A stretch of DNA of 64,000 nucleotides. Source: Candidatus Dadabacteria bacterium (GTDB taxonomy: Bacteria > Desulfobacterota_D > UBA1144 > Nemesobacterales > UBA2774). The stretch lies in contig JADLGH010000094.1 in the NCBI GenBank assembly GCA_020849425.1, positions 5,854-69,853 of the forward strand, written 5' to 3'. Under the pieces are notes generated by a model. It was given only the letters and a program-made list of their open reading frames with translations, was not told where the DNA came from and searched no databases. Numbering within the stretch: position 1 is the first letter of the stretch; every line of letters starts with the position of its first letter. This document shows positions 1-64,000 of the stretch, piece after piece. Both the position numbers and the translations under genes were made by a program.

Positions 1-2
1 GA

Positions 3-1829
3 CTCGTCCACACCGCACCCGGCCACGGCGTCGAGGACTACCAGACAGGGCTCAGGGAAGGGCTCGACATATATTGCCCCGTCCTCGGCGACGGCACGTT
101 CGACGACACGGTACCCGAATGGCTCCGCGGCATGGACGTATGGAAGGCCAACGGCGTAATCACCGGGCGGCTCGGGGAATCGGGGCATTTATTCCACGAA
201 GAGGAATACCCGCACAGCTATCCCCACGACTGGCGGAGCAAATCGCCGACGATATTTCGCGCGACGGAGCAGTGGTTCGTCGCGGTCGACAAGAAGGTGG
301 ACGAGTTCGGGGGCTCGCTCAGGGACCTTGCCCTCGAATACTGCGAGTCGGGTATAGACTTCTACCCCGAGTGGGGGCGTAACAGGCTCCGGGGGATGCT
401 CGAATCCAGGCCCGACTGGTGCATAAGCCGCCAGCGCGCGTGGGGGCTCCCGATACCGGCGTTCGTGAACGATAAAGGCGAGTGCCTTCTCACCCCCGCG
501 TCCGTGAAGGTCATCATAGAAAAGATAAGACAGAAGGGCTCGAACGTCTGGTTCCAGGGGACGGACGAGGAGATACTCGAAGGATACGACCCGCTCTCGG
601 ACCCCGATGCCCCCGAATGGGCCGGGGAAGAGGGCGCGCTCGGAAAGCTCACGCGGGGCATGGACATATTCGACGTCTGGTTCGAATCCGGCTCTTCGTG
701 GCACTCGGTCCTGGAGCAGAGGGGCATAGGCTTCCCGGCCGACCTCTACCTCGAAGGGTCCGACCAGCACAGGGGCTGGTTCCAGCTCTCTTTACTTCCC
801 GCGCTCGGCGCGCGCGGAAGGCCGCCCTTCAAGGCGCTCCTCACGCACGGCTTCATGGTGGACGCCCAGGGAAGGAAGATGAGCAAGTCCGGGGGCAATG
901 CCCTCGAGGTCGAAGAGCTCTTAAAGCAGCACGGGGCCGACATATGCCGGTGGTGGGTGAGCTCGCTCAAGTATACGAACGACATAAAGGTGGACTGGGA
1001 ATTCTTCCGCGTCGCCGGGGACGAGTACAGGAAGGTGAGGAACACGATAAGGTTCCTCCTCGGGAACATAAGCGACTTCGACCCCGGGACAGATTCGGTC
1101 GAGTTCGGCGAAGAGGACAGGCATTCCCTCGACGCGTGGGCCATGGCGGAGCTCGCGAAATTCGTACGCGAGACGGTCGAGGCCTACACCGGGTTCCAGT
1201 ATAAGCTCGCCAACGAAATAATATTCAGGTTCTGCTACGACACGCTGAGCGCCGTCTACCTCGCGGCGACGAAGGACAGGCTCTACTGCGAGAAGCCGGG
1301 CAGCCGGAAGAGGCGGAGGTCCCAGACAGCGATGCACCATATCGCGGACGCCCTCGTCAGGCTCCTCGCCCCGATACTCGTCCACACGGCGGACGAGGCG
1401 TACCTGTCCCTTAAAAGGCTCCCGAATGAATCCGGAGAGAGCGTTCATCTCGCCGGGCTTCCCGAAGCCGTGGACGTTCCGTCGGACCCGGCGTGGCGTG
1501 ACGCCTTAGACCTTAGGGGCAAGGTGCTGAAGGCGCTCGAAGACGCCAAGGAAGCGCAGGGCATATCCAACCCCCTCGACGCGGGCGTCACGGTAACGGT
1601 CGACGAAAAGCTCTACAAGAAATTAAAGCCGTTCGAGCCCGAGCTGCCCGACCTCGCGGGCGTGAGCAGGTTCGAGATACTCGAAGGGAAAGAGGCCGCT
1701 ATAAAGATATCGGACCTTTCGGGCGAGCCGCGCTGCGAGCGCTCGTGGAAGCGCGACGGCACGGTCAAAGAGCGCCCGGGCGGCGGCCTCCTTTCCGACA
1801 GGGACGCCGAGGCGCTCGATATGGACTAA
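3..1829 (+). CDS. ileS: isoleucine--tRNA ligase, C-terminal ~608 aa (5' end lies outside the window)
   Basis: Frame 3 is open from the window edge (LVHTAPGHGVEDYQTG...). The class I KMSKS loop is present (RKMSKSGGN). The overall pattern of the C-terminal half fits IleRS. Confidence 0.9.
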   Translation, partial: LVHTAPGHGVEDYQTGLREGLDIYCPVLGDGTFDDTVPEWLRGMDVWKANGVITGRLGESGHLFHEEEYPHSYPHDWRSKSPTIFRATEQWFVAVDKKVDEFGGSLRDLALEYCESGIDFYPEWGRNRLRGMLESRPDWCISRQRAWGLPIPAFVNDKGECLLTPASVKVIIEKIRQKGSNVWFQGTDEEILEGYDPLSDPDAPEWAGEEGALGKLTRGMDIFDVWFESGSSWHSVLEQRGIGFPADLYLEGSDQHRGWFQLSLLPALGARGRPPFKALLTHGFMVDAQGRKMSKSGGNALEVEELLKQHGADICRWWVSSLKYTNDIKVDWEFFRVAGDEYRKVRNTIRFLLGNISDFDPGTDSVEFGEEDRHSLDAWAMAELAKFVRETVEAYTGFQYKLANEIIFRFCYDTLSAVYLAATKDRLYCEKPGSRKRRRSQTAMHHIADALVRLLAPILVHTADEAYLSLKRLPNESGESVHLAGLPEAVDVPSDPAWRDALDLRGKVLKALEDAKEAQGISNPLDAGVTVTVDEKLYKKLKPFEPELPDLAGVSRFEILEGKEAAIKISDLSGEPRCERSWKRDGTVKERPGGGLLSDRDAEALDMD

Positions 1830-1982
1830 GCGCACGGCCGGACATGCCGGGATTAGCCGGGCATGGAAACCGCGGCCCTGCGGCGCATCCCGGCGAGCAC
1901 AATCCTGCCCCGCCGTATTACGCGGATAACTCCGCACGCCACGGGCCGCCGGATCGGCTGGTTTCGGGCAAACGGGGCTCCT

Positions 1983-2324
1983 TTACCCCGGAGGCCATTC
2001 CATCTGGCGTCCGCCGAGCAGGTGAAGGTGGACGTGGCCCACGGTCTGCCCGCCTTCCTTGTTTGTGTTTATGACGATGCGGTATCCCGAATCCGAAATC
2101 CCCTGTTCCCTGGCGATCTCGGAGGCCTTGACGAGAAGATGCCCCAGAATAAGCTCGTCGTCTTCGGTAACGTCGGCCATGGATTTAATTTCCTTCTTCG
2201 GAACGACCAATATGTGCTGAGGGGCTTTCGGGTCTATGTCCCTGAAGGATATGCAGAGGTCGTCCTCGTAGACTATTACGGCCGGGATCTCCCTCTTTAT
2301 AATCCTGGTAAAAATCGAACTCAT
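1983..2324 (-). CDS. HIT family (histidine triad nucleotide-binding, HinT-like) protein
   Basis: 113 aa with the histidine triad GHVHLHLLGG near the C-terminus and a typical HinT N-terminus (IFTRIIKREIPA). Confidence 0.85.
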   Translation of the reverse strand: MSSIFTRIIKREIPAVIVYEDDLCISFRDIDPKAPQHILVVPKKEIKSMADVTEDDELILGHLLVKASEIAREQGISDSGYRIVINTNKEGGQTVGHVHLHLLGGRQMEWPPG

Positions 2325-2392
2325 CTCATACTCCCTTTAATCGATAATTTCCTGTGCGGGTATCCAAGCATAACACGGCGAAGGGCCGTGGG

Positions 2393-3457
2393 CTAGAATT
2401 TCATTCCGGGCCAGCTTTCCATGGGCCCGGTCGAGCGTACGACGTGCATGCCGGCCGACTCGAATTCGCCGAAGGCCCTCTCGGCTTCGTCGGTATAATC
2501 GATTACGCCCGGAACGACCACGGGCGACGTGCAGTCCTCCAGGAGATAAATCTTCCGGACGAGAGACGCGTCTCCTTCGCGCGCCCTTTCGAGGAGATCG
2601 GCGATGGTCCACGCGACGCAGTGGCTCTTCGCCTGCCCGGCGATCACGACGGCGTCGAAGTCGAGGAGCTTCCTGTAAATCGCCGCCGAGGCCACCGGCT
2701 TCTGAAAGAGCGATTCCCGTCTCTGCCTGAGCGGCTCGCCGCCGGGCCCCGTCGTAACCTCGGGCGCGAGGACGGAGTAGTGCTCCGTCAACGGGTGGTC
2801 CCCCTTGACGTGTATGTCGGGCTGGCTGCGGCGAGCTATCGAATGGAAGAAGACGGCCTCCTCGACGGAGGACGCGAGCGCGTGCCCGATCCCGCCCAGC
2901 ATGGCGTGATAGGGCCACACCGTCAGCTCGTACTTGCCTGACTTTCTCAGCTCCTTTACGTAATGGAGTATATGCCTCTCGATGTAATCGTCGGGGTATG
3001 CGAGGTTACGGCCCAGCATCCTGTTGAACTTCCATTTCCCGCCCTCGATGTCCTCGACGGAAATGCTGGTGTAAGGCGCGGGATGCCCGCCTTCGTCGTT
3101 TACGAAAAATATGCTGTGGAATATATGCATGGCCTGGTGGGTGTCCATCGTCGGCGCGATTTCGGTTATGGTCCCGAGGTTCCTGTATATGAACTCGCAG
3201 AGCCTCCGGTTGTCGTCCACCGCCCCCGTGCCCGAGCGCCCTCCTACGAAGAGCTCGAACCCCGGGATGCAGAATGTATTTTGTGCGTCCACTATGACGA
3301 GCGCGGCGCGGCGCTCGTCCCCCGAAGCCGGGCCGAGCCCGTGCACGCCGGCCCATTCCCCGGCCTGCTTCGCTATCTCCTCGTACTCGACGCGCCATAC
3401 CTCGCCCGCCCTTTCGGGCCTGAAGTGAGAGGGCAGCGGCAACTCTCGTTTGTGCAT
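2393..3457 (-). CDS. cysteine hydrolase (isochorismatase/nicotinamidase-like) family protein
   Basis: 354 aa. [11 protein letters not shown] and AKSHCVAWT (catalytic Cys context) are typical of the isochorismatase-like fold. Confidence 0.65.
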
Positions 3458-3601
3458 GCAAGGCTCCGTTTCCGTTAATCCGGTCTCCCCGCTTCCCCGA
3501 CTATAAATCTAACAGACGCGGCCGTGTTCGCCCAATCCCCGGTTTGAAAAAGTTTCGACGATAGACGATAATGAAATAGTCCGCGACCGGCGGGCGCCAG
3601 C

Positions 3602-4357
3602 GTGATGAGAGCTAATCTTTTTATTACCTGCCTCGTGGATACGTTTTTCCCGCAGGTAGGGGAGAGCATGGTCGGGGTCCTCGAAAGGCTCGGCGTAGAC
3701 GTACGTTTCCCCGTGGAGCAGACGTGCTGCGGCCAGCCCGCCTTCAACAGCGGCTACAGGGCGGATGCGCGGTCGGTGGCCGAGAGATTCGTTTCTGTCT
3801 TCGGCGAGGCCCTGTCACAGGGCGAAGGCGAGGAATCCTACGTCGTCTGCCCCTCGGGATCGTGCACGGCCATGGTTAAAGTATTTTATAAGGAACTATT
3901 CCACAACGAGCCTCGAATACTCGAAAAACTCCGCCGGATTACGGACAGGACGTATGAATTTTCCGAGTTCCTGGTAGAGGTCGTCGGAAAGACCGACGTC
4001 GGGGCCAGGTACGACGGCGTCGTCACGTATCACGACTCGTGTCATCTCCTCCGTGAGCTCGGGGTAAAGGACGCGCCGAGGGAGCTCATATCGTCCGTGA
4101 AGGGGCTCGAGTTCCGGGAGATGCCGCTTCACGATTCGTGCTGCGGCTTCGGCGGGACGTTCTCGATAAAATTCCCCAAGGTGTCGGTGTCGATGCTCGA
4201 CGAGAAGCTGGACTCCATAACGGGGACGGGGGCGGACACGGTCGTATCGTCCGACATGGGGTGCCTCATGAACATAGGCGGGGCTATAAGCAGGCGCGGT
4301 ATCCCGGTGAAGGTGATGCACCTCGCCGAGCTACTGGCAAACACAGGGAAAGGGTAG
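3602..4357 (+). CDS. lutA: lactate utilisation protein A (CCG-domain Fe-S oxidoreductase)
   Basis: Two CCG motifs (EQTCCGQPAFNSGY, HDSCCGFGGTF). First gene of a lutABC-like triplet. Either GTG 3602 or ATG 3605 could be the start. Confidence 0.85.
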   Translation: MMRANLFITCLVDTFFPQVGESMVGVLERLGVDVRFPVEQTCCGQPAFNSGYRADARSVAERFVSVFGEALSQGEGEESYVVCPSGSCTAMVKVFYKELFHNEPRILEKLRRITDRTYEFSEFLVEVVGKTDVGARYDGVVTYHDSCHLLRELGVKDAPRELISSVKGLEFREMPLHDSCCGFGGTFSIKFPKVSVSMLDEKLDSITGTGADTVVSSDMGCLMNIGGAISRRGIPVKVMHLAELLANTGKG

Positions 4358-4381
4358 GGACCTAAAATAAGCCACGATAGA

Positions 4382-5803
4382 GTGAATTTCGAAAGGGACT
4401 CGGCGCGGGCCGTCGGGGACAAGAAGCTCCAAAGCGCGCTCATAAACGTCACCGACCGCTTCAGGGCGGCGAGGAAGCGCGCCAGCGACGAGACGCCCGG
4501 ATGGGACGACCTCAGGGGCCGCGCGCGGGAGATAAAAAAGCACACGATAGCCCATCTCGACGAATATCTCCTCGAGCTCGAAAGGAACGTCCGGAAGGCC
4601 GGCGGGCGCGTCCACTGGGCTAGGGACGCCGAAGAAGCCCGGAATATCATAATCGACATCGCGCGCCGGAACGGCGTAAAATCCGTCGTCAAGAGCAAGT
4701 CCATGGCTACGGAGGAGATAGGGCTCAACGACGGCCTCGAAGCCGCCGGCATAAGGGCGGTCGAGACGGACCTCGGCGAGTACATCATACAGCTCGCGGG
4801 CGAGCATCCGTCGCACATAATCGCCCCCGCGATACACAAGACGCGGCACGACATATCGGAGCTCTTCGCCGAGAAGCTCGGCGTGCCGTACATGAGCGAG
4901 CCCCAGGAGCTGACGAAAGTAGCGCGGGAGAGGCTTCGGGGCGAATTCCTCGGTGCGGGCATGGGCGTCTCGGGCGCCAATTTCGGCGTCGCCGAGACGG
5001 GCACCATAGTCATCGTCGAGAACGAGGGCAACGCGCGCCTCACGACGACAGTGCCCCCGATCCACGTCGCCCTCATGGGCATCGAGAAGCTCCTCCCCCG
5101 GTTCGGCGACCTCTCGCTCTTCCTCCCGCTCCTCGTGAGGAGCGCGACGGGGCAGAAGACGTCCACGTACATATCGCTCATCACCGGGCCCCGGCGGGAC
5201 GCCGACAAGGACGGCCCTCGGGAGTTTCACCTCGTCCTTCTCGACAACGGGAGGTCCGGAATCCTGGCGGACCGCGAGACTAGGGAATCCCTTTACTGCA
5301 TAAGGTGCGGGGCGTGCCTCAACAACTGCCCGGTTTACAGGAAGGTCGGGGGGCATTCTTACGGATGGGTATATTCCGGTCCCATAGGCACGATAATAAA
5401 CCCCCAGCTCATGGGTATAGACAGGGCCCCCGAGCTCCCCTTCGCGTCGTCCCTCTGCGGTGCGTGCAGGGACGTCTGCCCCGTCAAGATCGATTTCCCG
5501 AAGGTTCTTCTCGAGCTCAGGAGCAAGGTCGTCACGCGTAAGGAAAAGACCGGGCAGGCTGCCGCAATCATGGAGGCGCTGTCGTTCAGGTTCTGGCGCG
5601 CGGTCGTCACCCACAGGAGAATATACGAGCTCGCGCTCCGGCTTTCCCGGCACGCGCAGCGTCCGTGGAAGAGGGGAGGGGTGCTCCGGTCGCTCCCGTA
5701 TCCATTTTCGAGGTGGACGGACGAGAGGGATTTCCCTGCCGTGAGCGAAACGCCGTTCAGGGAAAGGTGGAGGAAAATAGACCGAAAAGGGGGTCCGCGG
5801 TGA
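4382..5803 (+). CDS. lutB: lactate utilisation protein B (4Fe-4S, LUD domain)
   Basis: 473 aa with two ferredoxin-type cysteine clusters (CIRCGACLNNCPVY, CGACRDVCPV). Sits between the lutA and lutC homologues. Confidence 0.85.
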   Translation: MNFERDSARAVGDKKLQSALINVTDRFRAARKRASDETPGWDDLRGRAREIKKHTIAHLDEYLLELERNVRKAGGRVHWARDAEEARNIIIDIARRNGVKSVVKSKSMATEEIGLNDGLEAAGIRAVETDLGEYIIQLAGEHPSHIIAPAIHKTRHDISELFAEKLGVPYMSEPQELTKVARERLRGEFLGAGMGVSGANFGVAETGTIVIVENEGNARLTTTVPPIHVALMGIEKLLPRFGDLSLFLPLLVRSATGQKTSTYISLITGPRRDADKDGPREFHLVLLDNGRSGILADRETRESLYCIRCGACLNNCPVYRKVGGHSYGWVYSGPIGTIINPQLMGIDRAPELPFASSLCGACRDVCPVKIDFPKVLLELRSKVVTRKEKTGQAAAIMEALSFRFWRAVVTHRRIYELALRLSRHAQRPWKRGGVLRSLPYPFSRWTDERDFPAVSETPFRERWRKIDRKGGPR

Positions 5804-6474
5804 CGGCCGATTCGCGCGAGGAGATACTCCACAGGATAAGAAAGGGCCTCGGGAAAGGGGAGGGCGGCGAGGGTAAAGATCCGTATCCCCCGGAACCCGG
5901 GAGCTCATCCGCCGGAGCCGAGCCGTACGGAGACGGCCTGGCCCGCGTTTTCGAGGAATCTCTCTCCGGGATCGACACCTCCGTCTATAGAGCGGGCAGG
6001 GATGGTGTTCTCGAATTCGTAACAGGCTTTATCAAAGAAAGGGGGGTGAAGTCCTTCTCGATATGGGAGACGGAATACCTCGAGTCGCTCGGCATTGCGG
6101 AGTCCCTCGAAGGCGGCGGGCTCGACATTGCCCCGGCCGAAGACAAGGCCGGAATCGCCGGTACGGGCATCGGGATCACCGAGGCTGACTATGCCATCGC
6201 CGATACCGGATCGCTCGTCCTACTTTCGGCCCCCGGGAAGCCGAGAGGCGTCTCGCTCATACCGCCGGTTCATCTCGCCATAGTCAGGAAAGAAAATATA
6301 CTGAGTGATATGTGGGAATTATTCGGCGTTCTTAATGGAATCTATGAATCTCACGACGCCATACCCGCCTGCACCACGTTCATTACGGGCCCGAGCAGGA
6401 CGGCGGACATAGAGCTCAACCTGACCCTGGGTGTCCACGGCCCGAAGGAGCTCCACGTCCTCATAGTCTCCTGA
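5800..6474 (+). CDS. lutC: lactate utilisation protein C (LUD domain)
   Basis: The ORF-track frame opens at 5665, but GTG 5800 overlaps the lutB stop (GTGA), which suggests translational coupling. The LUD-type core ITEADYAIADTGSLVL is present. Confidence 0.75.
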   Translation: MTADSREEILHRIRKGLGKGEGGEGKDPYPPEPGSSSAGAEPYGDGLARVFEESLSGIDTSVYRAGRDGVLEFVTGFIKERGVKSFSIWETEYLESLGIAESLEGGGLDIAPAEDKAGIAGTGIGITEADYAIADTGSLVLLSAPGKPRGVSLIPPVHLAIVRKENILSDMWELFGVLNGIYESHDAIPACTTFITGPSRTADIELNLTLGVHGPKELHVLIVS

Positions 6475-6496
6475 TTCGAAGCGCCTGAAATATTCC

Positions 6497-7012
6497 CTAG
6501 AATCCGCCCGGAAATTCGACGTAGGGGCCTTCGGGATTCTGATCCGGCGGAAGGTACCTGGGCATAGGCTCGCCGGCAGGCCCCAGAGCCTTCACGAAAT
6601 AGTATATGTCGGTAAGGTCCGATTCCTTCATGTCGCGGAGAATATACCACGGCATGGGCGGAAGCCACTTCGTGTTGTGAGCCATGCCGACCCACTCCTC
6701 TTCGGTTACCGAAGCGATGAGCAGCCTCAGGTTAGAGGCGTATGTCGTGCCCCACGGGCCCCGCCATCCGAGCGGGCTCCCGGTGAGCCATTTCTCGACC
6801 GGCACGTCCCCGCCGGCCTCCGGGTATCCCGCGGTATGGCAGTCGTTGCACCCGGCTATCCTGACCATATATTCACCATTTGCGTACCTGTCCTGCTCTG
6901 TCCTTTCAGCGCTCACTGGCACTTTCTCGTGCGTGCAGGAAACAAAAAAAGCCGCTCCCGTAAGGGCCGCGGCCGCGATCAGCAAACCCGGAAAAATCGA
7001 CCTCGCTTTCAT
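6497..7012 (-). CDS. secreted mono-haem c-type cytochrome
   Basis: N-terminal signal peptide (MKARSIFPGLLIAAAALTGAAFFVSC) and a single CxxCH haem-binding site (CNDCH). Confidence 0.65.
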   Translation of the reverse strand: MKARSIFPGLLIAAAALTGAAFFVSCTHEKVPVSAERTEQDRYANGEYMVRIAGCNDCHTAGYPEAGGDVPVEKWLTGSPLGWRGPWGTTYASNLRLLIASVTEEEWVGMAHNTKWLPPMPWYILRDMKESDLTDIYYFVKALGPAGEPMPRYLPPDQNPEGPYVEFPGGF

Positions 7013-7217
7013 GCACCCTCCCTACCTTCTTTTATGCATTCACGTCCGCCATGCGGCAGCCCGAATCGCCGATCCGAACAGGCCGCCGCACCTCACCTGC
7101 GGAAAACATAACATCGGGGAAATAAGAAATAAAGACGATGCAAAAAAACCTGATCACAGTCCGTGGGAATCGAGTGAAAACGCTGTGAATACGGGTTTGG
7201 AAGACGCCGCCTGATAC

Positions 7218-8789
7218 TCAATTATTCCGGCCGCCACCAGGATACCTGACCTCGTAAATAAAATAGTTTCTCATCTCCCCCGGCATCTCTACCTTCTTCA
7301 CCAGGAAGGAGTTCCTCCGGAATTTCCTGGGCCGGCCGGAGGAAACGATGAGCGTTCCCTCTTCGAGACACTCCGGGTCGTCCATGTCCCGAACGATCTC
7401 CATGTCCGGGCCGCGCGCATAGTAATCGACCAGCTGTAGCTCGTTCCCGAAATGGAGGTTCCCCATGCAGGCGCGCTTATGCCCGTCTTTCAGGCCTTCG
7501 AGCGCGGCGAATATATCCCTGTGCCCGCACTCCCAGGCGCCGCAGGACTGTTTCGGATACTCAAAATAATATTTCTTTGCGAACACCGCCAGCGACGCCA
7601 TAGACGAGACGACTATCAAAACGGCGAGGGCCCGGGAGTATGCGGGCCGCCCGGTCCCCCGGCCGAGCGTCGCGGCGAGTCCCCCCGCCCCGAGGCCGCC
7701 CAGGATGCACAAGAGCGGCGCGCCCGTGAGAGACCTCGTCGCGTGGGGAACGCCGTCGTTCGTCAGCGCCGCCGCCAGCGGGAACACCGCAATCCAGAAG
7801 AGAACGAATGCGGCGCTCTTCCTGTCGAAGCCCGGCCTTAAGAGATACACGAGCCCCGCGAGCACAAGCGGCAGCATTGTCCAGTAAACGGCCCCCGTAT
7901 GCGCTCCGTGCCTGAGGTTAAGATCCCCGTGCGCGAACAGGAAGGAGGGCTTGAAATGGCTTATGTAGTTGTGAAAAAAAATGCCGACGGACCCGGGCGT
8001 CACCCCTTCCGAGAAAGTGAATATCCTGTCCGCCCGGCCGGAGATTAAATGCTCGTTCATGATAGTCAGTATGTGCGGCACGACGAGCGCTCCCGCCACT
8101 ATGGAGCCGCCGAGGAGCACCTTCCATTCGCGGAGAAAGTACCTCCTGTAAATGATCACGAGAGCCGCCAGGAACAAAAATGCATACAGCGGGGCCGCCT
8201 GATACGTGTAGACCGTAATGGAGAACGTCCCGAAAGATAAAACCGTTATCCATTTCTTTCCGCTCCCTATGCCATACACCATCATGTAAACGGCCAGGAG
8301 GAGCGGCGGGAGGAATGCTGCGGGCTCCCACCCGATGCGGGAGTAGTGGATCGACCACGGGATTATAGCCATGAAGAAAGCGGCGAAGAGGGCGGCTCTC
8401 TCGTCCCTGAAGAGCTCGCGCGTAATCAGGTAGACGAGAACGATACAAACGAGGCCGAAGAAGACCGCCGGGGCCCTTATTCCCGGAGCGCCGTCGCCGA
8501 ATATCATGGACGAGACGTAGGCGGAATACCCGTAAACCGGCGGACGCGGCTCGGGCCTGTCGGAAAAGTAGAGCGTCAGGTTCCCGTGGAGGTCGTGCCC
8601 CTTTTCGACGACGCTCCTCGCGGAGACGAAGTTTATAAGCTCGTCCGAAAAGAGCTCGGGCGGGTTTTCGGATATGTCTACAGCCCTCAGAAAAAGCCCG
8701 AGTGCGAGGATAAGCGCGAGTATAACGACCGATGCCCGTGATGCCTTGCGTACCGCCCTATCCAGTGCCGGAACCTCCTCCAAGTCCAT
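7218..8789 (-). CDS. GT39/ArnT-like polytopic membrane glycosyltransferase
   Basis: 523 aa with many predicted TM helices. The N-terminal half resembles the ArnT/PMT (family 39) glycosyltransferase architecture. Called on overall pattern only. Confidence 0.55.
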   Translation of the reverse strand: MDLEEVPALDRAVRKASRASVVILALILALGLFLRAVDISENPPELFSDELINFVSARSVVEKGHDLHGNLTLYFSDRPEPRPPVYGYSAYVSSMIFGDGAPGIRAPAVFFGLVCIVLVYLITRELFRDERAALFAAFFMAIIPWSIHYSRIGWEPAAFLPPLLLAVYMMVYGIGSGKKWITVLSFGTFSITVYTYQAAPLYAFLFLAALVIIYRRYFLREWKVLLGGSIVAGALVVPHILTIMNEHLISGRADRIFTFSEGVTPGSVGIFFHNYISHFKPSFLFAHGDLNLRHGAHTGAVYWTMLPLVLAGLVYLLRPGFDRKSAAFVLFWIAVFPLAAALTNDGVPHATRSLTGAPLLCILGGLGAGGLAATLGRGTGRPAYSRALAVLIVVSSMASLAVFAKKYYFEYPKQSCGAWECGHRDIFAALEGLKDGHKRACMGNLHFGNELQLVDYYARGPDMEIVRDMDDPECLEEGTLIVSSGRPRKFRRNSFLVKKVEMPGEMRNYFIYEVRYPGGGRNN

Positions 8790-8825
8790 CGACGGGTGCG
8801 GGCCTATGAGACTGAAAACCCGCTC

Positions 8826-9749
8826 TTACTCCACGACCGGACTACAGTCGACGTCGTAAACATTCCCATTGATTTCGATTAATCCGACGGGGAGGTGTGC
8901 ACCAATGGTGAGATCTGTAAATGTTCCCTGTACGCTGACCAAACGATTGCCGTCTCTCACTTCTATATCCGAACACTCGATGGATGTGCAGCTTAGCATG
9001 CTGCAGTCCTTACTTTCCAGGGATTTCCATCCAAGATCGAATTGGCAGGTATACGGCTCACAAACATTCTTGAGCGACTCGGCGAGACATCCCGAGCTCG
9101 ACAGGTTGTAGAGCGAATTGCATATCGACTCGACCCGCACGACCTCAACGGGTTTTCCCGTTTTCCCGACGCGCACTATGTGCGACGGATACCCGGGCCC
9201 TGATGCTGGAACGTCGCTGACCGTATCGGCCGTCACGACCACGATAGACGAATCGAATTCCAGGACGGAAACTATTTTTGTCCCGAACCCCGAATAATCC
9301 TGGTAGGAAACGATGACGGTGTTCTCGCTTAAATTCACGGAAGGAAAATTAACGAAGCTGTTGTTTTCGAAATAACAGTTATTTGTGAAACGACTCCAGT
9401 CCTCTCTGGTATTTATGACTATCACGCTCTCGTCCCACCGGCATGCAGGATCGAGATGGGGGAGAAAATAGGAATAGTTTAAGGTTATCAATATCTCCTT
9501 TACGTCCAGCTCGCGCAGGAACCCTGGGGAATTTTCGAGATTCGAGGCGACTTCGTCCGGGGTCTCGCCGCTGACGCGCGACGTATCCACGACGGCGCTC
9601 TCTTCGAAGCAGGGATTCGCGGACTCGGCGGAGAAGCAGATATTAGGCGATTCCTCGATTATAACCTCGCCGTCGCCCCCTCCTCCGCCGCCGTCACAGG
9701 AACCAAAAATAAGCAGGAAAAAAGGCAGAAAAAGTACCCTTCTCATCAC
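8826..9749 (-). CDS. lipoprotein of unknown function, Cys-rich C-terminus
   Basis: Lipobox LIFGSC is followed by a Gly run (DGGGGGGDG). The C-terminal third contains many Cys. The gene is visibly more AT-rich than its neighbours. Confidence 0.6.
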   Translation of the reverse strand: MMRRVLFLPFFLLIFGSCDGGGGGGDGEVIIEESPNICFSAESANPCFEESAVVDTSRVSGETPDEVASNLENSPGFLRELDVKEILITLNYSYFLPHLDPACRWDESVIVINTREDWSRFTNNCYFENNSFVNFPSVNLSENTVIVSYQDYSGFGTKIVSVLEFDSSIVVVTADTVSDVPASGPGYPSHIVRVGKTGKPVEVVRVESICNSLYNLSSSGCLAESLKNVCEPYTCQFDLGWKSLESKDCSMLSCTSIECSDIEVRDGNRLVSVQGTFTDLTIGAHLPVGLIEINGNVYDVDCSPVVE

Positions 9750-9852
9750 AGTCCACCCCCCTGAAGCGTTTATAAATACTTTACCGGCATCTTAAACGGA
9801 TACAAATATAATTAATCAGAGTGGAATTAGATAGAGCGGCAGCGCAGGAAAC

Positions 9853-10575
9853 TTAACCGGCCTTTATCCAGTCCCGCGCGTTAAATTCCTTTCCGTTATC
9901 GCCCACCGATTCGTCCGAGGCGAGGTAAACGAACACGGGAGAAATATCTTCCGGTGTAGGGATGGTTTCAGGGTCTTCGTCGGGATATGCGTCGGCCCGC
10001 ATGTCCGTCCGGGTGCCGCCGGGATTGACCGAGTTAACGCGTATCCCAACTTCGGCAAGCTCGTCGGCGAGTACCTGCGTCAGCCCTTCGAGGCCGAACT
10101 TCGAGGCCGCGTACGCCCCCCATTCGCGCTTTCCCTTCCTGCCGACGCTGGAGCTCACATTTATTATCGAGCCCCCCGGCAAAAGGAGCGGGATCATGGC
10201 TTTCGTAACGTAGAACTGCGCGTTCAGGTTTATCTGCACGACCTCGTCCCAGACGTCTTCCGGATATTCGGCGACGGGCGCTCTCACGCCGAGAATGCTC
10301 GCGTTATTGACGAGGATGTCGAGGGCCCTCCACCTCTCCGCGACGGCGGCGGCCAGATGCCTTACTTCGTCACCGACCGCGATATCCGTGACGACGTAGT
10401 CGATGTCGCCCGCACCCGAAAGCTCGTTACAGGCCGATTTCAGGCTAATCTCGTTACGCCCGCATATGAGTACGGACGCGCCTTCCTTCAAATACGCCCT
10501 GGCTATGCCGCGCCCGATTCCCCTGGCCCCGCCCGTAATTAGCGCCTTTTTACCCCTGAGCTTCATGGTACTCAA
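9853..10575 (-). CDS. SDR family NAD(P)-dependent oxidoreductase
   Basis: Rossmann motif TGGARGIGRGIA and catalytic YAASKFGLEG (YxxxK). Confidence 0.85.
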   Translation of the reverse strand: MSTMKLRGKKALITGGARGIGRGIARAYLKEGASVLICGRNEISLKSACNELSGAGDIDYVVTDIAVGDEVRHLAAAVAERWRALDILVNNASILGVRAPVAEYPEDVWDEVVQINLNAQFYVTKAMIPLLLPGGSIINVSSSVGRKGKREWGAYAASKFGLEGLTQVLADELAEVGIRVNSVNPGGTRTDMRADAYPDEDPETIPTPEDISPVFVYLASDESVGDNGKEFNARDWIKAG

Positions 10576-10644
10576 TTCTACCTGTTATGCCACCGCGGTC
10601 GAATCATTTCTTTATACCGCGAGACGAAGGCCCGCAAGGGGACC

Positions 10645-11628
10645 CTACGGGCCCGCTTCGACGGGCTTCGTTTTAAGGAGCGACACGACAACGCCTCCAG
10701 CGAGGAGGACGAGCGTCACGGCCAGCGACACCAGCGGGTCCACCTTGCCGACGAAGTGGCTCCAGAAGATCTTCCCCCCGATGAAAATCAGCACCGCCGA
10801 CAAGGCGTACTTCAGGTAAATGAACCTGCTCACCATCGCCGCGAGGGCGAAATAAAGCGCCCTGAGGCCCAGTATAGCAAATATATTGCTGGTATATACT
10901 ATATATGTATCGGTGGTAATCGCGAAAATCGCCGGTATCGAATCCACGGCGAAGACTATGTCCGCCCCCTCGACCATTATCAGCGCCAGGAAAAGCGGCG
11001 TCGCGAGCCGGGCGGCCTTGCCGTTAACGGGGTTCTTCTCGGTCACGAAGAACTTCTCGCCGTGGAGCCTGTCGGTAACGGCTATGCGATTCCTGAGGAA
11101 TTTGAGGAACGCGTTGTCCGCCATGTCGGGGTCGTGGTCGGCCGAAAACAGCATCTTTATTCCGGTGAGCACGAGAAAGCCGCCGAATATGAAGAGTATC
11201 CACTCGAACCTCTCGACCAGCGTCGCACCGACGCCGATCATTATCGCGCGGAGGACGATCACCCCCAGAATCCCCCAGAAAAGCACCCTGTGCTGGTAGA
11301 GGCGGGGTATCCCGAAGTACGAGAATATGAGCGATATGACGAAGATATTGTCCATCGAGAGGCTCTTCTCGACGAAATATCCAGTGAGGTAATTTATCCC
11401 CGACACCTTGCCCATGGACCACCACACCCATGCGCCGAAAATGAGCGCGATCATAATATATCCCGCGCTCAGGACGAGGCTCTCCTTTATCGAAATCTCG
11501 CGCCTCTCCTTGTGGAGCACGCCGAGGTCGAGCGCGAGAAGCGTCAGCACCAGGACCAGGAAGAGAATCCACATCCAGAGGTCTTTGCCCATTACATCGA
11601 CCGTTAAAGCTCCTGCCAGAAGTTCCAT
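10645..11628 (-). CDS. TerC/Alx family integral membrane protein
   Basis: 327 aa polytopic membrane protein with TerC-type motifs (EKSLSMDNIFVI, VEGADIVFAVDSIPA). Confidence 0.8.
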   Translation of the reverse strand: MELLAGALTVDVMGKDLWMWILFLVLVLTLLALDLGVLHKERREISIKESLVLSAGYIMIALIFGAWVWWSMGKVSGINYLTGYFVEKSLSMDNIFVISLIFSYFGIPRLYQHRVLFWGILGVIVLRAIMIGVGATLVERFEWILFIFGGFLVLTGIKMLFSADHDPDMADNAFLKFLRNRIAVTDRLHGEKFFVTEKNPVNGKAARLATPLFLALIMVEGADIVFAVDSIPAIFAITTDTYIVYTSNIFAILGLRALYFALAAMVSRFIYLKYALSAVLIFIGGKIFWSHFVGKVDPLVSLAVTLVLLAGGVVVSLLKTKPVEAGP

Positions 11629-11884
11629 CCGTGTATCGTCTCCGTTTATCGATTATTGCCCGCGCCGGGCCTGCAGCATGGCCGCTCGAACTCACGGGCT
11701 CGTTTTCGGGGGCACGCGCAAAGCGGCGCATGCCCGGGCAAGGGGTATGCGTCAAAAAACCGGTAAATATGATACATGTTTCCGGATACAAAGTAACCAC
11801 AAATTTAAGCGTGAAGATGCGCCCGGTCGCCGTGTCGTGCTATAATCTTTTCACGAACTTCTGGACCTGTGGAGACACCGCCTT

Positions 11885-13153
11885 TTGGCATCATTCAGCT
11901 TTATACACACGGCCGACATTCACCTCGACAGCCCCCTGAGGGGGCTCGAAGGCATGGAAGGCCCTGCGGTCGAGCGCATTCGGACGGCGACGCGCAAGGC
12001 CTTCGCGGGCCTCGTTACAGAGGCCCTGGAAAGAGAGGTGGACTTCGTCGTCATAGCGGGCGACCTATACGACGGCGACTGGAGGGATTACCGGACGGGC
12101 CTTTTCTTCGTGGCCCAGATGGGCCGCCTCGCCGGCGCGGGGATCCCGGTCTACGTTCTTTACGGCAACCACGACGCCGAAAGCCGGATTACGAGGCGGC
12201 TGACACTTCCCGATAACGTGAAAGTATTTTCGGCGAAAAAGCCCGAGACGTTCGTGCTCGAAGACATAGGCGCGGCCCTCCACGGCCAGGGTTACCACAC
12301 GCGGGACGTTACGGAGAACCTCGCCGCCTCTTACCCCGACCCCGTCCCCGGGGCGTTTAACATCGGCGTTCTGCATACGGGGATGGGAGGCATGGGCGGG
12401 CACGAAAACTACGCGCCGTGCGCCGTCGCCGAGCTCGTCGCCCGGGGGTACGACTACTGGGCGCTCGGCCACGTGCACCAGGGGAGCGTAGTCCACGAAA
12501 GGCCCCACATAGTGTTCCCCGGCAATATCCAGGGACGTCACATACGCGAGACGGGCCCCAAGGGCGGTTATTTGATAACCGTCGCGGACAACGAAATAAC
12601 CTCGTTCGAGCCGCTCCGGACGGACGTCGTACGCTGGGAGATTTTGAGGGTGAACGTCGAGGGCTGCGAGCGGATGTCCGACGCCGCCGAGCGCGTGAGG
12701 GGCCAGATAGAAGAAGCGATAAACAGCCGGGCCGACGGCCGCATGCTCGCGTGCCGTATAGAGCTAGGCGGCGCGGCGGCGATACACGAGAGCCTCCTCG
12801 TATCCGGGGAGCACATCCTGGCCGATGCGCGCGCCGTGGCGCACGGGTTCGGCGAGGAGGCCGCGTGGATAGAGCGCGTCGTCGTATCCACCGAGCCCCT
12901 TCGCGGCGAGGACGCGGACGCCGGGGAAATCCCCGGCGACCTCCACGACATACTGGGCGCCGCCGCGGCGGACACCGACCTCCATAAGCTCCTCAGGGCC
13001 GATCTCGGCGATATGATATCGAAGCTCCCGGCCGACCTCAGAAACAGCGTGGACGACGCCGTTTTGAGCGCCGCCCTCGGGGCCGACTATTCCGCGCTCG
13101 CGGAGCACGCACGCGAATACCTGAGCGCACTACTCAAGGCGAGGAAAGACTGA
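11885..13153 (+). CDS. SbcD/Mre11-type metallophosphoesterase (YhaO-like DNA repair exonuclease)
   Basis: Calcineurin-like phosphoesterase motifs IHTADIHLD, GDLYD, GNHD and GHVH. TTG start. Immediately precedes the SbcC-like ATPase. Confidence 0.8.
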   Translation: MASFSFIHTADIHLDSPLRGLEGMEGPAVERIRTATRKAFAGLVTEALEREVDFVVIAGDLYDGDWRDYRTGLFFVAQMGRLAGAGIPVYVLYGNHDAESRITRRLTLPDNVKVFSAKKPETFVLEDIGAALHGQGYHTRDVTENLAASYPDPVPGAFNIGVLHTGMGGMGGHENYAPCAVAELVARGYDYWALGHVHQGSVVHERPHIVFPGNIQGRHIRETGPKGGYLITVADNEITSFEPLRTDVVRWEILRVNVEGCERMSDAAERVRGQIEEAINSRADGRMLACRIELGGAAAIHESLLVSGEHILADARAVAHGFGEEAAWIERVVVSTEPLRGEDADAGEIPGDLHDILGAAAADTDLHKLLRADLGDMISKLPADLRNSVDDAVLSAALGADYSALAEHAREYLSALLKARKD

Positions 13154-13156
13154 GCC

Positions 13157-16100
13157 ATGCGCATACGGCGACTCGACCTCATAGGTTTCGGCTGCTTCAC
13201 CGGCAAGGCCATCGATCTCCCTCACGGAGATACGGACATCCACATACTGTTCGGCCCGAACGAGGCCGGGAAATCGACGGCGCTCCTCGCCATAGAAAAC
13301 CTCCTTTTCGGAATCGACAAGAGCTCGCCCTACAACTTCATTCACGACTATAAAGACATGCGGATAGGGGCGGTGCTCGAAAACGGCTCCGAGCGGCTCG
13401 AAGTACGAAGACGGAAGGGAAACAAGGACACGCTGCTCACGCCGAAGGAGGTTCCCGTAAGGGGAGGGGAGGGGGCCCTCGCGCCTTACCTCGGCGGGGC
13501 GGACGAGGAATTTTTCAGGCGGATGTTCAGCCTCGATCACAGGCGGCTCCGCGAAGGCGGGAGAGAAATCCTGGATTCTCAAGACGAGGCAGGACAGGTG
13601 CTCTTCTCCGCAGGGACGGGGCTTTCGGGGCTCAGGAAAAAGCTGGAAGAGCTGAAGGCCGACGCCGATTCCCTCTGGGGCCCGAGAAGGGCGGCGCACA
13701 GGGAATACTACAAGGCCCAGGCGCGGCTCGAGGAAGCCGAGAGGGCCGTACGCGAGCATACGGTCACGGCGGCCAGGTGGGAGGAGCTGAGGCAGGCATA
13801 CGACGAGGCGCGAAAGAGCTACGCCGGGCTCGACGAAGAGAGAAAAAAGATATCGCACGAGCTTACGAAGCTGAACAGGATCCGCCGTGTTTACGCCGAC
13901 GCGGCGAAGCTCCTCGATACCGAAAGGGAGATTACAAACTTCCGCGGCATCATAAAGCTCCCCGAGGACGCACTCGAACGTTTCGACAAAGCGGAACGCG
14001 AGCTCGAAAAGTCGTCACGACTGACGGAGGCTTTCGAGCTCCAGGTAAAGGAAGCCGGGGCCGAGCTCGAAGGGATGAAATTCGACGAGCAGCTCCTCCT
14101 CTGTGAGAACATAATTCTGTCGTTCCGCGACCGCCGGATAGAGGTGAGAAATGAGAAGGACGATCTCCCCAAACGCGAGGAAGAGTTAGCCATTGAAGAA
14201 GCCGATTTCAGGAGGCTAGCCGGCGAGGCAGGATGGGACGGTGGAAACGTCGAGGAGCTTATAAACCGTTTGCCTGCGAGATCTAAGATCAATGCCGCAA
14301 GAGAACTGCGACAACACCACGTAGAAACGCTCGCTACGGTCTCCGGCGCGAAAAAAGCTCTCGAAGAGGCCGAATCGCAGGCCGCCGGCATAGCCCGCGA
14401 AATGACCGGCATTGGCGAGCCCCGGGACGCGTCGAGCCTCGAAGCCGTCGTAAAGGCAGCCCGGGCGGGCGGCGATACGGCCTCTCGGATCCAGGCGGCG
14501 GAGCTGGAGCTTAGCGCCGCGAGCGGTGCCGTCGAGCGCCGTCTGAAGTCCCTCAATCCACCTACCGGAGACGCAGACGTTTCGACGATTCCCGCACCTC
14601 CGCGCGAAGCTGTATTAAAGCACCAGAACGACAGGAACGCCCTCGACCGCAGGATCAAGGAGTGCGCCGATAATCTAAGGAGCACAGAGCGGGATATCGG
14701 GCAGTACAAGAGCGCCCGCGACCGGCTCGCCGGGGAAGGAAACGCCGTCTCGCCCGGGGAGCTGGCAGAGGCCCGCGCGCGAAGGGACGCCGGATGGGAG
14801 CTCGTGAAGCGGTACTACGTAGACGGCGGCCCGGTGCCGGAGGCCGAAATAACCGCCTTCACGGGCGAGCGGAGGGATATCCCCTCGGTGTACGAAGAGG
14901 CCGTCTCGGAGGCCGACAGAATAGCCGACAGCAGGTTCGATAACGCGCAGTCGACCGCCGAGATAGTCACGATATCTGGGCATATCGACGACAGGAAAAA
15001 GGAGCTTGAAAGACTCCGCGAAGAGGAGAGGTCGCTCACCGCCGAATCCGGGGCCCTCGATGAGGCGTGGAAGAAGATATGGGAAGGAGCGCCTTTCGAG
15101 CCGTTGCCGCCGGAGTCGATGCTCGTGTGGCTCGACGACAGAAACGAAATAACGAGGCTCACGGAGGAGCGCGAGGCGGCGGAGCGCAGGCTCGAGGCGC
15201 TCCGGAAAAAAGAAGCGGAGACGAAGGCCCTCATACTCGGCGAGCTTTCGCGGCTCGGCGTCGATACGGGAACGCTCGAAGGCAAGCCTCTTGGCGTCGT
15301 TATAGAAGCGGCGACCGATGTGCTCGCGAACCTCCGGGAAGACGCGATCAAGAGAAAGGGGCTCGAAAACAGGCTCAGGGAAATGAAGGCCGAGGCCGAG
15401 CGTAAGCAGCGCGACCTTAAATCGGCTGAGGGAGAAAAGACGCACTGGGAAGCGAAATGGAAGGAAGCTGTCAGGGCGCTCGGTCTTACAGAAAGCGCCG
15501 GCGCGGCCGAGGCTGCATCCAGGCTCGACGCCATAGGAGAGATGAGGGAAAAGGCGGTCAAGATAAACGAGCTCCGTCACCAGCGCATCGAAAAGATTAA
15601 ACGCGACATCGAGAACCTGGCGCAGGACGTGAAAAAATTCGTGGATACCGCCGCGAAAGATCTCGCCGGTGAGAAAGATACAGAGAACGCCGTAATCGAG
15701 CTCGAGTGCCGTCTTACAGAAGCGAAACGCACGGACGAGCGGAGGAAGGAAAAAGAAAAGGACATAGCCCTGCTCGAACGAAAAATAAAAGAGGCCGGAG
15801 ACTCGACCGCGGCGGCGCATGAAACTATAAACTTCCTTCAGAAGTCGGCCCGGGTGGACGACACGGTCCGACTAAGAGAGGCTATACTGAAATCCGACAG
15901 GCTGAGGGAGCTCGAAAACGAAAAGCGGAGCCTCACGGACAGGCTCGTCCGGGACGGCGACGGGCTCACGCTCGAAGAGCTCGTAAAAGAATGCCGCGAG
16001 GCGGACATCGCCAGCGTCAGGAACCTTATCGAAGAGCTGGAGGAGCGCAGGAATTCACTTGATGAAAATATCAAAGAGGCCGCAGGGGAGCTGTCCCGCA

Positions 16101-16681
16101 GAAAAGACGAATTCGAAGCCGTCGGCGGCGACGACCGCGCCGCCGAAGCCGCGGCCCGGAAGGAATCCGCGATCGCCGAAATGGCGCACATCACTGAGCG
16201 TTACGTCAGGATACGCTCGGCCGCGACGATGCTCGAATGGGCCATAGAGCGGTACAGGAAGGAAAACCAGGACCCGATGATAAACCGCGCGTCCGGACAT
16301 TTCGCAGCGCTTACGAACGGCTCGTTCGGCGGCCTCGACACCGAGATCGACGAGCGCGACAGGGTTCAGATCATCGGGCTCAGGCCGGGCGGAGAGAGGG
16401 TCGGGATCCCGGGCATGAGCGACGGCACGGCCGACCAGCTTTACCTGGCGCTTCGTATAGCCGCCATTGAGGACTACCTCGAAAGATCGAACGCGCTCCC
16501 GTTCGTCGCAGACGATCTCTTCATCAACTTCGACGACATGCGCTCGGCCGCCGGGCTGAAGCTCCTCGGCGGGCTGTCGCGAAAGACGCAGGTCCTTTTC
16601 TTCACACATCACGCACATCTCGTCGAGCTTGCACGGCAAACGCTGGGCGAATCTTTAAACATCGTATCACTTCGGGAATGA
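13157..16681 (+). CDS. SbcC/Rad50-like AAA ATPase with long coiled coil (YhaN-like)
   Basis: 1174 aa. N-terminal Walker A GPNEAGKST, about 900 aa of E/K/R/L-rich coiled coil, a C-terminal signature-like MSDGTADQLYLALRIA and Walker B PFVADDLFINFDD. Confidence 0.8.
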   Translation: MRIRRLDLIGFGCFTGKAIDLPHGDTDIHILFGPNEAGKSTALLAIENLLFGIDKSSPYNFIHDYKDMRIGAVLENGSERLEVRRRKGNKDTLLTPKEVPVRGGEGALAPYLGGADEEFFRRMFSLDHRRLREGGREILDSQDEAGQVLFSAGTGLSGLRKKLEELKADADSLWGPRRAAHREYYKAQARLEEAERAVREHTVTAARWEELRQAYDEARKSYAGLDEERKKISHELTKLNRIRRVYADAAKLLDTEREITNFRGIIKLPEDALERFDKAERELEKSSRLTEAFELQVKEAGAELEGMKFDEQLLLCENIILSFRDRRIEVRNEKDDLPKREEELAIEEADFRRLAGEAGWDGGNVEELINRLPARSKINAARELRQHHVETLATVSGAKKALEEAESQAAGIAREMTGIGEPRDASSLEAVVKAARAGGDTASRIQAAELELSAASGAVERRLKSLNPPTGDADVSTIPAPPREAVLKHQNDRNALDRRIKECADNLRSTERDIGQYKSARDRLAGEGNAVSPGELAEARARRDAGWELVKRYYVDGGPVPEAEITAFTGERRDIPSVYEEAVSEADRIADSRFDNAQSTAEIVTISGHIDDRKKELERLREEERSLTAESGALDEAWKKIWEGAPFEPLPPESMLVWLDDRNEITRLTEEREAAERRLEALRKKEAETKALILGELSRLGVDTGTLEGKPLGVVIEAATDVLANLREDAIKRKGLENRLREMKAEAERKQRDLKSAEGEKTHWEAKWKEAVRALGLTESAGAAEAASRLDAIGEMREKAVKINELRHQRIEKIKRDIENLAQDVKKFVDTAAKDLAGEKDTENAVIELECRLTEAKRTDERRKEKEKDIALLERKIKEAGDSTAAAHETINFLQKSARVDDTVRLREAILKSDRLRELENEKRSLTDRLVRDGDGLTLEELVKECREADIASVRNLIEELEERRNSLDENIKEAAGELSRRKDEFEAVGGDDRAAEAAARKESAIAEMAHITERYVRIRSAATMLEWAIERYRKENQDPMINRASGHFAALTNGSFGGLDTEIDERDRVQIIGLRPGGERVGIPGMSDGTADQLYLALRIAAIEDYLERSNALPFVADDLFINFDDMRSAAGLKLLGGLSRKTQVLFFTHHAHLVELARQTLGESLNIVSLRE

Positions 16682-16721
16682 AGGATACCCCGTCATAATG
16701 CCAGGATGAGGATCGAGAGTA

Positions 16722-16740
16722 CCCGGCCTTCGGAACCGGG
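16722..16740 (+). terminator. weak GC hairpin about 40 nt after the yhaN-like stop
   Basis: CCCGG-ccttcggaa-CCGGG followed by AATTT. No proper U-tract, so this is only a candidate. Confidence 0.2.
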
Positions 16741-17076
16741 AATTTCCGCAGGCCGCCATAGCTACAGGCAGCCACAGGTTCAACGTCCGATAATATATAT
16801 TATGTTAACTTAGCAAAGGTGGTCTCTACAGCCCCGTTGTGACACGGGTCTTGTCTATTTCCAGGAATGAAAAACGGTCCGGGCTATTCCTTACTCTATT
16901 TAGGAGAACCCATTGGCAAAGTTGCCTGCTCCGCTCGTCCTCTTAAATCCATGCCCATTACAAAGCCGGATTTGCCGTTGCCGTCACAGACTCAAATACA
17001 CCTCAGGCCATAAAATAATGCCGCCGCAAAATGCAACCGTATATACCGATATCAATATCTGGAAGCTGTTCCTCAC

Positions 17077-17104
17077 CTTGAAATATCGCACGAAATATTT
17101 ATAT
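17077..17104 (+). promoter_or_regulatory. candidate sigma70-type promoter for the FmdB-family gene
   Basis: TTGAAA, 16-nt spacer, TATATT. The -10 element ends 39 nt upstream of ATG 17143. Confidence 0.35.
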
Positions 17105-17142
17105 TAAACCAAAAACCGAATAATCGTTAAGAGGTCACTGGT

Positions 17143-17502
17143 ATGCCGATATACGAGTACGAGTGCAAGAAATGCGGTAAAATAACCGAGGCCCTTCAGG
17201 GATTTAACGATCCGCCTTTAAAGAAGTGTAAGTATTGTAAAGGCAAGCTGGAAAAACTGATCTCACTCTCGTCGTTCCAGCTTCAGGGCACCGGATGGTA
17301 TTCCACCGACTACGCCAAGGGGCCCGGCATCCCGCCCCACGCGAATGACCTGGGCACACCGCCAAAAGACGGAGCCGAGACCAAGGACACGAAACCGGCG
17401 ACGGGCCTCCCGTCCGAAGCCGCGGCCGTATCCGGTGCGTCCACGGTAGACTCGATAAAAAAAGACACGGAAAAGGCCAAAACGAAGACCAAGAGCACCT
17501 GA
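17143..17502 (+). CDS. FmdB family zinc-ribbon protein
   Basis: N-terminus MPIYEYECKKCG...CKYCKG (two CxxC pairs) followed by a low-complexity tail. Confidence 0.8.
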   Translation: MPIYEYECKKCGKITEALQGFNDPPLKKCKYCKGKLEKLISLSSFQLQGTGWYSTDYAKGPGIPPHANDLGTPPKDGAETKDTKPATGLPSEAAAVSGASTVDSIKKDTEKAKTKTKST

Positions 17503-17590
17503 AGGTTGTATCGACTCGCCCTACCCGTGCTTAAAAAGTTAAAGCTAAATATTTAAAGCTGGAAATACCGACAAATATCCGAGTAATTAT

Positions 17591-18382
17591 ATGGACTTAC
17601 AGCTAAAAGATAAAGTGGCCATCGTGGCGGCGTCCAGCAAGGGGCTGGGACGGGCGATAGCCCTCGGGCTCGCCCGCGAAGGCGCGAGGCTCACAATATG
17701 CGCCCGCCGCGAGGACGTGCTCGAAGAGACGGCCCGGGAAATCAGGGATGAGACCTCGGCCGAGGTCCTCGCCATACCGGCCGACGTCTCCCAAACCGCC
17801 GACATACACAAGGTAGTCTCCGGCGCCCTCGATAAATATTCCACTATCGACATACTCGTCAACAACGCCGGCGGCCCTCCCGTGGGAGGCTTCCTCGACT
17901 TTTCGCTCGACGACTGGCGGAAGGCCGTCGAGCTTAATCTCTTCAGTACGGTGGCGTTCTCGCGCGAAGTGCTCCCCGTCATGAAAAACAACAACTGGGG
18001 CCGCATCATAAACATCACGTCCGTCGCCGTAAAGGAGCCCATAGACGGCCTCATCCTGTCTAACACCGTCCGCGCCGGGGTCACCGGGCTCGCCAAATCG
18101 CTGTCGAGGGAATTCGCCCGGTATAACATAACCGTGAACAACATCTGCCCGGGGAGGATACTCACGGACAGGATAATCCAGCTCGCGTCCATACGCGCAG
18201 GGAAGGAAGGCAGGACCGCGGAAGAGGCCCTCGAATCGATGGGGAGCGACATCCCCGTCGGAAGGATCGGGAGGCCCGAGGAGCTCGCGAGCCTTGCAGT
18301 GTTCCTCGCCTCCGAGCGCGCGAGCTACATCACCGGGACGAGCATCCAGGTAGACGGCGGGCTCGTCAAGGGACTATTCTAA
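17591..18382 (+). CDS. SDR family oxidoreductase (FabG-like)
   Basis: 263 aa. Has VAIVAASSKGLGRAIA, NNAG and a typical SDR C-terminus (ITGTSIQVDGG). Confidence 0.8.
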   Translation: MDLQLKDKVAIVAASSKGLGRAIALGLAREGARLTICARREDVLEETAREIRDETSAEVLAIPADVSQTADIHKVVSGALDKYSTIDILVNNAGGPPVGGFLDFSLDDWRKAVELNLFSTVAFSREVLPVMKNNNWGRIINITSVAVKEPIDGLILSNTVRAGVTGLAKSLSREFARYNITVNNICPGRILTDRIIQLASIRAGKEGRTAEEALESMGSDIPVGRIGRPEELASLAVFLASERASYITGTSIQVDGGLVKGLF

Positions 18383-18400
18383 CCGCCGCCGGAGCACAAA

Positions 18401-18925
18401 ATGGCAGGCGAAAAGAACCGCCCCGGCGGCGCAAGAAATTCTATCCTGTACCTAGCGCTCCTCTGCCTCGTTTATTACCTGGCATCCGTTTACGGGGGAG
18501 ACGCCCCCTACCCTGTCCGGGAAGTTAAATCACCCGCCAATATCTACGTCGAGGTCGAGGATGAAGGCTCCGCCGCAGTCCGCGTCCTCAGGACCCCTTC
18601 CGAAGTCGGCGAATTCCGCGCCGCGTACGGAATCGAGAAAGAGATCGAAAGCGGCCTCAAAATAATCCTTAACGATGACAAGGCGCCTGGCTACGGCAGG
18701 ATAAGCGGCCCGAGGAGCATATCCCTCGGCGTACCGATAGGACTCAACTCCGCCGGGCCTTCGGACCTCGCGGCCCTTCCCGGCATAGGCGACGAGCTCG
18801 CCGGGCGTATAATCTCCTACAGGGAAGAAAACGGGGGGTTCACGTCGATTTCGGAGCTCATGGAAGTAAAGGGAATAGGCGATAAAAAGTTCGCCGCGGT
18901 AATCGGGCTCGTGAGCCTGGATTAA
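18401..18925 (+). CDS. comEA: ComEA family helix-hairpin-helix DNA-binding protein
   Basis: N-terminal TM segment and a C-terminal tandem HhH (LAALPGIGDELAGRIISYREENGGFTSISELMEVKGIGDKKF). Confidence 0.8.
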   Translation: MAGEKNRPGGARNSILYLALLCLVYYLASVYGGDAPYPVREVKSPANIYVEVEDEGSAAVRVLRTPSEVGEFRAAYGIEKEIESGLKIILNDDKAPGYGRISGPRSISLGVPIGLNSAGPSDLAALPGIGDELAGRIISYREENGGFTSISELMEVKGIGDKKFAAVIGLVSLD

Positions 18926-21651
18926 TTCCTCATGAGGAAGTCGATCTCGGTTTCGGTCTCGCTCTTCCCCTTCTCATAATCGGCCGGGTAATAAATGCCC
19001 TCAGGACTCTTTATCATCTCCTGCCCGTTTATCATGACGCTGTCGCGTATGGAATCTATGACGCTGTGCCTGAGCGAATCCAGGCTGTAGGGGATGCTGC
19101 CGTAAGGGGTGCTTACGACCTTTATGCCCGACGGCTGCTTGAAGGAGCCGCCCGGATACCTGGCGAGCGCGTCCTCCATGTAATCCACCCATATCGGGAG
19201 AGCCGCCAACGAGCCCGACTCCTTTTTGCCGAGTGGCTTGTGGTCGTCCCTTCCCACCCACACGGCCGTCGTTATCCTGGGGCTGTACCCGACGAACCAG
19301 GCGTCGGTGAAGTCGTTCGTCGTGCCCGTCTTGCCCGCCACAGGCGCGAGCGACGTGAGCTTGAGCGCCCTCCTGCCCGTCCCTTCGCTGACCACGGCCT
19401 GGAGGAGGTCGGTCATTATAAAGGCAGTTTCGGGGCTGAGCGTCTGTTTGGCGTTTCCGGGAGATGTGAAGTCGGCGGCCCCGCTCTTGATGAGCTCGAG
19501 GAATTCGTCCGGCGAAAGGAAAGCGTACTTGTCCGGCTCGGGCGCGGTCCTGGCCGTAAGCTCTTCTTCCTTTAGATACCCGGGCGTCTCGACGCTGCCG
19601 CGTCCCGCCTTCCGGGCGATTTCGTTAAGAACCTCGAGCCGCGCGTTCTCCCTCTCCACCTTGAGCGCCTCTTCCCTCGAGATGAATTTCCCGCCGGTAT
19701 TGTCCTCTATTATTATTCCGTTCCTGTCGTATATGCGGAGTATGAACTGGGGCTCGACCAGCTTCCCGCCGCTCGCGAACACGTTGAAGGCCTTCGCCAT
19801 CTCGACGACCCTCACTTCCGACCCGCCGAGCGCGAGCGAGGGATAGGGATTCAGCTTGGACGTGAAGCCGAAGTTCTTCGCGTACTTGACGGCGTACTTC
19901 GGATCTATGTCCATTATAAGCCTTATGGTGGCGAGGTTACGTGACCTGGCCAGCGCCTTCCTCAGGAGCATCGGCCCGTCGAACGAGCCGTCGTAGTTCC
20001 GGGGGGCCCAGTCCTTAACGACGACCGGCATGTCGTACAGTATCGACGTTTCGGTGTATCCCTTGTCGAGCGCGGCCGAATATATCATGGGCTTAAACGA
20101 CGAGCCCGGCTGCCTTAGAGCCTGCATGGTGCGGTTGAACTGCGACTGGTCGAAGTCGTATCCACCGGCCATGGCCCTTATCTTCCCCGTCGATTCCATG
20201 GATATAAGGGCGCCCTGCGCTATCGGCTCTATCGCGAGCGAATAATCGAACCCGCCGTCCGTGGTCTCTTTCGCGAGGACCCTGACGACGTCCCCGACCT
20301 TGAGCTCCACGGGCGTGAGGCTGACGCCGTCGTACCCGCCCGCCGGGGCGAGCTTCTTTGAATAGATCGTATCGAAGCCGGGAACGGCCTTCCCGTAAGG
20401 CGAGCTCACGGCGAAGATAAGCCTGCCCTCTACGTCCCCTATGCCGAGGCGCGCGTTGTATACGGGCCTGGCCGTCTCTTCCTTCGCGGATTCATCGTCC
20501 TTTTTGGTCTTCTTCGCGGGCCCGGGGTTGTCCACGTTAACCACCCTCGTGACGACGGCCTCGTACACTTCGCCCGGCTGAACGCTCTTTATACCCTGCT
20601 TGTCCCTGAACTTTCTTATCTCGCCCGCGCTTCCGAGGCTCTTCGATACGACCTTCCTCCCGTGGCGCGCCTCCAAGTCGAGTATCCCTCTCCTTAAAGC
20701 CCACTGCGCTTCGAGGTTAAGATCGATGTCCAGCGTGGTGAACACCGTGTACCCGCCGTTGATAAAATCCTTTACGCCGACCTTGTCCTGGAGATATCTC
20801 CTCACGTGCTCGACGAAATAAGGCGCTATGTCGTTGTTGATCCTCTGCCTCGGGACTATCTTTATCCCCTGGTCGAGGGCGTCGAACCGCTCATCCCTCG
20901 TTATGAAGCCCGCCTCCTCCATCTTGCTGAGAACGAGCTTCTGTCTTTCTATGGCCCTGTCGAGATGCTTCCGCGGGGAGAAGTACTCGGGCTTTTTCGG
21001 GAGCCCCGCGAGTAGCGCGGCCTCGGCGAGCGTCATGTCGCGGGCGGGCTTGCCGAAATAGGACCTGCTCGCGGCCTCGATGCCGTAGTTTCCGTCGGCG
21101 AGATATATGTGGTTAAGATACAGGTAAAGTATTTCCTGCTTCGAAAGGTTGTTTTCAATCCTGTGGGCGAGTATCGCCTCCTTTATCTTTCGGGTCATCG
21201 TCCTTTCGGGCGTGAGGATGATGTTCTTTATGACCTGCTGGGTTATGGTGCTCGCGCCCCTCACCCAGTCGCCCTCCTGTATGTTCTCGAAGACGGCGCC
21301 GAGGATGCTCTTTATGTCCACGCCCTCGTGCTCGAAAAATCGCCTGTCCTCGATGGCGATGAACGCCTCTATGACGCGGGGCGGTATGTCCTCGTATGCG
21401 ATGAGCTTCCTCCGCTCGGCGGCGAACTCGGCGATGAGCGTGCCGTCGGACGAATAGACCTCCGTTATGAGCTTCGGCCTGTAACCGGTTACCGCCCTGA
21501 AGTCCGGGAGGTCGCGCGTGTAATAGAGGTAGCCCCCGTATATAGCGAGCGCCGCCGCCGTGAGCAATATGAAAAAGCTCAGGAACAGGAACGCAAGGAG
21601 CTTGCTTTTTGTGCGCTTTGTTTTAAATTTTACTTTCTTTTTTTTAGCCAT
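18922..21651 (-). CDS. mrcA: penicillin-binding protein 1A (bifunctional transglycosylase/transpeptidase)
   Basis: 909 aa with a TM anchor, GT51 motifs (EDRRFFEHEGVD) and transpeptidase motifs SSFKP, SRN and KTGTT. Confidence 0.9.
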   Translation of the reverse strand: MAKKKKVKFKTKRTKSKLLAFLFLSFFILLTAAALAIYGGYLYYTRDLPDFRAVTGYRPKLITEVYSSDGTLIAEFAAERRKLIAYEDIPPRVIEAFIAIEDRRFFEHEGVDIKSILGAVFENIQEGDWVRGASTITQQVIKNIILTPERTMTRKIKEAILAHRIENNLSKQEILYLYLNHIYLADGNYGIEAASRSYFGKPARDMTLAEAALLAGLPKKPEYFSPRKHLDRAIERQKLVLSKMEEAGFITRDERFDALDQGIKIVPRQRINNDIAPYFVEHVRRYLQDKVGVKDFINGGYTVFTTLDIDLNLEAQWALRRGILDLEARHGRKVVSKSLGSAGEIRKFRDKQGIKSVQPGEVYEAVVTRVVNVDNPGPAKKTKKDDESAKEETARPVYNARLGIGDVEGRLIFAVSSPYGKAVPGFDTIYSKKLAPAGGYDGVSLTPVELKVGDVVRVLAKETTDGGFDYSLAIEPIAQGALISMESTGKIRAMAGGYDFDQSQFNRTMQALRQPGSSFKPMIYSAALDKGYTETSILYDMPVVVKDWAPRNYDGSFDGPMLLRKALARSRNLATIRLIMDIDPKYAVKYAKNFGFTSKLNPYPSLALGGSEVRVVEMAKAFNVFASGGKLVEPQFILRIYDRNGIIIEDNTGGKFISREEALKVERENARLEVLNEIARKAGRGSVETPGYLKEEELTARTAPEPDKYAFLSPDEFLELIKSGAADFTSPGNAKQTLSPETAFIMTDLLQAVVSEGTGRRALKLTSLAPVAGKTGTTNDFTDAWFVGYSPRITTAVWVGRDDHKPLGKKESGSLAALPIWVDYMEDALARYPGGSFKQPSGIKVVSTPYGSIPYSLDSLRHSVIDSIRDSVMINGQEMIKSPEGIYYPADYEKGKSETETEIDFLMRN

Positions 21652-21781
21652 TGGCCAGGCTCATCCCCCTGGAGGCGGCTCACAGATTGACTTTTTAATG
21701 ATTGAGGATAATTATACCTGAGCCGCGAACATTAATTAAACACGATTTTCAAACTGGACTAATATTCGATAAGCTAATAAA

Positions 21782-21970
21782 ATGGAAGAAGAAACGCTGG
21801 ATTCGTACATAAGGAAAATGGAGGACCAGGAGCTAAAGGGCCTTTTGCTCAAGCTTAAGAACGAGCTCAGGAAACCCGAAGCCGCCTGGGATCCCATAAA
21901 GCAGATATTGACAACAATCCGCCAGAAAAACAGCGCTGCTTTCACCCGGATATCCGACCTGATTTTTTAG
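21782..21970 (+). CDS. hypothetical small protein (62 aa)
   Basis: ORF only. No clear RBS, and a mirror ORF lies on the opposite strand. Confidence 0.25.
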   Translation: MEEETLDSYIRKMEDQELKGLLLKLKNELRKPEAAWDPIKQILTTIRQKNSAAFTRISDLIF

Positions 21971-21983
21971 ACGATTAGATAAT

Positions 21984-22979
21984 ATGGAGCTCGACTACAA
22001 GGCGGCGCCGGAAACAAGGCTTCCAGGCAAATACACACCCCGGGGAGATAAGAAAATAGGGAATCTGGTAGTAGACAGCATACTATCCCTCATTGGGAGT
22101 ACGCCCGTCGTAAGGCTGAGGAACGTCGTGCCCGAGGGCTCGGCCGACATATGGGCCAAGCTCGAGAGCCTGAACCCGGCGGGGAGCATGAAGGAGCGGA
22201 TCTCGCTCGCCATGCTGAACAAGGCCGAGGAAGAGGGGCTCATCGAGCCCGGACGGAGCGTCATAGTCGAGGCCACGACGGGCAACACCGGCATAGGGCT
22301 CGCGCTCGTCTGCGCGGTGAAGGGGTACAGGCTCGTCCTCACGGCGCCCGACGACATGAGCCTCGAAAGGAGGCAGACCCTCTCGGCATACGGCGCCGAG
22401 GTCGTCCTCGTTCCCGCGGGCCAGATGGAAGACTCCCTCGCGAGGGCCGAGGAGGTAGCCGCCGAAATCCCCGGCGCTTTCATACCCCACCACTTCGCGA
22501 ACCGGGAGAACCCCGAGACCCACAGGCTCCACACGGGGCCCGAGATTATGGAGCAGGTGCCGGGCGTCATAGACGCGTTCGTCGCCGGGGTCGGCACCGG
22601 GGGCACGGTAACAGGGGTCGGAGAGGCCCTCAGAAAAGAAAACCCGGACGTGATCATCGCCGCGGTCGAGCCCGAGGAGTCGCCCATACTTTCGGGGGGC
22701 GAGCCCGGAGCGCACGACATCGTGGGAATCGGCCACGGCTTCATCCCGTCGACGCTCGACAGGAATATCTACGACGAAATAATAAAGGTCAGCACCGAAG
22801 AAGCCCGGAGGCTCACGAGAGAGCTCGCCAGGCGCGAGGGTTTACTGGTCGGAATATCCTCCGGCGCGGCGTGCGCCGGGGCGCTCATGCTCGCCGGGAG
22901 GCTCGGCAAGGGAAAACAGGTGGTGACCATGTTCTGCGACACGGGGGAAAGATATCTCAGCACGGGGCTTTTCGGGTGA
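21984..22979 (+). CDS. cysK: cysteine synthase / PLP-dependent beta-synthase family
   Basis: PLP-lysine context LNPAGSMKERI, the glycine loop TGNTGIGLA and GVGTGGTVTGVG. Confidence 0.8.
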   Translation: MELDYKAAPETRLPGKYTPRGDKKIGNLVVDSILSLIGSTPVVRLRNVVPEGSADIWAKLESLNPAGSMKERISLAMLNKAEEEGLIEPGRSVIVEATTGNTGIGLALVCAVKGYRLVLTAPDDMSLERRQTLSAYGAEVVLVPAGQMEDSLARAEEVAAEIPGAFIPHHFANRENPETHRLHTGPEIMEQVPGVIDAFVAGVGTGGTVTGVGEALRKENPDVIIAAVEPEESPILSGGEPGAHDIVGIGHGFIPSTLDRNIYDEIIKVSTEEARRLTRELARREGLLVGISSGAACAGALMLAGRLGKGKQVVTMFCDTGERYLSTGLFG

Positions 22980-23110
22980 CATGAAAATCAACCCTTTATA
23001 TAATGTAATCATGCTTCATAATTACGGAATCTTAGTTGAAAACACCGCCCTCATGTGCTAACATACATTAGTATAATTCTGCAATCAATTTCAACTAAAC
23101 TGAGGTACGA

Positions 23111-25003
23111 GTGAACAGCCAGCTATTCAAAAATTTGGTGCTATGGTTGGTCATATTTGTAGCGATCATAGCCCTTTACCAATTGGTACACACTCCAAGG
23201 ACAAACGTACAGGAAATCCCCTACAGCGATTTTCTCGCGAGCGTAGAGAAAGGAGAGGTAAAGGACCTCGAATTCAAGGGCGAGGTAATCAAGGGGAAAT
23301 TTACGAGCCCTGCGGGTGAACAAACCGCCGACGGATTCAAAACCGTGGGGCCGGCGAGCGAAGACCTTATAAAGACACTCAACCAGAAAGGAATCACGTT
23401 CAAGTTCGACGCGAGCAACGAGGGCTCTCTCACGCACATGCTCCTCAACTGGGCCCCCCTGGTGCTTCTCATAGTCATAATGGTCATCTTCATGCGCCAG
23501 CTCCAGGCGGGCGGGACGAAGGCGATGTCCTTCGGCAAGAACCGCGCGCGCATGCTCACCGAAAACCAGAACAAGATCACGTTCAAGGACGTGGCCGGGA
23601 TAGACGAGGCCAAGGAAGAGGTCCAGGAAATCGTCGAATTCTTAAAGAGCCCTAAAAAGTTCACCAAGCTCGGCGGCAGGATACCCAAGGGCATCCTCCT
23701 CGTGGGCCCTCCCGGAACCGGTAAAACCCTCCTCGCCAAGGCGATAGCCGGCGAAGCGGGCGTTCCGTTCTTTATTATCAGCGGCAGCGACTTCGTCGAG
23801 ATGTTCGTCGGCGTGGGCGCCTCCCGCGTAAGGGACCTCTTCGTTCAGGCCAAGCGCCACGCCCCCTGCATCATATTCGTCGACGAGCTCGACGCCGTCG
23901 GGCGTCACCGCGGCGCGGGGCTCGGCGGCGGGCACGACGAGAGGGAGCAGACGCTGAACCAGCTCCTCGTCGAAATGGACGGGTTCGAATCCAACGAAGG
24001 CATAATAGTCATGGCGGCCACCAACCGCCCCGACGTCCTGGACCCTGCTCTCCTCCGTCCCGGGAGGTTCGACAGGCAGGTCGTAGTGCCGAGGCCGGAC
24101 GTAAGGGGAAGAGAAGAAATCCTGAAGGTCCACGCGAAGAACACGCCGCTCGACGAATCGGTAAACCTCCCGGTCATCGCGCGCTCGACGCCCGGTTTTT
24201 CGGGGGCCGATCTCGAGAACCTCGTAAACGAGGCTGCGCTCCACGCGGCCCGGTTCGGAAGGCCCCGCATATCCATGGACGACTTCGAATACGCCAAGGA
24301 CAAGGTAATAATGGGCGTCGAAAGGAAGAGCCTCATAATCAGCGACGCCGAAAAGAAAATAACCGCCTACCACGAGGCCGGGCACGCCCTCGTGGCCAAG
24401 CTCACCCCCAACACCGACCCTATACACAAGGTCACGATCATCCCGAGGGGCATGGCCCTCGGCGTAACGCAGCAGCTCCCGATAGAGGACAAGTACACCC
24501 TCTCCCGCACGAGCCTGAACGCGACGATAATGGTCCTTCTCGGGGGGCGCGCGGCCGAGGAGATCGTATTCGGCGAAAGGACGAGCGGCGCCGGGAACGA
24601 CCTCGAAAGGGTCACCGAAATCGCCCGCAGGATGGTCTGCGAATGGGGAATGAGCGAAAAGGTCGGCCCGATAACCTTCGGAAAGGGTGAAGAGCAGATA
24701 TTTCTCGGCAAGGAGATTTCGAGGCCCAAGGACTACAGCGAAGAGACGGCTCTCGAAATAGACAGCGAGATAAAATCCATCATCAAGAACAACTATGCGA
24801 AGACAAAAGCCCTTCTCGAAGATTCGATAGAGCTCCTCCACAAGCTTGCGGAGCTTCTGCTCGAAAAGGAAGTTATCGACGGGACGGAGCTCGACGAGCT
24901 CGTCAAGGGCCATAAGTCGAAGGATTTTTCGTCCTCCTGGGAAAAGCCGACCGGGTCCGAGGGCTCCGTCGCGCTCAGGAACAGCAACTCGAACGAATCT
25001 TGA
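23111..25003 (+). CDS. ftsH: ATP-dependent zinc metalloprotease FtsH
   Basis: GTG start, TM helices, Walker A GPPGTGKT, Walker [12 protein letters not shown] region and zinc site HEAGHAL. Confidence 0.95.
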
Positions 25004-25051
25004 ATTTTGCCGGGCGATAACCGTCCGTTTTTATAATAGCGTATAATTTGA

Positions 25052-26041
25052 ATGAAAGCGTTCCGGGCGCGGAGTTCCCCCGTATTTCAAACGCGCGCCA
25101 CACCGGCCGGAATCCGGATTCTTATGCTGAGAACACATTCAGGAACCAGCGCTCCTATCGATACAGTTTCAAATAACGACGGAGCCTTACCCAAAACACC
25201 TCACAATGCTCTTTTACTCTGTGGAAAGGCCCTCCCCCTCGGCGAGCGGACACTCGTCATGGGGGTCCTCAACGTAACCCCCGATTCCTTTCACGACGGC
25301 GGTAAATACGGTTCGGCGGAATCCGCCCTCCGGCGCGCCGAGAAGATGGCCGAGGAAGGGGCCGACATCATAGACATAGGCGGAGAATCGACGAGGCCCG
25401 GCTCGGGAGGGGTCTCCGAGGAAGAAGAGCTCCGGAGGGTCGTGCCCGTGATACGCGGGATACGGAAACGGCTCGACACCCCCCTTTCCATAGACACGAC
25501 GAAGGCCGGGGTCGCCCGGGCGGCGCTCGCCGAGGGGGCGTCTATCGTAAACGACATAAGCGGGCTCAGGTTCGGCACGGGCGTCGCCGCGGCCGCGGCC
25601 GAGTACGGGGCGGCGATGGTCCTCATGCACACCTCCTCCCGCCCGCGCGACATGCAGCAAAAAACGGAATACGAATCCCTCGTAGACGACGTTATGGAGT
25701 CCCTCCGCGAGTCGGTGAGGAAAGCCGTCGCCGCCGGGGTCGGCGAAGAGAATATAATCATCGATCCCGGGTTCGGGTTCGGAAAGACAGCCGCCCAGAA
25801 CCTTACCCTCCTGAAGGAGCTGGCGAGGTTCCTCGGCCTCGGAAGGCCCATTCTCATCGGCACGTCGCATAAGTCCTTCATCGGGGCGGTCGCGGAAGGC
25901 CCTTCCGGAAGCAGGCTCGAAGGCACGGCCGCCACGGTAGCCATAGGGATAATGAACGGGGCGTCCATCGTGAGGGTGCACGACGTGGGCTACATGAAAA
26001 AAATTGCTCTGATGGCCGACGCAGTGAAGAATGTAAACTAA
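25052..26041 (+). CDS. folP: dihydropteroate synthase
   Basis: Has VMGVLNVTPDSFHDGG and the pterin-binding barrel pattern. The N-terminus is long, and the in-frame ATG at 25124 is an alternative start. Confidence 0.85.
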   Translation: MKAFRARSSPVFQTRATPAGIRILMLRTHSGTSAPIDTVSNNDGALPKTPHNALLLCGKALPLGERTLVMGVLNVTPDSFHDGGKYGSAESALRRAEKMAEEGADIIDIGGESTRPGSGGVSEEEELRRVVPVIRGIRKRLDTPLSIDTTKAGVARAALAEGASIVNDISGLRFGTGVAAAAAEYGAAMVLMHTSSRPRDMQQKTEYESLVDDVMESLRESVRKAVAAGVGEENIIIDPGFGFGKTAAQNLTLLKELARFLGLGRPILIGTSHKSFIGAVAEGPSGSRLEGTAATVAIGIMNGASIVRVHDVGYMKKIALMADAVKNVN

Positions 26042-26102
26042 ATCCGCAGAGACGGCCCGGGCGTGATGTCCGAGGAGAGAAAGCCGCCGCCGGGAATAAA
26101 AG

Positions 26103-26933
26103 ATGTTCGACGCAATATTCAATTACAGGTACGTGTGGGACACGCTCGACATACTGCTCGTGGCGTTCATCATATATTACGTGCTCCGCATGCTCGAGGG
26201 GACGAGGGCGCTCCAGGTGCTCTTCGGCTTCGTTCTTCTCGTCGTCCTCTACTACGTCTCCCAGCGCGGGCTCTTTACGCTCAACTGGATACTCGGGCAG
26301 TTCCTGGGCTCGATAATCCTCATAGTCGTTATCATATTCCAGAACGACATACGGAGGGGGCTGGCGGCCCTCGGCCGACGGCCGTTTTTGCTGAAGATGT
26401 CGCCCGGCAAACCGAAAGAGCAATACCTCGAAGAGGTGGTCAAGGCGTCGAGCTATCTCGCCAACAGGTACATAGGCGCTCTCATAGCCATAGAGCGCAA
26501 CCAGACCCTTTCGGACTATATAGAGATAGGAATGAGGGTGGACGCGCTCGTTTCGAGAGAGCTCATAATAAGCATATTCAATCCCTCGTCGCCGCTTCAC
26601 GACGGGGGGATCATCATAGTCGGGAACAGGATAATATCGGCGGGATCGTTCTTCCCGCTGACGACCGACCCCGACCTCGAAAGGGAGCTCGGCACGCGGC
26701 ACAGGGCGGCGCTCGGGCTCTCGTCCGAGACAGACGCCGTAGTCATAGTGGTCTCCGAGGAAACGGGCAACATATCCCTCGCCATGGGCGGCGATATAAC
26801 GCGCGGCATGGATGCGACGGCGCTCCACAACGGGCTCATGGACGCACTCGACATAAAGAGGCCGACGGCGAAAAAATCCGGCCTCGTAAACAGGCTCATT
26901 CGCAAAGAGGAGGGCGAGGACAAGAACCTCTAG
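26103..26933 (+). CDS. cdaA: diadenylate cyclase CdaA (membrane-anchored DAC domain)
   Basis: Three N-terminal TM helices. DAC motifs LHDGGIIIVGNRIISAG and GTRHRAALGLSSETDAVVIVVSEETG. Confidence 0.9.
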   Translation: MFDAIFNYRYVWDTLDILLVAFIIYYVLRMLEGTRALQVLFGFVLLVVLYYVSQRGLFTLNWILGQFLGSIILIVVIIFQNDIRRGLAALGRRPFLLKMSPGKPKEQYLEEVVKASSYLANRYIGALIAIERNQTLSDYIEIGMRVDALVSRELIISIFNPSSPLHDGGIIIVGNRIISAGSFFPLTTDPDLERELGTRHRAALGLSSETDAVVIVVSEETGNISLAMGGDITRGMDATALHNGLMDALDIKRPTAKKSGLVNRLIRKEEGEDKNL

Positions 26934-26942
26934 GCGCGCCCC

Positions 26943-27920
26943 ATGAAACGCTGGATCCAAAGAAAAGAGGCCCGCGCCGCGGGCGACCATGAAAGGGAGC
27001 CCATATATAAAGACTGGGGCAAGAAGGTGCTTGCCCTTCTCATCGCCATATCCCTCTGGCTCGTGGCCAATCTCCAGCACGACGTCGAAAAGAACGTCGC
27101 GATAGACATAAATTATACGAATCTCCCGCCGGGGCTCGTCGTCCTTAACAATCCCCCCGAAAAGCTCAATATCCGCGCACGCGGACCGAGGAGCCAGCTC
27201 TCGTCCGTCTCTCCGGACGACATGGTGTTCACGATAGACCTGTCCAACGTGGGCGAAGGGGCGTCCATCTTCGAAATAAGGACCGACATGATAATCCCAC
27301 CGAGGGACGTCCAGGTAACGGGCGTCAGCCCGTCCGAGATCAGGATAGAGCTCGACGAGCTCGCGCAAAAGGAAGTCACGGTCACGGCCAGAATAGGCCC
27401 TCCGGACACGGGGTACGAAATCGTCGGAGAGCCCGAAGTCTCCCCGGCGAAGGTCAGGATAAGCGGCCCTGCGGCCCTTCTGGACAAGATCAAGGATATC
27501 GGCGGCGACCAGATATCGCTCGAAGGGGAAAAGTCGAGCTTTACGGTCGAAATACCGCTCAGGACCCCCTACTCTCTCGTAAACATACTCGGGCGGAATA
27601 CCGCCCGCGTCACCGTGGATCTAAAAGAAACGATCCTCGAAAAGGAGTTTAACAACCTCGACATCAATTTCGTCAATTTCGGTAATCTCGATTATGAAAC
27701 GGAGGGCAACGTAGAGACGGAGATCGCGTTCGAAGGTCCCTACAGCATAATTAACAAACTCAACAGTAAGGATATAGAATTATACGTGGACGGCTCGGGT
27801 ATAACGGAGGGCGGGGACAAGAAGACCTACAGGCTCGACGTCAACGTCGAGTACCCGCACAAGGGGGTGCTCAAGATGACGAAGCAGTCGCCCAGGGTAA
27901 TTAACGTCAGGCTGAATTAG
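26943..27920 (+). CDS. cdaR: CdaR / YbbR-domain protein (regulator of CdaA)
   Basis: N-terminal TM segment plus repeated YbbR-like beta modules. Positioned between cdaA and glmM. Confidence 0.75.
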   Translation: MKRWIQRKEARAAGDHEREPIYKDWGKKVLALLIAISLWLVANLQHDVEKNVAIDINYTNLPPGLVVLNNPPEKLNIRARGPRSQLSSVSPDDMVFTIDLSNVGEGASIFEIRTDMIIPPRDVQVTGVSPSEIRIELDELAQKEVTVTARIGPPDTGYEIVGEPEVSPAKVRISGPAALLDKIKDIGGDQISLEGEKSSFTVEIPLRTPYSLVNILGRNTARVTVDLKETILEKEFNNLDINFVNFGNLDYETEGNVETEIAFEGPYSIINKLNSKDIELYVDGSGITEGGDKKTYRLDVNVEYPHKGVLKMTKQSPRVINVRLN

Positions 27921-27936
27921 GGAGGAGCCGGGAATT

Positions 27937-29319
27937 TTGAGCGATAAGATAAAAAGACTTTTCGGAACGGACGGGATAAGAGGCGTGGCGAATCAGGAGC
28001 CCATGACGCCCGAGATGAGCCTCAGGCTGGGCAAGGCGCTCGCGTATCTTTTAAAACAGCGGGCGGAGGGCCCGCACCCGCTCAAGATAGTCATAGGCAA
28101 GGACACGAGGCTCTCGGGATACATCTTCGAGCAGGCCCTTTCCGCGGGCATAGCGGCCATGGGGGCCGACGTGCTCCTCGTGGGCCCGCTCCCGACACCG
28201 GCGATAGCCTTCCTCACACAGAACATGCGCGCCGACGCGGGCATAGTGATTTCGGCCTCGCACAACCCCTACGAAGACAACGGCATAAAGATATTCGACA
28301 GGTACGGATACAAGCTCCCCGACGAGGAAGAAATACGCATCGAGGAGCTCATGCAGAACGGCGAGAGCAACCGGCTCAGGGCCTCTCCCGGCGACATAGG
28401 CAAGGCGTACAGGATAGACGACGCCCCCGGGCGGTACGTCGTCTTCGCCAAGAACTCTTTCCCGCGGGATCTCACGCTCGAGGGGATAAAGATAGTCCTC
28501 GACTGCGCGAACGGCGCGGGGTACAAGGTCTCTCCGACCATATTCCAGGAGCTCGGGGCCGACGTCGTAACGATAGGCGTTCACCCCGACGGGAAGAACA
28601 TAAACACCGACTGCGGCTCGCTCAATCCCGAGCTCCTGCGCCGGAGCGTCCTCGAAACCGGGGCCGCCCTCGGCATAGCGCTCGACGGGGACGCCGACAG
28701 GGTCATTTTCTGCGACGAGTCGGGCGAGATGGTGGACGGCGACAAGGTGATAGCCATATGCGCCGACGAGATGATACGGAACGGGAGCCTCAGGGGCAAC
28801 ACCGTCGTCACGACGCTCATGAGCAACATGGCCCTCGAAAATTTCATAAAGGACAAGGGAGTCGATTTCGTGAGGACCGAGGTCGGCGACAGATACGTAT
28901 CCGAGGCCATGCGCGCCCGGGGATGCAACCTCGGCGGCGAGCAGTCGGGGCATATCATCTTCCTCGACCACACCACCACCGGCGACGGCACGCTGGCCGC
29001 GCTCCAGGTGCTGGCCATAATGAAGAGGGAAGGAAAGCCCCTCTCCGAGCTGGCCGGCATAATAGACCTCTACCCGCAGCTCCTCCTTAACGTGAGAATA
29101 AGAAAGCGTAAAGAGCTCAGCAAGATAAAGAATCTAAGCGGGCTCATCCGCTCGAACGAAAACAGGCTTTCCGGGAGGGGGCGCATAAACATCAGGTATT
29201 CGGGCACGGAGCCCATATCGAGGGTCATGGTCGAGGGCGAAGACGTCACACTCATAAAAGAGATAGCCGACGAGCTCGTGGACGCGATACAAAAAGACAT
29301 AGGGGCGGAAGCGTCATGA
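27937..29319 (+). CDS. glmM: phosphoglucosamine mutase
   Basis: TTG start, FGTDGIRG, phosphoserine loop [13 protein letters not shown] and metal loop DGDADR. Confidence 0.95.
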
Positions 29320-30056
29320 CACGGCTCAACGTCAACGTAGACCACGTTGCGACGGTAAGACAGGCGCGGGGCGGCATAGAGCCCGACCCGGTGCTCGCGG
29401 CATACCTGGCCGAGCTCGCCGGTGCCGAGGGCATAGTAGTCCACCTCCGCGAAGACAGGAGGCACATACAGGAAAGGGACGTATGGATGCTGAGGGAAAC
29501 TGTCAAGACGAAGCTCAACCTCGAAATGGCCCCCACGGACCCGATGGTGAAAATAGCCGCCGACATCAGGCCCGACATGGCCACGCTGGTGCCTGAAAAG
29601 AGGCAGGAGCTCACGACCGAGGGCGGGCTCGATACTGCGGGGAATCCGAAGGAAATAAAATCCGTCGTGAAGCGGCTCCGGAAGGAAGGCATATTCGTCA
29701 GCCTCTTCATAGACCCCGACCCCGCACAGATAAAAGCGGCCGCCGCCACGGGGGCCGAGATGGTAGAGATACACACGGGGGCCTACGCCGACGCCCCCGA
29801 CGAAGCCGGCAAGGAGGCCGAGCTTTCACGCATACGAAAGGCCGTCGGAAAGGCGTACGCCGCGGGCCTCAGGGTATCGGCCGGGCACGGGCTCGATTAT
29901 TTCAACGTCGTTCGGATCGCGGAAATAGAAGGGATAGAAGAGCTCAATATAGGCCACAGCATAATATCGAGGGCTATCACCGCCGGAATGGATCTCGCGG
30001 TCAGGGATATGACAGACCTCATACGCGCGGGAAGCCTCCAGGGGCCGGGAGTATAA
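29316..30056 (+). CDS. pdxJ: pyridoxine 5'-phosphate synthase
   Basis: [16 protein letters not shown] at the N-terminus. The ATG overlaps the glmM stop (ATGA). Confidence 0.9.
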
Positions 30057-30094
30057 TCCTCCCGCCCTCGATCACTCCGCCTGAAGAACAGCCC

Positions 30095-30565
30095 TCAGGC
30101 CGTCCTGGCCGCCCTGCAGCCCGAGCAAAGGCCGTAAATCTCCAGCTTGTGGTTCGTAAGCTGGAATTCGTTCAGCTTCGCTATCTGGTTCAGGCAGGAC
30201 TCTACCTGGATGTTGGCGAATTCGTATATCTTCCCGCACTCGTTACATATCATGTGGTGGTGATGCTCCCTCTCGGAATGAATCGGCTCGTAACGGGCCT
30301 TCCCGTCGCCGAAATTCCTTTCGGAAGCTATCCCGCACTCCATGAAGAGCTTGAGGGTCCTGTATACGGTGGCGAAGCCGATGAACGGGTGGCGCTTCTT
30401 TATGTCTTCATAAAGTTCTTCAACTGTGACGTGTTTCCCCATATAATTACCGAAGAACTCATCGAAGATTATATCCCTCTGCTTCGTGGACTTGAGGCGC
30501 TTCTTGGCTATATAATCGTTGAAGGTTTTTCTTCTTTCCATTTTCCTTATGGCCACAGGAGTCAT
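30095..30565 (-). CDS. fur: Fur family transcriptional regulator
   Basis: 156 aa with a winged-helix N-terminus, the metal site HHHHMICNECG and a C-terminal CSGC. Confidence 0.85.
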   Translation of the reverse strand: MTPVAIRKMERRKTFNDYIAKKRLKSTKQRDIIFDEFFGNYMGKHVTVEELYEDIKKRHPFIGFATVYRTLKLFMECGIASERNFGDGKARYEPIHSEREHHHHMICNECGKIYEFANIQVESCLNQIAKLNEFQLTNHKLEIYGLCSGCRAARTA

Positions 30566-30581
30566 ATTTTAGCTCCCCGCG

Positions 30582-30604
30582 AAATTGATTTACGTTATCA
30601 AATT
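30582..30604. promoter_or_regulatory. Fur-box-like imperfect palindrome just upstream of fur
   Basis: AAATTGAT-ttacgtt-ATCAAATT, 17-40 nt upstream of the fur start codon. A second A/T-rich GATA-type element (TATTATGATAGAATT) lies nearer folC. Confidence 0.3.
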
Positions 30605-30726
30605 GTAAACTAGAATGAAAGAAATAGCAAGAGGTCATTTTTATTAAATGGAAATAATTACCATGACTGTGTCCCCCCTGACATGACCCCGTATTATGAT
30701 AGAATTTCCCTTGTGGTAGCCCCTGT

Positions 30727-32007
30727 ATGACGATAAAAGACGCCAATTCCTACCTGGACTCCCTCGGATTCCACAAGATAAAACCCGGCCTCGAAAGGAT
30801 AAGGGCCCTCCTCCGAAGGCTCGGAAACCCGCAGGATAAAGTCCCGGCCGTCATCGTGGGCGGCACGAACGGCAAGGGCTCGGTGACGTCCGCGATTTCG
30901 TCCGTTCTGAGGGCCGAAGGCTACCTCACCGGGGACTACACCTCCCCCCACCTCGTCGGCATCACCGAAAGGATAAAGCTGGGCGGCGAAGAGATAAGCC
31001 AGGACGACCTCGCCCGGATCATATTCCGCGTCAGGGAAGCGGCGGACGCCGAGGGCGAATCGCCGAGCTACTTCGAGGTCGTCACGGCGGCGGCATTCGT
31101 CTATTTCGCCGGGCGCGGCGCGGATTTCATGGTACTCGAAGTCGGCATGGGAGGGAGGTGGGATGCGACGAACGTCACGACCCCGCTCGTCTCCGTCATA
31201 ACCAACGTCTCCATGGACCACACCGAATACCTCGGCCGCACGATACCCGCGATCGCACTCGAAAAGGCCTGCATAATAAAGCCCGGCGCCCCCGTCGTCA
31301 CCGCCGCCCGTGGGAGCGCCCTCGGCGTTATCACGGGCTACGCCCGCGAGACGGGGTCCCCTGTTTACGTACGGGGCAGGGATTTCAGGTCCTCCGGCAC
31401 CGGCACTTCCAGCTTCTCATGGTCGGGGAGGGAATGGAATCTCCCCGGGCTCGCATCCAACCTCGCAGGCCTCTACCAGATAGAGAACCTCTCGGTCGCG
31501 CTGGCCGCCCTCGAAGCCCTCGTCCTCGACCGCGGCGTCGGGATAAGCGAGGCGGCCGTAAGGGCGGGCCTCACCGATATAAGATGGCCCGGGCGGCTCG
31601 AAACCCTTCGCGAATCCCCGCCCCTCATACTCGACAGCGCGCACAACCCGGGCGGCGGCAGGGCGCTCGTAAAATCCCTCCGGGCTCTCTACCCGGAAAC
31701 GAAGCTCGCCTTCCTCGTCGGTATGCTCGACGACAAGCGGCACGCCCCGTTCTTAAAGGAGATAGCCGGGGTCGCCGGAAGGCTCATAATCACGGAAGTC
31801 CCGTCGTCGAGGACGACACCCGCGGAAAAGCTCCTGGCGGCGGCTTCGAAATACGCCGCCTGCGAGATAACGGTCGTAAAAGATTACGCCGAGGCGTACG
31901 GCAGGCTCCTCGCCCTAGACGAGCCCTCCTGCATCGCGGGCTCGATATACCTCGCGGGCGCGATAAGGAAGCTCATACAAACCGGCGAGCGGGCCCGCGT
32001 CCTTTGA
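30727..32007 (+). CDS. folC: bifunctional folylpolyglutamate synthase / dihydrofolate synthase
   Basis: Mur-ligase P-loop VGGTNGKGS and FolC-type pattern (DGAHNP-like DSAHNPGG). Confidence 0.85.
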   Translation: MTIKDANSYLDSLGFHKIKPGLERIRALLRRLGNPQDKVPAVIVGGTNGKGSVTSAISSVLRAEGYLTGDYTSPHLVGITERIKLGGEEISQDDLARIIFRVREAADAEGESPSYFEVVTAAAFVYFAGRGADFMVLEVGMGGRWDATNVTTPLVSVITNVSMDHTEYLGRTIPAIALEKACIIKPGAPVVTAARGSALGVITGYARETGSPVYVRGRDFRSSGTGTSSFSWSGREWNLPGLASNLAGLYQIENLSVALAALEALVLDRGVGISEAAVRAGLTDIRWPGRLETLRESPPLILDSAHNPGGGRALVKSLRALYPETKLAFLVGMLDDKRHAPFLKEIAGVAGRLIITEVPSSRTTPAEKLLAAASKYAACEITVVKDYAEAYGRLLALDEPSCIAGSIYLAGAIRKLIQTGERARVL

Positions 32008-32063
32008 GCACGCCGCATAGTGTGCTACGATTCTAGCACATCCCCCTTCGGAGGCCGCGCCCG

Positions 32064-33098
32064 ATGCCAAAAGTAGGAATAGTCATAGACAAGCTCTTCG
32101 TCGATCACGATAACGGCATGGGCCATCCCGAAACGAGCGAGCGGATACTCGCCATCGCCGATATGCTGAGGCACACAGGCATGAGGGACGAGGTCACGAT
32201 ACTCGAGCCGAGGGACGCCTCGAAGGAAGAGATAACCCTCGTCCACGCGCCGGAATATTTCGACAGGATAGCGTCCACCAGGGGAAAGCCGCGCGTATTC
32301 CTCGACGCCGACACGACCACGAGCCCGGCCTCTTTCGATGCGGCATCGAGGGCGGCGGGCGGTATGCTCTCGTCGATAGACGCGATACTCGAAGGCAGGC
32401 TCGACCGCGCCTTCCCGTTCGTAAGGCCGCCCGGGCACCATGCCGAGGCGGATAAGGCCATGGGATTCTGCCTCTTTAACAACGTCGCCGTCGGCGCCGC
32501 GTACCTGACGCAGGTAAAAGGCGTCGAGCGGGTGCTGATAGTCGATTGGGACGTCCACCACGGGAACGGCACACAGCACATGTTCTACGGGAGGAGCGAC
32601 GTCCTCTACTTCTCTACGCACCAGTTCCCATTCTATCCCGGCACCGGGGCGCTCGCCGAAACGGGTTCCGGAGAGGGCGAGGGATATACCGTGAACGTCC
32701 CGCTAAAGGAAGGAATGGGCGACGCCGAATACCTCAAGATATTCTCCGAGATTCTTGGCCCGGTCATCGAGCAGTACAGGCCCGGCTTCATACTCGTCTC
32801 GGCCGGGTTCGACACCTTCTTCGAAGACCCCCTCGGCGGGATGCGCGTCACGCCCGAGGGCTTCGCACGCCAGGCGAGGTTCATGCTCGATGCCGCCGGG
32901 AAACACTCGGGCGGCAATATAGCGTTCATACTCGAAGGCGGATACAACCTCGACGGCCTCTGGATTTCGACCAAGGAAGTGCTCGAAGAGCTCCTCGACA
33001 AGAAACGGAGCGATTACGACACGGGCGGCGGGGCGACCGCTGCGGACGACGTAATAGAGCAGGTGAAAAAGGAGCACTCCCGGTACCGGGAGTTCTAG
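32064..33098 (+). CDS. histone deacetylase family (class II HDAC/AcuC-like) deacetylase
   Basis: Has RPPGHHAEADKAMGFCLFNNVA, DWDVHHGNGTQ and GGYN. Confidence 0.85.
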   Translation: MPKVGIVIDKLFVDHDNGMGHPETSERILAIADMLRHTGMRDEVTILEPRDASKEEITLVHAPEYFDRIASTRGKPRVFLDADTTTSPASFDAASRAAGGMLSSIDAILEGRLDRAFPFVRPPGHHAEADKAMGFCLFNNVAVGAAYLTQVKGVERVLIVDWDVHHGNGTQHMFYGRSDVLYFSTHQFPFYPGTGALAETGSGEGEGYTVNVPLKEGMGDAEYLKIFSEILGPVIEQYRPGFILVSAGFDTFFEDPLGGMRVTPEGFARQARFMLDAAGKHSGGNIAFILEGGYNLDGLWISTKEVLEELLDKKRSDYDTGGGATAADDVIEQVKKEHSRYREF

Positions 33099-33103
33099 AG
33101 ACG

Positions 33104-33934
33104 TCAGGCCTTCCGGGCCTTCTTCCTGTAATCCTTGCCTTCCAGATAAAGGAACTCGCACATCTCGAAGAGGCGCGACGCTATCCTCTCCCCTACCCTC
33201 GCTTCGAGAATCTCCGTCGTGTCGCCCTTCTCGCGGGCTATCTCGCGCGTGACGTAGTTGGTCGTGGCGAGCGTCTGCCGCGAGGCGTTATAGCGCTTGG
33301 AAATGAGCTGGTCGAGGATGTTGAGCTCCCACTCGCTGCTCCTCCCCTTGCCGAGCTCGTCTATGACGAGCACCTCGGCCTCTACGAGCGGCGAGATAAC
33401 GTCGTTCTCGGGTATGCCCTCGGAATAGGCCTGCTTCAGCTCCGAAAGTAGATAGAAGAAGTCCTTGAACATGCACTTCACGCCGTGCCCGAGCGTGAGC
33501 TCCGCAATGGTGCCGACGGCGAGGTGGGTCTTCCCGAGCCCTGAAGCCCCCATGAGCAGGAACCCCTTCCTGGTCGGGAATTTCTTTACGAACTCCTCCT
33601 TGGCGTATATGAGCGCCTTCTGGAGGGATTCGTTCATCGACCCGGGCGCGAGCCCGGCGTCCACCTGGTGGACGTGATAATACTTGGCCGGGATGCCCGC
33701 GCCGTTATAGAGCTTTACGTTCTGCCTCACGACCCCGCACGCCGGGCACGAGGATATCTTCTCGTACCCCTTGTCGTTACGCCTCATGACGTTGCCGCTG
33801 CCCCCGCAAACCCCGCATCCCGCCACGCATTCGCAGAGGACGGCCCGGGCGTAGTTCCCGCTCGTCCTGACCGTGTAACCGGCGTGGTGACAGTCGTCGC
33901 ACCCGGCGGATATTTTCTTCTTTCCCTTGAGCAT
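33104..33934 (-). CDS. DnaC/DnaI-type AAA+ ATPase with N-terminal DnaJ-type zinc finger
   Basis: N-terminus carries CDDC, CGVCGGSG (CxxCxGxG) and CPAC. AAA+ core has Walker A GASGLGKTH, Walker B VLVIDELG, sensor ATTN and Arg RIASRL. Confidence 0.7.
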   Translation of the reverse strand: MLKGKKKISAGCDDCHHAGYTVRTSGNYARAVLCECVAGCGVCGGSGNVMRRNDKGYEKISSCPACGVVRQNVKLYNGAGIPAKYYHVHQVDAGLAPGSMNESLQKALIYAKEEFVKKFPTRKGFLLMGASGLGKTHLAVGTIAELTLGHGVKCMFKDFFYLLSELKQAYSEGIPENDVISPLVEAEVLVIDELGKGRSSEWELNILDQLISKRYNASRQTLATTNYVTREIAREKGDTTEILEARVGERIASRLFEMCEFLYLEGKDYRKKARKA

Positions 33935-33941
33935 CCGGCCT

Positions 33942-34595
33942 CTATACCACGCTCTTTATCGAATATCTCTCGCTCAGTATTTCGTTCCTGAACGACGCCA
34001 CGCTCTCGGCGTAGGCCCTCTCGGTCATGCGCCTCGCCCGGCCCCCGAGCCTTTCCCGGGCCTCGGCCTCTATCTTCTCCCTCTCATCCTCGGGAAGGGA
34101 GCCGAAGAGCTCGTCCATGGCCTCGCCAACGAGCTCCGAAAGCGGCTTCGATCCCGCGTCGTCCCCGCCTTCCGACCGGAGGATCGCCGTCCTGAGGCTC
34201 ACATAATACCCCCTCACGGGCCCACGCTCTTCGGCTTCTATGAGCCTTCCGAGCCTCTCGGTTACGGAGAGCACGCTCCCGTAGGCGGCGCTCTCGTCAC
34301 GGGCGCTCCCCTTTGCTACAGCGACCGCATGGCCGTATTCGGCGGCGCACGTCTCGACGTACTCGGCGCACTGCCTGAGCCCCCTTATCCGCCCGCCCGG
34401 TATGCGCCTCGGCCCCTTGTCGCCGAAGGCCCGGCTTATGCCCCTCATCACTATCTCCTCCGGGATATTCCCGTCCCTCCATCCTCGTATGAGGTCGTAA
34501 TCTATGGACGAGAGCATTATCCCCTCGCCTGCGAGCGAAAGGAAATACTCTTCCACATTTTTAATATAGCTTGCCCCCGGATTCATACCTGGCAT
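33942..34595 (-). CDS. hypothetical protein, possibly a DnaD/DnaB_2-like replication-associated domain
   Basis: 217 aa, 7 nt upstream of the DnaC-like gene on the same strand. The motif DYDLIRGWRDGNIPEEIVMRGI resembles DnaD-type C-terminal domains. The functional call is weak. Confidence 0.45.
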   Translation of the reverse strand: MPGMNPGASYIKNVEEYFLSLAGEGIMLSSIDYDLIRGWRDGNIPEEIVMRGISRAFGDKGPRRIPGGRIRGLRQCAEYVETCAAEYGHAVAVAKGSARDESAAYGSVLSVTERLGRLIEAEERGPVRGYYVSLRTAILRSEGGDDAGSKPLSELVGEAMDELFGSLPEDEREKIEAEARERLGGRARRMTERAYAESVASFRNEILSERYSIKSVV

Positions 34596-34655
34596 ATCAA
34601 TTTTAAACCAATAACGGCCCGACCGGAAGCGCGCGGCTACGCGCCCGTGAGAAAC

Positions 34656-35327
34656 CTACTCTCCCGAGGCCGCCTTCTTCATGAGCGAGATCGTCTCGGC
34701 GTAGCTCTCCGTGTGGAATATGCCCGAGCCCGAGACTATGGCGTCCGCGCCGGCTTCGGCTATGACGCGTATGTTGTCGAGCTTTATGCCGCCGTCTACC
34801 TCTATGAGAGGCTTATGCTCCGAGCGGTCTATTATCTCCCGGAGCTTTCTGACCTTGGGGACCATCGACTGTATGAACTTCTGCCCGGCGAATCCCGGCT
34901 CGACGGTCATTATCAATATCATGTCCACGTACTCGAAGACCTCTTCGAGGGCGGAAAGGGGCGTCGCCGGGTTGAGCGCCACGCCCGCGTGCACGCCGCG
35001 CGATTTGATCGCCGATATCGTGCTGTAAAGGAGCCTGCAGGTCTCTATCTGGACGGTTATCCCGCGGACGGCGTCGCCGCCGGCGTCGATGAACTTCTCG
35101 GCGAACTCGTCCGGGTTGTCTATCATAAGGTGTATGTCCATCGGCGGCGGGTCGCACCCGGCCAGCGATTCGACGACAGGGATCCCGATGCTTATATTCG
35201 GCACGAAATGCCCGTCCATGACGTCCACGTGGATCCAGTCCGCCCCGGCGTCCCTGACCGCACGCACCTCGTCCCCGAGCTTGGCGAAATCCGCAGAAAG
35301 TATCGACGGCACTATCAATTTTTTCAT
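34656..35327 (-). CDS. rpe: ribulose-phosphate 3-epimerase
   Basis: Has PSILSADFAKLGDEV, HVDVMDGHFVPN and VDGG. Confidence 0.95.
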   Translation of the reverse strand: MKKLIVPSILSADFAKLGDEVRAVRDAGADWIHVDVMDGHFVPNISIGIPVVESLAGCDPPPMDIHLMIDNPDEFAEKFIDAGGDAVRGITVQIETCRLLYSTISAIKSRGVHAGVALNPATPLSALEEVFEYVDMILIMTVEPGFAGQKFIQSMVPKVRKLREIIDRSEHKPLIEVDGGIKLDNIRVIAEAGADAIVSGSGIFHTESYAETISLMKKAASGE

Positions 35328-35472
35328 TTTATCCTTCCCGTAACCTGTTTCCCGGGCCTGCCCGCCCCGGATTTAAGGCTACGGATTATACCATGCCCCG
35401 CACTCATGTGGAAAAATCACGCCTCCGCCGGCCGAATCCCTGGCGGTGACGGCCCCTCCCCGCCCGGCTTTC

Positions 35473-35501
35473 TTGACAGAGCTTTTAAAACTATTTACGA
35501 T
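35473..35501 (+). promoter_or_regulatory. candidate sigma70-type promoter of metK
   Basis: TTGACA (35473-35478), 17-nt spacer, TACGAT (35496-35501), 47 nt before ATG 35549. Confidence 0.5.
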
Positions 35502-35548
35502 ATCCGCTTTTGTTGTCGAATACTCATTCCATGCAAAGGACTTAATAC

Positions 35549-38009
<2,461 letters not shown>

Positions 38010-38028
38010 TATAGTAAAATGAATTCAA

Positions 38029-38916
38029 ATGGACGACCTCCTCGACTCGTTTCTTTCGTACCTCGTGGTTGAAAAGGGTCTTTCCGAAAATACGCTGGAA
38101 TCATACGGGAGGGACCTTAAAAAGTTCCTCCTTTTTATTAAATCGAGGGGCACGACCTCGGCCCGCGAAATCAAATACGGCGACATCCTCGACTTTATGA
38201 CTCGTTCCCGCGAGGAAGGGCTTAACGCGACGACCATAGTCAGGAGCATGGTCTCGGTGAAGCAGTTCTTCAAGTACCTCCTGTCCGAAAAAGTGCTGTC
38301 CGAGGACCCGACCGCTCACATCAAAACCCCGAAGATGAAAAAGGCGATACCAGGCGTCATATCCTTAGGCGACGTCGAGAGCATCCTCGCCGCGCCCGAC
38401 GAATCGCTGCCCGAGGGGCTCCGCGACGCCGCCATGCTCGAGATACTCTACGCCACCGGCATAAGGGTGTCCGAGCTCATAGGGCTCAAGCTGAACGACG
38501 TCAACTTCGAGCTCGGTTTCGTCGTCGTTTACGGCAAGGGGTCCAAGGAGCGCGTCGTCCCCATAGGGGACAAGGCCAGGGAGAAGCTCCTGTCGTACCT
38601 CCGCGATTCGAGGCCGGCGCTGCTCAAGGCCCGGGAATCGAAGGCCCTCTTCGTCACGCGGCGGGGCGCGGGAATGACGCGCCAGGGGTTCTGGAAGATA
38701 ATAAAGGCCCAGGCGCTAAGGGCAGGCGTCACGAAGAAGATAAGCCCACACACGCTAAGGCACTCGTTCGCGACGCATCTTTTAGAGCGCGGGGCCGACT
38801 TAAGGACGATACAGGTCATGCTCGGGCATTCGGACATCTCGACGACCCAGATTTACACACACGGCGAGAGCGAGCGGCTCAAGGAGATTCACAAAAAATA
38901 CCACCCGAGATCGTAA
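38029..38916 (+). CDS. xerD: site-specific tyrosine recombinase XerD
   Basis: Recognisably similar along its length to XerD as recalled (LSENTLESYGRDL, LYATGIRVSEL, HTLRHSFATHLL, GHSDISTTQIYTH). Confidence 0.85.
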   Translation: MDDLLDSFLSYLVVEKGLSENTLESYGRDLKKFLLFIKSRGTTSAREIKYGDILDFMTRSREEGLNATTIVRSMVSVKQFFKYLLSEKVLSEDPTAHIKTPKMKKAIPGVISLGDVESILAAPDESLPEGLRDAAMLEILYATGIRVSELIGLKLNDVNFELGFVVVYGKGSKERVVPIGDKAREKLLSYLRDSRPALLKARESKALFVTRRGAGMTRQGFWKIIKAQALRAGVTKKISPHTLRHSFATHLLERGADLRTIQVMLGHSDISTTQIYTHGESERLKEIHKKYHPRS

Positions 38917-38968
38917 TCTCCCCGGGATCGAGTATATTATTCTCCATCCGTAACGGCTCAAACAACCT

Positions 38969-39655
38969 ATGAATTTCGACTTTTTAAAGAATATTGACCT
39001 CCTCTTGATACAGGCCCCGGTGATACTCCTGTCCCTCACCGTGCACGAATACTTCCACGGCTGGACGGCCAACAAGCTCGGCGACCCGACGGCAAAGATG
39101 CAGGGGAGGCTCACCCTCAACCCCATCGCGCACCTCGACATCTTGGGGACCATACTCATGTTCATCGTCGGCTTCGGGTGGGCGAAGCCCGTCCCTATAG
39201 ACCCCCGGAACTTCAAGGACCCGAAGAAGGACACGATTCTCGTCGCGATAGCGGGCCCCCTGTCCAACCTCGTAATGGCGCTCGCGGCGGGGCTCGCGCT
39301 AAGGTACATGATCCCGAAAATGGTCAGCGGCGAGATAAGCTCCGAAGGGATTTATCCCGTAATCGCCATAATACTCATACTGACCCTCGTCTACGGCATA
39401 GCCCTGGCCGTATTCAACATGATCCCGATACCGCCCCTCGACGGCTCGCGCGTTCTTTACGGCGTACTGCCCGCGCGCTACGCCTACGCCTACAGCAGGT
39501 TCGAGCCCTATGGCGTCCTCTTTCTCTTCGCGCTTTTCATATTCGGCGGCGGGGTGTTCAAATACCTGCTCGTCCCGGTCTCCCACCTTACTGTAATGCT
39601 CTCGGGATACAATTACGGCACGCTTTGGGGTATTATAAGTGCGTTGCTGAAATGA
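38969..39655 (+). CDS. site-2 protease family (M50) membrane metalloprotease
   Basis: Has HEYFHGW (HExxH), multiple TM helices, and the second zinc-ligand region NMIPIPPLDGS. Confidence 0.8.
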   Translation: MNFDFLKNIDLLLIQAPVILLSLTVHEYFHGWTANKLGDPTAKMQGRLTLNPIAHLDILGTILMFIVGFGWAKPVPIDPRNFKDPKKDTILVAIAGPLSNLVMALAAGLALRYMIPKMVSGEISSEGIYPVIAIILILTLVYGIALAVFNMIPIPPLDGSRVLYGVLPARYAYAYSRFEPYGVLFLFALFIFGGGVFKYLLVPVSHLTVMLSGYNYGTLWGIISALLK

Positions 39656-40431
39656 ACCGAAACGCCGGACACGAAGCCGAATCGATGCAGACCCATGAGC
39701 CGTGCCTCGTAAAGGTACAGCTCTTCGAGGGCCCGCTCGACCTCCTGCTTCACCTCATAAAGAAAAACGAAGTAGACATCTACGACATCCCGATCGCCGT
39801 AATCACGGAGCAGTACATCGAGTACCTCGAATTCATGAAGGACATCGACCTTCAAATCGTCGGTGAATACCTCGTCATCGCGGCCGAGCTCAGCCTGATT
39901 AAATCGCGGATGCTCCTTCCGAAGCCCGTCATCGAGGAGGACGAGACCGACCCCCGCGCCGAGCTCGTAAAGAGGCTCATCGAATACCAGAAGTACAAGG
40001 ACGCGGCGTCGGACCTCATCGAAAGGCCCATACTCGGGCGCGACGTTTTCAAGAGGGACTTCGACGGCTCCGAGGCCGTCGTCGAGGAAGAGATCGAGCT
40101 CGTCCCCGTCAGCCTCTGGGCGCTCATCGAGACATTCCGGGAATTCTACAACCGGAGGAGCCACCTCTGGACGGAAGATATAGTCTACGAGGTCGAGAGC
40201 GTAACCATCGAGGAAAAGATACACGAAATAACCTCGAGGCTCCTCGAGAGGCGCACCATGAAGTTCACCGAATTCCTCGACGACTGCTCGTCGAAATTCG
40301 ACCTCGTCCTCACGTTCCTCGCGATTCTCGAGCTCGCGAGGATGGAGAACATCAGGGTCTCGCAGGAGAGCCACGAAGGCGACATCATCATATCCCACCA
40401 CACCGGAGAGAGCGAGCTTGGAGCCTACTGA
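39652..40431 (+). CDS. scpA: segregation and condensation protein A
   Basis: The ORF-track frame opens at 39178 inside the M50 gene. ATG 39652 overlaps the M50 stop (ATGA). ScpA motif FEGPLDLLLHLIKKNEVDIYDIPIAVIT. Confidence 0.85.
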   Translation: MNRNAGHEAESMQTHEPCLVKVQLFEGPLDLLLHLIKKNEVDIYDIPIAVITEQYIEYLEFMKDIDLQIVGEYLVIAAELSLIKSRMLLPKPVIEEDETDPRAELVKRLIEYQKYKDAASDLIERPILGRDVFKRDFDGSEAVVEEEIELVPVSLWALIETFREFYNRRSHLWTEDIVYEVESVTIEEKIHEITSRLLERRTMKFTEFLDDCSSKFDLVLTFLAILELARMENIRVSQESHEGDIIISHHTGESELGAY

Positions 40432-40993
40432 CATCAAGAAGGCCGTAGAGGCCGTGATATTCATATCCGACCAGCCCGTTACCGTGGACAAGCTCATGCA
40501 GGTCTTCACGGAGCTCGAGCGCGCGGACATCAAGAAGCACGTAAAGGAGCTCATCGAGGAGTGGTCCGGATTCGGCAGAGGGTTCAGGCTCGAGGAAGTG
40601 GCCGGCGGCTACCAGTTCAGGACCAACCCGGCTCATTCCGAGTTCATAGCGAGCTTCAACAAGAAGGTCCGGAAATTCAGGCTCAGCCGCGCGGCGCTCG
40701 AAGTAATAGCCATAATCGCCTACAAGCAGCCCGTCACGAAAGTCGAGGTCGAAAGCATAAGGGGCGTCGATTCCTCGGGGGTCATCAACGCCCTTCTCGA
40801 AAGGCGCATACTCGAAATAAAGGGGCGGAAAGAGGTCATCGGAAAGCCCTTCCTTTACGGGACGACCGAGGAGTTCCTCGAGGTGTTCGGGCTCAAGAGC
40901 CTGAGCGACCTCCCGACGCTCAAGGAAATAGACGACATCAGCAAGAACCTCGACCCCGGCATATCCCCAAACCCCGAGGTCGCCGCCGAATGA
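40418..40993 (+). CDS. scpB: segregation and condensation protein B
   Basis: TTG start overlapping the scpA end by 14 nt. Has AVEAVIFISDQPVT, GGYQFRT and the winged-helix repeat pattern. Confidence 0.85.
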   Translation: MEPTDIKKAVEAVIFISDQPVTVDKLMQVFTELERADIKKHVKELIEEWSGFGRGFRLEEVAGGYQFRTNPAHSEFIASFNKKVRKFRLSRAALEVIAIIAYKQPVTKVEVESIRGVDSSGVINALLERRILEIKGRKEVIGKPFLYGTTEEFLEVFGLKSLSDLPTLKEIDDISKNLDPGISPNPEVAAE

Positions 40994-41019
40994 CGCGGCC
41001 CGGCACGGAGGGATAGGCA

Positions 41020-41802
41020 GTGACACCCGAAGAAGCCTTCGGCGAGACGAGACGTTTCCTTTCCGAATCCGGGTTCAATATATTCCTCAAAATAAGGGCC
41101 TTCGATTATGACGGCGATGTATCGTCCGAAAGGAAGTCGGGCAGGATACTGGACGGGGCGAAATCGATAATACTCGCCGGCTTCGGCGGCAATTCCTTCT
41201 GGAAAACTCTGAGCACATACCTCGACGGGAATCCGGACTTCCGGGAAAAGCACACGGACCTCATAGACGCCTACACGGCCCTCAACATGAGCCGAGCGGG
41301 CGAGGTTCTGGATTCGGCAGGCGTCCGTTATGAGCTCGCGTACCCCTTCGGCGAGAACGCCCTGGCCCTGGATTTCGCCGCGCTCGGCAGGCTCGGGGGC
41401 GCGGGCGTCGGGAGCCTCCTCGGAATACTGATCCACCCCGTCTTCGGCACGTGGATTTCCCTCCGGGCCGCCATAATCACCGACTCCGAATTCGCCGAAT
41501 ACGACAGGCCGCTCGAAGGGTTCGACCCCTGCCCTTCCTGCGACAAGCCCTGTATCACGGCCTGCCCGGCTCATACGATATCGGAAGACGGCTGGGACTG
41601 GCAGGCGTGCATGGAGTGGCGGCTCGATACGGACGAGTGCTCCGAAAGCTGCGCCTCGCGGGTCGCATGCCCGTGGGGGGCCGGGGAGAGATACAGCCCC
41701 GAGCAAATGGCCTATCACCATTCCTTCGTGATGAAGAGCGTACGGGCGTATTTCGCCGGGCGCCCCGGCCGCCGACGCCACCGGGGAAAGACAACGCCGT
41801 AA
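41020..41802 (+). CDS. 4Fe-4S cluster protein, QueG/reductive-dehalogenase-like C-terminal core
   Basis: IHPVFGTWISLRAAIITD followed by CPSCDKPCITACP and a second Cys cluster (CSESCASRVACP). At 260 aa it is shorter than canonical QueG. Confidence 0.45.
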   Translation: MTPEEAFGETRRFLSESGFNIFLKIRAFDYDGDVSSERKSGRILDGAKSIILAGFGGNSFWKTLSTYLDGNPDFREKHTDLIDAYTALNMSRAGEVLDSAGVRYELAYPFGENALALDFAALGRLGGAGVGSLLGILIHPVFGTWISLRAAIITDSEFAEYDRPLEGFDPCPSCDKPCITACPAHTISEDGWDWQACMEWRLDTDECSESCASRVACPWGAGERYSPEQMAYHHSFVMKSVRAYFAGRPGRRRHRGKTTP

Positions 41803-41920
41803 AATACCGGTAGAATTAAGCGCGTTAAGTAATCGAAATCCATAAATAACAGGGCCGGATATATGCCCGCTCGTCTTCGTGCGGAGACGCGGGGAATGCA
41901 TCCCGGGCACCCGGATTCAT

Positions 41921-43279
41921 ATGAAAAAGAATAAAGCCGTGGAGCGCAAGAATCTGCCGCTCGTCGCAATAATCGGAAGGCCGAACGTCGGGAAATCCAC
42001 CCTCTTCAACCGGCTCATCGGCGAAAGAAAATCCATCGTCGAGGACATACCCGGGGTCACGAGGGACAGGATATACGCCGACGCCGAATGGGACGGGAGG
42101 GAATTCAGCCTCGTCGACACGGGCGGGTTCGACCCCGAGGACGAGGAGATCTATCCCTCTCTCATAAAGAACCAGATAACGATAGCGCTCGACGAGGCCG
42201 GGGTCATAATCTTCGTCCTCGACGGCAAGGAAGGCGTCATGCCGCACGACTCCGACGTCGTCGGGCTCCTCCGAAGATCGGGGAAGCCGGTCATCTACGC
42301 GGTCAACAAAATCGACCACGAAAAGCACGAGCAGGCGGCGCTCGAATTCCACTCGCTCGGCATAGAAGACTACATCGAAATATCCGCGCTCCAGGGCCGG
42401 AGGATAAACGACCTCCTCGACATGATCGTCGAGCTCCTTCCCGAGAGCGAAGAGCGGGAAGGCGAAGAGGAAGACGACGGCGCGATAAAAATAGCGGTCC
42501 TCGGAAAGCCGAACGTCGGGAAATCGACGCTCGTCAATAAAATCATCGGCAGGGAAAGGTCAATAACGAGCCCGATCCCCGGGACGACGAGGGACACCAT
42601 AGACACCCGCATCGAGCACGGCGGGCGGCCCTATCTCATCATCGACACGGCGGGCATAAGGCGGAGATCGAAGATAAGCTTCTCCGTCGAGAGGCACAGC
42701 GTATTCCGGGCCATAAGGGCCATGGAGAAGGCGGACGTCGCGCTCCTGATGATAGACGCCGAGGAAGGCCCGACGCACCAGGACGCCCGGCTCGCGGAGC
42801 TCATAGCCGACAAGGGACGCGCGTGCATCGTGCTTTTAAACAAGTGGGACCTCGTCCCGCGCGAGATCGCCGAGACGCCCGACATCGAGGGCATTCTGAA
42901 AGAACGCCTCCTGGCCGTCTCCTACGCCCCCGTGATGATAATATCGGCGCTCACGGGAAGGGGGGTCGAGAAGATATTCCAGAAGGTGAACGAGGTCTAC
43001 GCCAATTTTTCGAGCCGCATTCCGACCAAGACCCTCAACATATTTTTAAAGCGAATAACCGGCTCCAACCCGCCGCCGATCTACAAGGGAAAGGAGATAA
43101 AGTTCTACTATATTTCCCAGCCGCTCACGCAGCAGCCGACGTTTATTATTTTCACGAACGATATAAAGGGCGTCCCCGAAAACTACAAGCGCTTTCTCGA
43201 ATCACGCATGAGAGAGGAGTTCACCCTCGAAGGCACGCCCGTCAAAATCCTGTTCCGCTCGGCGCGCAATAAAGATTAA
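41921..43279 (+). CDS. der: ribosome-associated GTPase Der (EngA)
   Basis: Two G domains (GRPNVGKST, GKPNVGKST) plus a KH-like C-terminus. ATG 41921 is preferred over the upstream GTG 41879. Confidence 0.9.
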   Translation: MKKNKAVERKNLPLVAIIGRPNVGKSTLFNRLIGERKSIVEDIPGVTRDRIYADAEWDGREFSLVDTGGFDPEDEEIYPSLIKNQITIALDEAGVIIFVLDGKEGVMPHDSDVVGLLRRSGKPVIYAVNKIDHEKHEQAALEFHSLGIEDYIEISALQGRRINDLLDMIVELLPESEEREGEEEDDGAIKIAVLGKPNVGKSTLVNKIIGRERSITSPIPGTTRDTIDTRIEHGGRPYLIIDTAGIRRRSKISFSVERHSVFRAIRAMEKADVALLMIDAEEGPTHQDARLAELIADKGRACIVLLNKWDLVPREIAETPDIEGILKERLLAVSYAPVMIISALTGRGVEKIFQKVNEVYANFSSRIPTKTLNIFLKRITGSNPPPIYKGKEIKFYYISQPLTQQPTFIIFTNDIKGVPENYKRFLESRMREEFTLEGTPVKILFRSARNKD

Positions 43280-43300
43280 CGACATCGGAACCCGGCTACG

Positions 43301-44524
43301 CTATTTTTCAGGCGGCCTGCCCAGTGCGAGGAATATATTCTTCTCGACCTCGCGGGCTACGGCCTCCGCGGAGAATTTCGCGATCACGCGACCGCGCCCG
43401 GCTTCGCCCATCTTCTTCCCGAGGCCCGTGTCGAGGGCGAGCCTCGCTATGGCATTTCCCATCTCCTCAGTATCCCCAGGCGCGCACAGTATCCCCGTGA
43501 CGCCGTCGTCCACCGCCTCGACTATGCCGCCCGCCGCCTTGAACGCGACGACAGGCAGCGCGAACGACATCCCCTCTATGACGGAGCGCGGGAACGGGTC
43601 GGGGTAATTGGACGGGATGACGAACACGTCGAAATCCTTCAGGCACGGCCTCACGTCGTCCCTGTATCCGGTGAATATGAAATTATCTTCGAGCCCCTTT
43701 TCGGCGACGAGCTTTTTGAGATACGCCAGGTGATCGCCCTCGAAAAAATAAGGGGTGTCGCCGACGATTACGAACTTGAGCCCCCCTTCCCTTTCGCCGT
43801 ATTCCCGTATAGCCACGGCTGCGGCCTCGATGAAAAGGTCGTACCCCTTTCGCGGCACTATCCTCCCCGTGCTGCCGACGACGACCGTTCCCGCCGGAAT
43901 ATCGTACGCATCCCTGAGCTCGCCCACCGTTTTGGCGGGATCGTAATCGGCGACGTCCGTGCCGTTATAGACGACCGTTATCTTCTCCCTTCCGTACGGG
44001 AACTGCGCCGCGGCCGCACCCGATACGCATATTATTCGCTTTACCGACGGCAGCGCCGCCAGCGAATTGATTATGGTCCCGAGGAGGCGCGTCTGCTGTA
44101 TGTTCCTCACGTGCCACACGACGGGCGTTCCGTTTATGAGCCCCATTATCGCCCCGACTACCTTCGCCTGCGTCCCGTTACAGTAAATGACGTCGATGCT
44201 CTGCCGCCTCAGCCATACGGGTGAAGTTATTACGAGGGAAGCTAGGTCCAGGATGTTCAGAACGAGCGATGCGATACGCGCGGGCGCGCCGCCCCCGGAA
44301 AACCACGGGCGCTTCAGGTTTTCGGGGAACCTCCCGTCGATAATGATATTTTCGTAGAGTCCCGTGGCCCTGAGCCGCTCCGAGAAGACGTCGTCCTTCG
44401 GTATGAGAACGCACGGCGTCAGCTTCTCCCTGCCTAAGAACTTCAGGATATAATAAAGGCTCTTTCCCGGGCCGCCGTCCCTTATCGAATGGTTGATGAA
44501 AAGCACTCTCGGGGATGAATCCAT
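43301..44524 (-). CDS. glycosyltransferase family 4 (GT-B)
   Basis: 407 aa with a C-terminal GT1/GT4 signature (PSNYPDPFPRSVIEGMSFALPVVA). Confidence 0.8.
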   Translation of the reverse strand: MDSSPRVLFINHSIRDGGPGKSLYYILKFLGREKLTPCVLIPKDDVFSERLRATGLYENIIIDGRFPENLKRPWFSGGGAPARIASLVLNILDLASLVITSPVWLRRQSIDVIYCNGTQAKVVGAIMGLINGTPVVWHVRNIQQTRLLGTIINSLAALPSVKRIICVSGAAAAQFPYGREKITVVYNGTDVADYDPAKTVGELRDAYDIPAGTVVVGSTGRIVPRKGYDLFIEAAAVAIREYGEREGGLKFVIVGDTPYFFEGDHLAYLKKLVAEKGLEDNFIFTGYRDDVRPCLKDFDVFVIPSNYPDPFPRSVIEGMSFALPVVAFKAAGGIVEAVDDGVTGILCAPGDTEEMGNAIARLALDTGLGKKMGEAGRGRVIAKFSAEAVAREVEKNIFLALGRPPEK

Positions 44525-44668
44525 GAACGCACCTTCTTACGAGCTAAGCTATCCTACCATGATATGCGCGGGGCCGCTAATTACCGGCTTATGAAATTCC
44601 CGGGCGTGTGGGTATAATGTAAAATTAAGGAATTTGAGGATTTACCGGCCGGAAATAAAGGAGGATTA

Positions 44669-45346
44669 ATGTTCAAAGGCTGCGGAAGAATTCTACCTAA
44701 AGGGGTGATTGCCATCCTCGCGATTGCGTTGTTCGCCGTAGGCGGCTGCGACGTGGAATTCGGAGGCGGAGGGGGCGACAACGGAGGAGGCGGAGGAGGC
44801 GGGGGGAGCAACACGGAAACCATCCAGGGCTCCATAGTGGACATAATACCGGACGAGCCCCTCGAAGGCATAATCGTAGACGTCTCCGTGGACGGCGTCG
44901 CGCTCGAATCGGGCGTCACGGACGACGACGGATTCTTTTCGGTAGACGGCCCTATTGCCGGAACGGCGCTCCTCGAATTCACGAGTGAAGCGGGAATGCT
45001 CCTCGGGTCGTACGGCGTCGAGATATTCCCCACGGCCCTGGTCGAGCTCGGTGACATCACGCTCGAAAGCGGGGTGGTAAAGCTCGATAATATCTATCCC
45101 GAAGTCACGTTCGACGCCGAGGTAACACAGAACAACTGCACCGGAAACACGGGCTCCATGCAGGTCGAAGCCAGGAACGACCAGGGGACCAGGGTCGCCG
45201 TAGTCCAGATATCGAACTCGACCGACCTCATAATAAACGGCGACGAGGTGGACTGCGAAGATATACTCGTCGGAAGGAACGTCGAGATACAGGGCGATCT
45301 CATTTCCAGCAGCACCGTAGACGCTTTCCGCGTCGAAATCGACTAG
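44669..45346 (+). CDS. lipoprotein with Gly-rich linker and beta-sandwich-like (CarboxypepD_reg-like) region
   Basis: Strong RBS AAGGAGG, lipobox AVGGC, the run GGGGGDNGGGGGGGGSN, then IQGSIVD...GVTDDDGFFSV. Confidence 0.6.
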   Translation: MFKGCGRILPKGVIAILAIALFAVGGCDVEFGGGGGDNGGGGGGGGSNTETIQGSIVDIIPDEPLEGIIVDVSVDGVALESGVTDDDGFFSVDGPIAGTALLEFTSEAGMLLGSYGVEIFPTALVELGDITLESGVVKLDNIYPEVTFDAEVTQNNCTGNTGSMQVEARNDQGTRVAVVQISNSTDLIINGDEVDCEDILVGRNVEIQGDLISSSTVDAFRVEID

Positions 45347-45410
45347 CCGGGTAGAGCCTCGGCGCCGGAAGACAAAGCACCGGAGCTGTCTCAATCGGGG
45401 AAACGGGGGA

Positions 45411-46004
45411 TTACTTCTCGTCGAGAGATTTGACCTTCTTTTCGAGATCCTTGATTTTTTCCATGAGAAGATCGACTTCGCTCACCTTTTCGGCGTAGGG
45501 TGTAGCCGTTTTGCGTTCGGCCGCAGAATCGCCGTCGGATTTTTCAGAGGCAGGCCCCGGCATGAAATCGCCCGGCTTGAAGTTCTCCATATCCGGCGGC
45601 ATCGGCATCCCGGGGGGGAACCATCCCATCTCCTGCCAGAGCTTCACGTTCTTCTTGAAGTTCTCCTGCACGGAAAAATAAGGCTGGAACATCATTAGAA
45701 AATAGTTCTCGAAAAAGTCCTTGGCGACCTTGTTGCCGTACTTTATAAGCATGTGGAGGAACGAAACGGGGAGTATGTCTTCCTTGTTCTTTTCGCTTTC
45801 GAGCACGACCTGTATGAGTATCACCTTGGATATGTCGGCCCCGGTCTGGGAATCGATGACTTTCACCTCGTTCCCCTCGCGAATTAGCGCAGCAATATCC
45901 TCGAGCGTAACGTAACGCTTGTTGGTCGAATCGTAGAGCCTTCGGTTGCTGTATTTTTTTATAGTAACCTGGCCGGGCGTGCCGCTTTCCTGTTTACCGG
46001 GCAT
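45411..46004 (-). CDS. phaR: polyhydroxyalkanoate synthesis repressor PhaR
   Basis: Has IKKYSNRRLYDSTNKRYVTLEDIAALIREG at the N-terminus. Confidence 0.85.
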   Translation of the reverse strand: MPGKQESGTPGQVTIKKYSNRRLYDSTNKRYVTLEDIAALIREGNEVKVIDSQTGADISKVILIQVVLESEKNKEDILPVSFLHMLIKYGNKVAKDFFENYFLMMFQPYFSVQENFKKNVKLWQEMGWFPPGMPMPPDMENFKPGDFMPGPASEKSDGDSAAERKTATPYAEKVSEVDLLMEKIKDLEKKVKSLDEK

Positions 46005-46061
46005 AAGTATTATAATTATTCGAAGAAACGGCGTTCAGTCAAGAAACGTGAAAATTAGACA

Positions 46062-46090
46062 CTTGACAATTTCCCTGAAAAAAAGGAATA
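46062..46090 (+). promoter_or_regulatory. candidate sigma70-type promoter of ilvE
   Basis: TTGACA, 17-nt spacer, GAATAT, in the phaR/ilvE divergent gap. Confidence 0.3.
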
Positions 46091-46138
46091 TTTTATACAA
46101 TATACAAATACCAGGCAGGTATGACAGGAGCATTGGGC

Positions 46139-47095
46139 ATGACCGGCAAGCCTTATCAGATATGGTTCGATGGTGAGTTTGTCTCGTGGGAAGATGCGCA
46201 GGTACACGTACTGACTCACACGCTACACTACGGCGTTGCGGCCTTCGAGGGGATTCGGGCGTACAGGTGCGCCGGCGAACGCTCTGCCGTGTTCAGGCTT
46301 CCGGAGCACGTGGACAGGCTCTACGCATCGGCGCACATCGCCCATATCGACATCCCCTTTTCCAAGGAAGAGACTCACAACGCAATTATAGAGCTCCTCA
46401 ACATAAACTACCTCGAAGAGGCGTACATACGCCCGATAGCCTATATCGGCGGGGGCAAGATAGGCCTTCATCCGGGCGACAATCCCATACATCTCGCGAT
46501 CGCGGCATACCCGTGGGGGACGTACCTCGGCGAAGGCGCGCTCTCTAAAGGCATAAGCGCCAAGGTTTCCTCCTACACCAGGATGGGCGTAAATTCGTTC
46601 ATGACCAAGGCCAAGCTTAGCGGGAACTACATCAACTCCGTCCTCGCAAAGCTCGAGGCCACCTCCTACGGCTCGGACGAAGCCATTCTCCTCGACAGCG
46701 AGGGCTACGTCGCCGAGGGCTCCGGCGAGAATATATTCATAGTCAGGAACGGCAAGCTTAAAACCCCTCCCCTCACGTCGATACTCGAGGGCATAACCAG
46801 GGATTCCGTCATCAAGATCGCCCGGGACGAGGGCATCGAGGTCGAGGCCGAGCGTTTCACGCGCGACGAGCTCTACATAGCGGACGAGGCATTTTTCACA
46901 GGAACCGCCGCCGAGATAACCCCGATAAGGGAAGTAGACAAGCGCACCATAGGCAAGGGAAAGCCCGGGCCTATAACGAAGAGGCTCCAGTCGAGGTTCT
47001 TCGACATCGTGGAAGGGAAGGACCCGAAATTCATCGACTGGCTCGAATTCTTTTCGGCGGCCCCCCCGCTCAACATAAAGAGCGAGTCCAAGTAG
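46139..47095 (+). CDS. ilvE: branched-chain amino acid aminotransferase
   Basis: Has IWFDGEFVSWEDAQVHVLTHTLHYGVAAFEGIRAY. ATG 46139 has an AGGAG RBS 8 nt upstream. ATG 46121 is an in-frame alternative. Confidence 0.88.
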   Translation: MTGKPYQIWFDGEFVSWEDAQVHVLTHTLHYGVAAFEGIRAYRCAGERSAVFRLPEHVDRLYASAHIAHIDIPFSKEETHNAIIELLNINYLEEAYIRPIAYIGGGKIGLHPGDNPIHLAIAAYPWGTYLGEGALSKGISAKVSSYTRMGVNSFMTKAKLSGNYINSVLAKLEATSYGSDEAILLDSEGYVAEGSGENIFIVRNGKLKTPPLTSILEGITRDSVIKIARDEGIEVEAERFTRDELYIADEAFFTGTAAEITPIREVDKRTIGKGKPGPITKRLQSRFFDIVEGKDPKFIDWLEFFSAAPPLNIKSESK

Positions 47096-47388
47096 CGGAG
47101 CCCGGTTCACTACGCCCGGCCGCAGCCTCAATCTCAAGCCGTAACAGCCGGTTAGGTCCGCTCACGGCTTAACTAATTTTAATATTTCCCCATAATTCAA
47201 TTTTCTCTTGACAGGCAAAATCAGATATTGTAGCTTAGAGCGGTGCACATAGATATCCGGATAAGTGTGTACGGAGTCTGGGCGTCCGGGCCTTCCTTTT
47301 ACATGTGATGAGATCGCCCTTTCATGCCTAACGTCGTGAGAGGGAAGACAGAAAGATTTAAAATCACATCTCACAGGGGGATACACCA

Positions 47389-48330
47389 ATGTCAGTCAGA
47401 TACTTCCTCTTGCTGCTCGCGGCTACATTCGCTATCTCGGTGAAAGCCGGCGCACAGCCCTTCGCATACATAACGAACGAGTCGGACGACACCGTTTCGG
47501 TTATAAATACGGCGACCAATACCGTGGTTGCCACGGTGCCGGTGGGGAACACTCCCTACGGCGTCGCCGTTACCCCCGACGGCGCCCACGTCTACGTGAC
47601 TAATTCCCCTTCGAGCGTGTCCGTCATAAGCGCCGCCTCGAATACGGTGGTTGCCACCGTGCCGGTGGGAAACCTTCCCATTGGAGCCGCGGTTACGCCC
47701 GACGGAGCCCGCGTCTACGTGACTAATCAGGGTTCGGATACCGTATCCGTCATAAGCACCGCCTCGAATACAGTCGTTGCCACGGTGCCGGTGGGTGACC
47801 TTCCCATTGGCGCCGCGGTTACGCCCGACGGAGCCCGCGTCTACGTGACTAATCAGGGTTCGGATAACGTATCCGTCATAAGCACGGCCTCGAATACAGT
47901 GGTTGACACCGTGCCGGTGGGAGTCGGTCCCCAGGGCGTCGCGGTCACGCCCGACGGCGCCTCCGTCTACGTGGCTAATTCGGGTCCAGGCACCGTATCC
48001 GTCATAAGCACCGCCTCGAATACAGTTGTCGCTACGGTGCCGGTGGGAGACGATCCCCAGGGCGTCGCGGTTACCCCCGACGGCGCTTTCGTCTACGTGA
48101 CGGCAGATAACGTATCCGTCATAAACACCGCCTCGAATACAGTCGTTGCCACTGTGCCGGTAGGTAATTCTCCCGTAGCATTTGGCGTTTTCATAGTCCC
48201 CGCTTCCCCCGTGCCGCCGGTGCCGTTCATCAATGTCCCCACCCTGAGCCAGTGGGGGATAACCATACTCGCGGCCCTTTTCGGCGTCTCGGCCGCAGTC
48301 GCGATAAAGAAAAGACGGACGGCGGACTGA
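47389..48330 (+). CDS. YVTN-repeat beta-propeller protein (6 repeats) with IPTL-CTERM-like tail
   Basis: Signal peptide MSVRYFLLLLAATFAISVKAGA, six 42-aa units (..VSVISTASNTVVATVPVG..P.G.AVTPDG..VYVTN..) and the tail NVPTLSQWGITILAALFGVSAAVAIKKRRTAD. Confidence 0.85.
   Translation: MSVRYFLLLLAATFAISVKAGAQPFAYITNESDDTVSVINTATNTVVATVPVGNTPYGVAVTPDGAHVYVTNSPSSVSVISAASNTVVATVPVGNLPIGAAVTPDGARVYVTNQGSDTVSVISTASNTVVATVPVGDLPIGAAVTPDGARVYVTNQGSDNVSVISTASNTVVDTVPVGVGPQGVAVTPDGASVYVANSGPGTVSVISTASNTVVATVPVGDDPQGVAVTPDGAFVYVTADNVSVINTASNTVVATVPVGNSPVAFGVFIVPASPVPPVPFINVPTLSQWGITILAALFGVSAAVAIKKRRTAD
47674..47925 (+). repeat. two adjacent 126-bp (42-codon) blade units that are near-identical
   Basis: 47674-47799 versus 47800-47925 differ at about 9 of 126 positions by manual alignment. 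Confidence 0.85.
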
Positions 48331-48416
48331 CAGGATTCACCCCCGTGCGCCCGGCACGCCGAGTAGTATCGCGAGGGGACGAGGCAGGAAGAGAAGGTCA
48401 CAACTTATCAGGGGGA
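48326..48416 (+). repeat. 91-nt inter-paralogue spacer, copy A
   Basis: Exactly identical to 49500-49590 by manual comparison (ctgacaggattcacccccgtgcgcccggcacgccgagtagtatcgcgaggggacgaggcaggaagagaaggtcacaacttatcagggggat). Confidence 0.9.
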
Positions 48417-48423
48417 TACATCA

Positions 48424-49503
48424 ATGTCAGTCAGATACTTCCTCTTGCTGCTCGCGGCTACATTCGCTATCTCGGTGAAAGCCGGCGCACAGCCCTTCGC
48501 ATATGTAGGGAACTCGTTCGATAACACCGTTTCGGTTATAAATACGGCGACCAATACAGTGGTTGCCACTGTGCCGGTGGGAGACTTTCCAATCGGCGCC
48601 GCAGTTACACCGGACGGCGCCCGCGTATACGTGACTAACCAGGGGGCAAGCAGCGTATCCGTCATAAGCACCGCCTCGAATACAGTGATTGCTACGGTAC
48701 CGGTGGGAAACTCTCCCGAGGGCGTCGCAGTTACACCGGACGGCGCCTTCGTCTACGTGTCTAATAACACATCAAACGACGTATACGTCATTAGCACCGC
48801 CTCCAATACAGTGACTACCACTGTGCCCGTAGGAAGCGGACTCAGGGGCGTCGCGGTCACGCCCGACGGCGCTTTCGTCTACGTGGCTAATCAGTTTTCA
48901 GATAACGTATCCATCATAAGCACAGCCTCGAATACAGTGGTTGACACTGTGCCCGTGGGAACCCTTCCCTATAGCGTCGCAGTCACACCTGACGGCGCCC
49001 GCGTCTACACGGCTAATATTTGTTCAAACGACGTATCCGTCATAAGCACAGCCTCGAATACAGTGACCGACACGGTGCCCGTGGGAGACTTTCCCCAGGG
49101 CATCGCAGTTACACCCGACGGCGCTTTCGTATACGTGACTAATACGTGTGCAAATAGCGTATCCGTCATAAGCGCCGCCACAAATACCGTGATTGACACT
49201 GTGCCGGTGGGAAGCGTTCCCCTTGGCGTCGCTGTTACACCGGACGGCGCTCGCGTATACGTGGCTAATAATACATCAGATAACGTATCCGTCATAAACA
49301 CCGCCTCGAATACTGTGATTGACACTGTGCCGGTAGGAGACAATCCCATAGCGTTCAGCCTTTTCATAGGCCCCGCTCCCTTTGTACCACCGCCACCGGT
49401 CAGCAATATCCCGACCATGAGCCAGTGGGGGGCAATTTGCCTCGCGGCCCTTTTCGGCGTCTCGGCCGCGGTCGCGATGAAGAGAAGGCGGACGGCAGCC
49501 TGA
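48424..49503 (+). CDS. YVTN-repeat beta-propeller protein (7 repeats) with IPTL-CTERM-like tail
   Basis: The first 80 nt are identical to the gene at 47389. Seven 42-aa units. Tail NIPTMSQWGAICLAALFGVSAAVAMKRRRTAA. Confidence 0.85.
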   Translation: MSVRYFLLLLAATFAISVKAGAQPFAYVGNSFDNTVSVINTATNTVVATVPVGDFPIGAAVTPDGARVYVTNQGASSVSVISTASNTVIATVPVGNSPEGVAVTPDGAFVYVSNNTSNDVYVISTASNTVTTTVPVGSGLRGVAVTPDGAFVYVANQFSDNVSIISTASNTVVDTVPVGTLPYSVAVTPDGARVYTANICSNDVSVISTASNTVTDTVPVGDFPQGIAVTPDGAFVYVTNTCANSVSVISAATNTVIDTVPVGSVPLGVAVTPDGARVYVANNTSDNVSVINTASNTVIDTVPVGDNPIAFSLFIGPAPFVPPPPVSNIPTMSQWGAICLAALFGVSAAVAMKRRRTAA

Positions 49504-49590
49504 CAGGATTCACCCCCGTGCGCCCGGCACGCCGAGTAGTATCGCGAGGGGACGAGGCAGGAAGAGAAGGTCACAACTTATCAGGGGGAT
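49500..49590 (+). repeat. 91-nt inter-paralogue spacer, copy B
   Basis: Identical to 48326-48416. A degenerate partial copy follows the third gene (about 50671-50700). Confidence 0.9.
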
Positions 49591-49595
49591 TCGGA

Positions 49596-50672
49596 ATGCC
49601 GGTCAGATATTTACTCTTGCTGCTCGCGGCTATATCCGCTATCTCGGCGGAAGCCGGCGCACAGCCGTTCGCATACATAACGAATGGGGTTGACGACACC
49701 GTTTCGGTTATAGATACAGGGACCAACACCGTGGTTGCCACAGTGCCGGTAGGAGTCGGCCCCCAGGGCGTCGCGATTACCCCCGACGGCGCTTTCGTCT
49801 ACGTGACCAATCTCTTCTCGGATAACGTATCCGTCATAAGCGCCGCCTCGAATTCGGTCGTTGCCGCCGTGCCGGTGGGAGACGCTCCCGGGGGCGTCGC
49901 TGTTACCCCCGACGGCGCACGCGTCTACGTGGCTAATGCGGATTCAGACGACGTATCCGTTATAAGCACGGCCTCGAATACAGTCATCGCCGCCGTGCCG
50001 GTGGGAGACTTCCCGATCGGCGTCGCCGTTACCCCCGACGGAGCCCGCGTCTACGTGGCCAACCAGGGTTCGGATAACGTATCCGTCATAAGCACGGCCT
50101 CGAATGCAGTCGTCGCCGCCGTGCCGGTGGGAAGCCTCCCGATCGGCGTCGCGGTCACGCCCGGCGGCGACCGCGTCTATGTGACCAACCTCTTCTCGGA
50201 TAACGTATCCGTCATAAGCACAGCCTCGAATACGGTCATCGCCGCCGTGCCGGTGGGGAACTTTCCCATCGGCGTCGCTGTCACCCCTGACGGCGCCCGT
50301 GTCTACGTGGCTAATGCGGATACAGATACAGTATCCGTCATAAGCACAGCCTCGAATACAGTCATTGCCACGGTACCGGCGGGAGACCTGCCCGACGGCG
50401 TCGCGGTCACCCCCGACGGCGACCGCGTCTACGCGGCTAACCAGGGCTCGAATAACGTATCCGTCATAAGCACCGCCTCGAATACTGTCATCGACACCGT
50501 GCCGGTGGGAAACGGTCCCATAGCATTCGGCATTTTCATAGGCCCCGTGCCGCCGGTGCCGCCGCTACCGGTCGCCGACATCCCTACACTGAGCCAGTGG
50601 GGGGCAATTATACTCGCGGCCCTTTTCGGCGTCTCGGCCGCAGTCGCATTGAGGAAAAGGCGGGCGGCATAA
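49596..50672 (+). CDS. YVTN-repeat beta-propeller protein (7 repeats) with IPTL-CTERM-like tail
   Basis: The ORF-track frame opens at 49425 inside the previous gene. ATG 49596 gives a signal peptide MPVRYLLLLLAAISAISAEAGA parallel to the other two. Tail DIPTLSQWGAIILAALFGVSAAVALRKRRAA. Confidence 0.85.
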   Translation: MPVRYLLLLLAAISAISAEAGAQPFAYITNGVDDTVSVIDTGTNTVVATVPVGVGPQGVAITPDGAFVYVTNLFSDNVSVISAASNSVVAAVPVGDAPGGVAVTPDGARVYVANADSDDVSVISTASNTVIAAVPVGDFPIGVAVTPDGARVYVANQGSDNVSVISTASNAVVAAVPVGSLPIGVAVTPGGDRVYVTNLFSDNVSVISTASNTVIAAVPVGNFPIGVAVTPDGARVYVANADTDTVSVISTASNTVIATVPAGDLPDGVAVTPDGDRVYAANQGSNNVSVISTASNTVIDTVPVGNGPIAFGIFIGPVPPVPPLPVADIPTLSQWGAIILAALFGVSAAVALRKRRAA

Positions 50673-50776
50673 CAGGTTCACGCCGGCGCGCCCGGCAACA
50701 AAACCGGACATGACGGACAGCACCTGCTTTGAGCCCGGAAAACCCCGCCGGGGAGAAGCCGCCCGGATTCGGGCGC

Positions 50777-52417
50777 TCACCTTATATCGATCCTGTATGG
50801 CATGACCGCAAAGAAGCTTTCCCGCGTAAGTGTCTCCGCGAGGTCCATAAGAAACGCGGCCCGGCCCGAGAATGCGCCGGCCCCGTAAAGCGAAGCCGGT
50901 CTGAGCCCCCTGTCGACGGAATAATACTTTACGTGGGGTCTCTTCTTCCCGTCCCCGATTCCTGCTTCTTCGGAAGCGAGCTCTATGGCGTCGTGAAGGC
51001 CGCCGAGCTCGTCGACGAGGCCGAGCTCCTTTGCCTGCGCCCCCGTCCACACCCTCCCCCCCGCCGCCGATTCGGCCCGGTCCCTGTCCATATTCCTGTC
51101 CCCGGAAACGGAATCGACGAAGGCGTCGTAGTAAATCCGGAGCATCTCGTCGAGCCTTTTCTCCTCGTCCTCCGTAAACCCCCTCGCCGAAGAGTACATG
51201 AGGGAGTGTTTCGAGGACGGCATCAGCTCGGTGCTGATTCCGAGCTTTTTCCTGAGCCCGCTCACGTCGAACTTCCCGTATACGATGCCTATGGAGCCCG
51301 TGAGCGTCATGGGGTCGGCCAGGATGGAGCGCGCGCCCAGGGAAACGAGATATCCTCCCGACGCCGCGACGTCCGACATGGAAACGACGACGGGCATCTT
51401 CTCGGACACGCGCTTCAGCTCCTCCCTTATCACGTCCGAAGCGATGCCGGACCCGCCCGGCGAGGATATCCTGAGGACGAGCGCCCTTACGCTTTTATCC
51501 TTCGATATCCGCCCGAGGAGCTTCAAGACGGGGCCGGAGCGGATGGTCTTCATGCCCGGGCCCCTTCCGGAGCCGCCCGTTATCGCACCCGTACACGCCA
51601 GGACGGCGACAATCGGCGGAGAGCCGGTGAATACCCTTCCAAAACCTGAAAGTTTTTCTTTAAGTTTTAAATATCTATTGTATCTACGAGCGCTTATCGC
51701 GTGTACTTCAAGCCCCGCCTCATCCCCCGTCCTGTCCCTTATATCGCCTTCATACGCAACTCCGTCGATAAGATTCTCCGCGACAGCCTCTTTGGCGGTA
51801 TAGGGCGCGCGGTCTATCTTCTCCTTTACCTCGCCGGGGCTCATGCCCCGCCCCTCGGCTACGGCGCGTTCGAGCCCGTCCGAAAGACTCCCCAGTATGG
51901 ATTCCATCATCTCCCTGTGCGCGGGGGACATGGAATCCCTCGTGAACGTATCCCTGGCACTCTTGTACTCGCCGAGCCCCTTGATTCGGGCGTCTATGCC
52001 GAGCTTGGACAGGGTGTCCTTAAAGAACGAGACCTCCGCGGCAAGGCCGACGAGATTAAGCGTCGCCCACGGTGAGACGTAGATTTTATCCCCGATCGAG
52101 GCCGGCAGGTACTCGACATTCCCGCAGTCTTCGAGGTATACGATTATTTTCTTGCCGGCGGCTTTCAATTCGGCGAGATGCCCTCTTATGGAATTCGCCC
52201 GGCCGATTCCTATATTGAGCGTCTTTATGCGGAGTATCACGCCGCGTATATTCTCCGCCTGCCCGGCCCCGGCGAGCACGCGCTCCACATCGCCCATGGA
52301 AAGCGGGGGCTCCCCGCCTATAAAGCCGAGCATCTTTTTACCGGGCTCGTCGGGGATGTCGCCCGAGAGCTCGAGGTCTAAAAAGTTATAGCGTCCCAAG
52401 GGACTCAAAGGATTCAT
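50777..52417 (-). CDS. sppA: signal peptide peptidase SppA, 67K (two-domain) type
   Basis: 546 aa with two ClpP/crotonase-like halves. Has SPGGS and the ASGGY serine context. Confidence 0.8.
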   Translation of the reverse strand: MNPLSPLGRYNFLDLELSGDIPDEPGKKMLGFIGGEPPLSMGDVERVLAGAGQAENIRGVILRIKTLNIGIGRANSIRGHLAELKAAGKKIIVYLEDCGNVEYLPASIGDKIYVSPWATLNLVGLAAEVSFFKDTLSKLGIDARIKGLGEYKSARDTFTRDSMSPAHREMMESILGSLSDGLERAVAEGRGMSPGEVKEKIDRAPYTAKEAVAENLIDGVAYEGDIRDRTGDEAGLEVHAISARRYNRYLKLKEKLSGFGRVFTGSPPIVAVLACTGAITGGSGRGPGMKTIRSGPVLKLLGRISKDKSVRALVLRISSPGGSGIASDVIREELKRVSEKMPVVVSMSDVAASGGYLVSLGARSILADPMTLTGSIGIVYGKFDVSGLRKKLGISTELMPSSKHSLMYSSARGFTEDEEKRLDEMLRIYYDAFVDSVSGDRNMDRDRAESAAGGRVWTGAQAKELGLVDELGGLHDAIELASEEAGIGDGKKRPHVKYYSVDRGLRPASLYGAGAFSGRAAFLMDLAETLTRESFFAVMPYRIDIR

Positions 52418-52476
52418 ACCTGTACCGTCCGTAACGAAAGACTTGCGGTTATCTATATTATTATGCCGGACGAATC

Positions 52477-53949
52477 CTAAAGACCGAGTCTATAATCCAG
52501 CATGGTCCTCACGCCGAACCCCGTACCGCCCTTCGGGTAGAACTCCCCTTCCCTCTCGGCGTAGGCGGGTCCTGCAAGGTCAATGTGGGCCCACGGGGTC
52601 TCGCCGACGAAGTTTTCGAGGAACATCGCCGCCGTTATCGCGCCGCCCCACCTGCTGCCGGCGTTCTTTATGTCGGCGACGTCGCTCTTTATCTCGGCCC
52701 TCAGCTCATCGTCCAGTGGAAGCTCCCATATCTTCTCGCCGGCTTCCCTCGAAGCCTCGAGGATCTTCCCGGCGAGCTTCGCGTCGTTGCTCATGAGGCC
52801 GGCTGTATAAAGTCCGAGGCCCACGATGCAGGCCCCCGTCAGTGTCGCCATGTCTACGATTTCGGCCGCCTTCAGCTCGGCGGCGTAGGATAGCGCGTCC
52901 GACAGGACGATTCGCCCCTCGGCGTCGGTGTTTATTACTTCTATCGTCTTCCCGTTATACGCCCTGATGACGTCGTCCGGCTTATACGCCCCGGGGCCGG
53001 TCATGTTCTCGCACGACGCTACGAGGCCGTGAACCCGGACGCGCGGCTTAAGCGCCGGGAGGGCCTTCATCACCCCGAGCACCGCCGCGGCGCCGGCCAT
53101 GTCCATCTTCATCGTGCGCATGCTGTCGGCGGGCTTTATGCATAGTCCGCCCGAATCGAACGTGATGCCCTTCCCGACTATGGCTATGGTCTTCGCCGGT
53201 TTTTTAGAGGGCTCGTATGTGAGGTGAATGAACCTCGGCTCCTGGTCGCTCCCGCTCGTGACGGCCTGTATGCCCCGCATGCCGCGCCTGTCTATCTCCT
53301 CCGGGCCGAAAATCTCACACTTAAGGCCGCCCTCCTCGGCTATGCCCGCGGCAATCTCGGCGAGCCTGGTCGGGGTCATGTAAACGGGCGGCTCGTTCAC
53401 GAGGTCGCGGACGAGATTCGTCGACTCTCCCACGGCCCTTGCAAGGCCGGTCTCCGTGGCGAGCCGCTTTTCGGTGAGGCCGTCCGACGAGAGAATTATC
53501 CCGGACAGCCTGCTCCCGCCCTCGCCGTTCGTCTTGTACTTGTTGAACTCGTATGCGCCCAGGTAGAGGCCTTCCGATAGCGCCTTCACATATCCCGGCT
53601 TGTTCGAGAACCTCGGGCCGAAGGCGATCGACGCGGACGATTTCCTGAGCCTCTTGGCCGATACGATGCCCGCCTTTCTTAAAGCCGCCCGGCCAAAACC
53701 GCGCTTCGCGCCGAGTCCGACGACGAGAACGCGCTTTACGCCTGCGCGCCCGAAGGTCGAGCCCAGAAGGACGGCCTTCCCCTCTTCCCCTTCGAACTTC
53801 TCGGACTCGACAAGCGTTTTGAGCTCGCCGCCGAGGGCCTTATCCATTTCCTTCAAATCGCCCGAGAGCCCCTCGCCCTTTAACATCCCGAGGACGAGGG
53901 CATCTGCTTTAACTTTCTTTATGTTTTCCTTTCCGATTATAAATTTCAA
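52477..53949 (-). CDS. pepA: leucyl aminopeptidase (M17)
   Basis: TTG start with an AAGGAG RBS. Has VGKGITFDSGG and NTDAEGRIVLSD. Confidence 0.9.
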   Translation of the reverse strand: MKFIIGKENIKKVKADALVLGMLKGEGLSGDLKEMDKALGGELKTLVESEKFEGEEGKAVLLGSTFGRAGVKRVLVVGLGAKRGFGRAALRKAGIVSAKRLRKSSASIAFGPRFSNKPGYVKALSEGLYLGAYEFNKYKTNGEGGSRLSGIILSSDGLTEKRLATETGLARAVGESTNLVRDLVNEPPVYMTPTRLAEIAAGIAEEGGLKCEIFGPEEIDRRGMRGIQAVTSGSDQEPRFIHLTYEPSKKPAKTIAIVGKGITFDSGGLCIKPADSMRTMKMDMAGAAAVLGVMKALPALKPRVRVHGLVASCENMTGPGAYKPDDVIRAYNGKTIEVINTDAEGRIVLSDALSYAAELKAAEIVDMATLTGACIVGLGLYTAGLMSNDAKLAGKILEASREAGEKIWELPLDDELRAEIKSDVADIKNAGSRWGGAITAAMFLENFVGETPWAHIDLAGPAYAEREGEFYPKGGTGFGVRTMLDYRLGL

Positions 53950-54224
53950 TTGTTATATGCTCCTTCGCTCTATATATTATTTAATAGCACAACGGATTAT
54001 CTAATCTTAGCATACAAGCACATAATTGTAAGCCCGCGGAGACGCCCCCGATTTTACTCGAATCCGTTTACTTCTTCGAACCGGCGAGCCGGGATTAGGT
54101 GTGACTATATACAATAAAAGTTATTTAACATACCGAAATGAAAATTTTGCTGGCTCCGGCCGTCAATATTAGGTAAATTAATACTGAACATAAAATCTTT
54201 CAATTTAGTAAGGAGGTAATTGTA

Positions 54225-54503
54225 ATGGGTTGCCCGTACAAAGCCATTGCCGATGATACGAGAAGGAAGATCCTCGAGTTTTTAAGCGAGGGCGAAAGCG
54301 CGGCCGGAGATATAGCGAGCAGGTTCGAAATATCCAAGCCCGCCATTTCGAATCATCTCAAGATTTTGAAGGAAGCCGATATTGTCAACGAGCGCAAGGT
54401 CAGGCAAAACCGGCTATATTCCCTAAACAGCGAGAAGATAAATAACATGAAGTTCTTTCTCACCTCGCTCACAGGGAAAAACAGCCAGAACGTGAGAGCT
54501 TGA
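54225..54503 (+). CDS. ArsR/SmtB family winged-helix transcriptional regulator (copy 1)
   Basis: RBS AAGGAGG. Has DDTRRKILEFL...AGDIASRFEISKPAISNHLKILKEADIV..R..RQNRLYSL. Confidence 0.85.
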   Translation: MGCPYKAIADDTRRKILEFLSEGESAAGDIASRFEISKPAISNHLKILKEADIVNERKVRQNRLYSLNSEKINNMKFFLTSLTGKNSQNVRA

Positions 54504-54679
54504 CGGCCGGAAGACCGACGCGCTGCGAAGGATGCGTTCGTTGCTCGGCTCCCAATTTAAATTCAATCGAACACGGGCCGTTTCCGGTGCGAGCTCCCGG
54601 AAGCGGCCTTCTGTCTTTATGTCCGAGACGTGCGGCTATTGCCGAACGGAACCGACTCGGCTGACCCCGGAGAAATATC

Positions 54680-55744
54680 ATGCCCGGAATAGTATCTGCA
54701 GGGACCAGCGACGCTCCTCATGCGTACTCGCAGACGGAGCTCAAGGGGCTTGCGCGCGCGCTCTTTCTCAAAAAGGGCCGGGATTTCGGAAGGCTCCTCG
54801 ATGTTTTCGACAACTCCCTTATAGATTCCCGCCATTTCATAAATTCGGCCGAGTGGTTCGAAACCCCCAAGAGCTTTAAGGAAAGGTCGGTATCCTACGC
54901 CGAAAACGTGGCCGCGCTGTCGATTCCGGCCATAAAAGCCTGCGTCGAAAGCGCGGAGGCGGACTACGGCGACTTCGATCACATAATCTTCGTGACGAGC
55001 ACCGGCATCTCCGCCCCCTCGGCAGACGCGCTCATACTGAATCAGCTCGGCCTCGACAGGCACGTCAGGCGAACCCCCGTATGGGGGCTCGGGTGCGCGG
55101 GCGGGGCCGCGGGCATGAGCAGGGCGTTCGAGTACGCCAGGGCTTTTCCCGAAAGCGCCGTCCTTCTCGTGTCGGCCGAGATGTGCAGCCTCGCCTTTCA
55201 CGACGACGATTACTCGAAGAGTAACGTCGTCTCGCTCGCCCTCTTTTCGGACGGTGCGGCCGCGGTGCTCGTGGCGGGCGAAAAACACAGGCTCTACGGC
55301 AAGGCCAGGGTGCGCATGACCGGCGCCCTTTCGACCACATGGCCCGACACGCTCGGCATTATGGGCTGGGAGGTGGTGGACGACGGCCTTCGCGCCATAT
55401 TCAGTAAAGAGATACCGAACATCGTCAGAGAGAGGATCGGCGAGAACATAGACGAGCTCCTGGGTCCGCGCGGGCTTTCCACGTCCGGCCTCGGGCATTT
55501 TGCCGTGCACCCCGGCGGGCCGAAGGTGCTCAGCGAATACGAGGCGGCGCTCGGGCTCGAAGAAGGCGCGTTCGGATATTCGAGGAAGGTCCTCCGCGAG
55601 CACGGCAACATGTCGTCCCCGACCGTACTCTACGTCTTAAAAGAGGTCCTCGACGGGGAAGATTTCGGGGAGAACGAGCACGGCATTATCTCGGCCCTCG
55701 GGCCCGGGTTCAGCTCGGAGCTCGTCCTGTTCGAATCCGCATGA
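54680..55744 (+). CDS. type III polyketide synthase (chalcone/stilbene synthase family)
   Basis: Catalytic Cys context WGLGCAGGAAG, His in FAVHPGGPKVL and Asn in HGNMSSPTVLYVL. 354 aa. Confidence 0.85.
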   Translation: MPGIVSAGTSDAPHAYSQTELKGLARALFLKKGRDFGRLLDVFDNSLIDSRHFINSAEWFETPKSFKERSVSYAENVAALSIPAIKACVESAEADYGDFDHIIFVTSTGISAPSADALILNQLGLDRHVRRTPVWGLGCAGGAAGMSRAFEYARAFPESAVLLVSAEMCSLAFHDDDYSKSNVVSLALFSDGAAAVLVAGEKHRLYGKARVRMTGALSTTWPDTLGIMGWEVVDDGLRAIFSKEIPNIVRERIGENIDELLGPRGLSTSGLGHFAVHPGGPKVLSEYEAALGLEEGAFGYSRKVLREHGNMSSPTVLYVLKEVLDGEDFGENEHGIISALGPGFSSELVLFESA

Positions 55745-56256
55745 AGATATTCCTCCTCTTTCTCATACTCATAGTCCTCCAGCGGCTCGGCGAGCTCGCG
55801 CTCGCGAAGAGGAACGAAAAGATTCTAAGAAGCGAAGGGGCGGTCGAATACGACGCCGGCGGCTACAGGGTCATCGTCCTCATGCACGCGGCCTTTCTCG
55901 TATCCTTCACCGCCGAGTACTTCCTATTCGGAAGGTCACTCTCTCCCTACTGGCTCCCGCTCCTCTGCGTTTTCGTCGCGGCGCAGCTCCTCCGGTACTG
56001 GGCAATACGGAGCCTCGGCAAGTTCTGGAACACGAGGATTCTGATCGTCCCCGGCGAAAGGCTGGTAACAAAGGGCCCCTATAGATACCTCGTGCATCCC
56101 AACTATATATCGGTAGTGATAGAAATCGCCGTCATACCGCTTATCTTCTCGTGCTACATCACGGCAGCGGTATTCACCTTGCTTAACCTGCTCGCCCTCA
56201 GAAGGCGTATACGTATAGAAGAGAGCGCCCTTTCGAAACTCGAAAAACCTTTATAA
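55741..56256 (+). CDS. isoprenylcysteine carboxyl methyltransferase (ICMT) family membrane methyltransferase, BpsB-like
   Basis: 171 aa polytopic protein with VTKGPYRYLVHPNYISVVIE. The ATG overlaps the PKS stop (ATGA). Confidence 0.8.
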   Translation: MKIFLLFLILIVLQRLGELALAKRNEKILRSEGAVEYDAGGYRVIVLMHAAFLVSFTAEYFLFGRSLSPYWLPLLCVFVAAQLLRYWAIRSLGKFWNTRILIVPGERLVTKGPYRYLVHPNYISVVIEIAVIPLIFSCYITAAVFTLLNLLALRRRIRIEESALSKLEKPL

Positions 56257-56279
56257 CCATCCTCACAAATGGCTCCGGG

Positions 56280-56366
56280 TGTCCGAGGAGGTATCGCAAC
56301 GCCCGGCACGCGCCTCTCGACGGGGAGCGCTTCGTCGTCTTCCGTCCGAAATATCGACCTCGGCAT
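56280..56366 (-). pseudogene. relic of a doxX 5' end (about 29 codons), inverted relative to the intact doxX
   Basis: The minus-strand translation MPRSIFRTEDDEALPVERRVPGVAIPP aligns with the DoxX N-terminus MLRSIFRTEDDASALIARLVLGIVILP. Homology is lost after that point. Pro/Arg substitutions fall in the would-be TM helix. Confidence 0.6.
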
Positions 56367-56377
56367 AGGCCCCCCCG
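56325..56377 (-). repeat. left arm of the inverted repeat (doxX RBS plus first ~42 nt)
   Basis: The reverse complement matches 57130-57184. 32 of the first 34 coding nt are identical, followed by a 1-nt indel and gcgctc. The RBS regions are similar (cgggggggcctATG versus cgggaggcacctATG). Confidence 0.8.
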
Positions 56378-57129
56378 CGGAACGGGAGATTAATCTATGA
56401 GAAATAACTGTTATATATGCTCCTTAGGAAATAAAATAGATATACTTTATAGCTCCTATATCGGATTGATCGGGGATGTAATAATAGCCTGAATATATGT
56501 TCTATGCTTTTCCCGCCTTCCCGGCCCGATTTTTCCTTTAAGTTTTGCGTAAAACCTATACTTTACATTAGGGGGTACTTATTCTGTAATTACAGAGGGT
56601 TATTCGGAGGACCTGTTTCCCGTCTTTAAAATCAAAACCAGAGAATATTCAAATATAAAGAAGGGCAAAAACAGTTAACTGCAATACTGAAGTTATTTTT
56701 TAGTGTTATTACAGGATATTATAACATCTATTTAATGTGCTTTATGATATTATACGTACCTCTAAAGCTCCACATTAGCTACCCTGAAGCCCCGCTTGAG
56801 AAGATCCTCGGGGGCCGGACGAAATGCGGAGACCCGTCCGGCTAAATACGAAATAGAAGCTATATTACATATATTATATTTCTCCCATGTTCTATACATA
56901 TGTTAAAAGAAGATGCTCCGGTCCCGGCCGTGAAATAAACCCGGCCCGGACCTACCCCTCTTCCACGACTCTTTTTTTGTTTCCGGGGCCGGTGGACCGG
57001 GTCGAAAGAAAATGGCGGCTTAATACACGGGTGAACAAAAAACGGGTTCCTCGCCCGAAGGTATCCCGGAAGATCCGGCACTTGAATATAAATGCAGAAA
57101 TAATATAAACTCTATTCAAGAACAGCTAT
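56378..57129. other. AT-rich segment between the inverted arms with no ORF of 60 aa or more lying wholly inside it that looks coding
   Basis: Composition is visibly far more AT-rich than the flanking genes. Contains a perfect 12-bp palindrome CTGTAATTACAG (56584-56595) and GC hairpins at about 56813-56842 and about 56918-56952. Confidence 0.7.
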
Positions 57130-57184
57130 CGGGAGGCACCTATGCTGAGGTCGATATTTCGGACGGAGGACGACGCAAGCGCTC
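57130..57184 (+). repeat. right arm of the inverted repeat (RBS plus start of intact doxX)
   Basis: See the left-arm entry. Confidence 0.8.
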
Positions 57185-57582
57185 TCATCGCGAGGCTTGT
57201 GCTGGGTATCGTGATTCTTCCTCACGGGCTCCAGAAATTGCTCGGACTGTTCGGCGGGGCCGGGTTTACGGCGACAGTCGATTATTTTGTCAGCAGCGGA
57301 CTGCCGGCTTTTCTCGCGGTCCTTATCATCATAGGCGAGGCCTTCGGCGCTCTCGGGCTCATACTCGGTTTCCTCAGCCGCCTGGCGGCACTCGGGATCA
57401 CCATTATCATGCTCGGGGCCATTTTAACCGTGCACGTAAAATTCGGTTTCTTCATGAACTGGGCGGGGACACAGGCAGGGGAAGGATTCGAGTTCCACCT
57501 CCTGGCCATAGGACTGGCCCTCGTCGTCCTCATCAGGGGCGGGGGGCTGTGGTCCGTGGATGCCGCCATAACGAAGTCCTAG
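57142..57582 (+). CDS. DoxX family membrane protein
   Basis: 146 aa with four TM helices and the DoxX-type pattern (RLVLGIVILPHGLQKLLG...GG). Confidence 0.8.
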   Translation: MLRSIFRTEDDASALIARLVLGIVILPHGLQKLLGLFGGAGFTATVDYFVSSGLPAFLAVLIIIGEAFGALGLILGFLSRLAALGITIIMLGAILTVHVKFGFFMNWAGTQAGEGFEFHLLAIGLALVVLIRGGGLWSVDAAITKS

Positions 57583-57728
57583 CGTCGGGAGCAGTCTCCC
57601 CTCCCCGTGGGCCGGCCAATGGACTAATACAGAAGGGAAACGCCTTTCGTGCTTTATTGACAGGGGGCGCGAGGTTGTGGCATATGCATGCAAGCGCGTG
57701 ATCGGCGACTTGCTTTCCTTCGAACTAT

Positions 57729-57750
57729 AAATTAGAATAATTTCTAATTT
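57729..57750. promoter_or_regulatory. perfect 9-4-9 palindrome, candidate ArsR-family operator
   Basis: AAATTAGAA-taat-TTCTAATTT, 16-34 nt upstream of the two possible starts of the second ArsR gene. Confidence 0.4.
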
Positions 57751-57783
57751 AGCCAATCCGGAACTATGAAGGGGGATGTATAT

Positions 57784-58044
57784 ATGGGATGCCGCTTTAA
57801 AGCATTGAGCGACGAGCGAAGACGTACGATTCTCGCCATTCTCGGCGAGAACGACGCGTCGGCCGGAGATATAGCACGCAGATTCTCTATATCGCAGCCT
57901 ACAGTTTCTAATCATTTAAAGATACTCAAGGAAGCAGGACTCATCACAGAGCAGAAGATCAGACAGAACAGGATTTATTCCCTCTACAAGCCCGGCATAC
58001 ATAGTGTGATTGAGACCCTTAAAAACATAGTCAAAGAAGCCTGA
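57784..58044 (+). CDS. ArsR/SmtB family winged-helix transcriptional regulator (copy 2)
   Basis: MGCRFKALSDERRRTILAIL...AGDIARRFSISQPTVSNHLKILKEAGLI parallels copy 1 (MGCPYKAIADDTRRKILEFL). ATG 57784 has a G-rich RBS. ATG 57766 is the longer alternative. Confidence 0.8.
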   Translation: MGCRFKALSDERRRTILAILGENDASAGDIARRFSISQPTVSNHLKILKEAGLITEQKIRQNRIYSLYKPGIHSVIETLKNIVKEA

Positions 58045-58253
58045 AGCGTTTTTAGACTGCATGCCGACATGCCATCCGCGTAGACGGCGAAATCGCGTGA
58101 GCGGTTTTACCGGGGGGATATTTGCGCCCGGTTGGCCCTTCAATTCCCGGCGCGTACCGCGTATAATCCACAACCGCGCCGATTCCGGGGGGCGTTTCTA
58201 AAGTCACGGCGCTTGAGTTATACTGATACAGCCAAAACAACCGGGACGAAACC

Positions 58254-59423
58254 ATGATAGATAAAAACAGGATGACAGAGCACGCGATGGAGCTCATCAG
58301 GATCGACAGCCTCTCGAGGATGGAAAGGGAGGTCGCGCTCAGGCTCGAAAAGGAGATGAAGGGGCTTGGCGCCGAATGCTTTTACGACGACGCCGGGGAA
58401 AAGGTCGGTGGGGACGTCGGAAACCTGATAGTAAAACTCGAGGGCAATAAAAGCGGGGCCCCTCCCCTCCTTCTTTCCGCCCACATGGACACCGTCGGGC
58501 CGGGCGAGGGAATAAAACCGCGCGTCGAGAACGGTGTAATGAAGAGCGACGGCACAACGATCCTGGGAAGCGACGACAAGAGCGGGATCGCCGTCATCGT
58601 CGAGGTTATAAGGGCTCTCAAGGAAAAGAATATTCCCCACGGCGACATAGAAATCGCATTCACCATATGCGAGGAAATCGGCCTTCTCGGGGCGAAACAC
58701 ATTGACATAAACAAATTCAGATCGAAGCACGGCATAGTCCTCGACAGCAGCACTCCGGCCAGGCTCGTGCTTAAATGCCCCTCGGCCGCGAAGATGGAAT
58801 TCCTCGTGCACGGGCTCGAAGCGCACGCCGGGCTTTGCCCCGAAAACGGCATAAGCGCAATAGAAATCGCGAGCCGCGCCATTTCGCAGATGAGGCTCGG
58901 GAGGATAGACGACATTACGACCGCCAACATCGGTATAATCGAGGGCGGCCGCGCTACCAACATAGTCCCCAACCTCGTACACGTCGTCGGAGAAGCCAGG
59001 AGCCACAACGAAGAGAAGCTCGATTCCCAAATCGGCCACATGAGAGGGTGTTTTCACGATACGGTTTCGAAATACGAGGTCACGCTGCACGACGACCTCT
59101 CGGCAGGCGGCGTCACGTACACGGCGAGGCTCGACGAGAAGATAGAGAGGACGTACGACAGGATGGACGTCCCGTTGACGTCGGTCCCGGCAAAGCTCGT
59201 GACCGGCGCCGTGAACAACCTCGGGTACTCGATAGCCCCGCACACGAGCGGCGGCGGATGCGACGCGAATTTCTTTAACAAAATGGGCGTCGAGTGCGTA
59301 AACCTCGGAACGGGCATGTACGAGCTCCACACCGTAAACGAATATCTCGTGCTCGAAGAATTCTACAGGGCCGCCGAGATAGTGCTCGAGGCCGTAAAGC
59401 TCAACACCGTAAACGGCGGATAG
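58254..59423 (+). CDS. M20 family metallopeptidase (PepT/tripeptidase-like)
   Basis: Has LLLSAHMDTV, GSDDKSGIAV and EEIGLLGA. Confidence 0.8.
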   Translation: MIDKNRMTEHAMELIRIDSLSRMEREVALRLEKEMKGLGAECFYDDAGEKVGGDVGNLIVKLEGNKSGAPPLLLSAHMDTVGPGEGIKPRVENGVMKSDGTTILGSDDKSGIAVIVEVIRALKEKNIPHGDIEIAFTICEEIGLLGAKHIDINKFRSKHGIVLDSSTPARLVLKCPSAAKMEFLVHGLEAHAGLCPENGISAIEIASRAISQMRLGRIDDITTANIGIIEGGRATNIVPNLVHVVGEARSHNEEKLDSQIGHMRGCFHDTVSKYEVTLHDDLSAGGVTYTARLDEKIERTYDRMDVPLTSVPAKLVTGAVNNLGYSIAPHTSGGGCDANFFNKMGVECVNLGTGMYELHTVNEYLVLEEFYRAAEIVLEAVKLNTVNGG

Positions 59424-59473
59424 CGTCCGCACTGCATATCTGTCCGGCAACATACCGGACGCCCGAAGGAAAA

Positions 59474-59842
59474 ATGAACAGGAAAGCGCTCATAATCGTG
59501 GATCACGGGAGCACCGTCGGCGAAGCCAACGACATGCTGGCCGAGGTGGCCCGTCTCGTGGAGTCGAAGGAAAGCGGCTTCGATATAGTGAAATACTGCC
59601 ACATGGAGCTGGCCGAGCCCACGATAGAACAGGCCTTCGGCGCGTGCGTAAGCGAAGGCGCGGGGAGCGTCGTAGTCCATCCCTACTTCCTCTCGCCGGG
59701 TAGGCATTCCACGAGGGACATCCCCGCCATGGTAAAAGCGGCGGCGGAGAAACACCCGGGCGTCGCCTACCGCGTCACCGAGCCCCTCGGCGTGCACGGC
59801 AAGATCATAGAGGTCATCCTCGAAAGGGCACGCGAGGATTGA
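59474..59842 (+). CDS. cbiX: sirohydrochlorin chelatase, small CbiX type
   Basis: The ORF-track frame opens at 59294 inside the previous gene. ATG 59474 gives MNRKALIIVDHGS...VVVHPYFLSPGRH, about 122 aa. Confidence 0.75.
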   Translation: MNRKALIIVDHGSTVGEANDMLAEVARLVESKESGFDIVKYCHMELAEPTIEQAFGACVSEGAGSVVVHPYFLSPGRHSTRDIPAMVKAAAEKHPGVAYRVTEPLGVHGKIIEVILERARED

Positions 59843-59883
59843 GGCCGGGCTAATCCCCCCCGGGGCCGCCCAACGGAGATTTC

Positions 59884-60639
59884 ATGAAAAAATACGACGT
59901 ACTTTTCTTCGACCTTTTCGATACCGTCATAAACTTCAGCTTCACCAACCTGCCTTTGATCGAGCTCAGCGGCGTCCGGGCGCGGACGACGAGTAAAGAG
60001 GTCTACGAGGTATTCCGAAGGCGCTGCCCCGACGTGCCCTTCCCCGAATTCTATGAGCACTTCATAGGGAGCTACAGGGAGTTCCAGTATTTAAAGCTCG
60101 CCGAGAACAGGGAATATCCCAACCGCGACAGGTTCCTCATGATGCTCTCCAAAATGGACCTGCCTGCGGACGGCGAAGGCGCGGCCCTCGCCGACGACAT
60201 GGTCAGGGCCCACATGAACGGGCTGGCTTCGGCCGTCTCGTTCCCGCCCGAAAACGAATCGGCGCTCTCCGCCCTCAGGGACGCAAAGTACAGGATGGCG
60301 ATAGTGTCCAATTTCGACTACGCCCCGACGGCTTATTCCCTCATTGAGAAGTTCGGGCTTATGAGATTCTTCGAAAGGGTGATCATATCGGAGGAGGTCG
60401 GCTGGAGGAAGCCGAGCCCCGTTATATTCGAGGACGCCCTTAAAGCCATGGGCGCCGACCCCGGGGCGTCGCTCTTTACCGGCGATAATTTTCACGCCGA
60501 CGTCGCCGGGTCGAAGAACGCCGGCATGGATTCCGTCTGGCTCAACAGCCGGAACGAAAACACGGAGGGACTCGACCCCGAGCCCGATTACATAATCCCG
60601 GCCTTTCCCGACGTCCTCGACGTGCTCAGGCTATCCTGA
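59884..60639 (+). CDS. HAD family hydrolase
   Basis: Motif I FFDLFDT, motif II VSN and motif III/IV KP...GDNFHADVAG. Confidence 0.8.
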   Translation: MKKYDVLFFDLFDTVINFSFTNLPLIELSGVRARTTSKEVYEVFRRRCPDVPFPEFYEHFIGSYREFQYLKLAENREYPNRDRFLMMLSKMDLPADGEGAALADDMVRAHMNGLASAVSFPPENESALSALRDAKYRMAIVSNFDYAPTAYSLIEKFGLMRFFERVIISEEVGWRKPSPVIFEDALKAMGADPGASLFTGDNFHADVAGSKNAGMDSVWLNSRNENTEGLDPEPDYIIPAFPDVLDVLRLS

Positions 60640-60709
60640 TTCGCCGAACCTCCGTTATAACTCCTCCTACCCAGCAGGCGCGTGAAGGGCGCTTCGAATC
60701 TCCGGCCCT

Positions 60710-60877
60710 CTACGTCGCCAATCCTGCACGCGCAGCGGACACGTAGTGTCTTTCTCGACGTAGTATGTAGTTGCCATAATCACCTGGAGCGCGTCAGGTG
60801 ATAATAGCAATGACGTTGCAACTTCGATTGCCAGCGGCTGCGAGCCGCCGGGCACGTAGCACCGTTTTTCGACGTAG
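60710..60877. repeat. cluster of five ACGTAG hexamers in a convergent intergenic gap
   Basis: ACGTAG at 60741, 60758, 60854 and 60872, and its complement at 60710. Two of them sit in longer copies: (g/c)(c/g)ACGTAGCACC. A hairpin CACCTG-n8-CAGGTG lies at 60781-60800. Confidence 0.6.
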
Positions 60878-60962
60878 CACCTTAGTCGCCTAAAACCGCC
60901 GTAAGCGCGGCAGATGATAACAGCTATACACCGCTACTTCGATTTCCTGCACGCGTGGCGTG

Positions 60963-62405
60963 CTATTCGACCTTGAGATCGAAGTCGTACTTGTTGGCCG
61001 ACGTCTTGGCCGGGGCGGCTCCCGGCTCGACGAGTATATACACGACCTCCTGGTCCTCGGGCGCAGTCCAGTCGAGCCTCACGATCGCCCCCGCGTTGGC
61101 CGAGCCCTTCTGCACCTTCCTCACCCTGTCCTGGTCGTAAATCGTTATCCTGAACCCGGTTTCGGTCTCGGGGGTAAGCTTAATGCCGAGCTTCTGCTCC
61201 GCGGTCATCGGTATCGTGTAATAGTCCTTCTCGTCGCTCCCCCACTGGCCCGAGAGATAACCCGTATGCTTCCCCGGCTCTATATCGAGCGTGTCGTCGA
61301 ACGTAGCGCCGGCGTCCTTTCCGCTTTCGATGTCGAAGTAGTCGTCGATCTTTATCGAATAGGAAGTGCCCTCGGCGATAGTATCGTATTCGTTCCCGGC
61401 GCTGAAGTAATAGGTGTACTCGTCCTCTCCCGAGGCCGCCATCCAGCTTATCTCTTTCTGAACGCCCTTGCCTCCTATGACGGTGTCCTTGACGAGCTGG
61501 TTTCCCCCCTCGTCGTATATCGCCGCCCCGGCGTAACCATTACCGTCGTCCGCGGTCCTGAACGTGACGCTTAGCGTCTGGCCGGGCTTCACCGTTACGG
61601 CAAAGTATTCGTGGGCGGCCTTTTCTATTTCGTGGCCCGTCACGTAATCCCCGGGCTCGAGCGCAACGGCGCTGCCCGTCTTGTCACCGCCCGTGGGAAG
61701 GATATTCTGCTCCGGCTCGGGGGCCTTCTTCACGGCCACTTCCTCCTCCACCTCGGCGAGCGCCTCTTCGAGCTGGGCGGCGCTGTCGGCGGCGAAATAC
61801 TTCCCTCCGCCCGCCTCGGCTATACAGCTCAGCTGCTCCTTCTCCTTGTCGCCGACGTCGAACCCGACGACGTGCACCTTCACATTAATACCCTTTTCCC
61901 TAAGGCTCTTTACGAGCGCGCACGGGTCGCCCTCGCACGTCTCCTCGCCGTCGCTGACGAGCACTACGGTGGTCTCGTCCTCCGTCGCGGCGAGCTTCTC
62001 GCCCGCTATCTCGAACGACTTCGTGATGGGGGTCTTGCCCATCGGCTTTATCGAATTTATTTTCTCTATGAGAGCCTCTTTATCCGTCGGGCCCACCTCG
62101 GCCAGCGTCTCTATGTCGTCGCAGTCGCCCTTGCTCCTGTGCCCGTAAACCTCGAGCCCTATGTTCACGTCGTCCGGGAGACCCTTTATCGCGTTAATCA
62201 TGACTTCCTTGGCGACGTCCATCTTGGGCTTGCCGTCTATCTGCGCGGCCATGCTGCCCGAGCCGTCGAGTATGAAGAGAACCCCCCCGCCCGTGGAGGC
62301 CTCGGACTGTGCCTGCGTCTTATCGCCCGTGACCGGGCCCAGTAAAAAAATCGCCGCGACGACCAACCATGCGGCGAGCCTTGTGCATCCCTCGTATCCA
62401 ATCAT
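60963..62405 (-). CDS. secreted von Willebrand factor A domain protein with two C-terminal PPC-like beta domains
   Basis: Signal peptide, MIDAS LDGSGSM, then two modules with D/E-x-YF/YY motifs (HEYFAVTV, EKDYYTIPM). Confidence 0.7.
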   Translation of the reverse strand: MIGYEGCTRLAAWLVVAAIFLLGPVTGDKTQAQSEASTGGGVLFILDGSGSMAAQIDGKPKMDVAKEVMINAIKGLPDDVNIGLEVYGHRSKGDCDDIETLAEVGPTDKEALIEKINSIKPMGKTPITKSFEIAGEKLAATEDETTVVLVSDGEETCEGDPCALVKSLREKGINVKVHVVGFDVGDKEKEQLSCIAEAGGGKYFAADSAAQLEEALAEVEEEVAVKKAPEPEQNILPTGGDKTGSAVALEPGDYVTGHEIEKAAHEYFAVTVKPGQTLSVTFRTADDGNGYAGAAIYDEGGNQLVKDTVIGGKGVQKEISWMAASGEDEYTYYFSAGNEYDTIAEGTSYSIKIDDYFDIESGKDAGATFDDTLDIEPGKHTGYLSGQWGSDEKDYYTIPMTAEQKLGIKLTPETETGFRITIYDQDRVRKVQKGSANAGAIVRLDWTAPEDQEVVYILVEPGAAPAKTSANKYDFDLKVE

Positions 62406-62693
62406 TTAACCATCCCTCCATTTCGTTTAATAACAGTACTTTATACACGAGGTATAAGTATTTTTCACGGTGATGTCAAGCGATATCCCCCTATTTATCG
62501 TACGATGCGAGGCCCTTGCCCCGGGTTATTTTAACCTTGCGGCGCTGTCTCACGGGCCGCCGGCCGGGCTTTCACACGCGCGAAGGCGGCAATTTTTTCC
62601 GGTCCTTGGATTCGGTTCGTGGCGCTTTATAATTCATTTGCTCCGCCCCGCCGGGGAAACAACCGGGGGCCCGGGGCAAGGAGCCGAGAGAGC

Positions 62694-63020
62694 ATGATAA
62701 CGGTATTTCTACTTGTGCTTTCCAATATCTTTATGACCTTTGCCTGGTACGGACACCTCAAATACACGAGCTTCCCGCTTTGGACCGTGATAATCGCGAG
62801 CTGGCTCATAGCGCTCCCGGAATACTGCTTTCAGGTCCCCGCCAACAGGCTCGGTTACAGCCGGTTTTCGGGCGTCGAGCTCAAGACAATACAGGAGATA
62901 ATCTCGCTCACCGTCTTTTCGGTCTTCAGCGTCATCTACCTGAACGAGCAGTTCAGGTGGAATTATCTCGTCGGGTTCGCGTTCCTCGCCGCCGGTGCGT
63001 TTTTCATTTTCAGGAAATGA
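62694..63020 (+). CDS. DMT-superfamily small membrane protein (DUF486-like)
   Basis: MITVFLLVLSNIFMTFAWYGHLKY from ATG 62694. The longer track ORF (62619) adds a non-hydrophobic leader. Confidence 0.7.
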   Translation: MITVFLLVLSNIFMTFAWYGHLKYTSFPLWTVIIASWLIALPEYCFQVPANRLGYSRFSGVELKTIQEIISLTVFSVFSVIYLNEQFRWNYLVGFAFLAAGAFFIFRK

Positions 63021-63036
63021 CGATATCCTGACTACC

Positions 63037-64000
63037 ATGACCAGGTACACGAGGCCCGCGCGAAAGGCCCCCGTGCTGAGGGGCAGCCTCGGGATAGATA
63101 CGCTCCCCGAGCTCGTCGGCAGGAGCGCCGACATGTACCCGGGGCGGACGGCATACGCCGTGCCCGCCGGAGCCGGGGTTTCGGAGATCACGTACGCGAG
63201 GGTCTTCGAGCTCGTCACGAAGCTCGCGAGGCATCTCAAAAACCTCGGCATAGAAAAGGGAGACCACGTCGCATTGCTCGGCGAGAACAGGCCCGAGTGG
63301 GGGATGTCCCTCTTCGCCCTGGCGTGGATCGGCGCCGTCGCCGTGCCGCTCGACGCACGGGCCCCCGCCGAAAGCCATAAATTCATAATGTCGTTCTCGT
63401 CGTGCAGGGCGCTCATAGCCTCGGGGGCGTTCACGGCGGGGATAGAAGCCGTACGCCGCGACCTCCCCGGGCTCAGGCACGTTATCCCCATGGAATCCAT
63501 AGAGGGCCTGCCCGGGAAGTACGCGCACGGGGCGGCGATGGAAAACGTCACCCGCGGCGACCTCCTCGAGATACTCTTCACCTCCGGGACAATGGGCGAC
63601 CCGAAGGGCGTCATGCTCACGCACGGGAACGTCATTTCTAACGTGGACGACATCCACAGGACGATAGAGTACTTCCCGACGGACAGGGCCTTTTCCATAC
63701 TCCCGATTCACCATTCGTACGAGTGCACAGGCGGGCTGATCACGACCTTCGGAAGCGGCATGAGCGTATTCTATGCCCGGGGGCTCAAGCCGAGAGAGCT
63801 CCTCGAAGACATGCTGTCGGCGCGGCCCACGATATGGCTGACAGCGCCGCTCATCCTCGAAAAGCTCTACCTCAGAATCCGGCGCGAGATTGCGCAGCAG
63901 ACCGGGCTCAAACGCATAGCGGCCGGGCTCATGCCCAGGGGCATTCTTCAAGCGAAGATACGACAGAGCCTCGGCCTCGACCGGATAAGGATGATAGTCT
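63037..64000 (+). CDS. long-chain acyl-CoA synthetase / AMP-dependent ligase (3' end outside the window)
   Basis: My own translation from ATG 63037 is open to the window end. It contains the AMP-binding motif FTSGTMGDPKGVMLTHGN. It is absent from the ORF track only because it has no stop codon in the window. Confidence 0.8.
   Translation, partial: MTRYTRPARKAPVLRGSLGIDTLPELVGRSADMYPGRTAYAVPAGAGVSEITYARVFELVTKLARHLKNLGIEKGDHVALLGENRPEWGMSLFALAWIGAVAVPLDARAPAESHKFIMSFSSCRALIASGAFTAGIEAVRRDLPGLRHVIPMESIEGLPGKYAHGAAMENVTRGDLLEILFTSGTMGDPKGVMLTHGNVISNVDDIHRTIEYFPTDRAFSILPIHHSYECTGGLITTFGSGMSVFYARGLKPRELLEDMLSARPTIWLTAPLILEKLYLRIRREIAQQTGLKRIAAGLMPRGILQAKIRQSLGLDRIRMIV

Follow-up and report, generated by a model that had tools for sequence, protein, structure and literature searches.

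Three neighbouring genes on the same strand of a 64 kb window, which is the whole stretch of DNA from an uncultured Candidatus Dadabacteria bacterium analysed here, encode repeat proteins whose tails have the look of a C-terminal sorting signal. This raises the question of whether the three proteins (g1, g2 and g3; Table 1) belong to a known sorting system, and whether the locus can lead to the enzyme that processes them. Our analysis suggests that the genes form a strain-variable tandem array of Sec-exported YVTN propellers, which are probably substrate-type proteins of the IPTLxxWG-CTERM/exosortase H (XrtH) system. The YVTN/IPTL-CTERM array is genuine, yet as a family of surface proteins it is fairly ordinary.

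Table 1. Features of the array and its flanks, with positions in the 64 kb window
Feature	Position	Strand	Description
Control region 5' of the array	47096..47388	+	Promoter-like element and 5' leader; putative promoter function
g1	47389..48330	+	313 aa; predicted 6-bladed YVTN beta-propeller, Pro-rich linker, IPTL-CTERM tail; predicted to be exported
g1-g2 spacer (duplication junction)	48331..48423	+	First 87 nt identical to the g2-g3 spacer
g2	48424..49503	+	359 aa; 7 YVTN repeats, IPTM tail variant
g2-g3 spacer (second copy of the duplication junction)	49504..49595	+	First 87 nt identical to the g1-g2 spacer
g3	49596..50672	+	358 aa; predicted 7-bladed YVTN propeller, IPTL-CTERM tail; SppA-proximal copy
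Flank 3' of the array, as far as the stop codon of the convergent SppA gene	50673..50776	+	Orthologous to the sequence that follows the single-copy gene of L006

Propeller domains and tails of the three proteins

All three proteins belong to the YVTN family. The TIGR02276 model scored 244-300 bits against a cutoff of 27.85, with 6, 7 and 7 stretches in g1, g2 and g3 (E = 6e-74, 8e-90 and 2e-91, respectively), and the repeat period is exactly 42 aa. These searches confirmed the sequence-only reading of the locus, which had described three genes of 313, 359 and 358 aa with 6, 7 and 7 repeats. The same reading had proposed 6, 7 and 7 blades. The AF2 models bear this out for g1 (pLDDT 85.4, 23 strands), predicted to be a six-bladed propeller, and for g3 (pLDDT 89.6, 28 strands), predicted to be seven-bladed, both of which would close into a ring; g2 would have seven blades judging from its repeats, the models covering g1 and g3 only.

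Among PDB structures, the best match is 1l0q, a YVTN propeller from an S-layer protein of the archaeon Methanosarcina. Foldseek aligned g3 with 1l0q_A over 302 columns (TM 0.80, rmsd 2.3 Å, 49% identity), and g1, which also has 1l0q as its best PDB match, reached a TM of 0.65, a value that fits a 6-blade variant. The surface-layer domain of Methanosarcina mazei is, like g3, seven-bladed and built from 42-aa units, and it comes from an extracellular protein. The archaeal protein differs in that it continues into PKD domains and has another type of C-terminal anchoring, and g1 departs from it in its six predicted blades.

At the N-terminus, a Sec-type signal peptide was recognised by eye (R4, a hydrophobic core, and AGA followed by Q), and the AF2 models of g1 and g3 predict a helix at residues 3-16. 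At the other end, a Pro-rich linker leads into a tripartite tail, in which a short motif, a TM segment and a basic cluster follow one another: NVPTLSQWG and KKRRTAD flank the TM segment in g1, NIPTMSQWG and KRRRTAA in g2, and DIPTLSQWG and RKRRAA in g3, the linker and tail reading exactly as had been described. The models predict C-terminal helices at residues 288-312 in g1 and 332-355 in g3. The full set of motif, TM helix, basic cluster and N-terminal signal peptide, the last by eye, was found in g1-g3.

The assignment of the tails to IPTL-CTERM and of the repeats to YVTN had been offered together with a proposal to run the corresponding HMMs, and in our searches all three proteins score above the NCBIfam cutoffs. 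For the tails, TIGR04174 (IPTL_CTERM) gave 22.7, 21.4 and 23.8 bits for g1, g2 and g3 against a cutoff of 20.5. With PF18203 the scores were 24.9, 17.2 and 24.6 against 20.8, g2 with its IPTM variant falling below the threshold in Pfam only. The matches stop 2-10 residues short of the stop codon, which places them at the extreme C-terminus. The model of the 'midcut-by-XrtH' family (NF033207) matched weakly, at 25.1, 26.1 and 28.8 bits against a whole-protein cutoff of 45, and the tail alone aligned, at profile positions 31-65. Membership of g1-g3 in that family was therefore rejected, the match being due to the shared motif only.

Exosortase H and the proposed processing of the tails

IPTLSQWG-type tails were found in 113 ORFs at 87 loci, and in Dadabacteria-like genomes and others the motif follows more than 100 passenger domains that are unrelated to one another. 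Its recurrence on so many different passengers supports a genuine class of sorting signals, as opposed to an anchor peculiar to these proteins. With a narrow pattern, Dadabacteria-like/Thermodesulfobacteriota MAGs have 2-4 tail loci each, four being the maximum in one MAG. In the high-GC sub-lineage to which the window belongs, our scan patterns recovered IPTL tails at this locus only (L006, L014 and L015). A six-frame scan of the window found these three tails as the only ones of the IPTL type, and a tail-only profile searched against 5.8 billion proteins returned just two 39-aa contig-end fragments, both from the same locus. Look-ups with the exact sequences of g1, g2 and g3 had no hit.

The sorting machinery for such tails had been presented as unidentified. 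That view does not hold at the level of bioinformatics, given that a cognate enzyme has already been assigned. The pairing of the IPTL-CTERM signal with exosortase H is curated in NCBIfam (TIGR04177), and JGI lists XrtH homologues as 'exosortase H (IPTLxxWG-CTERM-specific)', where NCBI has 'exosortase H'. Moreover, in other phyla we found four loci (L023, L033, L036 and L053) in which an XrtH gene lies within about 1 kb of an IPTLSQWG-type motif. The ORFs adjoining IPTLSQWG-type genes scored 87.6 (L023), 84.2 (L033) and 66.8 bits (L036) with TIGR04177, whose cutoff is 86, and the XrtH of L053 was found with our own HMM, in addition to the TIGR04177 matches. In the alignment, the XrtH ORFs beside IPTLSQWG-type genes retain the invariant Cys, Arg and His residues. 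The IPTLSQWG motif class is associated with XrtH. These four are the loci with XrtH nearby among 39 in other phyla, so that most substrates with this type of signal are encoded away from the sortase. On the experimental side the earlier statement stands: literature searches on the enzyme, including one for exosortase in Dadabacteria, found no XrtH cleavage experiment and nothing else of relevance to it.

In the Dadabacteria the enzyme did not come into view. Neither the 64 kb window nor the roughly 0.6 Mb of sequence around some 95 Dadabacteria-type tails yielded an exosortase gene, so that for this lineage XrtH is an assumption. Searches of plasmids with tblastn returned generic YVTN proteins only and opened no route to XrtH. 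When the neighbours of Dadabacteria-type tails were clustered, no membrane protein recurred. Membrane ORFs beside such tails were rejected as sortases, as they proved to be PAP2 (L037), VTT/DedA and an ion channel (L017). The locus had also been put forward as a handle on the sorting enzyme, a role that it does not fill: no candidate processing enzyme travels with g1-g3. The sorting-enzyme question is not advanced by this locus, the enzyme being already assigned by curated models and no candidate being present in the locus itself.

In the reading that we favour, a single promoter upstream of g1 would drive a three-gene operon, and Sec would export each product, with the signal peptide cut after AGA. 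The C-terminal helix would keep the protein in the inner membrane with its basic cluster on the cytoplasmic side, and an exosortase-family Cys/Arg/His transpeptidase, expected to be an XrtH encoded elsewhere in the genome, would cut at IPTLSQWG. After the cut, the propeller may be released or attached to an acceptor in the cell envelope. At the surface, the propellers might act in binding or as structural parts, with specificities that differ between them.

The PEP-CTERM/exosortase A and PGF-CTERM/archaeosortase A systems combine a Sec signal, a sorting signal made of motif, TM segment and basic cluster, and a polytopic Cys/Arg/His transpeptidase. The tails of g1-g3 follow the same logic, with another signature motif and another dedicated subfamily of sortases; unlike those systems, g1-g3 have no linked EPS locus or sortase.

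A mere membrane anchor at the C-terminus, which would tether the propellers at the outer face of the cytoplasmic membrane and never be cleaved, is a rather unlikely reading of the tail. Such an anchor would agree with the failure to find a sortase in the window or beside the Dadabacteria-type tails, with the recovery of tails at a single locus in the sub-lineage, and with a helix and basic cluster that fit the positive-inside rule. However, the eight residues (I/V)PT(L/M)SQWG are kept right before the helix across phyla and on unrelated passengers, and this disfavours a simple anchor, which needs no such conserved motif. The same motif class also adjoins XrtH genes elsewhere.

We give little credence to the idea that Dadabacteria and related Thermodesulfobacteriota, with IPTLSQWG-type tails on many of their proteins, may do without XrtH and process these tails by a different, undescribed membrane enzyme. 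It arises because no exosortase was found around the 95 or so tails mentioned above. If it were true, the proteins of the variable array would belong to a surface layer anchored by undescribed chemistry.

Improbable, too, is the processing of the tail by some membrane protease other than XrtH, whether SppA, a short M50 peptidase encoded nearby or one that is yet undescribed. In its favour, the SppA gene adjoins the array in convergent orientation, a 228-aa M50 peptidase is encoded 8 kb upstream, and no XrtH was found in the roughly 0.6 Mb around the Dadabacteria-type tails. Against this, four relatives that have no YVTN gene at all (L010-L013) still have the M50 gene and the gene order ilvE-SppA-pepA, no membrane protein recurs beside the tails and, with XrtH close by at so few of the loci in other phyla, distance from the sortase is usual. 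Since SppA and the M50 gene are both kept in relatives without YVTN genes, they do not travel with the array, and a link to it was rejected for each of them. The adjacency of SppA is ancestral synteny, its position being the same in those four relatives, and the caution that this adjacency is uninformative was well founded.

Duplication and divergence at the ilvE-SppA locus

Close relatives have 0, 1 or 2 YVTN genes between ilvE and SppA, and the window has three. The gene is single-copy in L006, while L015, an independent assembly with the same layout, has two tandem copies; a g3-type copy is present in all relatives with the locus. Our results show that whole genes were duplicated in tandem to give the array, the copy number at this locus being 0, 1, 2 or 3. 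Duplication of whole genes is supported by the spacers, since these are duplication junctions in which a 3' flank is joined to a 5' leader: the g1-g2 spacer consists of about 25 nt like the 3' flank of g3 and about 55 nt like the end of the 5' leader, including its ribosome-binding site. Scanning of this spacer revealed neither a promoter-like nor a terminator-like site.

Upstream of g1, a promoter-like element (TTGACA, 17 nt, TAGCTT) precedes a 5' leader of about 190 nt that ends in a GGGGGA ribosome-binding site. The region 5' of the array is about 95% identical to that 5' of the single-copy gene in L006, and a TTGACA..TATTTT element is retained in L015 as well. The control region is missing from L010-L013, where the gap between ilvE and SppA is 65 bp. 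An Rfam search with the conserved 293-nt leader gave no match. For g3, the ATG at 49596 is backed by homology with L006 and L015 and by a GGGGGA ribosome-binding site, and it was preferred to the GTG at 49425 of the mechanical ORF list, which overlaps the tail of g2.

The three copies have diverged to different extents. g1 shares 84% aa identity with the ilvE-proximal copy of L015 (dN/dS 0.34), and g3 shares 91% with the single gene of L006 and 86% with the second L015 copy, L015b (dN/dS 0.21-0.22). The most divergent is g2, with 72-77% aa identity to every other copy (dN/dS 0.33-0.54). The dN/dS range, 0.21-0.54, shows purifying selection on all copies. Concerted evolution had been proposed for the family, and it stands for the spacers and for both ends of the coding region, its start and the tail, to which homogenisation is limited; g1 and g2 have the same DNA sequence at their coding start, where the signal peptide is encoded. 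It does not extend to the cores: g3 has 86-91% aa identity to orthologues from other genomes but 72-76% to g1 and g2. Within the genes, individual repeat units match their positional orthologues best, and intragenic concerted evolution was rejected for this reason. Concerted evolution is thus limited to the gene ends, whereas the cores of the propellers retain their positional orthology and evolve under purifying selection.

That the three-copy array is an assembly artefact, made by chaining strain variants of a single-copy gene in a metagenome assembly, is very improbable. Such an artefact would be consistent with the MAG-type source contig, with the Logan contigs from short reads, every one of which is broken at the first YVTN gene or a short way into it, and with the identity of the two spacers over 87 nt. 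Against it, L015, assembled independently, has two tandem copies and g1 and g3 pair with different ones (84% and 86% aa), the copies differ by 23-28% in protein whereas flanking genes differ by 1-15% between genomes, the spacer is a proper duplication junction, and g1 has its own blade number.

Related proteins and variation of the array

The proteins of the array resemble the IPTL-CTERM proteins (TIGR04174/PF18203), which are predicted XrtH substrates, in the IPTLxxWG motif, the hydrophobic helix, the basic cluster and the N-terminal signal peptide. They differ from other members in the Dadabacteria-lineage host, in the SQWG variant of the motif and in the IPTM of g2. A YVTN propeller with an IPTL-CTERM tail has already been annotated by NCBI in a Casimicrobiaceae MAG (P0077), and the same architecture was also seen in P0015, P0086 and P0098. 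In Methylomirabilis lanthanidiphila, mela_00855, a cell-surface protein that has a signal peptide and for which an IPTL-CTERM domain is predicted, was located experimentally to the S-layer (PMC8671808). This likeness is one of domain description, and a lattice made of the Dadabacteria proteins would be speculative.

The array places IPTL-CTERM-type signals, and by extension probably the XrtH system, in the little-studied Dadabacteria lineage. Its proteins, which probably lie at the surface, form a family that varies between strains, close relatives having 0 to 3 copies. Families of this kind make useful markers for the diversity of cell envelopes and for selection acting on the cell surface. 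In the repeat unit, the variable positions are 20, 21, 23 and 39-42, and variation is concentrated in two loops per blade.

The propeller genes and their tails

Three tandem YVTN beta-propeller paralogues with IPTL-CTERM tails had been described from the sequence alone, here g1, g2 and g3 from the ilvE side, and every detail observed then was confirmed by family models and structure prediction. TIGR02276 (NCBIfam) identified six YVTN stretches in g1 (E = 6e-74) and seven each in g2 (E = 8e-90) and g3 (E = 2e-91), with a unit period of exactly 42 aa. All three tails exceed the TIGR04174 IPTL_CTERM cutoff of 20.5 bits (22.7, 21.4 and 23.8 for g1, g2 and g3), while PF18203 (Pfam) places g1 and g3 above threshold and g2, an IPTM variant, below it. 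A six-frame motif scan of the 64 kb window recovered IPTL-type tails in these genes only. The array is real and well formed, and belongs to an already known type of protein family; the database protein P0077 already bears the name 'IPTL-CTERM sorting domain-containing protein', and its combination of YVTN and IPTL-CTERM recurs in P0015, P0086 and P0098. A GTG start for g3 at 49425 (415 aa) in a mechanical ORF list was rejected, since this extended reading (49425-49595) arises from the duplicated spacer and is not coding; read-through frames past the ends of g1 and g2 are likewise non-coding products of the duplicated spacer.

Positions of the array, its surroundings and selected genes in other loci
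Feature	Sequence	Positions	Orientation or place	Description
M50 peptidase	window	38969-39655	between xerC-like gene and scpA/scpB	short Peptidase_M50 membrane protein, 228 aa
Lipoprotein-like ORF	window	44669-45346		225 aa
ilvE	window	46121-47095	borders array on g1 side	branched-chain aminotransferase
g1	window	47389-48330	same strand as g2, g3	313 aa
g2	window	48424-49503	same strand as g1, g3	359 aa
g3	window	ATG at 49596	same strand as g1, g2	358 aa
SppA	window	50777-52417	convergent to array, borders it on g3 side	two-domain
Polyketide synthase and methyltransferase	window	54680-56256	directly successive	354 and 171 aa
Two-gene insertion	L013	7369-9829	between phaR and ilvE	595 and 226 aa
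Mid-protein motif gene	L033	8501-10354	directly adjoins XrtH gene
Mid-protein motif gene	L036	9185-10348	directly adjoins XrtH gene
Mid-protein motif gene	L045	7250-10345

The proposed distinction between six and seven blades was borne out by AlphaFold2: the g1 model (pLDDT 85.4, pTM 0.77) has 23 strands, and the g3 model (pLDDT 89.6, pTM 0.82) has 28, or seven blades of four. The tail of each model consists of a linker, predicted at low confidence, and then a helix. Their best PDB match is 1l0q_A, the YVTN propeller of a Methanosarcina mazei S-layer protein (g3: TM 0.80, rmsd 2.3 Å, 49% identity; g1: TM 0.65, rmsd 5.0 Å), and a missing blade would account for the poorer fit of g1. g1 is a former seven-blade gene that has lost one unit. 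Across 15 full units, variation is focused at positions 20, 21 and 23, in the VG-xx-P-x-G loop, with a second cluster at positions 39-42 and 1, in the N-xx-SD loop. Two variable loops per blade would be consistent with paralogues having different binding targets.

Exosortase H and the fate of the tails

A sub-threshold match of the g1-g3 tails to NF033207, 'midcut-by-XrtH protein', points to exosortase H (XrtH, TIGR04177). When 185,579 species-representative genomes were scanned with the tail profile, 39 loci spread over several phyla were recovered, four of which have an XrtH ORF within about 1 kb of an IPTLSQWG-type motif. Against the TIGR04177 cutoff of 86, these ORFs score 87.6 bits in L023 (Pirellulales), 84.2 in L033 and 66.8 in L036 (both Chitinophagales); that of L053 (Bacteroidales) was detected by an HMM built in this analysis. 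The four share an invariant Cys, Arg and His, and JGI and NCBI list their homologues as 'exosortase H (IPTLxxWG-CTERM-specific)' and 'exosortase H', respectively. This adjacency and naming indicate that the IPTL enzyme class has already been assigned by curated comparative genomics. The suggestion that the locus offers a handle on unknown IPTL sorting machinery is therefore not upheld, as a curated candidate exists and no enzyme lies at the locus. A literature search for experimental work on exosortase H found no paper; one relevant experimental datum concerns the Methylomirabilis lanthanidiphila S-layer protein, which has a predicted IPTL-CTERM domain (PMC8671808). In three Chitinophagales genes (L033, L036 and L045), an IPTLSQWG-like motif and helix stand mid-protein, followed by further hydrophobic segments; these genes are of the 'midcut' substrate type.

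XrtH-type sorting of Sec-exported propellers is, in our judgement, the probable mechanism. The products of g1-g3 would be exported by Sec, with the signal peptide cut after AGA, and the C-terminal helix would keep them in the inner membrane for a time. Recognition of IPTLSQWG and cutting there would fall to an XrtH-type exosortase whose gene lies elsewhere. The propeller would then be set free or passed on to an acceptor in the envelope, and propellers of 6 and 7 blades, their loops differing between paralogues, would be displayed on the surface.

The tail might instead be an uncleaved anchor, which seems unlikely. In Dadabacteria/Thermodesulfobacteriota MAGs, NVPTLSQWGLIAMAG...RRRK tails occur on a variety of passengers, among them a further YVTN propeller, likewise of 358 aa, and a PD40-like repeat protein, with up to four loci in one MAG under a narrow pattern. 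A metagenome scan confirmed 422 matches of this type, and the kept loci hold 113 tail-bearing ORFs in 87 loci. The recurrence of one tail on many passengers and loci argues against an ordinary membrane anchor. Within the high-GC sub-lineage to which the window belongs, the YVTN locus was the only one where the search patterns recovered tails. With an HMM built on 120 XrtH sequences, neither the ~0.6 Mb flanking Dadabacteria-type tails nor the window gave an exosortase match, and no other recurrent membrane protein lies beside these tails. It is a new finding that Dadabacteria-like genomes abound in IPTL-type tails and that no exosortase was seen close to these. More than 25 contigs with NVPTLSQWGLIAMAG-type tails come from one metagenome, Ga0209633 (loci L054-L133 are from this and others), a number pointing to organisms in which IPTL-tailed proteins are very numerous.

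Processing by a different protease is improbable. Gene order (GT4 gene, lipoprotein-like gene, phaR, ilvE, SppA, pepA, and the short M50 peptidase upstream) is kept in relatives with or without YVTN genes, so the adjacency of SppA and M50 is uninformative on tail processing; the earlier caution that SppA adjacency is no evidence of a link was well placed. The M50 gene, also present in YVTN-less relatives, is not linked to the YVTN genes.

Copy number, origin and divergence of the array

In clustering at 90% identity or more, the ilvE product groups with proteins carrying the names Candidatus Dadabacteria or Thermodesulfobacteriota MAG. The ilvE neighbourhoods of relatives were fetched, and the genes between ilvE and SppA were counted. 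There are none in L010-L013, where SppA follows ilvE by 65 bp, one in L006 (359 aa, on a 788-kb contig), two in L015 (360 and 362 aa as listed) and three in the window. With ilvE identities to the window of 99% (L006), 97% (L010) and 92% (L015), copy count does not follow relatedness, L010 being about as close as L006 and L015 more distant; close relatives have thus acquired, multiplied and lost the array. These 0-to-3 copy dynamics are new. That the three copies are an assembly artefact is very improbable, because L015 independently has two, L015a (ilvE-proximal) and L015b, orthologous to g1 and g3, respectively. Every Logan short-read contig with ilvE (L001-L005, L007-L009) runs out where the first YVTN gene begins or slightly within it, which is 90-321 nt beyond ilvE for the lineage of the window and 355-520 nt beyond it for that of L006. 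The repeats fragment k-mer assemblies, and short-read MAGs thus give minimum copy numbers. L015 (CAZUDM010000013.1) is syntenic with the window at 81-92% aa identity and is titled 'uncultured Spirochaetia bacterium', a bin label that is probably wrong. One relative, L013, has an insertion encoding a protein with no family match and an NspV-like protein.

The 293 nt 5' of g1 are ~95% identical to the region 5' of the single L006 gene, and the 3' flank of g3 matches that of the same gene. The internal spacers (93 and 92 nt) have 87 nt identical between them, each consisting of ~25 nt of 3' flank and ~55 nt of 5' leader with a GGGGGA ribosome-binding site. Such a pattern marks tandem duplication of whole genes. 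Upstream of the array, the window, L006 and L015 all keep an element made up of TTGACA, a 17-nt spacer and TAGCTT/TATTTT; neither internal spacer has a promoter-like or terminator-like site, and Rfam gave no match in the 5' leader. One promoter and a putative three-gene operon is the likeliest arrangement.

The concerted evolution proposed from the sequence mostly fails. g3 shares 91% aa identity with the L006 gene and 86% with L015b, against only 72-76% with g1 and g2, and its repeat units best match the same-numbered units of L006 or L015b rather than their intragenic neighbours. g1 is 84% identical to L015a, and for g2 the identity to each of the other copies is 72-77%. Homogenisation is limited to the gene ends: the spacers, the coding starts of g1 and g2 (signal peptide part), which are identical in DNA, and the last unit of L015a and L015b, which is 100% identical. 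dN/dS values of 0.21-0.22 for orthologue pairs and 0.33-0.54 for paralogue pairs indicate purifying selection on all copies, with no pseudogene.

Other genes in the window

The lipoprotein-like ORF has a long poly-Gly tract and is 84-93% conserved in relatives; it had no match in NCBIfam. Immediately after the gene for a DpgA/chalcone-synthase-like type III polyketide synthase comes one for a membrane methyltransferase of the ICMT/PEMT type. The two are kept in all relatives, and look like a phenolic-lipid-type biosynthetic pair.
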